Positions 1 to 40,692 of a stretch of DNA of 40,692 bases are shown here, piece by piece. The stretch is from assembly GCA_010015585.1 (NCBI GenBank), contig ML975151.1. The stretch is one strand, 5' to 3'. Position 1 is the stretch's first letter. Each line of letters opens with the position of its first letter. This stretch comes from Eremomyces bilateralis CBS 781.70. Its lineage: Eukaryota. The notes below the pieces were generated by a model that was given only the letters and a program-made list of their open reading frames with translations, was not told the origin of the DNA and searched no databases. The position numbers were made by a program, and so were the translations under genes.

Positions 1-196
1 GGGTAGTTAATTAGGGCTGGATTTGCAAGGATCCTAACTCGGATTCGTTCGCGTCTGAAATAGATGTATGCGATCCACCAGTAGGCAAATAATTCGGCAG
101 ATGTTCCGTAATTGCCGTAAGCTGCTATTCAACAAGTATTTTAATTATAGAAGACCCGCTCTCGTAAGTGGTGAAACTTTGGATTAGTTGATTCCT

Positions 197-1264
197 TTAG
201 ATTTTAGATCCGCGTTTGGCTATTCACCCAGTCAGTTTGCGAACACATGACACCGAGTATCTTGGAAAGGAGGGATATGGCCACTTACATTCCAAAAGCT
301 TCTTCTTGGCCGCAAATCTCGCGGCCGGCGCATCCTCGACGAACCTCTCGGACAACGCATCCATCGCGTTGGTGACGGCCACAATCCTCCCATCCCTCAG
401 CGGCGCATTTTGCAACCTCTTCATCTCTATCATGCTCTTCCCATCATTGACATCCAGCTGATCCTCCAAGAACTTCACCACGTGGGCATGGAAGCCCTCC
501 TTCGGGAAGATGCGGTTTACCATTCCCCACTGCTCCATCTCCTGCACGGTCACTTGCCGTCCGAACATGAGGAAATCGTTCGCCCGGTGCACACCGATGT
601 GCTGTGAAAACCCGATCGCGCTTCCGTTCTCGGGAACAAGGCCGAGTGCGGAGAAAGGGACCTGCATATATGCACCCTCGGCGGCGAGGACGATGTCGGC
701 GAAACCTTGGACCCAAGCGGCACCTCCGCCGACGCCGGGGCCGTTCATAGCGAGGACGAAAACCTTCTTATGGTCGATGATGGATCGGAGGAGTTCATAA
801 GCTTGATTCTGTTAGCGTCCACTTAGTCGTACTGGAGCCACAATGGTCGTTTACTGGGGAGGAAGCCCTGAAGAAAAGAGAGCTTCTTCTCGTGAAGGCT
901 GTTGAATTGCTGGGGCGTGCCGGTGCCATGGGCTAAAAGAGGTAAGTTAATATGCTCTTCCCGTATATGAATAACTTGGTTACCCTTCACATCTGCGCCG
1001 GAGGAGAAGAAACGTCCCTCGCCAGTGAGTACTGTAAAGACAGTGTCCGGATGCTCATTGAGCTCCCGGATGGCACCAACAGTGTCTTGGATCAGGTTTC
1101 CACCAAACGAGTTAAGGGCTTTAGGGCGATTGAACTGCCATATGTCAGATCGGTTACATGTCCATTCTAGCAGTAGTAAACGAGAGGCATTCGCGGACCT
1201 TGATGATACCAATCTGGCCCTTGATTTCCACAATAATATCGGTGTACTTGTTCTTGAAAGTCAT
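197..1264 (-). CDS. ECI1: Peroxisomal delta3,delta2-enoyl-CoA isomerase / crotonase-family protein (4 introns)
   Basis: Spliced product MTFKNKYTDIIVEIKGQIGIIK|FNRPKALNSFGG...LTGEGRFFSSGADV...MNGPGVGGGAAW...PFSALGLVPENGS has crotonase motifs. The last intron (gtaagt...gaatag) yields C-terminal ...SKRGSKI*, a PTS1-like tripeptide. Confidence 0.85.
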
Positions 1265-1567
1265 CTTGAATCAAAATATAAAGAACTAGGACTGTATAGT
1301 ACAAGCGTTTCTCACAACAGGAAGGTTCACAAGACACAGCACTCTCAAATGGTTGCAGAAGGATAGCCAAAGATGTAAGATAGTCAGTAGAATTGGTCCC
1401 AATATTGAATGCGCCAGCAAATAGTTAAAGATATTTGAGTTATCCAAAGCTTGAAGATTGAGAAATGGGAATGGAAACCCCGCGTAAGCTACAGCCAGAT
1501 TCGGGGCCAATACACGTTCCCGTCGGCTTGGAGCCGGAGTGTGGAGATGTGCAAAACCGAGAGAGAG

Positions 1568-1573
1568 CCGAGG
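1568..1573. promoter_or_regulatory. Candidate FarA/FarB fatty-acid response core (CCGAGG)
   Basis: CCGAGG about 300 bp upstream of the beta-oxidation gene start; a 6-mer can occur by chance. Confidence 0.3.
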
Positions 1574-2129
1574 ACTAAGGAGCATATTAATGGAGTCAGC
1601 CAAAGACCCCACCGGCCACCAGTCATCACGAGCGTAGCGGGTTGCTTCAGTGGTCGAGTCAATACATATCCTCCTTTGCCCTCTGATTGGCTAGTCAGGG
1701 GTTTGTGAACTTAAACTACGTGACTTCCTCTCTACTACTCTTCCTGATCTACAACCCTCCTTGGTCTTGTTCGATAACTATTTTAGCTAAATTGATATTA
1801 CTTTCATTTGAAGGCAATTGAACTTGTTGTTGTCGAGGCATCGCGAAAAAAACGGTGATAATCGTTATTTCGGTGGTGAAGTGGCTAACTCGGTGGTTTG
1901 GCTAGCTCGGTGGTAGATTTCCTACGTTATTAACTACTGATCACTTTATTATTACTCCCCACATGGGCCTCGCAGAGAGGCCCAAGGGGCGTATGAATCT
2001 CTCTCTCTCACTCTATTATTACACCCCCGGCATTTCATCTTCGGGAGACCCCGGTGGTAGCGTATGGTCAGCCCAGGAGGTTTCCCACATTCTTCTTGAT
2101 TTCTCCCTCCCAAGTCTCTTCACGCGTGG

Positions 2130-3930
2130 TGATTTCCGTCGATTGTGGCCCGGAGGTGGGGAGAAGGGAACGAGCCGGTGTTGAATTACTTCCCCCGATA
2201 TTCATCGCTCGGCGATGCCCGCGAAGACTGGTGCCGCGTTAAACTGATGCTACACCTCCCCTTCCGCCGTATAGGTGACCTCCTCCGACCCGAGCTTGAT
2301 GGTCCCTTTTTTGCGTCGTATTCTGAGGCGTATTCCTCGTCTTGCGCGATTGGTCAGCATGACCATCCGGTCGATCATTACGACCCTATTGTTCTTGCGG
2401 ATGAGGATCAGTAGGGGAGCTGGGATGAGCTCGCCGGTCAGCTACCTAGTCGCGATAGAACCATTCTAGAGGACCCAGATGCCCTCGGTCAACGATCTCT
2501 TGACCGTGAATACGATTGGGCGTTTTACGTCGGGAAGCACGAGATTACGAAGGAGTAGTGGGCCACTGCGAATGCCCAGTCTCCCCATACTGATGAAGCT
2601 GCTCCCTTCGCACCTGGTACCGTTGAAAAGCTGAGTGCTAAACTACGTATAGCATACGATATCCTGACTACCTACTTCGCACGTATCGTCGCGACAGATA
2701 CTCCTAGGTCTCAGCTCCTAATTAACGTTGATGGCAAGGCGGGTACAGGGAAGTTTTTTGTTATTCAGCTGATCTCGCATCTCCAGGAGGCGGCATCACG
2801 GCATGGATTATAGAACCCCGTTCTTCGTGCCACATCTACGGGCGTCGCAGCTTATTGCCTCTCCGCGTCGACACTACATACTCTTTTCGTCTTCCTATTC
2901 AGGATGTCAAGTCCCTCGACCCCCTCCGGCCGGCTGCTCTTCAAGCCCCTCAGGCCACTTTCTGGGGTATACGATATCGGATCATCGACCAAAAGTCTAT
3001 GATCGGCCTTCGCCGGCTCTTATATATTGACCGTCGTTGCTGTGAGATCTTTCCTAGCGTAGACAAGTATTTCGGTGGTCTCTGTATTCTCCTCTGTGGC
3101 GACTTCTTCCAGCGTCCTCCGGTCTTGGCAACTGCTCTTTATAACTAGAAGAGGCATCTAAAGCTGGATGAACGGTATGGGGGTAATATCTACCACCAAT
3201 TCGAGCAAACGATCAAGCTTGATGAAGGTGTTCGGCAGCAGGGCAATGACGTTAAGTCGATTCATTTCCGCCAGGCTCTCGATTACCTGCGGATAGACTC
3301 CGCAACTTGTGACGACTGGACACTGCTTAGTACACGAGTACGGGCCATGCTTCCGTCTGAGGAGGTAGAATCGTTCCGGGACGCTCTCCGTATCTCCAGT
3401 AAGAAAGCGCCTATCGCCGTGTTTAACAGCCGTCGTTTACGCGATCTCCGTTCTCCTGTCATGATGTGTCGAGCAATTCACGAAGGAGGGGCGAAGACAG
3501 AAAAAGTTCTGACTAATGAGGCAGGAAACCTCCATCCTAAGATCCCGATGGTGTTGGGAACCCGTATTATGTTGACAGAATCTTTAGACCGAACGAGGCC
3601 TGGTGAACGGTGCGATGGGAATAGTGCGTGATATTAGCTGGCAGGCGGGTGCTGATACCCCGAGGGATCCTCCTGTATTCCTCGTTCAATTCTATCGGTC
3701 TGATGGACCGACGTTGGACGTAGGCGGCTTGGCTTTGGTCCCAATCCTCCCATCATGCCGCGAGTTCTATATCGGGAACACTTCCTGCTCACGGTCACAG
3801 TTCCCGTTAACCATTGTCTATGCCATCAACGCATAAGTCGCAGGGAATGACTCTAGCACAGGCTGTGTTGGACATTTTGGAGCGGGAGTTCATAGCTGGG
3901 TGGCGTGGATGCGGATGATTCCGGAAGGCG
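2130..3930 (+). mobile_element. Degenerate Helitron-like PIF1-family helicase remnant (pseudogene)
   Basis: Collinear PIF1/SF1B motifs across broken frames: LNYFPRY..WCRVKLMLHLPF, INVDGKAGTGK (Walker A), IIDQKSMIG, FGGLCILLCGDFFQRPPV, GTRIMLTE, NGAMGIVRDI, RSQFPLTIVYA, HKSQGMTL. Multiple stops and frameshifts, no introns. Confidence 0.8.
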
Positions 3931-4294
3931 GAGAATGAGTGCTGTAAGCAAGGTAGTTATGTGGCGCGAGATTAGGATCAAAACATCACTGTACGATCAG
4001 ATGATCAGATGAGAAAAGGGGATCATTTGATTTACAGATTAGGAAGTGTGCACTGGTTGCAAAGATGTTATTTTGAGCGATTCAGCTATTTTCCTGTTTC
4101 AAAAATAAAAAGGGCCCATGGCTGTCAAAGTCATCATGACAAGGCCCAGCAGTGCATTAACTGACATACATCAGATAATGTCGTTATTACTGGGACAAAT
4201 GCAACATTCCGATCAGTCGGAAACTTTGAATGAGCGATATCAAAGAGTCGATTAGGATTTAGGGATAACTACTGGATGGGCTATCAAAGGTCTA

Positions 4295-4319
4295 GTCACG
4301 TGATTATATATCACGTGAC
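4295..4319. promoter_or_regulatory. Inverted pair of bHLH E-boxes (GTCACGTGAT-N5-ATCACGTGAC), Cbf1-type
   Basis: Perfect 10-bp inverted repeat, each arm containing TCACGTGA, about 95 bp upstream of the mitoribosomal gene ATG. Confidence 0.6.
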
Positions 4320-4412
4320 AAGAGCACCCCTGTCCAAAATTTCCACCTCATCTGTAACTGTGTATCCAAAAGGACTGAATTAGACAAGATGACCAGATAA
4401 TCCCACACCACG

Positions 4413-5596
4413 ATGTTAATACAAAGAATATCACGGCAGAAATGCCTACGGCAAGCTGCCGCCCAGTTTAAAGTACGTGCCGACTGCTTACGCGAACTCC
4501 ACCACGCAGATACTAAGACAGCATTAAGAAAATCACCTGGACAAGTCCAACCCAAGCTCGACAACTTCACCATGTCCCGGTTCTAGACCATGAAGCAGCC
4601 CTTCGCGAAAATGGAATACCGGGACTTCTATCACCAGGAGCGTTTGATATGGCGTGGACAGAATATCAAGGGTCAATGATTGAGAAGCTGTCTGCAATCA
4701 CGGCTGGTACGTTTCCTTCAACCCAGATATACACCACCACGGCATTTGCTGATGATCATCAATAGGTACAACTCGAGAGCATATGTCGGTGCACGATATC
4801 ACCCTCGAAACCGCCCGTGACCCTCTGATGGCCAACACCTTCAACTACGCCTCCATGGCCTGGAACAACCACTTTTTCTTCAACGGCATGGTATGTCCTC
4901 CCCCCCAACCCAATCGCATCTAACTTACCCGTCCAGTTCACTGACCCGAACCCGGACGCCAATCGCCCCCTTCCCAACAGCACCCTCCACGCACTCCTCA
5001 CCCGCCGCTTCTCCAGCCTCGACACCCTGCGCGCCGAGTTCCTCTCCACCGCCCGCGCCACCTTCGGCCCAGCCTTCGTCTGGCTTGTTTACCACCCCAT
5101 CACCCGCAAGCAGAACACCCAGTTCTCCATCCTGACCACCTACCTTGCCGGCAGCCCGCACAGCGGCGCGCATTGGCGCGTGCAGAGCGAGGACATGAAC
5201 ACGCAGAACGTCGGGAGTGCGCGCGCGCAGGGGCTGGGTGAGTTCAGCGCGGCAGCGATGGCGGCAAGACAGCAGATGGGGTCGACCGGGGCCCCGGGGA
5301 TTGCGGGGTCGAGCGCGAATGCTGGGTGGTGGAGCCAGAGCGAGGCGCGGGGAAGGAAGGTGGCGTTGGGAGGGATCGACTCGACGCCGTTGTTGTGCGT
5401 GAACACATGGGAGCATGTGTGGATGTGGGATTGGGGGGTGAGGAATAAGGGAAAGTTCTTGGAGGCGTGGTGGGATCGGATTGATTGGGAGAAGGTGTCG
5501 CAGAGGATGTCGTTGCCGGAGCCGAGCCGGGTGGGGGAAACGCAGGCGGGAATGGATCGGGTATTTGATAGTGAGTTCGGTAAGCGGGCTGCATAG
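4413..5596 (+). CDS. Mitochondrial small-subunit ribosomal protein of the Fe/Mn-SOD fold (Rsm26/Mrp1, mS42/mS43 family), 3 introns
   Basis: Basic presequence-like N-terminus MLIQRISRQKCLRQ; GIPGLLSPGAFDMAWTEYQG, FNYASMAWNNHFFF, FGPAFVWLV, LTTYLAGSP, PLLCVNTWEHVWMWDWG..WWDRIDW. SOD fold, but the canonical DxWEHAY ligand motif is altered. Confidence 0.8.
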
Positions 5597-6238
5597 ATTC
5601 GGGAATTTGGGCAGGTGTGCATATGCAATTGATGGATGTAGTAACCACTTGTACAAATAGAAGCTATTCATTCTCGTTCATGGTTAGCGTGTATCTACTG
5701 GTATGTGACTCTTTCTGTTTTAGCAGGTATCATTCCGACGACCACACTTATCCAATCATCTAGTATTTTCGAACCTCCTCTAATTACCAATGCCTCACAA
5801 TTACCATGCTTAAAATCTAAAAGGTTGGATATCAAGATTCCGTAAATAGCTAGCCCCAAGCAGCAATGGACCCTGGGCCTGGCACACGCCACTAACGCGC
5901 CCCTTGTCCGCGAACGCCAATCCCCAACCTCTCCACTAACCTCCCATTCGCAGTGGAGAGAGAACTACTGCACCTCTCAGCTCCGGACGGCTTCAACTTT
6001 CTGCAAACCTTCCGGAAGTCCAGACATTACATTGATATCACTTCTCTCGCATCAATTGCTTATTTTGTACGCAAAAGGAGGACCGGGACTCGATATTTCC
6101 ACACCACGACTCGGAGATTTTGGACCATTGGACCCTCGAACCCTCGAACCCTCGTCGGGCCAGACAGCTTTAGTGAACCGTACTGGTAACGGTTGCCAAT
6201 ACATTATCTAGCGACCAGCAATTCGATACACCTATATC

Positions 6239-6775
6239 ATGCCTTGGTTCTCCTCTTCTCGCTCCTCCCACTCCTCCTCGCACTACCCCTCCCACTCCCA
6301 CTCCTCGTCCCGCCCCGCCTACGTCCGCTCCAGCGCCGGCTCCTCCTACTCCCGGTCCTCTACCTCCCACTACAAGCGCCGCCCGCGCGACGGCTATATC
6401 GCACGCCTGCTGCACAAGCTGAAGCGCCTGTTCCGCGAGCTGTGGTACTACGCGCGGAAGCACCCGATGAAGGTGTTTTTCTTGGTGATCATGGTAAGTT
6501 TCGTCGAGACTTTTGGAAGATGATGAGGGGGTGCTAATGGAGGTGGGTAGCCGTTGATTTCTGGGGGTGCGCTCGCCGGGATTGCGAAGCAGTTCGGGGT
6601 GAGGTTGCCGGCGTTGTTGTCGGGGGCCGGAGCGGCGAAGGCGGCGGGTGGGGGGTATTATGGGAGTGCGGGATATGGGTCGGGGTTGGCGAGTAGCTTG
6701 GGGGGTGGGTTGGGTGGTAGTTTGGGGGGTGGTGGGGTTGGGGGCTTGCTGAAATTGGCGAAGGCGTTTATGTGA
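6239..6775 (+). CDS. Small hypothetical protein (Ser/His-rich N-terminus, hydrophobic segment, Gly-rich tail); intron 6494-6550
   Basis: ORF 6239 (…YKRRPRDGYIARLLHKLKRLFRELWYYARKHPMKVFFLVIM) joins via gtaagt...gctaat...tag to PLISGGALAGIAKQFGVRLP…; strong C/G third-position bias. Confidence 0.75.
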
Positions 6776-7241
6776 GAGGGAGATGGGAGGAAGAAGAGGC
6801 AGAGATTAGAGAAGAAAGGCGTGGCGAGCAATGGAAAAGGAGGAGAGTTTTAGATAGGGCGGATTTCGATTCTCATGACACGATACCATCCAGACGGCTG
6901 GACAGTCGAGGGTGGCTTATTGACGACTTAAAAGGACGTACACGACTTGTACACGACTTGCTTTGCTAGATTCAACAATGACAATATGCTATGACAAGAT
7001 CTGTATCAAAGGGTGCGACTTAATCTTCTGTGGTGCAGATAATAGGCAATGAGGGCTTAACAATTGGGACGTCATGCTATGACTTTCGAAAGACTCGGGT
7101 TGTTGGACAGCTAGCATGACGCTGAAGAATTCTACCTGATATAATACAATTACCTTCTACCCAAGTCTGCGGCCTATCCTTTTGTACACCAAGGTAATAA
7201 TACCCGACTCAACCCACCAAGTGAGAGCAAGCATGATGCGA

Positions 7242-8582
7242 TCACCTATGCCGAACCTTTGACTTCCGTTTTGTGGCTTCGGCATTCTGATTCGGTGCAG
7301 TCGCCTTGCTCAGCAACTCGTTCTCATCTGCCTCATCGCTCTTTATTAGCGGCTCGTCCTGGTCTTGGTATCCGGCTGGGTTGATGAGGCGTCCGATCGA
7401 GGCATTGTACGCCCAGATGGGTAATCGGAACACAATGGTCTTGAATATCGTGGGTTTCTCGATCTCGTCGACCTGCGAGCAGTCAGCTTCCGTCACTCCA
7501 ACTTTCAGTCCAGGACACCTACATCAATCAAGAATTCCATCACCTCTCCCTCCTCCGTCTCCTCCTCGATGAATACATTTCCCACCGAATCCACCAGCAA
7601 ACTCTTCCCATTCGGCGCCGTCACCCGCTTTTTATTCCCGACAGGCCCCGAGATGATCTTCTCCGCCTCGACGGGCGCGCTGATATCCTCCTTGATACTC
7701 TTCCCACCCTTCCCATTCTTCCCCGACCGCTTCGCTTCCTTGTCCTGCATTCTCTTCTGCCTCCGGTTTAATGCACTGCCGCTGCCTTCGCTATCCCCAC
7801 CGCCACTCGCCTGCGCCGCGCTCGACTCGCCGCCCGCTCCGGTCCCCAAACCCGTCGGAATCCCCGGGACCCCCAACGGATCTCCCCACGCCATCTGCCG
7901 CGCATGCCTCGTATACCTCTCCACGAAGTCCCTCTGCCGTTTATAGCTCAAATACATCGCTCCGTAATGGATCGCCCCCCCCCCAAACAGGAACAACCCC
8001 AGCAACACCGTCCCCGTCCCCGGCCGCACCCGCTCGTAATAGTACCCCGTCCCCCGCCACGCTGGGAACCCGTTCTTCAGAAAATAATCGTACCGCGCCC
8101 GGTCCGGCCCGCGAAGCACCGTCATCACCACGCTTAGCCGCGCGAACCGCGCCGACGCCTCCTTCTCGAACGTCGCGATCTCCCGCGCCGTCGGCTGCTT
8201 GCGCACGTGCACCGTCGGCTTCGCCTTCGGGTCTTTGTCTTTCTTGGGCTTCGCGTACGATGCGATGAACGCCTGCTTCGCCTTGTCCGGGTGCAGCTGC
8301 CGGGATTTCTTCTTGTATCCGCGGTCGAGGGCTTCCCGCGACGCGCTGGGCGGGACGCCCAGCCATTCGTACCAGTTTTGGCCGTGCTCGGCGGCGGCGA
8401 CTTCGTCGTGGAGACGGAAGATTTCGTGGTCTGGGGGTGGTGCGTTAGCGGTGGGATATAGAGGAATATGACTGCAAGGAAGAATGATGCGCTGCAATTG
8501 AGATTCACGAACCTTCTTTCGTCCAGGCCAAGGTCACCGTGGCGAGAACGGCGATCAGCAACAGCGTCAATACCGCCCTCAT
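7242..8582 (-). CDS. ERJ5: ER membrane DnaJ-domain co-chaperone (Erj5-like), 2 introns
   Basis: Signal peptide MRAVLTLLLIAVLATVTLAWTKE spliced to DHEIFRL; J-domain with HPD (SRQLHPDK); RYDYFLKNGFPAWRGTGYYY; TM segment; last exon ..EKPTIFKTIVFRLPIW. Confidence 0.85.
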
Positions 8583-9349
8583 GATGGCGACACGAAACTC
8601 GTCAACTTCGTCAGGCTCACTTTAACATAAACGGACGATGGTGAGGTGTCAGCTTGGAATATCACACTCCCACACACCAGGAATGGAATTGGGACTCGGG
8701 AATTTTCGAGGTCGTGTCTAGTGGATGCCGCACACTACGCAGTACGTGGCCCAATCCGAAGAATTTCCAGTGCAGTAATAATCTGCAACAATTAAGGTGA
8801 TTTCAGCCAGGAACAAATGGGGTTGGAGAGGACAGGGAAGCTCCAGGGAAGCCAATGCCACTAAGACTTGTCCAATGTCAATTGATAGGCGCGAGGTTTG
8901 GTCCAGAAGGAGATATAGGTGCCTTATTGCCGTGCAGCCTGAAATCTAGAGCCCGAAAGAATGCCAGGGGGAATTTACTAGGAGGTCCAGAAATTCTCCA
9001 TATGCATGTCTGTCCAAGTGTCCAACACGGCTGATGCGATTCGTGTGTAGTAATACTCTGCTTCTTCCTCTCGCTCACCGATATTACAGTATTCCCATCT
9101 TCCACGTTCAACGCCTCGCTTCACTTTCTGAGCTTCTGCTCCTTCACTTCCTTTCACTCCATCAAGGCTCACTTTTGGGTCAGTCGCTCATTCGACTCTC
9201 GTTTATCTCTCGCCCGTGCCTCGACTTCGCGCCCGTCACGTTTTCAGACCAAGCTTTGTCTGAAATACATTTCTCGACACGAATCCTCAACACGCCCATA
9301 AACTTCTTAAAACGCTTCCCCTCGTGACTCGGAATCCATCCCCCCAGCC

Positions 9350-9880
9350 ATGGCTCGCATCTCCATCCCCCTCGACGCCCTGACGTCCCGCTTCAACCTC
9401 TCTCAACGCTTCGAAGGCGTCCGCTCCCAGTCGATAGCCTCACGATTCGCCAACCTGAAGCCGATCTCCGAATTCTTCGATTTCAAGCGCCTGTCGAAGC
9501 CTGAGAACTTCGGGGAGGCCCAGAGCCGCGTCAACTACAACCTGGGATACTTCTCCAGCAACTATGCCCTCATCTTCGTCATGCTGGCCATCTACGCCCT
9601 CCTCAGCAACCCGGCCCTGTTGTTTGTCATCTTCCTAGTGGTCGGAGGCATGTGGGGGATTGGCAAGTTGGGTGGTGCCGATTTGGATTTGGGATTCGTG
9701 CGAGCGACGACTTCACAACTATACACCACGCTCCTAGTCATCGGCATCCCGCTGACCATCTACGCATCCCCTCACCTCACCATCCTCTGGTTGATCGGGG
9801 CAAGCGGCGCTACCATCCTGGGGCACGCCGCATTTATGGACAAGCCGATCGAGCAAGCTTTTTCCGAGGAGGCGGTCTAG
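9350..9880 (+). CDS. YIP3: PRA1-family Rab acceptor / Rab-GDI displacement factor Yip3 (short isoform, 176 aa)
   Basis: KPISEFFDFKRLSKP..FGEAQSRVNYNLGYFSSNY, hydrophobic hairpins, WLIGASGATILGHAAFMDKPIE..FSEEAV are typical PRA1/Yip3 features. Confidence 0.93.
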   Translation: MARISIPLDALTSRFNLSQRFEGVRSQSIASRFANLKPISEFFDFKRLSKPENFGEAQSRVNYNLGYFSSNYALIFVMLAIYALLSNPALLFVIFLVVGGMWGIGKLGGADLDLGFVRATTSQLYTTLLVIGIPLTIYASPHLTILWLIGASGATILGHAAFMDKPIEQAFSEEAV

Positions 9881-9929
9881 GTGGTCGGCCGCGAACTCCA
9901 CATTCGATGCCCCCTTGGGGAAGACCACC
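9859..9929 (+). promoter_or_regulatory. Programmed -1 ribosomal frameshift signal: slippery T-TTT-TCC plus predicted H-type pseudoknot
   Basis: In-frame GCT TTT TCC at 9857-9865; 6-nt spacer; stem 1 GCGGTC(9872-9877)/GGCCGC(9887-9892); stem 2 GGTGGTC(9880-9886)/GACCACC(9923-9929). Confidence 0.75.
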
Positions 9930-11229
9930 GGGGCGACGGCGGCCAGAGCTCGATATGTACCCGACCAATGCCTGGCCGCCTGCTGCCTTCTCCCGGTTCC
10001 AGGAGCTGGGCAGTGACGACGAACAGGGTGTGGTGTTGAACCCCAAACGCAAGAGCAAGTTTGTTTCGGATGAGTTATTTTTCAATGATTTTGGGTCGCG
10101 GTTCCCGGTGGATATTAGAAGTCAGGATGAGGATCTGGCGTACGGTGATTATCATGGTTATTCGTTGGAGCCGGAGGAGTACGATGATTTGGTGGGCGGA
10201 ATTAGAGCGGACGATGAGGTGATGGTTCATCGCATCATGGAAAAGAGTTCGAGGGCCAAAGCAAAAGGGAGGGCCAATATCAGTCTGTCGACCGAGGAAA
10301 TCGATGCTCTCGAGCGCTGGAATCGGCCACGACGAAGAAAATCCTCGTCTCCTGAGCTACCATCCAACAGCAAGCGGAGCCTCAATGGAAGCCCCGGCAA
10401 TAGCGTTCGTTCACGGAAGAAATCTCAAAAATCCACTTCCTCGCAACAGAGCTCCAAGTCCAAACGATCCAAATCTAGCCGCCACGAAGACGACAATCTC
10501 ATCGACCCTCCGTACCCCTCCTCCGCCCGGCCACCCTCTTACCACATCCCCGTCGCTGGCGTCCAACCACCCATAAGTTACTACAACCCTAGCTCCTCCA
10601 ACCGCCGCTCCGCATCGTCTCCCACCCGACCTCGCTCCCGCTCCGACTCCCGGTCCATCTCCTCCACCCCCTCCCGCTCACGCGACACTCCACCTTCCAA
10701 CACCCGCTACCCTCCCCCCTCGGACTACCTCCGCCCCTCCTCCTCCCACTCCCCGATCCCCGACCACCCTGACGACCACTACGGTCGTTCCCGCGCCTCC
10801 TCCGCCGTCATGCCTGGCTACCCGCACGGCGTCCCTCTTGACCCCTTCGCCTACCAGATCGCCTCGTCGCCTGCAGCGCCACCGGGCGGTCCGCCCCCTG
10901 GCTACCCTCCCGGCCGGCGCATCGCGTCCGGGCCGCCCGACGTCGCGTACTCGAATGTGATGCGCCGCGTCCCGGTCCCGAACGCGACTGCGGCCGCGGC
11001 GAGGGGGCCGGTGAGCGCGTCGGATTCGGCGGGAGGGAGTCGGGCGGGGTGGAGGGAGAGGAGGAGCGAGTTGGGAAGGGAGATGGGGGAGGAGAGTGAG
11101 GAGACGAGTAGTGAGGACGACGATGAGGATCAGGGGGTGCAGGTGGATGTGCAGCGGATGAATGGTAGTGGGAGTTATGAGGCGCGGACAACAAAGGGGA
11201 ACAATGGATGGCAGCGGAGAAGACGTTGA
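9862..11229 (+). CDS. YIP3: -1 frame C-terminal extension of Yip3 (Ser/Pro/Arg-rich, likely disordered); long isoform about 626 aa
   Basis: Intronless ORF open from 9652 to 11229 in the -1 frame relative to YIP3; no room for its own promoter (first ATG after the YIP3 stop is at 9907). Contains ..RAKAKGRANISLSTEEIDALER and DPFAYQ blocks. Confidence 0.8.
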   Translation, partial: FRGGGLGGRPRTPHSMPPWGRPPGRRRPELDMYPTNAWPPAAFSRFQELGSDDEQGVVLNPKRKSKFVSDELFFNDFGSRFPVDIRSQDEDLAYGDYHGYSLEPEEYDDLVGGIRADDEVMVHRIMEKSSRAKAKGRANISLSTEEIDALERWNRPRRRKSSSPELPSNSKRSLNGSPGNSVRSRKKSQKSTSSQQSSKSKRSKSSRHEDDNLIDPPYPSSARPPSYHIPVAGVQPPISYYNPSSSNRRSASSPTRPRSRSDSRSISSTPSRSRDTPPSNTRYPPPSDYLRPSSSHSPIPDHPDDHYGRSRASSAVMPGYPHGVPLDPFAYQIASSPAAPPGGPPPGYPPGRRIASGPPDVAYSNVMRRVPVPNATAAAARGPVSASDSAGGSRAGWRERRSELGREMGEESEETSSEDDDEDQGVQVDVQRMNGSGSYEARTTKGNNGWQRRRR

Positions 11230-11410
11230 TTTGGAGGTCTGATTGTCGATTCTTTTGGGTTTGACGGAAGCCTTTTTTGGTTTCTGCGCTGGATACGGCA
11301 TGCCATTTTGGGACATCTGGGCAAAAAAGTAATACAAGCCTTTCCATTCGTACATCATCTAACCGTGTTATATGCGTGAATCGCTTCAGTTGCCCTACCA
11401 ATTCAACCCA

Positions 11411-12577
11411 TCACCTCACCCGAACCCCCACCCCAACACTCCCTGTCTCAAAACACTCCACCAACCCCGCCCCAAACACCTCTCCCAACACCCACTCAAA
11501 CTCCAACCCATACCACACCCTCCACTTCCTCGTCCTCCCCACCATCGGCCCCATATCCTCCCCCCGCTCCCGCCGCCTCTCCGCCGGCCCGTCCCCCTCC
11601 TTCGCCACCCCGCCATCCCACCGCTCCCTTAGCAACTCCATCGGCGCCTCCCGCACCTGCGCCCCCCCCTTCCCCAACAACCCCACCAACGCCTCCCGCG
11701 CCCCCTGCACGAACTTCAAATACGCCCCCGTATTCGGCAGCGAGAATGCATACACTTCCGCCGCCGCCTCCCGTCCGCCTGCGCCGCTGCTCCCCGCGGG
11801 GCTATACCCCTCCCCCGCCCCCACCGGGCCTCCCGACGCAATCGGCGCCTTCCCGCCCCTCCCCGCCGGTAACCCCAAGCGCAAAAAACTCCCCGCCCGC
11901 GACGGCCCCGCGCTATTCACCCGCGTCAAAAACCCCGCCTCCACCAACCGCCCCACTTCCTCCCTCCCCAACCCCGCCCGCCGCACATCCACCCGCACCT
12001 CCCCCGGATGCGCCTGCATCAGCGCGATATACTTCTCCTTCAATTCGTCCTCCAGCCCAGGATACTCCCTCACCACATCCACCCACCGCGCCTCCAGCAC
12101 AACGCCATGTCCGACCGAGCGCGCGCCCGCGCCGCGGCCGGGGATCTCGATTTTCCGTAAGGTGCCGCTGTGGAGGAGGCAGGAGAGTTCGCGGTCGAGG
12201 GAGGTGGGGGAGGGCGCGAGGGCGCGGAGGTGGGCGATGGAGATGAGGGGGGGGAGGGCGGCGCGAAAGGTGAGGAGGGTGGCGATCTGGGTGCTGGAGA
12301 GGCCGGTGCGGTGGGAGGGGAGGGGGGTGAACATGGTGGTGGTGAGGTGGGTGATGAGGGGGAGGGCGGTGGGGGTGGAGAGGGCGGTGGGGAGGTGGGT
12401 GAGGAGACCGTGGTTGGGGAGGGGGGAGGGGTGGTTTATGGTGGAGGAGGGGCGGAAGGGCGTGGTGGAGGGGGCGGCATTATGGGGTTGGCGGCCTCGA
12501 GGGGAGGAGGATTTGATGGGGGATTTGGTGTTGGATCGGTTTTTGGTTATTCGGCCGGGAGTGATGTTTAGAGGCAT
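11411..12577 (-). CDS. STK19-family (winged-helix) protein
   Basis: 388-aa ORF with LPNTGAYLKFV..AREAL, EAPMELLRERWDGG, GRTRKWR.WYGLEFEWVL.E.FGAGLVECFETGSVG, which I recognise as fungal Stk19-like C-terminal motifs. Confidence 0.75.
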   Translation of the reverse strand: MPLNITPGRITKNRSNTKSPIKSSSPRGRQPHNAAPSTTPFRPSSTINHPSPLPNHGLLTHLPTALSTPTALPLITHLTTTMFTPLPSHRTGLSSTQIATLLTFRAALPPLISIAHLRALAPSPTSLDRELSCLLHSGTLRKIEIPGRGAGARSVGHGVVLEARWVDVVREYPGLEDELKEKYIALMQAHPGEVRVDVRRAGLGREEVGRLVEAGFLTRVNSAGPSRAGSFLRLGLPAGRGGKAPIASGGPVGAGEGYSPAGSSGAGGREAAAEVYAFSLPNTGAYLKFVQGAREALVGLLGKGGAQVREAPMELLRERWDGGVAKEGDGPAERRRERGEDMGPMVGRTRKWRVWYGLEFEWVLGEVFGAGLVECFETGSVGVGVRVR

Positions 12578-13039
12578 ATATTCGAGGTGAGTTTGGAGAG
12601 GTTGGAGAACTTGATGTCGATGATGAAGTTGCGGGACATGTCAAGGACAAGTTATATGCATGACTCGTGAACAAGGATATCTACGCATGTTTTAAGTCAT
12701 GCATACCCACCCACCTAACGCCGCAGCTGCGGTGAGGTTCCTGTTCTATTGCTTTCAGAGTTCTGATGTTTTACCTTTGTCAGCGCCAAAGGGAGATGGT
12801 TTAAACTACAGGTTTGGTCAATTCAGTAGTTCGAGTCCTTGTGATAGTTTGAGTTCTTATGTTTTAGCGTCTCCAGGCGACCAGCGTTGTTGTTTTTATT
12901 CCAATGCTTCTATCAAAGCCGATATCTTCCCCTCGGTTGATATAACATTTCCAACGCACTGCTGCCCCTCTTCTATCGTTGTTGGCCTTTGGAAATTGAA
13001 GCTATGCCGGGCGAGTCAATGAATGAATACTAGATAGGG

Positions 13040-14322
13040 GCCAGCTGTTATCCGGAAGAGCATTCACTACATCAATGTGCAACGGACTTCTTGAGCTCCA
13101 TCAATTGGGAGATATCGTGATAGACCTGTGTTGACAGCGTCATGGAAGCACCCCACGTCTCAGTGAGAAGTTCTCTGTTGAGCATTTCAACCTAGTTCGG
13201 AAGATCGAATTTAATGACGGTACAGCTTGAGCTATAGGTTTCGGTTTCCTCAAATAGTGGAGGAGATTGACACTGCTCGGGAGGCGTTAACTAGCGAAGA
13301 TGCCATGAAAATCGAGATCGCGAGGACAAAGTATCTACAGTGTGTTTTTGGTCTTCATGTTTGCGTCATTTCAGGATTGACTGCATGATTCATCAAAGAG
13401 AGGACATCGATCCCCGTTCCTCATATCCATCACTACAATGTTTCTGCTCAGAAGGTCATGGGAGCACAGTCCATCATTATGGACTATGTCGACGGTCTTG
13501 TTGCTTTAGAACACCGAGAGCTCAAAATCAGCCCTCCCTTAACGTTCGGGACCCTGGAGCAAGATGAGAGCTTTCGAAAACAGATGGCTGGCATCCAAGT
13601 CCAGCTCTCCACCTACATCATTGACGAAATCGGCTGTCTGGCTCTTGACGATGAAGGCAACATAACTATTGGCCGGGATATTGAAACTTGCAAAGGGTCT
13701 TGGGCATCCGCCGTCGACTATTACAATGATGCTGCCGACCATGCCATCTCCGGGACTTTGCGAGAGATCGAGGATGATATGCTGCAGTCGAGGTCCAGGA
13801 CCTTCCCGTTGCTCTTTAAGGAGATAGTGAAACGGCGATGTCCTCGTTCCTCGGGGCCTTTCTGTTTAACAAATCGGGATTTTGGCGCCCATAACCTACT
13901 TAGTCGACGACAGTTTCAACATCATTGCTATGATAGATCTGGACGGTATAATGGCAGCTCCAATTGGGCCAGCCGCACAGCTTCCGCTCTATTCTGGCCA
14001 GCAGTGCGAAGTACCAGGCCATGTCCAAACGCGCCCGGCTATTATTGAACAAATCAAGCGAATCGCACCGAATCTACCCCGATACAAGCGCCTAATATTC
14101 GAACTGGAAAGATCTGTCTTCAAACAAATCCAAGAGCAGGGCGAGCCGGCCGAGTATATCCCACTCAGCTCATACATGCTGTCAGACACGGCAAGCGTAG
14201 TGCAGGGCCTGGCAGATTACAAGTCCCATCAAACCTCAGTCAGCGATAAATGGATGGACTGTTATGCGCGGCATTTAAAGGAGATTGACGGAGCTGTGAC
14301 TGTCAAACTGCGAAAAAACTAA
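13040..14322 (+). pseudogene. Aminoglycoside phosphotransferase/choline-kinase-like pseudogene
   Basis: FLSSINW, LSEKFSVEHFNLVRKIEFNDGTA* (TGA at 13228 where Trp is expected), TSIPVPHI, IIMDYVDG, NRDFGAHNLL|VDDSFNIIAMIDLDG with a +1 frameshift near 13900. Confidence 0.75.
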
Positions 14323-15005
14323 CCTTCCAATATAGAATGGCATGGTAATCTCTTAACCTAGATCTGTAGAAATGAGATCTCCTAGAGACGTTGAGGCGGA
14401 TCACCTATCCTTATTCCCCCTGTAGCCTATGGAGTACTACCGTTGAGGCGAAACTCAATCACTGGCCACTACTACCATCGGAATTCTGGAGAGAGTGATC
14501 TGTAAGAAGTCAAACTTTTTGGTAGGGTTAGGAACTTTTCCGGAATACTTTGGTACGGTGCGATCCGGAGTCCAGAGATCAACTTCCGCGAGCAATTGGT
14601 TTCGATAACAAAGTCCATGTCATTGTTCTGTTGATTCATGATTGTTCTCCAAGAGTGATGTCATTGGCCCACACACCCAGCCACCCTCCCAAGGCCAAAG
14701 CAGAGCTCGAAGGTCTTGTATTCCGCACTTGTAACAGCAATTACAATTCAAGTTCTGGTCCCGTGCCTCGTCTGACAAGAGGAAACCTCAGCACAGCATG
14801 AATGCAATGATCGTTTAATATGATCGTCCTTAGCATTTACACGGTCAACACAGATGTCGGCATAGAAACGAATCACCCACCACCAGAGTCCCTTCTTCAG
14901 GACAAGCCTACTCGGCCCTGAACTCGTCAGCGGAACACGCCGTATTGGAAGAAGATTGGTTGCAAGATCTGCACAAGACACAGACGGTTGCGTTCTACGA
15001 ACGAG

Positions 15006-16473
15006 ATGGAGCAAAATTCAACGAGGTCATATGCGGAAGCAGCCGCAACAGAGACAGAGAATGTCGAGGCCGATGGATACATGATGGACATGCGGACAGG
15101 ACATGAGGCTTCCCTGCCGAAAACACACACAAACCCAACCGAGACAGAAAAGGAGGACCGACCGAACGGAGATAAGGGGGGACCTCGAGTGAACGGGCAC
15201 ACCAACGGAGATGTCTTGGTGGAGCGACAAGTCAGTAGCGATATCGTATATGAGGAGCGGAGGAGTAGCAACGGCGAATCTCTCGCAACTATCCGGACGG
15301 ATGGCGCAGAGGACGATATATCCAAGGCAGTCCGTCGAGATGCACGAACACGACAGGTCCGGAGCGAACTCGTCAGTGGAAGGAAAGCTGGCGAGAACTG
15401 GGATCGAAGGTATGTCTATCTCAGGTATCCTCCAATATAATACTAATCTCCCCACCAGGATCCGCTGGGCACCGCTCAACGTCCCCCTTAAACGCCGCCT
15501 ACAAACCCTCATGGTCCTCCTCCATAGCCTCTCCATTATCATGATGGTCACCACCTTCTTCTTCCTCTGCGCCATCCCCCTCCTCTGGCCCATCATCGTC
15601 CCCTACCTCATATACGTCCTCCTCTCCAACGCCGGATCGTCCGGAGAACATTACTACCGCTCCGAGAGAATACGGCGGCTGCCGATCTGGTCGCTTTTCG
15701 CATCATACTTTCCCGCCCGACTCCACCGATCACACGTCCTGCCGCCCACCCGGAAATATATCTTCGGATACCACCCACACGGGATCATCAGCCACGGAGC
15801 GTTCGCCGCCTTCGCGACGGAGGCGATGGGATTTTCCCAGCTGTTCCCGGGCATCACCAACTCGCTGTTGACGCTTGATTCAAATTTCCGAATCCCCATC
15901 TATCGAGACTGGGCGCTGCGGCTCGGGATGGCGTCTGTCTCCCGCGAGTCGTGCGAGAATCTCCTTTCCAAAGGCGGCGTGAACAGCCACGGCATGGGTC
16001 GAGCCATCACGATCGTCATCGGCGGCGCGAGCGAGTCGCTCGATGCGGAGCCCGGGATCGTGCGATTGGTGCTGGCCCGGCGCCGGGGTTTCGTGAAACT
16101 GGCCATCCGAACTGGGGCGGATTTGGTGCCGGTGTTTGCGTTTGGAGAAAACGACCTCTATGAACAGGTTCGTCCGGCGGATCACCCGCTCCTCCACCAG
16201 TTCCAGATGCTCGTAAAGAAGATCTTGGGGTTCACGGTGCCCATCTTCCATGCGCGGGGGATTTTCAACTACGATGTCGGCATCTTGCCGTACCGGCGAC
16301 CGGTCAACGTGGTGGTGGGCAAACCTATCCAAGTACGGCAGCAGGAGAAGCCGGATGAAGCGTATGTACAGGAGTTGCATGACGAGTATACGCAGGAGCT
16401 CCGACGGATTTGGGATGATTGGAAAGACACTTTCTACAAGGACCGAGATGCGGAGTTGCAAATCGTCAGTTGA
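15006..16473 (+). CDS. DGA1: Diacylglycerol O-acyltransferase 2 (intron 15410-15458)
   Basis: IRWAPLNVPLKRRLQT, YFP, YIFGYHPHGIISHGAF, GGASESL, RRGFVKLAIRTGADLVPVFAFGEN, VVGKPI are DGAT2 motifs; the intron joins ORF 14988 to ORF 15211. Confidence 0.95.
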
Positions 16474-16545
16474 GTCGATTCTGTACATCTATTGTACTTC
16501 ATGTCTATGTTTGGTATCTTCTAGCACGTACTCCAGCAGTGCTTC

Positions 16546-17646
16546 TCAGGATATGGTCGTGATAGTGAGGGATCCGGGGCTTCCCTCTCCTTCTAAAATA
16601 ATGAACTTTTCCGCCTCTATTCTCTTCTTCCACTTGGATGACTCTTCTCGAGCAGTGACGACAGTCAGCCGTAGAACTAGGTCTATGTCAACTCCGTTTG
16701 TATTTGCCTCTGGGGCAGGCCCAATAGCCGTAAATGTCCATCTTCCGAATGCCCAGTTCAATATATACTCCTTAGGCAAGGGATGCGCAGGTGGAGGTTT
16801 ATTTCTGTCGTCATCAGAAGAAACAGGATGTACTTTGCACTTCAGAATGCCTTTAATCCTGTACACCTCTTCCCTAGGTGCGTCCTCCAGCAACTTGACC
16901 AATCTCCCAATATCGACTGCATCTTCGGATGACCCCGAGAGCGTGATCGACAGCACCTCCACCTCATTATGATGCTCACCGTGCCCATGCTCATGCCCAT
17001 GCTCCTCTGCCCCCCCCTTTTCCACCCCCAATCCCGCGAGCTTCGCATCAATCCCCAGCAACACATCCCGACTCACCCAACCCCGATCCGACTTCTCCTT
17101 CGGCGTATCCACCTCCAAATCCCCAATCCGATCCTCCACATCCTCGATCCGCCGCTCTCCCACGCCCTCCCACTTATTTAGCACGATCAAGTCCGTGTAC
17201 CGCGCCTGCAGCTTCGCCGTGACGCTCGTCTCCTCATACCCCTTCCAGTTCTCCACGTCGATCACGCTCACCACCCCGTCCAGCGCGAACGCCCCTGTCT
17301 CCCGCCCGATGCGGTTCACCTCCATCGCCAACGTCGCGGGGAACGCGCTGCCGGACGTCTCGATGATCACGCGGTCAGGATTAACGGAAGTGCGCAGCTC
17401 GAGGAGCGCGTCGGAGAGTTGTCCGACTAGATTGCAGCAGATGCAGCCATTGAGAATCTCGCGGACGCCGGAGATGGAGGAGGCAGAGGCGAGTTGGGAG
17501 TCGACGGCGACGTCGCCAAATTCGTTCTTGAGGAGCGCGATGCGGTAGGTGGGGGGGAGTTGGGGGATGAGGTGGAGGATGAGGGTGGTTTTGCCGGCGC
17601 CGAGGAAGCCGGTGATGATGGTCACTGGGATGGGGGAGGTGGCCAT
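16546..17646 (-). CDS. CobW/COG0523 G3E GTPase (Zng1-like metallochaperone)
   Basis: ITGFLGAGKTT Walker A, NEFG, GCICC metal motif, IIETSG, LNKWE, His-rich HGHEHGHGEHH, YRIKG of CobW_C. Confidence 0.9.
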   Translation of the reverse strand: MATSPIPVTIITGFLGAGKTTLILHLIPQLPPTYRIALLKNEFGDVAVDSQLASASSISGVREILNGCICCNLVGQLSDALLELRTSVNPDRVIIETSGSAFPATLAMEVNRIGRETGAFALDGVVSVIDVENWKGYEETSVTAKLQARYTDLIVLNKWEGVGERRIEDVEDRIGDLEVDTPKEKSDRGWVSRDVLLGIDAKLAGLGVEKGGAEEHGHEHGHGEHHNEVEVLSITLSGSSEDAVDIGRLVKLLEDAPREEVYRIKGILKCKVHPVSSDDDRNKPPPAHPLPKEYILNWAFGRWTFTAIGPAPEANTNGVDIDLVLRLTVVTAREESSKWKKRIEAEKFIILEGEGSPGSLTITTIS

Positions 17647-17905
17647 TGTGTTGGAATGGTCATGGAGGTAGATGTATTAGTGATTGAGTATTCAATTGCG
17701 CGTGCCTCGAGGGTGAAATTCGTTGATCGGCCTTCACATTTGAACAATGAGGCTCTAGCCTGTTAGTGGGGCGGGATTGTGGATATCTACCCCCGCATCG
17801 TCATCAAAAGCCGCCGCCCCTCCATTATTATATTTGATATTTCACACGCAGTAAACATACCATTATCCGGAATTTAAAGGACAGGATCTAGCATTGTGAA
17901 TTGTC

Positions 17906-19228
17906 TTACAATTTAGATCTACCCACCGAAGTACGTGTGCCATCAGCATTCAACGCGACCACTGGGCTCTCTGGTCTTTTGACAATGGTCCCATCCGGCC
18001 TAAACCCTTCTACTCCCCCCAACGTCGCCGTCACACGATATCCGCACGCCTGCTTCATCTTAGCCGTCATCCTCGCCTCCACCTCAGGCGTCACGCTCAA
18101 CGTGAAGTTCTCTTGCGGCCTGACGAAATGCCGGACATAGAACTGCAGGATGACTGGCCGCTCCCCTCCTTGAGCAATATTTGGTCCCGTTGCATGCCAC
18201 ACTCGGCTTTCGAACACGAGACACGTCCCCGCAGGTCCGCTGGCGAAGGTCGTCCCTGCGTTATCGAAGAGATTGTCCGGTGCAACCAGGCCGTTGTGGC
18301 TTTGAGGGAGGATCCGAGTGCCGCCGTTCTCCTCGTTCACATCGCAGAGAAACCACATCAGATTGAGCCCCAGCGGGAACTGTGGGACCGCAGGATTTAT
18401 CGTGATCTGGTCGGTGTGCATGCCCATTCCGTTGCTCCCAGGGCGGTTGATGTTGGCCGTGTAGGACGATAAGTGGTACCCGTCACCGAGCGTCTCCGGC
18501 ATGAACTCTTCCACCAAGGGATGTTCGAGGAGATCGAGGAACTCCTGGCCCTTGTTTGGTAGGTTCCAGATGCGCTGATTTGGCTTCTTGGGACCTCCGT
18601 CGAAATACGCGACACCGGCTTTGGCTTCTCCTTCCGCTTGGTCTTTCAGTCGTTTCTGTAAGCCCGCAAGCTGCGGAGGAGATAGGGCATCTTTCACGAA
18701 CCCGTAGCCGAACTCTTTAACATCTCTCCTAACCTGTTCGAGATCCGCCGTCGGCTGAGGGAGTCTGCCGTAGCTGGACGAGTGGGGTGGACTCGCCGGT
18801 TGAATCGGAGAAAGCGCATCGGCAAATTTAACCCCCAGCCTGGAGTCTCCAGTCGAGCTAATATGGTTGAAATGGTGGCCGTAGCGGCAGTCCATGAGGC
18901 CCTGAATGAGGTGCAGCACGGTCTGGGGTCGCATCCGTATCGACACATCTGGTTTGCCTTGACATTGTTCTCGGATGGTGGCCTGTCCATTCCGTGCATC
19001 GATGAAGATATGCGGATGGCCTGAAGTGAGGTCCAGTTCGATCAAGGCCCTAAGCTCCGCGACCTTCGGAAGCTTCTCCGTGATGGCTGAGACTGCAGCG
19101 TCATACTCGGCCTTTGTAGCGGCGCTTTTGTTATCAATCGGATTGCCAAAGTTGGCATGGTCAATATCTTGGACATCACCCCCCGAGGTGGATCCTTTCA
19201 TTCCTTGTTGAGAGTTCCGAGTATACAT
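17906..19228 (-). CDS. Peroxisomal SCP2-domain / phytanoyl-CoA dioxygenase (PhyH, Fe/2OG) fusion protein
   Basis: N-terminal IFIDARNG..KPDVSIRM..LIQGLMD..GDSRLGVKF (SCP2-like); C-terminal FGYGFVKDALS, NQRIWNL, MHTDQ (HxD), ENGGTRILPQSH, RVWHATG; ends in SKL. ATG at 19228 chosen; the start could be slightly downstream. Confidence 0.8.
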   Translation of the reverse strand: MYTRNSQQGMKGSTSGGDVQDIDHANFGNPIDNKSAATKAEYDAAVSAITEKLPKVAELRALIELDLTSGHPHIFIDARNGQATIREQCQGKPDVSIRMRPQTVLHLIQGLMDCRYGHHFNHISSTGDSRLGVKFADALSPIQPASPPHSSSYGRLPQPTADLEQVRRDVKEFGYGFVKDALSPPQLAGLQKRLKDQAEGEAKAGVAYFDGGPKKPNQRIWNLPNKGQEFLDLLEHPLVEEFMPETLGDGYHLSSYTANINRPGSNGMGMHTDQITINPAVPQFPLGLNLMWFLCDVNEENGGTRILPQSHNGLVAPDNLFDNAGTTFASGPAGTCLVFESRVWHATGPNIAQGGERPVILQFYVRHFVRPQENFTLSVTPEVEARMTAKMKQACGYRVTATLGGVEGFRPDGTIVKRPESPVVALNADGTRTSVGRSKL

Positions 19229-20451
19229 GGCTAATGATACTTGGTAGTGCACTGCTATTTCAGTGGGATGACGGAACAGCTTGATGAAAACGAGCAAACT
19301 TTGACTTGCAGGCGGAAAAAAGGACTTAAACAGACCACATAACAACTGCACTACCTATTCTAATGCTTATGGGTAGCCGTCATATACGTTCGTAGCACTG
19401 GGCTGTCGTATTACCGAAAAGGTGGGGTTTGGATTCAAGAGAGGAGTTGTATGAGGGGCACCCATTTAAGGCATTCCGAAAGCCAGTGGGATCTTCTTCA
19501 CTGCGTGACGATCAATTTGTCTTTCATACCTTATGCAGCAGCAGTATCCGCTTCAATGACTATGGCATGAACTTTTCGAGAGTGTCGTAAATAGGAGGAG
19601 GTCAAGTTGTGATGAGACCTCCATGTCCAGTCTGTCGCAGGGCCTACGGAGACCAGTCTGGTCCTCAATTTTCATGCCAGATTGATACTTATGCCCCGCT
19701 ATCTCCACTCATTCCGGTCATTTGGTACGTACCAGACTAATTAGCAAGACGAGTAGGGAGCCAGCGACGCGGAGTGTGGAGAGTATCGTCCGAAATCAGT
19801 AGTATTGACAATTGAGCCTCTTCCAGGGATCGCCCAAAGCTCTATCCATATATGAACCGGAGGCGATCCAGAAGCTGAAGGGGATCTGATTTCCATATTA
19901 GCGCATTGAGCCATTGGAATCAACTGGGCGGATCCAGCTGGAATGTTCCCTGATGTGCATTCCGACGCTCCGCCCAGATCTGCCGGCGCGATCGAGCCGA
20001 AACTAGTGCAGTTAGGTGCGCAGGAGCGGCAGGATGATTCGGTGCCGCCGTGGGCTATGAGTCTGGTTCCTCTAATAAGAGCAGATTTACTGGCATGGTT
20101 ACGCGAAGTTGGGAACACTGGCTTCATGGCTTGGGACTGGGTGAGGTGGTTGTGCACTCGCCGAGGGGCAGTGCAGGGTATCACGTCACGGACGGGAACT
20201 GCGACAGAAACAGCAAACAGGACTTGATGGTGGAAGGCACAGGGGTCTAAATACTATCCAATGACCCCTCCACTCCCTTTGTTTGTTGGGAAGATTTACT
20301 ATCAACTTTCACCCCACTTCAATCGTTCCTAACAGAACCACATCCTTTTCCTATTCTCGAACGATTCAATCAGTCCAGTATGTCTAAAGCCCTCTACAGG
20401 GAACACTGATTCTAACATGACTTTGACGTAGTACATCCATCTACCAGCACC

Positions 20452-20848
20452 ATGGATTTCGTCAACAAGCTCACCGGCAACAACCAGGGGAGCAACCAGG
20501 GCCAGCAGCAGCAAGCCCAGGGCTCTCAACAAGGCGAACAGCACCAGAGCGGTGGCTTCCTCGGCGGGTTGGGCGACAAGTTCAACGCTGCTGCCGGCGG
20601 GGGCAAGGAGAGTGAGAAGAACGAAGATATGCTCGACAAGTTTGTCTCCCTGATCTAGCCGAAAGATAGTAGCATGGACTGACGATCACTCAAGGGGTGT
20701 CGACTTCGTCCAGGAGAAATTCCTAGGACAGGGTCCTCAGGATAACGAGTCCGCCATCGAGCAGGCCAAAGACGAGAAGATCTCGGACTTCATCCGGGAC
20801 AGGTACAAGGGTGCGACTGGAAAGGAGTTCCCGGTGGCCGATAAATAG
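20452..20848 (+). CDS. Small hydrophilic fungal protein (family often labelled DDR48-like); intron 20640-20694
   Basis: …AAAGGGKESEKNEDMLDK|GVDFVQEKFLGQGPQDNESAIEQAKDEKISDFIRDRYKGATGKEFPVADK*; gtttgt donor, ctgac branch, aag acceptor. Confidence 0.8.
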
Positions 20849-21033
20849 GGCGACCCAGTTCTCATGAACGGGCGCATCATGTCCACGATCCTCGTCATGG
20901 AGAGGACTGAATTTTCCGCGCTCCGAAGAGGGGGCGATTGACGACCTCATGCCTCTTCCACGCGCTGTCTCGATAGTTCGAATATCAGGTATCACAGTAA
21001 CCCGATGCTTTCTCGTATCGAACGTCCTTCCAT

Positions 21034-22587
21034 TCAATGCCTCCATAATCTGACCATCTTGTCCTTCCCACCGCTTCCCACCCGAAGCCCATCCGGGCTC
21101 CAATCCACCGCATAAACTTCATCCTGATGCCCAGGCAGGTCTTCCGCTAGCTTCCCCGTCCGCACATCCCATGCCTTCAAGGTTGTATCCTTCGAAGCGC
21201 TCACTAGCAATCGCGAGTCCGCCGAGAAGCAACATTGATACACCGGCCCCACATGCCCTCGGAGGGTGGTGATAAATCGTCCATCTCTGGCATCCCATAA
21301 CTTGACATGATTGTCAAATGCGGCGGAGGCAATGTACAGTCCGTCGGGGGAGAAGGAGACGTGGTTGACCTGCTTCTGATGCCCTTGCATACGACTGATC
21401 GGCTTGGTGGCCTTGGAAGGTTCCCAGAGGAACATAGTGAAGTCATCGCTTGCCGTAACGAGTCGTTCGACAACCTCATTTTTTATGGTGGCAGCTTTCT
21501 CAAACCGCTGCTTGGCGACGGCAACTTTTTCTTCATCGGTGCGGGGCACGTCCTTCGAGGGGTCGAAATAACCGGTCCGAAGGACAAAGTCGGTTGAGAG
21601 TGCCAGATGATTTACCCAATGTGCGTGAGAGGAGAGCGTGTGGACGACGGCGCCGTTCGAGGCGTTCCACACTTTTACCGTCTTGTCGTGAGAGGCAGTG
21701 TAGATGTAACCCATCCCACCCCACTTAACGCACGACACCGAGCCTTTGTGGCCCGAGAGCGCCATATCGGTTCGTCCCCCAATGCAGTCCCAGATCCGCA
21801 CCGTACAATCTTTCGAAGCCGAAGCGACCCGAGGCCGTCCTTCCTCCCACCGATGATACGGCTCCCATGAAAGGCTCGTAATCCACTTCGTATGGCCTTT
21901 TAGCGGTCCACCGCTGGGTTTTCCATTTTGCGCATGCCACAACCGAACCGTGTTGTCCATGCTGCCAGTGACGATCCACTTGTCGTCCGGCGACCAGCTC
22001 ACCGCAAGGACCCATCCCGTATGTCCCGACAGCGTATGCTTCGGCGTCCCCGTATCGCAGTCCCAGATTCGTGCCGTCGAGTCGCCGCTCCCGCTGACCA
22101 TCCGCGACGATGACGCGGGGGAAAATTGGGTCGCGAGAATCGGGGACCCGTGCCCGGGCATCGCGGCGGCACATCGTGAAATTGCTCGCACTCGAAACAC
22201 CGCTTGCGGCGCATAATGCAGTCGGATTAATTCTTCCGTCGACGCCGTCCCCGGCTTCACCAGCGATCGATATAGATCCGCGTTCTCCCCGAGGGCCTCA
22301 TCACTGATCGTCTCGCCGTCGCGTTTCTCGAAGAAAAATCGATACGGTATGCGGTCGCCGGCGTCTTCGATGCCATTTATAGAGTTGAGGAGAAGTTCAA
22401 GATGTTTGACGGAGGAATTCGTGAGGGAGACGGAGACAGAAGGGCCGGTGGGAGCATTGGTGACTCGGTCGACGAATTGCACACGGATATTGCCCTCTGG
22501 AATGATTTCCGGCTCGGGGACTTGACCGGCTCTTTCGACAGCGGCACGTTTCTGCTTCTTGCTCGGGGGAGGGAGAACGGTCGCCAT
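21034..22587 (-). CDS. RSA4: Ribosome assembly WD40 protein Rsa4/Notchless
   Basis: MATVLPPPSKKQKR, NLE domain, YAPQAVFRVRAISRC, multiple GH...WD repeats, HAHWVNHLALSTDFVLRTG, ends GGKDKMVRLWRH. Confidence 0.95.
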   Translation of the reverse strand: MATVLPPPSKKQKRAAVERAGQVPEPEIIPEGNIRVQFVDRVTNAPTGPSVSVSLTNSSVKHLELLLNSINGIEDAGDRIPYRFFFEKRDGETISDEALGENADLYRSLVKPGTASTEELIRLHYAPQAVFRVRAISRCAAAMPGHGSPILATQFSPASSSRMVSGSGDSTARIWDCDTGTPKHTLSGHTGWVLAVSWSPDDKWIVTGSMDNTVRLWHAQNGKPSGGPLKGHTKWITSLSWEPYHRWEEGRPRVASASKDCTVRIWDCIGGRTDMALSGHKGSVSCVKWGGMGYIYTASHDKTVKVWNASNGAVVHTLSSHAHWVNHLALSTDFVLRTGYFDPSKDVPRTDEEKVAVAKQRFEKAATIKNEVVERLVTASDDFTMFLWEPSKATKPISRMQGHQKQVNHVSFSPDGLYIASAAFDNHVKLWDARDGRFITTLRGHVGPVYQCCFSADSRLLVSASKDTTLKAWDVRTGKLAEDLPGHQDEVYAVDWSPDGLRVGSGGKDKMVRLWRH

Positions 22588-22929
22588 TTCTAAAACGTCG
22601 GTTCGACCAGGCAATGGTCCTGGAAAAGTCGGGGTGTCAATTCAATTGCTGGTTCTGCAATGATGCAGGTGGAAATCTTCAATAATTTTTGGGGCCGTTC
22701 GGACTTTAGCAGCCTCAGGCACTCGACCTAAATAAATTGTGCTCCAATTTTTCGACGCGCCAAGGCTTTGGTGGTTGCCTGGCAGTGACGTCGTATTCAA
22801 CGTGTTGAACTTCGCCCATGCATCCCACTTCCTATAAATCCACTGCTTACATTCTGTGGTTAAGGGTATGTCGATAGCCGTCAAAGAATCCCGGTATAAG
22901 TGAGGTTCCTATTCCAGGAGGCATGTAAC

Positions 22930-25900
22930 ATGCCGTTGACGGCCTCGACCTCCCTTGAATCAAGGCTGGGGACCTCGTACAGCACCCGCACATCAAATAG
23001 GACGAGCCGGACAACTGGGACAACTTCATATCCAACTTTGACTTATCAAGATGAGACCACAGCTACATCCCGTGCTCGATCCAGGCGCAGTCGCAATGGG
23101 CGACCTTCTACATCGCGTCCTAAGACATCGGCATCAACCGTTGGTCGTGTCGAATCGCAACAGGTCATCTGCGCTGTCAGCGAGTCTCGAGGCGTATCTC
23201 CAACCGTAGGGCTAACATTCGTCAATATGGATACGGGTGAAGCGGTCCTCTCCCAGCTGTGTGACAGTCAAACCTATGTCAAGACGATCCATAAGCTCAG
23301 CATCTACTGTCCCACGGAAGTTCTTATCATTCAAAGTGCGGCCAATCCTGCGTCTAAGCTGTTTCAAATCATCGAGAATCATCTTCCTGTCATTGCTAGC
23401 AAACTCGTTCTCGTTGATCGTCGTTACTGGTCGGAGCAATCCGGAATGGATTATATCAAGTCTCTCTGTTTTCCGGAAGATGTCGATTCTTTGATCATGG
23501 CTACTAATGGGAGCTTTTATGCCGTCTGTTGTGTGTCTGCAGTAAGTATTGTCTGGTCATTTGAGATTAAATTGCCTAAGGCCTAGTTTAGGCATTTGCT
23601 TTCATTCAACATCAGTACGGTGTCACGTTTCCACATCATTCACTGCGGTTCAAGTATGAGCCATCCGAGGGATCGATGATGATCGACCTATCAACCGTGC
23701 AAGCGCTCGAACTCATCCAAAACCTGCACAACTCGAAGTCAAAGGACTGCCTCTTCGGACTTTTGAATGGCACTCTGACTCCAATGGGTGCCAGGCTGCT
23801 GCGGGCAAATATTCTACAACCACTCACCGACCCAGATATCATCCAGGGACGTCTTGACGCTCTGGAGGAGATGACAACGAACTCTGGTCAATTCCGGTTC
23901 ATCAGAGATGGCACGTGTCATGCACCGCGAAAATATAGTATGCTAACCTCACTAGCACTTAAGAACTTTCTAGATGGCGAGAAGCTGTTGACTCAGGTAT
24001 ACCATGACCTGATGTGTGCATGATTTGCTTCTAACCCAGCATCCAGCTCATCACCGTCTATACTGCAGAAGGGCGATTAATGCAAGAGCAGGAGCAGGCT
24101 ATCAACAATGTCCTATCTCTAAAATCCTTCGTGAACGCGGTCCCGCCAGTTCATGACGCTCTCCTAGATTCGACGAGTACCTTGCTTCGGAATATTTGCC
24201 AAGTTAGACTCTTAATGGCCCTTCTTAAACTATGGCTTACTTCCCGTAGCTCTGCGATCCGTTAAATATTTCGGAAGTCCAACAGCTCATTGATAGTGTT
24301 GTTGACGAAACCACTATCTTTGCATCGAAGCCACTGGATCTAAGGAACCAGCGCACATATGCAGTCAAGGTATAAATAGTTGGCCCTTTTTTTCTGCGGG
24401 CGTTTTCTAACCGTGTTCTAACCGTGGCTCAGGAAGAAGCCAATGGACTACTTGGAATCGCGCGTCAGAGTTTTGCTGAAGCTCAGAAGGATACCTATGA
24501 CTATGTGACGGAACTCGCAGGTCTGTTCTTACCTGTGACCAAAATGATGCATGATTGACTGTCAGTCGCAGCTATGCATGGAATGAACATTGCCGCCAAA
24601 TATGACAACTACAGGCAATACTACCTCGTCATTCCATTGGATGAGCTGGAAGTCAAGGAACTTCCACCAATCTTTACGAATATCATTCGGAAAAAGAATG
24701 CGGTCGAGTGCCAGACGCTGGACTTGTTGAAGTGGAACCAGAAGGTTGGCGCCCTTTGTCAGATGTTGGATTTTCGTTGACACCTTGCAGATTTCTGATG
24801 CGCATCATGAAGTTCTCAAACAGAGTATTGATACGAGTCTTGGTCAATGGTTTGGCACTTACAAACTCTAGGTGATGAAACCGTATTGTCCTTGCTTGAA
24901 CAGGTGCGTGGTCGAATGTACAATTTGTACAAGATCTGTGAAAGCGTTGCTATGCTTGACATGGTATGTTACTCAGAATTTGCCAAGTTTGCCTCATTAA
25001 CCTTGCATAGCTGGCCTCATTCGCAGAGATAGCAACAACGAAAGACTATGGTTTGCAATTACTGCCCTTCCCTGATCCAAATTTGTTTCAACGCTGACTA
25101 TGCAATCTCTAAGTTCGCCCGCTGTTCACTGATACACTGGCAATCAAAGCTGGGCGACATGCAATTGTCGAATCCATCCAGGGGAACAAATTCATCCCTA
25201 ACGATGTGTATGCAACAAGGCAGACTAGGTTCCAGATCATCACAGGTATTCGATAGCCTCTGTCCTACTAGGAACGGAACCTGCTGATGAATTACAGGAT
25301 GCAATATGAGTGGTATCTGCAGTCAGACATCGCCGAATACTCACATGCTTACTTCGACCTAGGGAAGAGCACTTATATTCGCTCAATTGCTTTGATGACT
25401 ATCATGGCACAAATTGGATGCTTGTACAGCCTAGTAGTTCCGTGTACAGAGCGGCTTTGCTGATATTCGTAGTGTCCCTGCTCAACATGCCTCCTTTTCA
25501 GTCCGCCACCAAATGTTTGCTAGGTTGTCCCTTGACGACAGTATTGAGGCAAATACATCCACCTTCGCCGCAGAAATGCGTGAAACAGCATTCATCCTTC
25601 GGAACGTCAGCGAGACTTCAATGTAAGCGGCTCTTCTACCGCTAAGTGTTCACGTTTGACGATAGAAGGGTCATCATCGACGAACTCGGACGAGGCACAA
25701 GCACGAAGGATGGCATGGCTATCGCAATCGCCATTGCAGAAGCCCTGATTGAAAGTGGAGTACGCGGTTCAAAAATCATTGTCCGAAATATGGCCACTAA
25801 CACTGACAGGCGCTCGTATGGTTTACCTCCCATTTTCTGGATCTTGCTTCCATTCTGGGGGAGCACAATGGTGTGACCAACATGCACCTTGCTGTCGATG

Positions 25901-26297
25901 TAATGTACTCGCGTCACTGTCACCTGACGTTGCTGACTGCGACCAGCTATCCAATGCCCAAGCGATGACGATGCTGTACCGCATCTCCGCTGGCCAAGCC
26001 AAGGAGCAACACTACGGTCTCAAGTCGGCCCGTTTGATGCAACTCCCGGCAACTGTCCTTGACACAGCGCAGACTGTGGCCGAGAAGATCGAAAGGAATC
26101 GGAAGGAGTTGAAACAAGCATCGAGTTCGGTTCAAGCCGGTCGTCGCCGTCGCCTAATCCTTGAATTTCATGAGCATCTGAAGCAAGCCCACAACGGTCG
26201 TCTCGAAGGGCAAGCGCTCAAAAATTGGCTCAATGAGCTGCAAGACGAATTCATCACGCGCATGACTGCCATCAACAGCCTGTCGGAGGGGGGTTGA
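22930..26297 (+). CDS. MSH4: Meiotic MutS homolog 4 (about 16 introns)
   Basis: VICAVSESRG..VG, AVLSQLCDSQTYVKTIHKL, MMIDLSTVQALELIQN, TPMGARLLRANILQP, LDLRNQRTYAVK, FQIITGCNMSGKSTY, STFAAEMRETAFIL, IIDELGRGTS, HYGL; no N-terminal mismatch-binding domain. Confidence 0.92.
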
Positions 26298-27181
26298 GAA
26301 TATGATGCCAGATTTTTCGACCGTCAGATCAACCGATCTTGCCATCGAATCTTCAAACCCTTTGTCCAAATTCTTAACCCACAGCATACTTGGCCCATTG
26401 GCCCAATGGCAAGGCGTCTGACTACGAATCAGGAGATTGTCGGTTCGAGCCCGACATGAGTCAAATATTTCCCTAGTGGTTTCGTTTTTTTCATCATTAC
26501 TTGCTTCTGATCCACTTCGGATTTGAATCAAAGCCACGACAAAATATCCATCATAATTTATGCGAAAGGATGTGAACTACTCCGTACCAATCATACCGTT
26601 GTCTCAGCCATCAAATATACCAAAAGTTCCACTCGGGTCTCTTCTTAGATGTAATAATTGTTCTATGAGCACAATATTATTGTTGTTACATACTCCATCT
26701 CTCGTGAGTTGGTACCATGGTTCGGCAAGCCAGGGGACTAGCCAAAAGAAGCATTTGATCCACAACCTTCCCTGAACGTTTCCGGGGCAACTCCTTCCAA
26801 TCCAAATTCCGAAATCTGGTTTGTCACTTCGAAAACCAAACTTGGTCCACTGGACAGCCAAGTCACCAGGTGTCCAATGGTCGCACAGGGGTTGCAAATT
26901 TCGCCGTGGTCTCGCTAGACAAGGTTGCAAAGCGCTGCAGACCACGAATCGGCTGCAATTGCACCGTACAGCGTGTTCTATTCATGCTCCGGCTTAAATT
27001 CTACGAACCCGCTGATAGGGTCAACAAGGTGCATAAAAGCATAAACAAGAGCCTGCCACTCTATTGAATAATTTGAATCGGAGATTTCAATTTGTTTTAA
27101 CGTTCGACGGTATCAGCATTCAGCTTTCCTTGACTAAAACAGTCCACATTATCTCTATGAAATTATTGGTGGAGTCCCAGC

Positions 27182-28418
27182 TCATGCTTGCTCCGCCAAA
27201 GAGGCCAACGTGCCCAAAATTCGCTTTGTTTCGATTTGGATGGATCTCACGATGTCTCCTGCTGGCTCTATGGACTTAATGAGACCAACACCAGCACCGC
27301 TGCGATAAATTAGTCAAATTCCGATGAAACGTACACATGGATTGAAGAGACTTACGCCCAAATGGACGCCCGCTGGCCATCTCCTCCATTGATAGACGCA
27401 TTGTACAGTTCTGTGCTCTCCTGCATCGGCATCCCGTTCAAATGCTCTTGATACGGCTGATTGACCACAGCTCGACCATCAAACGGAGAAGGCCAGATGT
27501 TGTGGCCTGGAAGTTCATCGAAAAATGCGGTCCTGGGCCGGTTTAGTAGACTCATTCTCGGGACCGACATCGCCAACTCACTTTACGGTGCTCTGGCTTC
27601 CATCCTTTGTCTCTACGAGCAGCTTCTTCCGCCACTCTGGTGTGCCCGCTTCATCACTTACAACGAACCTCGTGCCCATCACCACTCCTCCAGCGCCTGC
27701 TGCCAACGCCGCAGCGACCCCCCTGCCCTCGACAATACCTCCGGCAGCGATGACCGCGACCTCTCTTTCACCCTTTTCCTCTTCCACCGCCTCCACCACC
27801 TCTGGGACCAAGCACGCAAACCCTACGGACCGCTTGAACTGATGCCCACCTGCATCGGAGCCTTGAGCTACGATCACGTCCGCTCCGTCGCGAACGGCGG
27901 CTCGAGCTGCCTCGACATTGCCGGTTTGCACAAAAACTTTGAGTCCCCAGGCGCTTCCGATGGACTTCAAGCCCGGTATGAGCGCCGTGTGCACATCTGC
28001 GGCAGAGGGGGCGAATAGCCAGATTGCCAGGGGCTTGTGCTCTTCCAGAATCGGGGTGACAGACGCGAGACTGGAGGTGGTGGCGGCACTGGGATGGAAT
28101 GTGATAAATCCAATGCCCACTGGCAATGGATCCGAGGATGGGAGAGCTAGGATTTCTCTGGTGCGAGACAGTTCAGAGGAGACAGCAGCTAGCTGGGCGG
28201 AGTTGGGAGAGAGGTCGAAGCCTGCACCAATGAAGCCTGCGGTATTTGTGGTTAATAGGACGTACTTGGCGGTTATGGCCCTGTATAAGCCTACCAAATC
28301 CACCGACTTTAGTTACTGCAGATGCTAATGTTCCCTTTGCTACACCGAACATAGGAGCACTGGCAATGAACGGGAAGGACGTGGAGGGGAACCATGTTTT
28401 CAGTAGAGTATGAGACAT
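27182..28418 (-). CDS. Nitronate monooxygenase / 2-nitropropane dioxygenase family flavoprotein (3 introns)
   Basis: IASAPMFG, AVTKVGGFGFIG, VIVAQGSDAGGHQ, VIAAGGIVEGRGVAAALAAGAGGVVMGTRF, WPSPFDGRA, WAGAGVGLIK. Confidence 0.9.
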
Positions 28419-28534
28419 GGTGATTAGGTGAAGGAGGAAGTCGAGTTGACCAAGTTGGCCAAAGATTATATGTCGCACGTGATGTGCTAAAATGGTTGGG
28501 AGTGAGGTGCTGTTGTTACAGCAGCGAAGTTGTT

Positions 28535-28606
28535 GTATTGTGTGTGTTGTGTGTAAGTTGTGTGTAAGTTGTAAGTTGTGTGTAAGTTGTGTGTTAGTTG
28601 TGTGTT
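28535..28606. repeat. Short tandem repeat of TGTGTAAGTTG-like units
   Basis: ...gtgtaagttg tgtgtaagtt gtaagttgtg tgtaagttgt gtgttagttg tgtg, upstream of the nitronate monooxygenase gene. Confidence 0.8.
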
Positions 28607-28996
28607 CTAGCTGAATGCCTGGTCCCCCGGCCCTACAGATATACGAGAGTCACGGCAAGATTATTAATGCAGTTTGTGATAGAGAATAGCTGTTCCTTTG
28701 ATCAGGTGATCTGGAGATGCGACTTCAGCAGGAGAGCACTTGATTACCAAGAATTGAAAGTGTTGATTGATCTTGATCCTTAATGAGCGTACAAACTACA
28801 AGAAGACGCTCATCTTATATGTTCTGTATACAATTCATGGTCGTGGGAACCTTGGTTTCCTCAAAACGAGCGAAGAAGCAAAGAAAGAAGCATTGGTGAT
28901 ATCGTGGGGTGTGGGATGCTCCTCCACGGGGGAACCACGGGGGAACCATGGGGGAACGCGAGAGGTTGTTCAGCGGTCACCTTTGCTACTAGTTGC

Positions 28997-30770
28997 CTAC
29001 TCCTCCTTCCTTGATGCCGCAGCGCGCCGGAGCAGCACTGGCACACCCTTTGCTGGGTACATTGTCAACCCAAACCCCTTGGTAATTCGACCAGTCTCTC
29101 CCCGCCATTCAATGGTGTCGAACGCTTGCAGCAATCTGACCGTGAGAAAGCTCGCTTCCGTGATAGCGTATTGTTCTGTTTAAATTGTAGCACGTCAGTC
29201 CGGCTGATCCTGTATAACAAAAGGTGTTCTAGAGCCAAATTTGATTGGCAGCAGAGACAAGAGCAAGGAAAGGTACTCACGTCCAATACATATCCTTGGG
29301 CCACCTGAGAAGGGCACATAGGACCAGCTTATCTTGCGCCCTTCCCATCTTTCAGGCCTGAACTCGTCGGCATCCTCTCCCCAGATATCTTTGCGTTTAT
29401 GGACCCCTAAAATGGAATAAACTACAGTCTGCCCCTTCCTGACAGCCACGGGTTTAGTGCCATCCTCACCTCCGCCGACAGGCAGTGTAGTATTCCGAAT
29501 AGCTTGGCGCCCATTGGTGGGGACAGGCGGGTGGATGCGAAGAGCCTCTTGAATGACGAATTGCAGATAGCGGCAGGACTTGAGTTTGCTAGATGTTATG
29601 CTAGAGACATCGACTTCCGATTCACCGAAGTCGAACAGTATTGCTTCACGCAGGCGTGAAAAAACTCGAGGGTTCTTAGCCAGCTCGACGAAGATCCACG
29701 CCAGGAGCGCGGCAGTAGTGTCGCGGCCTGCTCCGAGAATAGCTATATAATAATGTTAGCTACGTAGTGACTCAACAAAGTGAGGGTGGGAAGGGAGATA
29801 GCTTACAGGTCAATTGGTCTCGAAGCTCAATCGGATCCCCACACTCCGTTGCCAATTCTTTTAATAGGTTGTATTTGTTCTCCTTGTCGCTGTTCATTTT
29901 CTCGGATTGGGATCGAGCATTCAGGGCCAATTCGACATATTGATTGACGAATTGCTGCACAAGTTGTCTGGCCCTCCACCATTTTGGGCCCTGAACCAAC
30001 CAGTAAAAATTACCTGCTTGGAGCCGCAATGACAGCCACTCCTGGGCAGTGGTGAAGGCATCCTCAAATTTTTGACTAATTGCCGCACTGGATGTGCCAT
30101 CCTGCTCAGTGGTCAACCTTCCGGCTGCAGCAAGCTGTGAGTCCGTTGTGTGCCCAAATAGGAATGCAGTCGCTGTGTCGAGCGTGAATCGATAAAAATA
30201 GTCCATCAGATTGACTTGCTTGGTCCACCCTCCGGAGCCCTCGGGTAGCACTTCGACCAAGATATTAGCAGCCCTTGCCGTCGCCTCGAAATTGTTGATG
30301 TTCTCCCGGTTGAAGGATGGTCTGAACAAGGCCCTCGAATGAGCCCAGAACTCACCATCCGAGGTGAAGATGCTATGCCCCAACACTGCCCCCAACTGCT
30401 TGTTTCTTTGGTCCCCGAGATCAAAATCTTTGAAGTTGGTTGCAAGTATCGCCTGTAGGTTCTTCGGTTCTATTGTCTCCAGTACATTCAGTCCGAAGAC
30501 TTTGGAAGCTATGGTGAAGGTGTTCAGTGCCTCGTATCGGGGTATAATAACATCATCGAAGAAGTCGGCGCCTTTTGACACTGCCTTCATTGCGCGCCAA
30601 TGGCCATCCAATGCCCACGGCCACTTGATAAGTGTATTTTTTCTAGCCTCCTCACATTGATGCTGTCTTGCATATTGTTGAAAACGGCGCTCAGTTAGAT
30701 ATGAACGAATGTATGAGACGGCAGCATAGGCTAGCAACGCATAGCTAACCCATATCAGGGGGAATCCCAT
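28997..30770 (-). CDS. Cytochrome P450, CYP52-like (alkane/fatty-acid hydroxylase clan), 2 introns
   Basis: TIEPKNLQAILATNFKDFDLG, SIFTSDGEFWAHSRALFRPSF, FTLDTATAFLFG, AGRDTTA (I-helix), EALR, TTLPVGGG, FRPERW, PFSGGPRICIG (heme Cys). Confidence 0.9.
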
Positions 30771-31991
30771 GCTGCGGAGGAGGTGATCGTGTCTGGTGTT
30801 TCAAATTTGATATCAAAGACCAAGTGTAACGAAGGCGAAACCTCGAAGATAGGCGTATATCATAAACCGTTCCATTCGTGATATCGAATCTACAGGAAAG
30901 AAGGAAAGGTAAGATGAGGCATTGTGGTAATGGAGATGTGGGCGAGTGTGCGGATCAGGCTTGAGACTTGAGCGAGTTCGAGCGAACGCATGTAATCGGG
31001 CCGCCCGACTCTACTCAGACTCAAGAACCTTGTCGAGCGTACTTGTCCCGTGTCTTCGCCAGCCAAATAAAGTACAACTTTCGCCTAGTATACACTGTCA
31101 TTCATTCGTATAATGGGCGTAACGAGCCAATCTAAGGCCGAGATCGAGAAAGATTGGTACACTGGTATGGAAGAGGTTTAGCGGAAGACTCGCGACCCAC
31201 GTAAAACGAATCTTGGGCGAGCATCAAGCGAGTCCTTGGCGAGCAAGTGCAAATGAAGTGAGTGGCTCGATTTAAGTCTCCAGCCTGCCAAGGATCTGTC
31301 TTTCGTCAAGGGACAGGGCGTACCAATACTATCCTGCTACGGAGTATGGAGTAACTTTGTGTGCTACCGAAATGACCTCCAAAAACGGAGGTTTCTGACG
31401 CCATTTTTGGAGGGTTTTCCGCTTAGGCGAAACGCTCCCGTTTCGTTACCGACAGTTCCCAAAACTCCCTGCCACAGCGCCAAGACCTTGCACGCGCTCA
31501 CAGCTTCGGATCCCTGCACCTTGCACGCAGACTTGCTCAAGCACTTGGGGTCCGTTTTTGGACTTCCAACTCTCGTTTTCAGTTTTTCAACTCTCGCAAC
31601 TCCTATCGCTCTATGCTAATTTAGGAAGCATGATGGTGTCAAATGCCATGGCTCCGCTGCGGAGTCTCCATCTGTTTTCGCGTATTATAACCAATATCCA
31701 GGTCCGTCGCTCGATGGATCGCTCCGTCATCCCTGTTTCTCTGATCTCTCTTGTTCTTGAGCTCTCGCTATTTCGCAGTTGTATACCAATCTCTGTCATC
31801 CCGCGGCCTTTGGTAAAATTACCCTTTACTTTTCCTACGGTACCGCTCCCTACATCGATCGCCGAGACCATCGTAATGTGAAGGGGAATCAAGTCACGCC
31901 CCGATTACATCACGAGACACTGCTGCACGGACCAGTGGGGTAGGGCGGTAGGGCCAAGACCCTCTCCGTCACGGACCCCCACGACTGATTT

Positions 31992-32010
31992 TTATCTCAT
32001 CTTATCTGAT
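31992..32010 (-). promoter_or_regulatory. Tandem extended GATA sites matching the SreA/Sre1 iron-repressor consensus ATCWGATAA
   Basis: TTATCTGAT (32002-32010) reverse-complements to ATCAGATAA (exact match); TTATCTCAT (31992-32000) is a one-mismatch copy; about 70 bp upstream of the ferric reductase ATG. Confidence 0.65.
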
Positions 32011-32076
32011 CGGTCTTTGTCTGATGTACATCGCTCCCTTCGCCCCTCTCCCCTTCGTTCGACCTCTTCGCCCAGG

Positions 32077-34650
32077 ATGAAACTGCGTACATGGATAACA
32101 ATTGTTGTACTTCAATTCGCAGTTTATACCCACAGTCTCCCGACCTGTATTAATGCCGTGCAGGCGGCCATCAACACTCTTGCCTTCATCGAATCGCAGC
32201 CGTTAAGTGACTATGACGCCCGGTGTCGGGGTCGCCTACGTCTCATCTCCTTCTATGCGTCGACGACGGTATATTGCGAGCCAGACGAGCTCAAGGAAGG
32301 ATTGGAGGGTGTCGCCACTGAATGCAGCGCACAAAATACAACCTTGGTTCCCATCTCGGAATTCGAGGCTAATCTGACCGAGGATGCCATAAGTCATTTG
32401 AGAATAGTGGAACGCTTCGAACTGGACGGAGGTGACAACCTCACGGTACCGGTGCTGTTGTCAGAAGAGTTCTTCAATTTGGCCTACAAGACCATTGTGA
32501 GTCGCCCTGAAGTATGCCTGACCGGGGATTGATCGGAATAGGTAACCTGGGAGTATGAAATCGCGCTTCGCAGAGAATATGCGTATGTCCAGTGCTCCAA
32601 AACAGATATAATATCTAACACCACTTCAGTTTCACATCCTATGCATTCTGGGGTATAATCATCGTCATCGGGACACTCTGTAATTACTTGATGAAGTGCT
32701 GGGAACGTCGTAGTTACAACGGCGATACCCATGTCGATGCCGATGATCAAGCTTCAATGTCTTCCCACCTTGCTATGGTGTTCAGAAGAATATATCACAT
32801 TACTAAGATGTACTTCTCCCTTCCTGCTGGGTGGAAGACCTATCATCTTCGGCTCTACTACGGCTGTACCGTCCCCACACGGATGGAAACTATCATCGTT
32901 ATCATCTTTTGGGCCATGAGCATTACTCTTTCTGTTATCAAGTATCCCGTCTTCTATGGAAACGTTTAGTATGTTGTCAATGAGACTCAGAAACCGCAGA
33001 TACTGACTGAATTAGTTGGCTATTACCGGACCGCCAGCTTGCTCGGTATTTCGCTGACCGCACCGGAGAACTGTCTTATGCTCATCTTCCAGTCCTTTGG
33101 CTCTTTTCTGGACGCAACAATGTATTGCAATGGGCAACAGGATGGAGTTTTGGCACATTCAACATATACCATAGACATGTAGCTAGGGTGGCAACGCTGC
33201 AAGCTGTTGCTCACTCGATCGCGTACCATCATCTCATCATGAAGAGTAAGTTGAAGGAGAAGATCGCTTCTCCTTAATCTGCTAACGTTCCATAGACAAT
33301 GGGATGGCTCTATATAGAGAATGGATTCAAATGCCTTGGTTTTATCTTGGTATTTTTGTATGCTGCAGTGTTCGCTCCATCACTGTCAGAGCTGACCCGA
33401 TGCAGGCCACGATACTAATGTCGATTTTACCGATGCTCTCGTCCATCTACCTCCGCATCTACCATTACGAATTTTTTCTCCTGGTCCACATCACCTTTTC
33501 CCTCATTATAATCCTAACGCTCTTCGTTCATACATCGATCTTCCATGGTGTTTACGACATATACCTGTGGCCAGTCGTGGTTGTCTGGGTCATAGATCGC
33601 TCTCTCCGACTTGTTCGGCTTGTCTACTGCAACATTCGCATTTCGCTGAAAGACCCTAACCACCCTATTTTGATGACCAAATCAACCGTGACATATTCCT
33701 CTGTCTCGAATGTTCTTCGTATTACTGTCACTCCAGGGGTATTCAGTCTCCGACCAAAACCGGGGACGCATTACTACATATATGCAGCTTCGAATTGGTT
33801 TGGATGGGATCTATGGGAGAGTCACCCCTTTACTCTGGCCTCCTTGGATTATACCGGCACATCAAATTCGGGAGCTTCTAGACCCCTGCGTCCCCGAGCA
33901 ATGGACGAGGAACTTTATACCCAGCCCTGCTATAACTCTATCGACTCCGACACTCCGATGGTTTCCAACGAGAAAGAATCCCCGGCCCTGGTGTTCTACA
34001 TCCGCCCTTTTGACGGCTTCACAAAAAGACTACGGGACATGTGCCTTCGCACACCAAATCGTCAAGCTACAGTTCGCCTCCTCCTCGAAGGGCCGTATGG
34101 CCATTCGGCGCCTCTAGAGAATTTCGAGACTCTGGTTCTCATTGCCGGTGGTACGGGAATCGCAGGGACTCTTCCGTACATCCGCGAGTACGTGAATCAC
34201 CAATGGGGACGTCGCCGCTGGCGGACAGAAAACATCCACTTCATCTGGACGACGCAGCAGGCGGCATTCATCAACGAGGTTGCTTCAAAGGAGCTGCGTC
34301 CCGCATTTGGTCGGGACGATCTCCACATGTTATTCTACGCGACTAGCACTGCTACAAGCAGAGCTCCTCCGGGGTTGTCGGACACAGCAGATTATTCAGA
34401 TAATTTGGATACATTGTTAACTAGTGAGACACCTGGGGAGCTGGGGATACAATACCACCGTCCAGACGTCCCAGCGCTGATCAGAGCTGCTGTGGCTAAG
34501 CACCGTTCTTCTGGAAAAGGCTCTGGACGCGTTGGGATTCTGGTTTGTGGCCCGGCTGGAATGGCGGATAGTGCAAGAGCTACGGTGGTACAGATTTTGA
34601 GAGAAGGATTTGAACGGGTAGAGTACTTCGAAGAGGCTTACGGGTGGTGA
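32077..34650 (+). CDS. Ferric/cupric reductase transmembrane component (FRE family), about 5 introns
   Basis: Signal peptide and Cys-containing ectodomain; [44 protein letters not shown] (FAD), [29 protein letters not shown]. Confidence 0.9.
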
Positions 34651-35199
34651 AGTATGAATAGGGCGCAATAGACTTTAAAGACTAGAATTCCTGCTTCTAG
34701 CATGTGCTATATGATGGGGAACTTTCTAGTACAGATTGAGTGTTGCGTTTCATAAGCGAAGGGTGCATGCAAATGAACAATGCACTTTTTTTTTACTGAC
34801 AAAGATGAGACTGATTCTTAGTATACAATCCTATAGTTAACTATCTGAACAGCCGCAAAAAAAAAAGGTATGAGACCTTGAGCATAGGCTTGCATATGAA
34901 TTCGCAGCACGATACACCGATCCCTTACGGAATATAATTCTCCTCTTTATAGGTCGTTAAGTATCAGTCTCCCGTTGTTAAGTAGACGAATCTAATATAA
35001 GCCTATTACTCGTAGGCTACTGTCGTATTACTCACGCATTAACGTCTGCCCTAACACTGCAATGCACACCAACGCAAGGAAGGCCCTGTGTTCGAAATTT
35101 CCAAGGTAGGTAGGTGCGCGTCCGGAGGATGACGACTTTCGTAATACACTCAGAGCAACCGCACAAATGGACCACGATCGCTAATCGTTTGAGCTGTAG

Positions 35200-35431
35200 T
35201 GGATTTTTGGAGCCGGTGCTACCCTACATAACTAGCCTTAAAACGAGGCTAACTATCAAGAAAATAGAAGCAACGGATCGAGATGTTATGACCGTGATGG
35301 GTACGGTATTACAACGAGTCGACGACATCCCTTGTCCGCCTCACATCCGGATTGCGTTCATCTGCATGGTTATCATTGCAGCTACTGGAGGGTTTAGACA
35401 AGCGACACTTGTCAACTTACTAATATCGTAG
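35200..35431 (+). pseudogene. Probable fragment of a DUF3435-type tyrosine recombinase
   Basis: ATDRDVMTVMGTVLQRVDDIPCPPHIRIAFICMVIIAATGGFRQATLVNL resembles the DIPC..R..F...GGFRPG.L block I recall from fungal DUF3435 proteins; flanked by stops and TpA-rich DNA. Confidence 0.4.
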
Positions 35432-35745
35432 GCCGGCGATAAGTACTAAGAGCTCTTTATTATAGATATTGCCACAGTGCAAATCCGAAGGGACCAGTGG
35501 TATTGTTCACTACGCACAGACTGCTAGTATCCGAATAAACGAAAGATGAGGAAAGAAGGAAAGGAACATAATCAGGGACACGGCAGAAGACTAAGTACAG
35601 GTAGTGGGCTTCGCACCCAAGGGATGTGTTATCAGAACACATGATGCTCCTAATAACCACAACCATCGTGAGGCCATCAGACCAGTATAAGTAACAATGG
35701 TTCCAACCGTGAGAGTAGCCATCTATCTAGAGCTCTTATTAGCGG

Positions 35746-36696
35746 TTATTCGGAGGCCGTTAGAGTATCCAGTACAATAATTGATATCACCATGCCTATC
35801 AAACCAATCGCGACTATGCACAATAGGACAACACTTGCCCACCCTATGGCCATAGCGGCACCACCAGTAGTTGCAGTGCCGAATCCTACCGCTTGTATCG
35901 TATATTTCGCCGCAACAGCTGCAGTGTGTTGCCAGAGGCTCGACACGAGCGACATCAGGGTCGCAATACAACTGAGAACCACAGCTGCGTGAGAAACTGG
36001 TCTCGATGGAAATGGTTTAACATCGATCGCTGACCCTGTCACTTGATCTATTTCAGAGTGCCAACCAGGGAAAGTATATAATAGTCCGACCGTTATGAAG
36101 GCCAGAGCTATCGTCAGGAATCTAGAGAGTCCGTGAGCTGAAATGTAAATGGTTTAGAGGGAAAGGAACATACATGAATCCTGAGAACAATGTATCGCTT
36201 TTGAACCGATCTGCGAGCCAGATCAGATTTAATGGGTCTCGATCGGCGCCCACTTGCTCTACCAATGCTGGGCCCGAGGAGCTGCAGACCCAGGCTACGC
36301 CAGATTGCCGAACGCATATCCCAAAGTAGCCTACTCGTACATCAAGAGTGGCGTTTCCTTGGACGGAATATATAGTGGAAACCAGACTTGGATTTGCTTG
36401 GCTGTCGGAAGAGGCAGAAGACACTTTGGCGTATCTGATTCCAAGAACATATATTCCGATCATTGTCGAATATGACGAGCAACCCGCGAGCAATATCGCT
36501 GTCGGCCATTAGTGTGGCACCGGAACTCCATTGGGGCAACATTACAGAGGAGTATTATTGACACCGAAAGTATGAACATCAACATATGGTGATATCCAAG
36601 CCATGGCACTAAACGTAGCACTCAGATGAATTAGCCAGGGCCCAAAACCGCGTCTTGTATTATATTCTCACAAGATACTGGGAATCTCATTGCCAT
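35746..36696 (-). CDS. FIG1: Ca2+ regulator and membrane fusion protein Fig1 (claudin-like), 3 introns
   Basis: PWLGYHHMLMFILSVSIILL|..LLAGCSS, VRVGYFGICV..WVCS, DPLNLIWLADRFKS, FPGWHSE, VKPFPSRPVS, LWQHTAAVAA. Confidence 0.88.
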
Positions 36697-37318
36697 CGTG
36701 GTCGCATTCTCTGATCCCGGAAGGTGAGGTGTGGATGGGTAAAGTGCAATGGATTCGTGAAGTGATAGGAACGGTAGTATTACGCCCGTAGTCGAAGAAC
36801 GGAACCAATTCACCAAGCCATACCGGTATACGAAGGGCGAAGTATAGAGTGCGGATAGATGGCATACTTCAGCGTTTTCATATCTTTTGCTATGCCGAAA
36901 AAGAGGGTCTGGTTGATTACGGAAAAACTGCTGGAAGGATGAAGCTCGCATGACACTACTACTGCAAGCCACAGTGGAGCAGCCCAAAAAAGCACAAAGC
37001 TGATTTTAAGATCGACGCTGTCCCCAGCGATGCTCTTAAAGCCGTGATATCTTGGTAGAATGACTATTATGAAATACCATCCTGAGCGATTCTTGGTGCA
37101 GAGCCCGATCCCAGCCCGATCAAGTTCTCCGTACGCGAGTTTTCGGGTTCGCTGATTCACCCGCCCGTTCCTCGAGCCCTACCGAAACAACTCGCTGACA
37201 GCCCTGTTCTCTAATTCAATTCGATTGTCTTGAAAAACCGATCACTTTTGTTAGCCCTCGTTCATACGTGGTACGGATAGCTTCGCCCACTCCTGAGGAC
37301 TGAATATGAGGTGCTGAA

Positions 37319-39670
37319 ATGGATCCTGAAGATATAGCTCTTCCCGAGAGCGAAAGCGTGGAGGACATTGCATTGAGCTCTTTGGATGAACTGTTACTGC
37401 ACTCTGACTCTTACAACCGCACAGCTGCAGATGCATTATCAGCTTCAGGTGGATCTATTGTTCTTCCCCCTTCGACGGCAGCATCCGTTGCCTCTTCGCT
37501 GATAGTCCTTGAAGAAAGTGAACGCAAAAGAGAACATACAAGGCTAATCACGACCTTGCAACGACATCATGATGAGTATGTCCTGTCCATATGGTCCAGA
37601 CTAAGTAGCCTTCCTCGCCTTGATGCTTTGATCAGGAATCCTGTTCAGGGGGTAACACTGGATCATATCTTACGATGTCACGATTTCACTGCACAAGGAA
37701 GGTCAAGGAGGGTATCACTCAAGGGCCTCTTCGAAGCTCCACAGACGGTCGCGAGAGACGTGGTGATGAGGGTTGTGACGATGGAAGACATGGACGTTTT
37801 GTTAGCCTCAGCTTTGGGCCAGGCCTACCACATTGATCCTAAGTTCTTCGAGGCCCATCTGACTGGTTCCGGTTGCGGTGAAAGAATTGATGAAGAAGAC
37901 AATAAATTTGCCGTGAAATGGCAGAGTGGGAAGGCACACAGGAGTTTTCGGTCTATACGCTGGCTTCGCCCGGTCTCGCCGCAGTTATTCATCGATCGGA
38001 ACATGAGACGGCAGATCATTAAAAAATCAACACCGGAGCTACCTTGCATAATCGGACCGTGTTCCAAGAAAAAACATCAGGTCTGGACCGAGAAAAGTGT
38101 GTTTCGGAGAGCGCAGAACCTTTCCTCGTCGGTTGATTTGACGGAAACGGAGGATGCTACGGGTGCTTGGGAGGAAAGACTGTCTGTTTGGAGATTCATG
38201 GACAAAGACTGCGAGTTTTGTGAGAGCCCCCAGAGGAAAGTACGACAGTGAATTGGTGGCTGACATGGTATAGATGTTGTCCTTGTCGATCCGTTACCCG
38301 CCATCCGATATAAGGTCAAGCTGGAAGTGCGAGATAAGTCTGCTCCAAAACAGCTCCTCATGGGAAAGCGGCCCAGCCGTCACGCATCGAAGTTCGCAGC
38401 AGGAGAGGATGAAAAGCGAGGATTCTCGAAACAGAAAACGCTCCAAGAGATTGCAGACAATGATCACGGAGATCCGGGAGACATTATCCCGTTCCGATCC
38501 AGATCAATTCGAAGCGACCTCGACTTTCATCTAGATGACTTCGTGCCAGACACGACACGAACGGCGACATCTACGTTGGCTGCGTTTGAGGCCCTGGTAG
38601 CAAAGGAAACCCAGGAAGGTAAGAAGCCAGATATTGGACACATATTTTTTCACATCCTATACCACGACAGCTTGGCTCTCGGCCAGGCCATGCGTGGAAG
38701 TCTCGAAGAAACTCGCGCTCAAATTGTGCACATCACAAGTTACGAACTTCAGCAGAACTCGCTGCGATGGAGAACGTTGTTCTTCCAGTTCCACTACGAA
38801 CTGCAGCACATGGCGGAGCAGATGACCGACCTACTTGACTTTCTGTATAGAGACCATTCCCAGGTCCCTGAACGAACCAAGAGACTATGCGATGACGGAA
38901 AGAAGCTATTGAACGAAACCAGCGACAAAGTAGACCGTACAAACGACTACTTACGAGTGGAACTAGACATCCTCGAGAGGAGACGCAGCATCGAGCAAGC
39001 GGAGAGTGTTGCGAAACTCACTGAGCTCGCATTTATTTTCATCCCTTTGACGTATGCCGCCAGTCTGTTCAGTATGCAAATTCGCGAAGTTCAAGACTCG
39101 ACCCCAACACTTTCCATCTTCGTTGGAGTTTCTCTAGGGCTGCTGTGCACCGCATATGTTGTTCGGCTCAGTTTGCGAAGCAAGATTACGTTATCTGTGC
39201 TGGACAGATTTGTCAAGAATGTTAGAGGTTTTGCCAACCTTCCTGAGGGCGCTGCCGTCCCAACCCGGTATTTTCTGCATTGGTTTTTACATATGCTCCA
39301 GAATATCTTCAATTGGCTCATGTTTGGACCTCACCATTTGGGGGAATGTTTCAGCTTCGGAGTCATTGTGCTAGCACTTCTTGTTCCTCTGATCTTCTTC
39401 TGGAGGATGCAACACGACGTTGGCTTCAGCGTTGCGATAACGGTCTTGATGCTTATGATGGACGTGGGACTCTTGTGGCCAGTATTCAAGTTCCTTATGC
39501 CGTCGCTGAGCGAGCGTTTGGCAAATTTTTTCGAACTCACCGAGGTCGATCGCCCGAAGGTGGTCTACTCGTCACACTACAAACGCAATGCCTGGGTAAT
39601 CAACAGGCCGCAAGGTCAGCAACAGGCCCAACGGCGGAAGAGGTTTTTCACATCCGTACAGGATGCTTGA
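37319..39670 (+). CDS. Fungal CorA-like Mg2+-transporter-domain protein (intron about 38220-38272)
   Basis: IDPKFFEAHL, WEERLSVW, VVLVDPLP, then SIEQAESVAKLTELAFIFIPLTYAASLFSMQI (CorA-like TM with SMQ in place of GMN) and further TM segments. Confidence 0.75.
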
Positions 39671-40405
39671 AGAAGGAGATAATGCCGGTTCCATAACTGC
39701 TCCCACCGCGCCGGACGATCCATCGTCCAAGAGACCTCGGTTCGACATGAGAATCGTATCACAGCCCACGAACGCGTCGGTTTCTCCCACACAATGATTG
39801 TAACTCGACGAGCATTTACTCAGTCAGCACAAACGACACTTCAGTTCCGTGTCCGTCCACACGACAGACACTCCCAACAAATCCCATCGTGCCTACACAA
39901 CTTATTGGATATGTAGTGGGATGGCTAACATGCCTTCCGTAGTTGGAACACATTAAAGGGATAATTACTCGTCAATCATATTAGAGATAAAGAATTCAGC
40001 TGCTCAAAGGGGAAGGATGAAAGAATTCACGGTAATGTTGCTCCATGTTACGGTACGGTAGCTGGATGCACACAACATACGCGTAGCCAAAGATATTCTA
40101 GATTCAGTTAAAGAGTTGTATATAAATTGTGTGCTATCCCCGAGGCAGCATTCCTTCGCTGGTTTGGCGTGGTCTCCTGCTGCGTGGTGACGCCGGCATT
40201 GATGCAAGGGCTGCATAGGAAACCGGTCAGCAGCCATTGGCCTTCTAAGAGCGGTTTGAGCATCATGTCTTGTACTTTCGCTATATGGCCTAACGTAATC
40301 CACCAGCGAGTCGCCCACCTCAACCATGGCCCACTACTATAATCACCACTCCCACGAACGCAGACCATATCCCACCATCTGGGGCTACTTTCACAAATAT
40401 TGACC

Positions 40406-40692
40406 TAGGGCTGGACACGAATATTCGATTACGAATATTCGTACGAATATTCGTAGTCGAATACGAATAAAATTTAGAATTTCCGCTTACTAATATTCGT
40501 ACGAATAATATTCGCATTATTCGTAATTATTCGTAATTATTCGTAAATCTCTGAAGCTATTTCCATGTATCTCGCAGCATCATAAGACGCCTCATAGTCT
40601 CTGCACTCATTGAGCTCCTCCGCACTCCTAAGAGATCTCTTCCCCCACTGAACAGTCTTTCGACTGATACCCCAGATGCTGGTATAGCCAAA
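40406..40692 (-). mobile_element. 3' end of a hAT-superfamily DNA transposon (runs off the window)
   Basis: Terminus TAGGGCTGGACACGAATATTCG at 40406, subterminal CGAATATTCG/ATTATTCGTA repeats to about 40546, then the transposase C-terminus. Confidence 0.85.
40557..40692 (-). CDS. hAT transposase C-terminal dimerisation domain (partial)
   Basis: Manual translation gives LAIPASGVSVERLFSGGRDLLGVRRSSMSAETMRRLMMLRDTWK*, the classic hAT dimerisation motif; absent from the ORF track because it is truncated. Confidence 0.9.
   Translation of the reverse strand, partial: LAIPASGVSVERLFSGGRDLLGVRRSSMSAETMRRLMMLRDTWK

Follow-up and report, generated by a model that had tools for sequence, protein, structure and literature searches.

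Programmed -1 ribosomal frameshifting in a fungal YIP3 gene was described in Podospora anserina by Malagnac et al. (2013; PLoS One 8:e73772, PMC3777964). In that gene (PaYIP3, Pa_1_8470), which the authors state to be orthologous to yeast YIP3, frameshifting takes place at U UUU UCC, and a bulged pseudoknot located 2 nt downstream is reported to be conserved across Pezizomycotina. The case was later reviewed by Atkins et al. (2016, NAR). Across the shift site, twelve P. anserina cDNAs had the same sequence as the gene; the wild-type allele generated an 88-kDa GFP fusion, and the 5' UTR was described as holding an intron. In a yeast dual reporter, frameshifting reached 1 %, compared with 0.3 % when the slippery site was placed out of frame. 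The deletion was not complemented when only the long form was supplied, and the PaYIP3 pseudoknot failed to stimulate the slippery site of infectious bronchitis virus (IBV) in the way the IBV pseudoknot does (Malagnac et al., 2013). YIP3 is among very few cellular genes that lengthen their protein by -1 frameshifting, and is the first non-retroelement example according to the same authors.

The YIP3 frameshift has thus been known since its publication in 2013 and review in 2016; no later experimental follow-up was found in the literature on YIP3 frameshifting or on ribosomal frameshifting in Pezizomycotina. The original prediction for the locus described here was made from its letters alone and referred to a reported YIP3 -1 frameshift in P. 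anserina and other Pezizomycotina; that reference is correct (PMC3777964).

Two reading frames at the Eremomyces bilateralis YIP3 locus

The window, that is, the whole 40,692-nt stretch of E. bilateralis CBS 781.70 contig ML975151.1 that was analysed, contains the following features in and around the two frames.

9350-9880, plus strand: ORF1, the short form, PRA1/Yip3, 176 aa (ORF call and Pfam)
9859-9865, plus strand: slippery heptamer T TTT TCC, the same seven letters as at the P. anserina shift site (PMC3777964)
9865-11229, plus strand: -1-frame portion of the predicted long form, 454 codons followed by a stop (frame, length, composition)
9907-9909, plus strand: first -1-frame ATG, 26 nt past the ORF1 stop, and start of a 440-aa ORF when called separately
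9087-11289, plus strand: RNA-type contig of 2203 nt, colinear, with 0 other letters, 0 gaps and no joint

The product of ORF1 matches PF03208 (PRA1) over residues 32-172 (E 1.4e-39, 135.4 bits, cut-off 30.1), and in a protein search the identity of Pezizomycotina PRA1 proteins to it reaches 76-77 %. By sequence, it is identified as a predicted prenylated Rab acceptor, an orthologue of the Rab-GDI displacement factor (PRA1/Yip3). The 3' end reads GCT TTT TCC GAG GAG GCG GTC TAG, with the TAG at 9878-9880. ORF call and Pfam match uphold the earlier description of a complete 176-aa PRA1/Yip3 ORF with this 3' end.

Within the heptamer, the zero-frame codons are TTT (codon 171, Phe) and TCC (codon 172, Ser). 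Its position at 9859-9865 was confirmed, as was its deviation from the canonical X XXY YYZ at the A-site codon, where the second base is mismatched (at best G-U) after a move from UCC to UUC. For tRNA-Ser to re-pair on UUC, a G-U pair in the middle of the codon is likewise described as necessary (Malagnac et al., 2013). The -1 frame is open from 9505 to 11226, between a TGA at 9502-9504 and the stop at 11227-11229, and its 574 codons form the longest stop-free stretch among all six frames of the window. The opening had been placed at 9652, a harmless error; the continuation for 455 codons past the heptamer to 11229 had been read correctly. At the base composition of the region, the chance of 455 codons without a stop is about 1.35e-6. 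The long product would amount to 626 aa (172 + 454), the approximate length originally given. Slippage of both tRNAs would produce the junction A-F-S-R-G-G-G, and slippage of the P-site tRNA only A-F-F-R-G-G-G. The latter, proposed at the outset, holds as a plain -1-frame translation but not for a tandem slip.

The extension contains 15.9 % Ser, 12.1 % Pro and 11.9 % Arg, in keeping with the long Ser/Pro/Arg-rich tail that had been predicted. It is mostly disordered and Pezizomycotina-specific. Its Atlas model has a mean pLDDT of 0.43, a value that makes the scores of the Atlas structure search (TM all <=0.18 by query) meaningless, and Pfam returned no family for ORF2 at E <= 0.1. At E <= 0.001, a protein search with ORF2 recovered 21 entries, one of them the ORF2 product of the window itself; the nearest named relatives are Dothideomycetes of the order Venturiales, the best being from Tothia fuscella (34 % identity, with 100 % of the query covered). 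With one Podospora-lineage model, pairwise BLASTP of ORF2 found no more than a weak match (E 0.019) of 33 residues, confined to a helix motif, so that a profile comparison was needed for homology of the tail. In hhalign, the ORF2 family was aligned with the extension of Sordariomycete YIP3 models, which include Podospora-lineage ones, over 302 columns (probability 99.9 %, E 2.2e-36). On this profile comparison, ORF2 is judged homologous to the extension of the Sordariomycete YIP3 proteins.

The contig at 9087-11289 begins in the 5' leader and runs through ORF1, the recoding site and ORF2 into some 60 nt of 3' trailer. The RNA nature of the run is a guess, and the contig is to be read with the reservation that contigs drop rare variants and that one contig is not a single molecule. 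Three intron-sized joints of the GT..AG or CT..AC type are present in neighbouring genes in the same run, which indicates that it holds sequence derived from spliced RNA. Contig-free stretches of the 10-kb region were given no weight as evidence.

Conservation of the probable recoding site and pseudoknot

Comparison with 80 related metagenomic loci reveals the heptamer as TTTTTCC in 68, TTTTTCT in three and TTTTTCA in one (72/80 in total), in every case exactly 19 nt before the ORF1 stop; the last base is therefore C, U or A, and never G. The -1 frame is open for at least 350 codons in all 54 loci with enough DNA. In 23 of the 72, the -1 frame has a TGA 3 nt ahead of the heptamer, so that the frames can be joined within no more than 22 nt. 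The third-codon-position entropy of ORF1 (60 distinct sequences) is 1.42 bits over 99 upstream codons and falls to 0.14 bits across the seven codons that start at GCT and run up to the stop, 0.90 being the minimum among upstream windows of seven codons; wobble positions are fixed or covary for about 20 nt past the stop. Part of this invariance falls in the overlap of the two frames, where coding constraint could be its cause. Of the two checks on the prediction that had been suggested, invariance of the heptamer holds for 68 of the 80 loci, and synonymous variation is suppressed. The published conservation, the pseudoknot and a narrow 22-nt shift window all gain further, independent backing from the survey.

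Immediately downstream, a pseudoknot was modelled as follows.

9868-9929, plus strand: pseudoknot, H-type, with a 3-nt bulge (folding, covariation, match to the published description)
9868-9899, plus strand: stem 1, with 5' arm GGAGGCGG at 9868-9875 and 3' arm CCGC (9889-9892) plus CUCC (9896-9899)
9893-9895, plus strand: 3-nt bulge GAA of stem 1, between CCGC and CUCC of the 3' arm
9880-9929, plus strand: stem 2, in which GGUGGUC (9880-9886, in the stem 1 loop) pairs with GACCACC (9923-9929)

The ORF1 stop codon sits within the stem 1 loop, and loop 3 is 23 nt long. The spacer between heptamer and stem 1 is 2 nt (GA), and would reach 6 nt only with the four basal pairs under the bulge left out of account. 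Both the bulge in stem 1 and the 2-nt spacer agree with the description in the text, as distinct from the figure, of Malagnac et al. (2013).

Folded alone, the stem 1 segment adopts the stem 1 of the pseudoknot (-12.7 kcal/mol). All eight pairs of this stem are 100 % paired in 55 sequences; pair 9874/9890 changes from G-C to A-U in four of them and the remaining seven are invariant. Three of the seven pairs of stem 2 vary on both sides (U-A becoming C-G in three sequences; G-C becoming A-U in two and in one), with 99.1 % pairing in the six-pair core and 85.5 % in the outermost pair. Over the whole pseudoknot, 98.7 % of 825 cells are paired. Both-side changes in 4 of the 15 pairs were matched by 3 of 500 shuffles, and the 10 compensatory cells by none of 500. 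Slid controls had at most one pair with both-side changes, a comparison biased in favour of the model, which was derived from the window's own sequence. The other 11 pairs are invariant and so are uninformative for or against pairing.

Nested folds of the region were no more stable than shuffled sequences (z = 0.36 for 102 nt, 9859-9960; z = -0.06 for 50 nt, 9866-9915). The nested minimum-energy fold of these segments, which also had no compensatory pairs, was dropped for the pseudoknot. Stem 1 alone gave z = -1.04, with 32 of 200 shuffles equally good. An E-value scan of Rfam 15 over 9000-11400 on both strands returned no matches at E <= 1, which places the element outside the curated RNA families.

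Proposed mechanism and alternative explanations

The heptamer, the pseudoknot, the homologous 3' ORF and the colinear RNA-type contig all support the original reading of programmed -1 frameshifting. The locus is very probably the orthologue of PaYIP3, in which an unspliced mRNA and a pseudoknot-aided -1 slip would yield products of 176 and 626 aa; orthology with the gene studied experimentally in P. anserina suggests that the long protein is made and that the event is ribosomal. One unspliced mRNA would carry the PRA1/Yip3 ORF (9350-9880) together with the long -1-frame 3' ORF. The majority of ribosomes would terminate at the TAG (9878-9880), releasing the 176-aa membrane protein, and a minority, on reaching U UUU UCC (9859-9865), would move one base backwards and continue translating as far as 11229. 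The slip could be made by both tRNAs (junction AFS-R) or by the P-site tRNA-Phe alone (junction AFF-R), aided by the H-type pseudoknot with its bulged stem 1 2 nt downstream (9868-9929). The slipped product would be Yip3 lengthened to 626 aa by a cytosolic tail that is disordered and rich in Ser, Pro and Arg.

A different view of the same event, possible but rather unlikely, is that it represents a distinct recoding mechanism and not a weak viral device. Here the P-site tRNA-Phe alone would slip on U UUU U and so regulate the dosage or location of Yip3. The bulged pseudoknot would be jammed 2 nt from the ribosome, perhaps held there by a factor specific to Pezizomycotina, and a fraction of the chains would receive a disordered, degradation-prone tail, making a second active protein unnecessary. 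The low reporter activity in yeast, the inactivity of the long form alone and the absence of G from the last heptamer base are compatible with such a mechanism without proving it.

Frameshifting is not the only way in which the second frame might be expressed. ORF2 could be translated independently from the ATG at 9907 as a 440-aa protein, instead of or alongside the Yip3 fusion, by termination-reinitiation, leaky scanning or a shorter transcript starting in or after ORF1. Gene callers do list a separate 440-aa protein, Atlas clusters of 422-441 aa are present, a nested transcript is compatible with the assembled contigs, and the Met at 9907 is retained in 34 of the 72 loci. However, the first -1-frame Met lies at least 40 codons farther down in 30 of the 72, and 19 loci (16 distinct) have no -1-frame ATG for at least 100 codons, yet the peptide blocks upstream are still conserved and the frame in the late-ATG loci is open directly from the heptamer. 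Synonymous-site conservation of heptamer and pseudoknot would also be needless for a separate cistron, and the GFP-tagged product in P. anserina is fusion-sized, at about 88 kDa (Malagnac et al., 2013). Independent translation is considered very unlikely as an explanation of the locus, although the ATG 26 nt past the ORF1 stop may permit some reinitiation in E. bilateralis. A minority of mRNAs might instead be brought into frame at the RNA level, either by editing or by one extra U added as the polymerase slips on the T5 run. In favour of this, the shift site is a homopolymer run, and a variant at the level of about 1 % would escape both contigs and a dozen cDNAs. The runs known to be useful for transcriptional slippage are far longer than five U. 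Against that standard U5 is short, the RNA-type contig has no inserted or deleted letters, and the conservation and covariation of a pseudoknot 2 nt downstream are characteristic of a ribosomal stimulator. With all 12 P. anserina cDNAs also equal to the gene sequence (Malagnac et al., 2013), only a slight chance is left to this explanation.

Public protein models raise the question of a small intron joining the ORFs in frame, which would make the long form an ordinary spliced isoform. A protein search gave 228 proteins at E <= 0.001 among 1686 candidates, with PF03208 in all 120 of those listed, and PRA1 is fused to the extension in many database proteins, which are 400-700 aa long. In an alignment of 15 sequences, several models skip the conserved end of ORF1 and enter the -1-frame peptide GGLGGRP, and the TTTCTCT class of relatives has a genuine intron at the same site. 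These modelled junctions, however, vary by species and remove conserved ORF1 residues, and the TTTCTCT class keeps its stop codon and +1 offset even after removal of the intron. In E. bilateralis, the RNA-type contig is colinear over 9087-11289 without a joint, whereas the three neighbouring introns do show joints, and the P. anserina cDNAs are unspliced at the site (Malagnac et al., 2013); the probability of an intron here is judged to be minute. A sequencing or assembly error, or an indel that recently turned a formerly continuous gene into a pseudogene, has in its favour only the general possibility of error at a homopolymer run. An identical two-frame layout and stop position in 72 of 80 independent loci, together with 0 differences between the RNA-type contig and the window, led to its rejection as next to impossible.

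Programmed -1 frameshifting thus remains the preferred reading, and the best annotation for the locus would be a single gene whose two products (176 and 626 aa) are linked by ribosomal slippage at 9859-9865. Annotation as two genes, as in the 440-aa call, or as a spliced fusion, as in many public models of relatives, is on this reading wrong. Both kinds of model are found, as had been anticipated in the statement that annotation pipelines split or mis-splice such loci.

Comparison with other recoding systems

The closest likeness is to PaYIP3. As described by Malagnac et al. (2013), that gene shares with the window a PRA1/Yip3 5' ORF of about 170-176 codons with U UUU UCC at codons of about 170-172, a pseudoknot that follows after 2 nt and has three bulged nucleotides in stem 1, and a poorly conserved, Pezizomycotina-specific 3' ORF in the -1 frame. 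The PaYIP3 mRNA is unspliced across the site; the counterpart here is a colinear contig from a run tentatively classed as RNA. The two differ in that the long form is a 61.6-kDa protein in P. anserina and is predicted to have 626 aa here, the window being known from its sequence. S. cerevisiae YIP3 (YNL044W) and animal PRA1 are homologous to ORF1 as members of the PRA1 family, but are described as having neither a 3' ORF nor recoding (PMC3777964).

In Capnodiales and Ophiostomatales, the 3' ORF of the YIP3 locus is reported to be in the +1 frame (Malagnac et al., 2013). Loci of this class share with the window the gene pair, the RNA segment GCGGUCUAG-GUGGUCGGCCGC and the downstream GACCACC. 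They differ in their U-run, UUUCU with an offset of +1, as against UUUUU with an offset of -1 and no intron in the window. In seven of eight +1-class metagenomic loci, a GT..AG intron of 50-56 nt directly follows the ORF1 stop. The word 'intron' occurs twice in the main text of Malagnac et al. (2013), both times for the P. anserina 5' UTR, and the +1-class intron is absent from that text.

Viral -1 signals, such as IBV 1a/1b (U UUA AAC, 6-nt spacer), likewise combine a slippery run with an H-type pseudoknot whose stem 1 has a G-C-rich base, and give a low-frequency, C-terminally extended fusion. The window differs from them in a heptamer that breaks X XXY YYZ and in a bulged stem 1, and its 2-nt spacer contrasts with the usual 5-9 nt (PMC3777964). 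Mammalian PEG10/Edr and Ma3 (PNMA) are retroelement-derived and have a canonical heptamer, whereas YIP3 is without a retroelement signature according to Malagnac et al. (2013). They are nevertheless, like YIP3, cellular genes that extend their protein by -1 frameshifting, and the Edr pseudoknot is described as also having a 3-nt bulge (PMC3777964).

Layout of the YIP3 locus

ORF1, the 5' ORF, codes for a member of the PRA1/Yip3 family, with residues 32-172 matching Pfam PF03208 at E 1.4e-39; a longer ORF, ORF2, follows in the -1 frame. The original prediction had read this as probably one gene making two proteins by programmed -1 frameshifting at a slippery heptamer, and its layout is confirmed on the sequence.

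9350-9880, + strand: ORF1, 176 aa, 3' end GCT TTT TCC GAG GAG GCG GTC TAG
9859-9865, + strand: heptamer T TTT TCC (zero-frame TTT is codon 171, TCC codon 172)
9878-9880, + strand: ORF1 stop codon, TAG
9907, + strand: first -1-frame ATG, 26 nt past the ORF1 stop
11227-11229, + strand: ORF2 stop codon (-1 frame)

The -1 frame, previously given as stop-free from 9652, in fact opens at 9505 after a TGA (9502-9504); across the window's six frames, no stop-free run is longer than its 574 codons. Given the local base composition, a run of 455 codons without a stop has a probability of about 1.35e-6. The frameshift product (long form) has 626 aa, the length anticipated, whether the P-site tRNA slips alone or both tRNAs slip. 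The predicted junction A-F-F-R holds for the P-site slip; a tandem slip gives A-F-S-R. The -1-frame tail is rich in Ser (15.9 %), Pro (12.1 %) and Arg (11.9 %).

Minus-strand ORFs overlap the end of ORF2 (10678-11358, 226 aa; 10808-11347, 179 aa), and several ORFs of 86-388 aa lie on both strands beyond 11372 (11372-12590). This region is G+C-rich and Pro/Arg/Gly-rich, and the antisense ORFs overlapping ORF2 are probably by-products of composition. A 538-nt contig at 12022-12559 falls within a possible convergent gene, 11411-12577 (-).

The original prediction pointed, correctly, to a report of this arrangement in Podospora anserina and other Pezizomycotina. According to the main text of that report, the Yip3 ORF of the PaYIP3 mRNA is followed by a longer ORF in the -1 frame; the arrangement is conserved in Pezizomycotina, and Capnodiales and Ophiostomatales have their 3' ORF in +1 (Malagnac et al., 2013, PLoS One 8:e73772, PMC3777964). 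The wild-type allele gives an 88-kDa GFP fusion, and a yeast dual reporter gives 1 % frameshifting, compared with 0.3 % when the slippery site is out of frame (PMC3777964). A review also summarises the case (Atkins et al., 2016, PMC5009743). The frameshift interpretation is supported here by the sequence layout, its conservation and covariation, by homology of the tail and by an RNA-type contig that is colinear with the genome; the finding corresponds to the published YIP3 -1 frameshift in another Pezizomycotina species.

Conservation of the heptamer and the pseudoknot

A metagenome scan with Yip3 alignment A1 (15 sequences: window ORF1, 13 of the 120 Yip3 matches listed and one protein from the ORF2 search) yielded 80 loci, all of them matching Yip3 over its full length. 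Heptamer invariance and suppressed synonymous variation in related loci had been suggested as checks; the heptamer is largely conserved and synonymous variation is suppressed. TTTTTC(C/T/A) lies exactly 19 nt before the ORF1 stop in 72 of the 80 loci, and its last base (C in 68, T in 3, A in 1, G in 0) is the sole variable position, T TTT TCC being identical in 68/80; the remaining eight carry TTTCTCT. Among the 72, 54 loci have DNA for at least 350 codons beyond the heptamer, and in all 54 the -1 frame stays open over at least that length. In 23/72 loci, which show GAT GAG GCT before the heptamer, a -1-frame TGA stands 3 nt upstream of it (e.g. L004:3004-3016); in these the frames can therefore be joined only within 22 nt including the heptamer.

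Third-position entropy was calculated over 60 distinct sequences (-1 class and window), with duplicates collapsed and only those loci kept that have at least 300 nt upstream and 42 nt downstream of the heptamer. The mean is 1.42 bits over 99 upstream ORF1 codons, where the lowest 7-codon window is 0.90 bits, and falls to 0.14 bits across the 7 codons that begin with GCT (Ala 170) and run up to the stop. Near-invariance reaches about 20 nt beyond the ORF1 stop, where a single frame codes.

An H-type pseudoknot can be read from the window sequence.

9868-9875, + strand: stem 1, GGAGGCGG, pairing with CCGC (9889-9892) and CUCC (9896-9899)
9893-9895, + strand: GAA bulge of stem 1
9880-9886, + strand: stem 2, GGUGGUC, pairing with GACCACC (9923-9929)

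Covariation was assessed in alignment A2, comprising 55 of 61 distinct 110-nt segments (four loci with <110 nt dropped, duplicates collapsed, six TTTCTCT-class segments excluded). Pairing is kept in 98.7 % of 825 cells. Changes on both sides occur in 4/15 pairs, matched by 3/500 shuffles, and in 10 cells, matched by 0/500; the other 11 pairs are invariant and uninformative on pairing. Sliding the partner by 1-3 columns gives at most one both-side-changed pair, a control in which the structure is favoured by its derivation from one sequence. Folding energies speak against a straightforward structural reading. Stem 1 alone folds as proposed (-12.7 kcal/mol), a value equalled by 32/200 shuffles. 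A nested minimum-energy fold was rejected, with no compensatory pairs and no more stability than shuffles (z 0.36, -0.06). No Rfam family matches the YIP3 region.

The 3' ORF and its expression

ORF2 matches no Pfam family. Its relatives are weak but clear: 21 of the 8000 candidates scored reach E <= 0.001, including the window's own product. The top named relative, from Tothia fuscella, shows 34 % identity across the whole query; this species and Verruconis gallopava belong to the Venturiales (Dothideomycetes). Profile A3 (window ORF2 and 11 of the 21 relatives) was compared with A4 (11 Sordariomycete fused YIP3 models, including Podospora-lineage entries, picked from the 120 matches listed), giving a match of 99.9 % probability (E 2.2e-36) whose 302 columns all lie within the extension. 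Pairwise BLASTP with one Podospora-lineage model recovers the conserved helix motif alone (E 0.019). The consensus of this motif in the 15-sequence alignment is ALxRIxRAxAxGKxxVxLxxxExxALERR, and the tail there has a basic C-terminal end. The window's long form ends in …GWQRRRR (11200-11226), and RRRK/KKK-type ends occur in 14/14 fused models aligned (A1 columns 830-849). Disorder is predicted for the tail (mean pLDDT 0.43 in the Atlas model).

Public models of the locus are inconsistent among relatives; the expectation that annotation pipelines split or mis-splice such loci is borne out. Some list a separate protein of ~400-480 aa for the 3' ORF, sometimes named PRA1 without a PRA1 domain, and the window's ORF2 is listed as a stand-alone 440-aa protein (P0001). 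Others fuse the ORFs via invented introns at species-specific positions, losing the conserved ORF1 end (P0078: ILG|GGLGGRP).

Reinitiation at ATG 9907, so close to the ORF1 stop, could conceivably yield a separate ORF2 protein. However, Met occupies this position (index 16 or 17 from the heptamer) in 34/72 loci; the first Met is at index 26-32 in six, at least 40 codons downstream in 30, and absent from the available part in two. In 19 loci (16 distinct) it is at least 100 codons downstream, yet conserved peptide blocks precede it. The conserved heptamer and pseudoknot would also serve no purpose for a separate cistron. Alternatively, a dominant spliced or edited form could join the ORFs. One public run, whose RNA label is a guess, matches 90 % of sampled words of 9000-11400. 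Its contigs on 5000-15000 join across three segments with GT..AG (+ strand) or CT..AC (minus-strand genes) ends, which are introns of neighbouring genes upstream of YIP3.

6492-6550: joint, 57 nt
7470-7521: joint, 50 nt
8430-8513: joint, 82 nt

These intron-like joints indicate that the run holds spliced, RNA-derived sequence. A 2203-nt contig covers 9087-11289 with no differences, gaps or joint, which speaks against a spliced or edited form being dominant; as an assembly, however, it does not represent a single molecule, and rare variants drop out. The result fits the original remark that no obvious intron joins the frames and agrees with 12 P. anserina cDNAs described as identical to the gene across the shift site (PMC3777964). 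Under the frameshift interpretation, the locus should be annotated as a single gene with two products, and not as a distinct 440-aa gene or as a spliced fusion of the kind given in many public models.

Proposed frameshifting mechanism and comparison with known sites

By orthology with the locus of the P. anserina experiments, most ribosomes would end at TAG 9878-9880, giving the 176-aa protein, and a small fraction would shift to -1 on U UUU UCC, giving the 626-aa form. As originally noted, the heptamer deviates from a canonical -1 signal at the A-site codon: UCC re-pairs as UUC only with a middle-position G-U. The spacer, at 2 nt, is not canonical either. The 2013 paper discusses a slip by the P-site tRNA alone and the involvement of a trans-acting factor, and proposes an inosine-bearing tRNA-Ser(IGA) (PMC3777964). 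Such a tRNA could read C, U and A as the last base; codon bias is an alternative. Speculatively, were the four basal pairs below the bulge melted on the ribosome, upper stem 1 and stem 2 would start 6 nt after the heptamer, a canonical distance.

All eight TTTCTCT loci agree with the site that the 2013 paper describes for the Capnodiales type (PMC3777964). In seven, the ORF1 stop TAG is directly followed by an insertion of 50-56 nt that separates UCUAG from GUGGUCGGCCGC within the conserved RNA element (L049:3029-3085, L063:2929-2985, L065, L067, L060, L075:540-600, L079:737-795). It starts GTGAGT, contains a CTGAC/CTAAC branch-like motif and ends YAG/AAG; it is absent from L064 (compare L064:896) and the window. 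Its removal keeps the stop codon and sets the 3' ORF in the +1 frame in all checkable cases. As the insertion splits the element, splicing would be needed to bring its parts together. An intron after the ORF1 stop goes unmentioned in the main text of the 2013 paper (PMC3777964). The distance from CCGCG to GGGAAGACCACC is 20 nt in this class versus 24 nt in the window (L064:896-960 vs 9878-9930, alignment A5), a net 4-nt difference inside pseudoknot loop 3 that changes the 3' ORF frame from -1 to +1. GGUGGUCGGCCGCG is kept though read in another frame (W-S-A-A vs G-G-R-P-R), which points to constraint on RNA, not peptide.

The comparative survey independently confirms the published YIP3 conservation. 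In P. anserina, the long form alone does not complement the deletion, and a stem-loop or pseudoknot, its stem 1 carrying a conserved 3-nt bulge, starts 2 nt downstream of the U UUU UCC shift site, as described in the main text (PMC3777964). Compared by text, the PaYIP3 structure and the window pseudoknot are alike in the 2-nt spacer, the G-C-rich base and the 3-nt stem 1 bulge.

Follow-up and report, generated by a model that had tools for sequence, protein, structure and literature searches.

A distal pairing as the probable stem 2 of the YIP3 −1 frameshift signal in Eremomyces bilateralis

The window analysed here comprises 40,692 nt of contig ML975151.1 of Eremomyces bilateralis CBS 781.70 (GCA_010015585.1), and all features described below lie on its plus strand. 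A 5' open reading frame (ORF) of 176 aa spans positions 9350-9880 and ends with the TAG stop codon at 9878-9880. Comparison with Pfam profiles yielded a match to PF03208 (E-value 1.4e-39, profile positions 2-142 of 143), which identifies this ORF as the Pezizomycotina orthologue of the PRA1-family protein YIP3. The -1 frame is uninterrupted by stop codons from before 9700 up to 11229, and the open-frame map and homologues define a 3' ORF at 9862-11229 whose first -1 codon would be UUC at 9862-9864 and whose stop codon occupies 11227-11229. This 3' ORF is poorly conserved, and its homologues are fungal with 27-36% identity. An ATG at 9907, separated from the YIP3 stop codon by 26 nt, opens an ORF of 440 aa, and many database homologues are annotated with a start at this MPPWGRP sequence. 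The column is variable in the relatives, many of which present GTG, TTG, TCG, GCG or ACG instead, and judging by this alignment the 3' ORF possesses no own start codon that is conserved. In addition, the -1 frame peptide upstream of the ATG (GGLGGRPR.P) is conserved, and the -1 peptide FFRGGGLGGRPR..P.WGRP(P/S) is present in public fused gene models. Both ORFs are spanned by a single 2203-nt contig of public run X1, which aligns colinearly with the genome over 9087-11289, free of differences and gaps, and, as the RNA nature of the run is only guessed, hints weakly at a transcript colinear with the gene.

A -1 frameshift at the end of YIP3 has been described as PaYIP3 for Podospora anserina and for other Pezizomycotina (Malagnac et al., 2013; PMC3777964). 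According to the text of this study, the YIP3 fusion protein was shown in Podospora, where the mRNA undergoes no splicing or editing, the frameshift counts among the oldest cellular ones and has been kept for more than 400 million years, and a pseudoknot exists at the site, whose stem 1 carries a 3-nt bulge described as highly conserved (PMC3777964). The accessible text of Espagne 2008 (PMC2441463) contains no detail on the shift site. As far as the text of PMC3777964 allows comparison, the Eremomyces locus resembles PaYIP3 in its YIP3 5' ORF, in the long 3' ORF of the -1 frame, which is confined to Pezizomycotina, in a U_UUU_UCC heptamer at about codon 170, in a UAG placed within the hairpin loop and in a stem 1 that starts 2 nt downstream and carries a 3-nt bulge, the first ~45 nt being near-identical.

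For the comparative analysis, a set of 57 sequences was assembled from the window and 56 of 64 fetched loci, scanned by YIP3 alignment, with metagenome contigs as comparison sequences throughout. The shift site U_UUU_UCC at 9859-9865, which is the same heptamer as in published PaYIP3, is read in the zero frame as GCU UUU UCC (codons 170-172). Its TTTTTC portion is invariant in 32/32 alignment rows, while the last base varies between C, A and T, which argues for slippage by the P-site tRNA alone, as the authors of the Podospora study also suggested (Malagnac et al., 2013; PMC3777964). Conservation is concentrated around the site: the mean share of the most frequent base is 0.97 over 9857-9886 versus 0.67-0.83 in upstream coding blocks, and codon third positions are frozen in the conserved stretch. 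From 9947 on, conservation is down to 0.47, and the conserved island ends just past the 3' arm of the distal stem discussed below.

Stem 1 of the predicted structure consists of an upper and a lower part. In the upper part, GCGGUC at 9872-9877 pairs with GGCCGC at 9887-9892 through five G-C pairs and one U-G pair, as seen in the sequence, the minimum free energy (MFE) fold and the alignment. In the lower part, GGAG at 9868-9871 is able to pair with CUCC at 9896-9899 and does so in the MFE structure, leaving a 3-nt bulge, GAA, at 9893-9895 that corresponds to the conserved bulge mentioned in the text of PMC3777964. Loop 1 reads UA (9878-9879), with which the UAG stop codon at 9878-9880 begins; the stop codon therefore lies inside the structure, as it always does in the relatives. 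These pairings and the location of the stop codon agree with a preliminary description of the window. All 10 pairs of the lower and upper stem 1 are 100% paired among 32 rows, and both arms of the lower stem are invariant in 32/32. The third pair of the upper stem is G-C in 29 rows and A-U in the other 3 (L011, L013 and L033), a double change. In L042 the upper stem reads GCGGUA/UGCCGC, and in the Podospora insert, compared by eye, GUGGUC/GGCCAC. The preliminary description had also placed the pseudoknot at a canonical 6-nt distance from the shift site. The shift site is 2 nt from lower stem 1 and 6 nt from upper stem 1 (spacers of H-type frameshift stimulators range from 5-9 nt; PMC5009743), so this distance is true for the upper stem but ignores the GGAG/CUCC lower stem. 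Since stem 1 as published begins 2 nt past the shift site and the lower stem is invariant, 6 nt represents the distance to the upper part only.

The second stem would pair the segment GGUGGUC (9880-9886) in the hairpin loop of stem 1 with GACCACC at 9923-9929, which is its exact reverse complement and provides the codons R-P-P of the -1 peptide WGRPP. In this arrangement loop 2 is absent and loop 3 covers the 30 nt at 9893-9922. The comparative data fit an H-type knot with exactly these arms for both stems, and covariation among the aligned relatives speaks in favour of the distal pairing. At least 6 of the 7 pairs of stem 2 are kept in 57/57 sequences, and among 36 distinct rows 245/251 cells (97.6%) are paired, compared with 18-74% for slid registers. 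Pair 2, which is never unpaired, is G-C in 20 rows, G-U in 11, A-U in 4 and C-G in 1; at pair 3, U-A occurs in 31 rows, C-G in 2 and U-G in 1, and 2 rows are unpaired or other. Two-sided changes affect 7 cells, in contrast to 2.0 +/- 1.1 in shuffled alignments, and 0/500 shuffles reach this number. They fall on at least five separate branches, namely L028 (A-U), L029 (C-G), L052/L056 (A-U), L033 (C-G) and L042 (C-G), with L028 and L029 being sisters that carry different pairs. In the underlying tree, L062/L063 sit on an artefactual long branch, as their 5' ORF contains introns and their upstream 420 nt are non-homologous, and their placement was not used. Two-sided changes occur at 2/7 pairs and 3/7 pairs never vary; as few pairs vary, the covariation rests on few sequences (7 cells). 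Exceptions to full pairing are a C.A mismatch at pair 3 in L028 and L029 and the lack of the terminal pair 1 in the variants with a UAA stop codon (L018, L026/27 and L050/51). Loci of the L052/L056/L062 group have lost the GCCC..GGGG segment and present a shortened stem 1, yet keep a stem 2 of 6-7 bp.

Taken by itself, the sequence of the window is less telling. A complement of at least 7 nt to the 9-nt loop within 68 nt downstream is found at 435/40592 window positions (1.07%); among 20000 dinucleotide shuffles, the share is 3.7%. For the region 9866-9934, the nested MFE is unremarkable (z = -0.55). In a rough home-made enumeration of two-stem structures, the upper stem 1 and stem 2 of the preliminary description form the best bulge-free H-type knot in 9866-9940; the energy of the best knot has a z-score of -0.62 with 68/300 shuffles as good, and a crude knot energy of -12.6, calculated with Dirks-Pierce-type penalties, lies far above the nested MFE of -31.6. 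When stem 1 is blocked, stem 2 and a small hairpin are what the remainder of 9857-9940 forms, and when the ribosome footprint and upper stem 1 are blocked, other pairings win in the window. The loops would have to cross as follows: loop 1 with 2 nt over the 7-bp stem 2, and loop 3 with 23-30 nt over stem 1. Loops of such lengths suffice to span the stems in H-type knots. Searches against Rfam gave no match at the gathering score, the sole hit being bxd_2 at 14.2 bits (E-value 0.73), far below it. The case for a pairing beyond chance thus stems from the comparative data and not from the window sequence alone, and these data indicate that GGUGGUC/GACCACC is probably stem 2 of the YIP3 signal, revised relative to the published one.

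Three further pairings were considered and rejected. The MFE hairpin of the window at 9909-9934, downstream of stem 1, is paired in 65.4% of cells. Pairing of the distal arm with the 5' arm of stem 1 (GGCGGUC) never beats the loop pairing when compared by eye and is worse in L029, L033, L042 and L052. A proximal stem 2 that would fit within the published 59-nt reporter insert, approximated by the loop sequence GGUGG and the bases before GCCC, is 78.6% paired, shows no two-sided change and is broken in both L028 and L029. Within loop 3, CCCC at 9910-9913 and GGGG at 9917-9920 form a candidate small hairpin (9910-9920, -5.8 kcal/mol) that is 98.4% paired, with one-sided changes only, and is absent in the L052/L056/L062 group. 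This hairpin is compatible with the knot and may form in loop 3.

The distal arm bears directly on how the published experiments are read. In yeast, a 59-nt Podospora insert yielded 1% frameshifting, significantly different from the 0.3% observed out of frame, and the Podospora element, which does not include the distal arm, failed to replace the pseudoknot of the coronavirus IBV (PMC3777964). In the text of that study, the "Podo-1" insert of 59 nt, like the hybrids with the "Podospora pseudoknot", ends before the site of GGGGAAGACCAYC in relatives. It follows that any stem 2 drawn and tested there would be a different, proximal one, and, as the insert was still active, that basal frameshifting at least does not depend on the distal stem 2. 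Among the papers found on YIP3 and on frameshifting in Pezizomycotina, including the text of PMC3777964, none describes a distal stem 2.

These experiments also leave room for an alternative that appears unlikely on balance, namely that the stimulator is limited to the published stem 1 hairpin with its bulge and no more than a short stem 2 within the 59 nt past the shift site, that the complementarity of GACCACC is incidental and that the arm is kept for the WGRP(P/S) peptide. The activity of the 59-nt insert lacking the arm (PMC3777964), knot energetics that are no better than those of shuffles and the chance of about 1-4% for a 7-nt complement would all be in line with such a minimal stimulator. 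The same is true for the conserved WGRP(P/S) motif, since the 3' arm encodes R-P-(P/S), a peptide motif conserved across classes, and conservation of the arm alone cannot separate RNA from protein constraint. A different frame at GGGAAGACC in the intron-bearing loci, considered as a means of separating the two constraints, was ruled out, as the GRPP frame is the same. However, a peptide constraint acting on one arm is no explanation for loop changes that have their counterpart in the arm on at least five branches; the proximal pairing fares worse in each respect described above, and the L052/L056/L062 group maintains 6-7 bp of stem 2 despite its missing GCCC..GGGG segment and shortened stem 1.

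It is considerably less probable that the distal pairing is real and serves another purpose, such as tuning of termination at the UAG located at the junction of loop 1 and stem 2, a switch between hairpin and knot, or determination of the shift direction in +1 lineages. The same stems are retained in L025, L031 and L042, whose 3' ORF is in the +1 frame after intron removal, +1 lineages that retain a pseudoknot are also reported in PMC3777964, and the constant presence of the stop codon within the structure would suit a role in termination. On the other hand, the pairing lies where a frameshift stimulator would be expected with respect to the shift site (spacers in PMC5009743), and the hairpin-pseudoknot switch proposed in the preliminary description finds no argument in the data, since both parts of stem 1 can form together with stem 2. 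Finally, the idea that the 3' ORF is an independent gene starting at ATG 9907, as many annotations from MPPWGRP onwards and the 440-aa ORF have it, with the structure irrelevant to expression, can practically be set aside given the replacement of the ATG in many relatives, the conserved -1 peptide upstream of it, the distance of only 26 nt from the YIP3 stop and the fusion protein in Podospora (PMC3777964).

The region 9859-9929 is therefore best viewed, with good but incomplete confidence, as the local copy of the Podospora YIP3 -1 frameshift signal, with an H-type knot containing the distal stem 2 as its stimulator. By analogy to Podospora, most ribosomes in Eremomyces bilateralis would translate YIP3 and terminate at the UAG at 9878-9880, while a minority would slip back by one base on U_UUU_UCC at 9859-9865 and continue through the 3' ORF to produce a long form of YIP3. 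The stimulator would be composed of stem 1 (GGAG+GCGGUC with GGCCGC+CUCC, 3-nt bulge), loop 1 (UA) and stem 2 (GGUGGUC with GACCACC, located 30 nt past upper stem 1 and 23 nt past the lower stem), and part of loop 3 may form the small CCCC/GGGG hairpin. Once the shift site occupies the decoding centre, the lower stem, being only 2 nt away, would already be melted, so that the ribosome would face upper stem 1 stacked on stem 2 at a distance of 6 nt, and stem 2 would presumably add to the stimulation of frameshifting. A more far-reaching proposal, which we hold only tentatively and at slightly less than even confidence, is that a larger IBV-like, perhaps three-stem knot represents the true stimulator. 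Its stem 2 would be closed by GACCAYC within the invariant WGRP(P/S) codons ~57 nt past the shift site, in an arm missing from the published inserts, and the same knot would exist in the +1 lineages. As an intron splits the element in these lineages, the knot could form there only after splicing.

Similarities to known systems can be drawn at several levels. The use of an arm ~57 nt past the shift site is unlike the PaYIP3 insert that was tested, as described in the text of PMC3777964. Like the IBV 1a/1b knot, the predicted structure is of the H-type: its stem 1 is long and G+C-rich, loop 1 is very short, stem 2 has 6-7 bp and the last loop is long. The IBV knot has a loop 1 of 2 nt, a stem 2 of 6 bp and a last loop of about 30 nt. 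Unlike in IBV, stem 1 is split by a bulge into 4+6 bp, the spacer measures 2 nt (6 to upper stem 1) versus 6 nt, and a non-canonical shift site is used. Stem 1 of IBV does not tolerate shortening below 11 continuous bp (PMC5009743), and the base of PaYIP3 stem 1 was likened to IBV by the authors of the 2013 study (PMC3777964). As in the three-stem knot of SARS coronavirus described in PMC5009743, part of the last loop may fold on itself, here into the candidate hairpin at 9910-9920; unlike in SARS coronavirus, this candidate third stem has only 4 bp and exhibits one-sided changes only, and one group of relatives lacks it. The cellular eukaryotic -1 frameshift of Edr/PEG10 also has a 3-nt bulge in stem 1 (comparison in PMC3777964). 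Edr differs in that it utilizes a canonical heptamer and tandem slippage, whereas the last base of the heptamer varies here.

Cellular -1 frameshifts are few in eukaryotes. In public fungal genomes, the 3' ORF is often called a separate "hypothetical protein" starting with MPPWGRP, and other genomes join both YIP3 ORFs by invented introns. The YIP3 frameshift and its pseudoknot have already been published (PMC3777964), and what is added here is the probable identity of its second stem. The published signal has several oddities, including a 2-nt spacer and a reporter activity that was weak at 1% and did not carry over to the IBV shift site, as far as reported in the text of PMC3777964. If the distal pairing is stem 2, the element tested so far was truncated, and if the larger knot is true, the missing arm would explain both the 1% frameshifting in yeast and the failed replacement of the IBV knot.

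The zero-frame codons at the end of the Eremomyces bilateralis YIP3 gene read GCU UUU UCC GAG GAG GCG GUC UAG, with the UAG stop at 9878-9880 closing an ORF (9350-9880) that encodes a complete PRA1/YIP3 protein (Pfam PF03208, E 1.4e-39), and the -1 frame is uninterrupted from upstream of 9700 through 11229. In Podospora anserina, according to the relevant passages of Malagnac et al. (2013, PMC3777964), YIP3 yields a short and a long protein by -1 frameshifting at U_UUU_UCC, the fusion protein is made, and 12 cDNAs presented neither splicing nor editing at the junction. The same passages describe the YIP3 frameshift arrangement as shared by Pezizomycotina, Capnodiales and Ophiostomatales having it in a +1 configuration, and the findings are restated in the corresponding part of a later review (Atkins et al., 2016, PMC5009743). 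The element at the end of YIP3 in the window is an orthologue of this published signal, and the system is already known. The product of the 3' ORF, taken from ATG 9907, has homologues in fungi only (Tothia, Verruconis, Exophiala and several lichen fungi), the majority annotated with the start MPPWGRP, and the many public gene models that fuse PRA1 to the 3' ORF expose a conserved -1 peptide, FFRGGGLGGRPR..P.WGRP(P/S). This ATG is not kept in relatives, which carry GTG, TTG, TCG, GCG or ACG at the same place, which is what access to the 3' ORF by frameshifting would predict. Two types of annotation error are found (window 9907-11229; public homologous proteins P0003-P0093): the 3' ORF is listed as a separate hypothetical protein from MPPWGRP where an ATG chances to exist, or it is fused to PRA1 via invented introns that skip the YIP3 end, e.g. 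in P0018, P0024 and P0058. A 2203-nt contig of the public sequencing run X1, whose RNA status is a guess, corresponds to 9087-11289 with 0 gaps and 0 differences.

The preliminary description had proposed an H-type pseudoknot behind the shift site (9859-9865), and a direct sequence check located all bases that it named. The upper part of stem 1 pairs GCGGUC (9872-9877) with GGCCGC (9887-9892), and stem 2 pairs the loop GGUGGUC (9880-9886) with its exact complement GACCACC (9923-9929), leaving a loop 1 of 2 nt, no loop 2 and a loop 3 of 30 nt; a lower stem of GGAG (9868-9871) with CUCC (9896-9899) is possible. Judged on the window sequence alone, the stem 2 pairing is only mildly unusual: a 9-nt loop finds a complement of at least 7 nt in the next 68 nt at 435 of the 40592 positions in the window (1.07%), and likewise in 3.7% of 20000 shuffled sequences. 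Energetics are neutral toward stem 2. The nested MFE fold of 9866-9934, which includes the extended stem 1 and is unable to represent stem 2, has a z of -0.55; a rough, home-made two-stem enumeration with Dirks-Pierce-type penalties ranked the knot made of exactly the proposed stems first among the H-type knots in 9866-9940, a result equalled by 68 of 300 shuffles. When stem 1 is blocked, the remaining region folds as stem 2 plus a small CCCC/GGGG hairpin. An imperfect direct repeat of stem 1 arm and stem 2 arm flanks the stop (GCGGUC UAG GUGGUC, 9872-9886), and the two hexamers are identical in the Podospora insert as reported, which hints at an origin of the knot by a small duplication.

All comparison sequences are metagenome contigs. 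A scan with the YIP3 alignment yielded 64 loci, of which 56 cover the junction and both arms, three stop short of the distal arm of stem 2 (L008, L039, L041), three stop short of the junction (L053, L054, L060) and one is a spurious weak match (L064); including the window, 57 sequences with 38 distinct junctions were compared. At L061:1300-1420, a YIP3 relative with 58% identity ends ...GAAGAACAAGTTTGA with a TGA stop, and neither stem 1, nor a knot, nor a downstream match to the 3' ORF was found in this locus. Its source is presumably outside Pezizomycotina, which fits an element specific to that group. The 5' ORF is well diverged, the window reaching at most 72-73% DNA identity to any locus and the tree having end branches of up to 0.65. 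The segment 9857-9899 is nearly invariant, codon third positions included; in 9857-9886 the most frequent base has an average share of 0.97, versus 0.67-0.83 in five blocks further upstream. After 9 variable nucleotides, conservation resumes over 9909-9929 and is down to 0.47 from position 9947 on, so that the conserved island ends just past the distal arm.

In the alignment of the main group (32 distinct rows), the four lower pairs of stem 1 present no variation, the upper stem is 100% paired with one pair changing (GC 29, AU 3), and stem 2 as originally drawn has 97.8% of its cells paired and 2 pairs that change on both sides; counted over the entire structure, 3 pairs change in this way, versus 0.9 +/- 0.8 in shuffles, 9 of 500 of which reach 3. 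A second alignment keeps both stem 2 arms in register for all groups (36 distinct rows), and 245 of its 251 stem 2 cells (97.6%) are paired. Here, pair 2 is GC in 20 rows, GU in 11, AU in 4 and CG in 1, with none unpaired; pair 3 is UA in 31, CG in 2 and UG in 1, with a C.A mismatch in 2; pair 6 is UA in 35 and UG in 1; and pair 1 is absent in 4 rows, three with a UAA stop and L056. A covariation analysis of these arms gave 7 two-sided cells versus 2.0 +/- 1.1 in shuffles and a score of 0.156 versus 0.099, each reached by 0 of 500 shuffles, with the caveat that just two stem 2 pairs vary and that the distal arm doubles as coding sequence for the conserved peptide. At least 6 of 7 pairs are kept in 57 of 57 sequences, and sliding the register by 1-3 columns leaves just 18-74% of cells paired. 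On the 5' ORF tree, the sisters L028 (A-U) and L029 (C-G) differ in the pair, L052 and L056 (both A-U) group together, L033 (C-G) lies within the GGGGAG group and L042 (C-G) within the intron-bearing group; the two-sided changes thus fall on separate branches and represent at least five events. Additional stem 1 compensation outside the main group is present in L042 (GCGGUA/UGCCGC) and, compared by eye, in the reported Podospora insert (GUGGUC/GGCCAC). In these alignments, compensatory changes are shown to preserve both predicted stems, and the span of conserved nucleotides coincides with that of the pairs.

Among alternative pairings, a proximal stem 2 that fits the published insert (loop GGUGG with five bases ending GCC) is 78.6% paired, shows no two-sided change and fails exactly at the changed loops of L028 and L029. 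The downstream hairpin of the window's MFE fold (9909-9934) is 65.4% paired and not conserved, and by eye the distal arm never pairs better with GGCGGUC, a similar arm of stem 1, than with the loop. The CCCC/GGGG hairpin in loop 3 is 98.4% paired, with one-sided changes only, and is missing from the L052/L056/L062 group; it is compatible with the knot and stands as a candidate. Just 5' of the distal arm, GGGGAA (9917-9922) does not vary within the main group, even at synonymous positions, and the L052 group does not retain its adenines. These two adenines would sit at the junction of stems 1 and 2; in other frameshift knots, loop adenines at the stem junction make minor-groove contacts.

Three related loci present a putative intron inside the element: L025:1516-1565 (50 nt) and L031:740-791 (52 nt) carry GTGAGT...YAG directly after UAG, and L042:1726-1786 (61 nt) carries GCAAGT...CAG within the stem 1 arm. 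Its removal restores upper stem 1 and stem 2 in all three, with compensatory changes in L042, and places the 3' ORF in the +1 frame (unspliced frames 0, -1 and -1, respectively); their shift site is UCUUUCUC. These loci may represent the '+1' arrangement of the Capnodiales type, in which the 2013 paper, in the passage concerned, saw 'only a small stem loop' (PMC3777964), and if so the knot would be present there only in spliced mRNA. Another divergent group (L052:827-904, L056:615-692 and L062:1996-2073, the latter equal to L063:1858-1935) has a hairpin loop longer by 2 nt and an upper stem 1 shortened to 4 bp (GCGG/CCGC); stem 2 is separated from stem 1 by 3 nt, and loop 3 is rich in A and lacks the GCCC..GGGG segment. 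Stem 2 still comprises 6-7 bp in this group (GAUGGUC/GACCAUC), and no other part of the predicted element persists as well across the loci compared.

YIP3 of E. bilateralis would frameshift like its Podospora counterpart. Within the shift site, the Ser codon (window 9863-9865; L048, L049, L050/51, L008) varies between UCC, UCA and UCU, which means that A-site re-pairing after a -1 slip is not conserved and only P-site UUU-to-UUU re-pairing is. The P-site tRNA-Phe may slip alone, favoured by the variable last base of the heptamer; single-tRNA slippage was proposed by the 2013 authors in the text concerned (PMC3777964). With a spacer of 2 nt, the lower stem would already be open during decoding of the shift site, and the ribosome would then face upper stem 1, with stem 2 stacked on it, at 6 nt past the shift site, the usual distance according to the spacer passages of PMC5009743. 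The 6-nt spacer of the preliminary description is fair for this working state, with the structure itself beginning at 2 nt, and its hairpin-pseudoknot switch is not needed. Overall, the element is quite likely an orthologue of the Podospora YIP3 -1 signal with an H-type pseudoknot that includes the distal stem 2 as stimulator.

The published 59-nt Podospora reporter insert, 'Podo-1', ends ...CGCCCCAT according to the methods text (PMC3777964), and the closest loci (L049, L050) read ...GCGCCCCAAT then GGGGAAGACCATC. No complement of the loop heptamer was found in the 59 nt so described, so that the cloned pseudoknot could not have used the distal arm. In the passages concerned, this insert supported 1% frameshifting in yeast, the IBV pseudoknot was not replaceable by that of Podospora, and the authors had the impression of a higher efficiency in the native gene (PMC3777964). 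The missing arm offers a simple reason for this impression, for the low yeast activity and for the failure at the shift site of IBV; differences between hosts would account for all three equally well. On comparative grounds, a revision of YIP3 stem 2 to the distal pairing is probable. Without adding a new category, this revision and the persistence of the same knot where the 3' ORF is +1 and where an intron splits the element would be of interest to those working on recoding.
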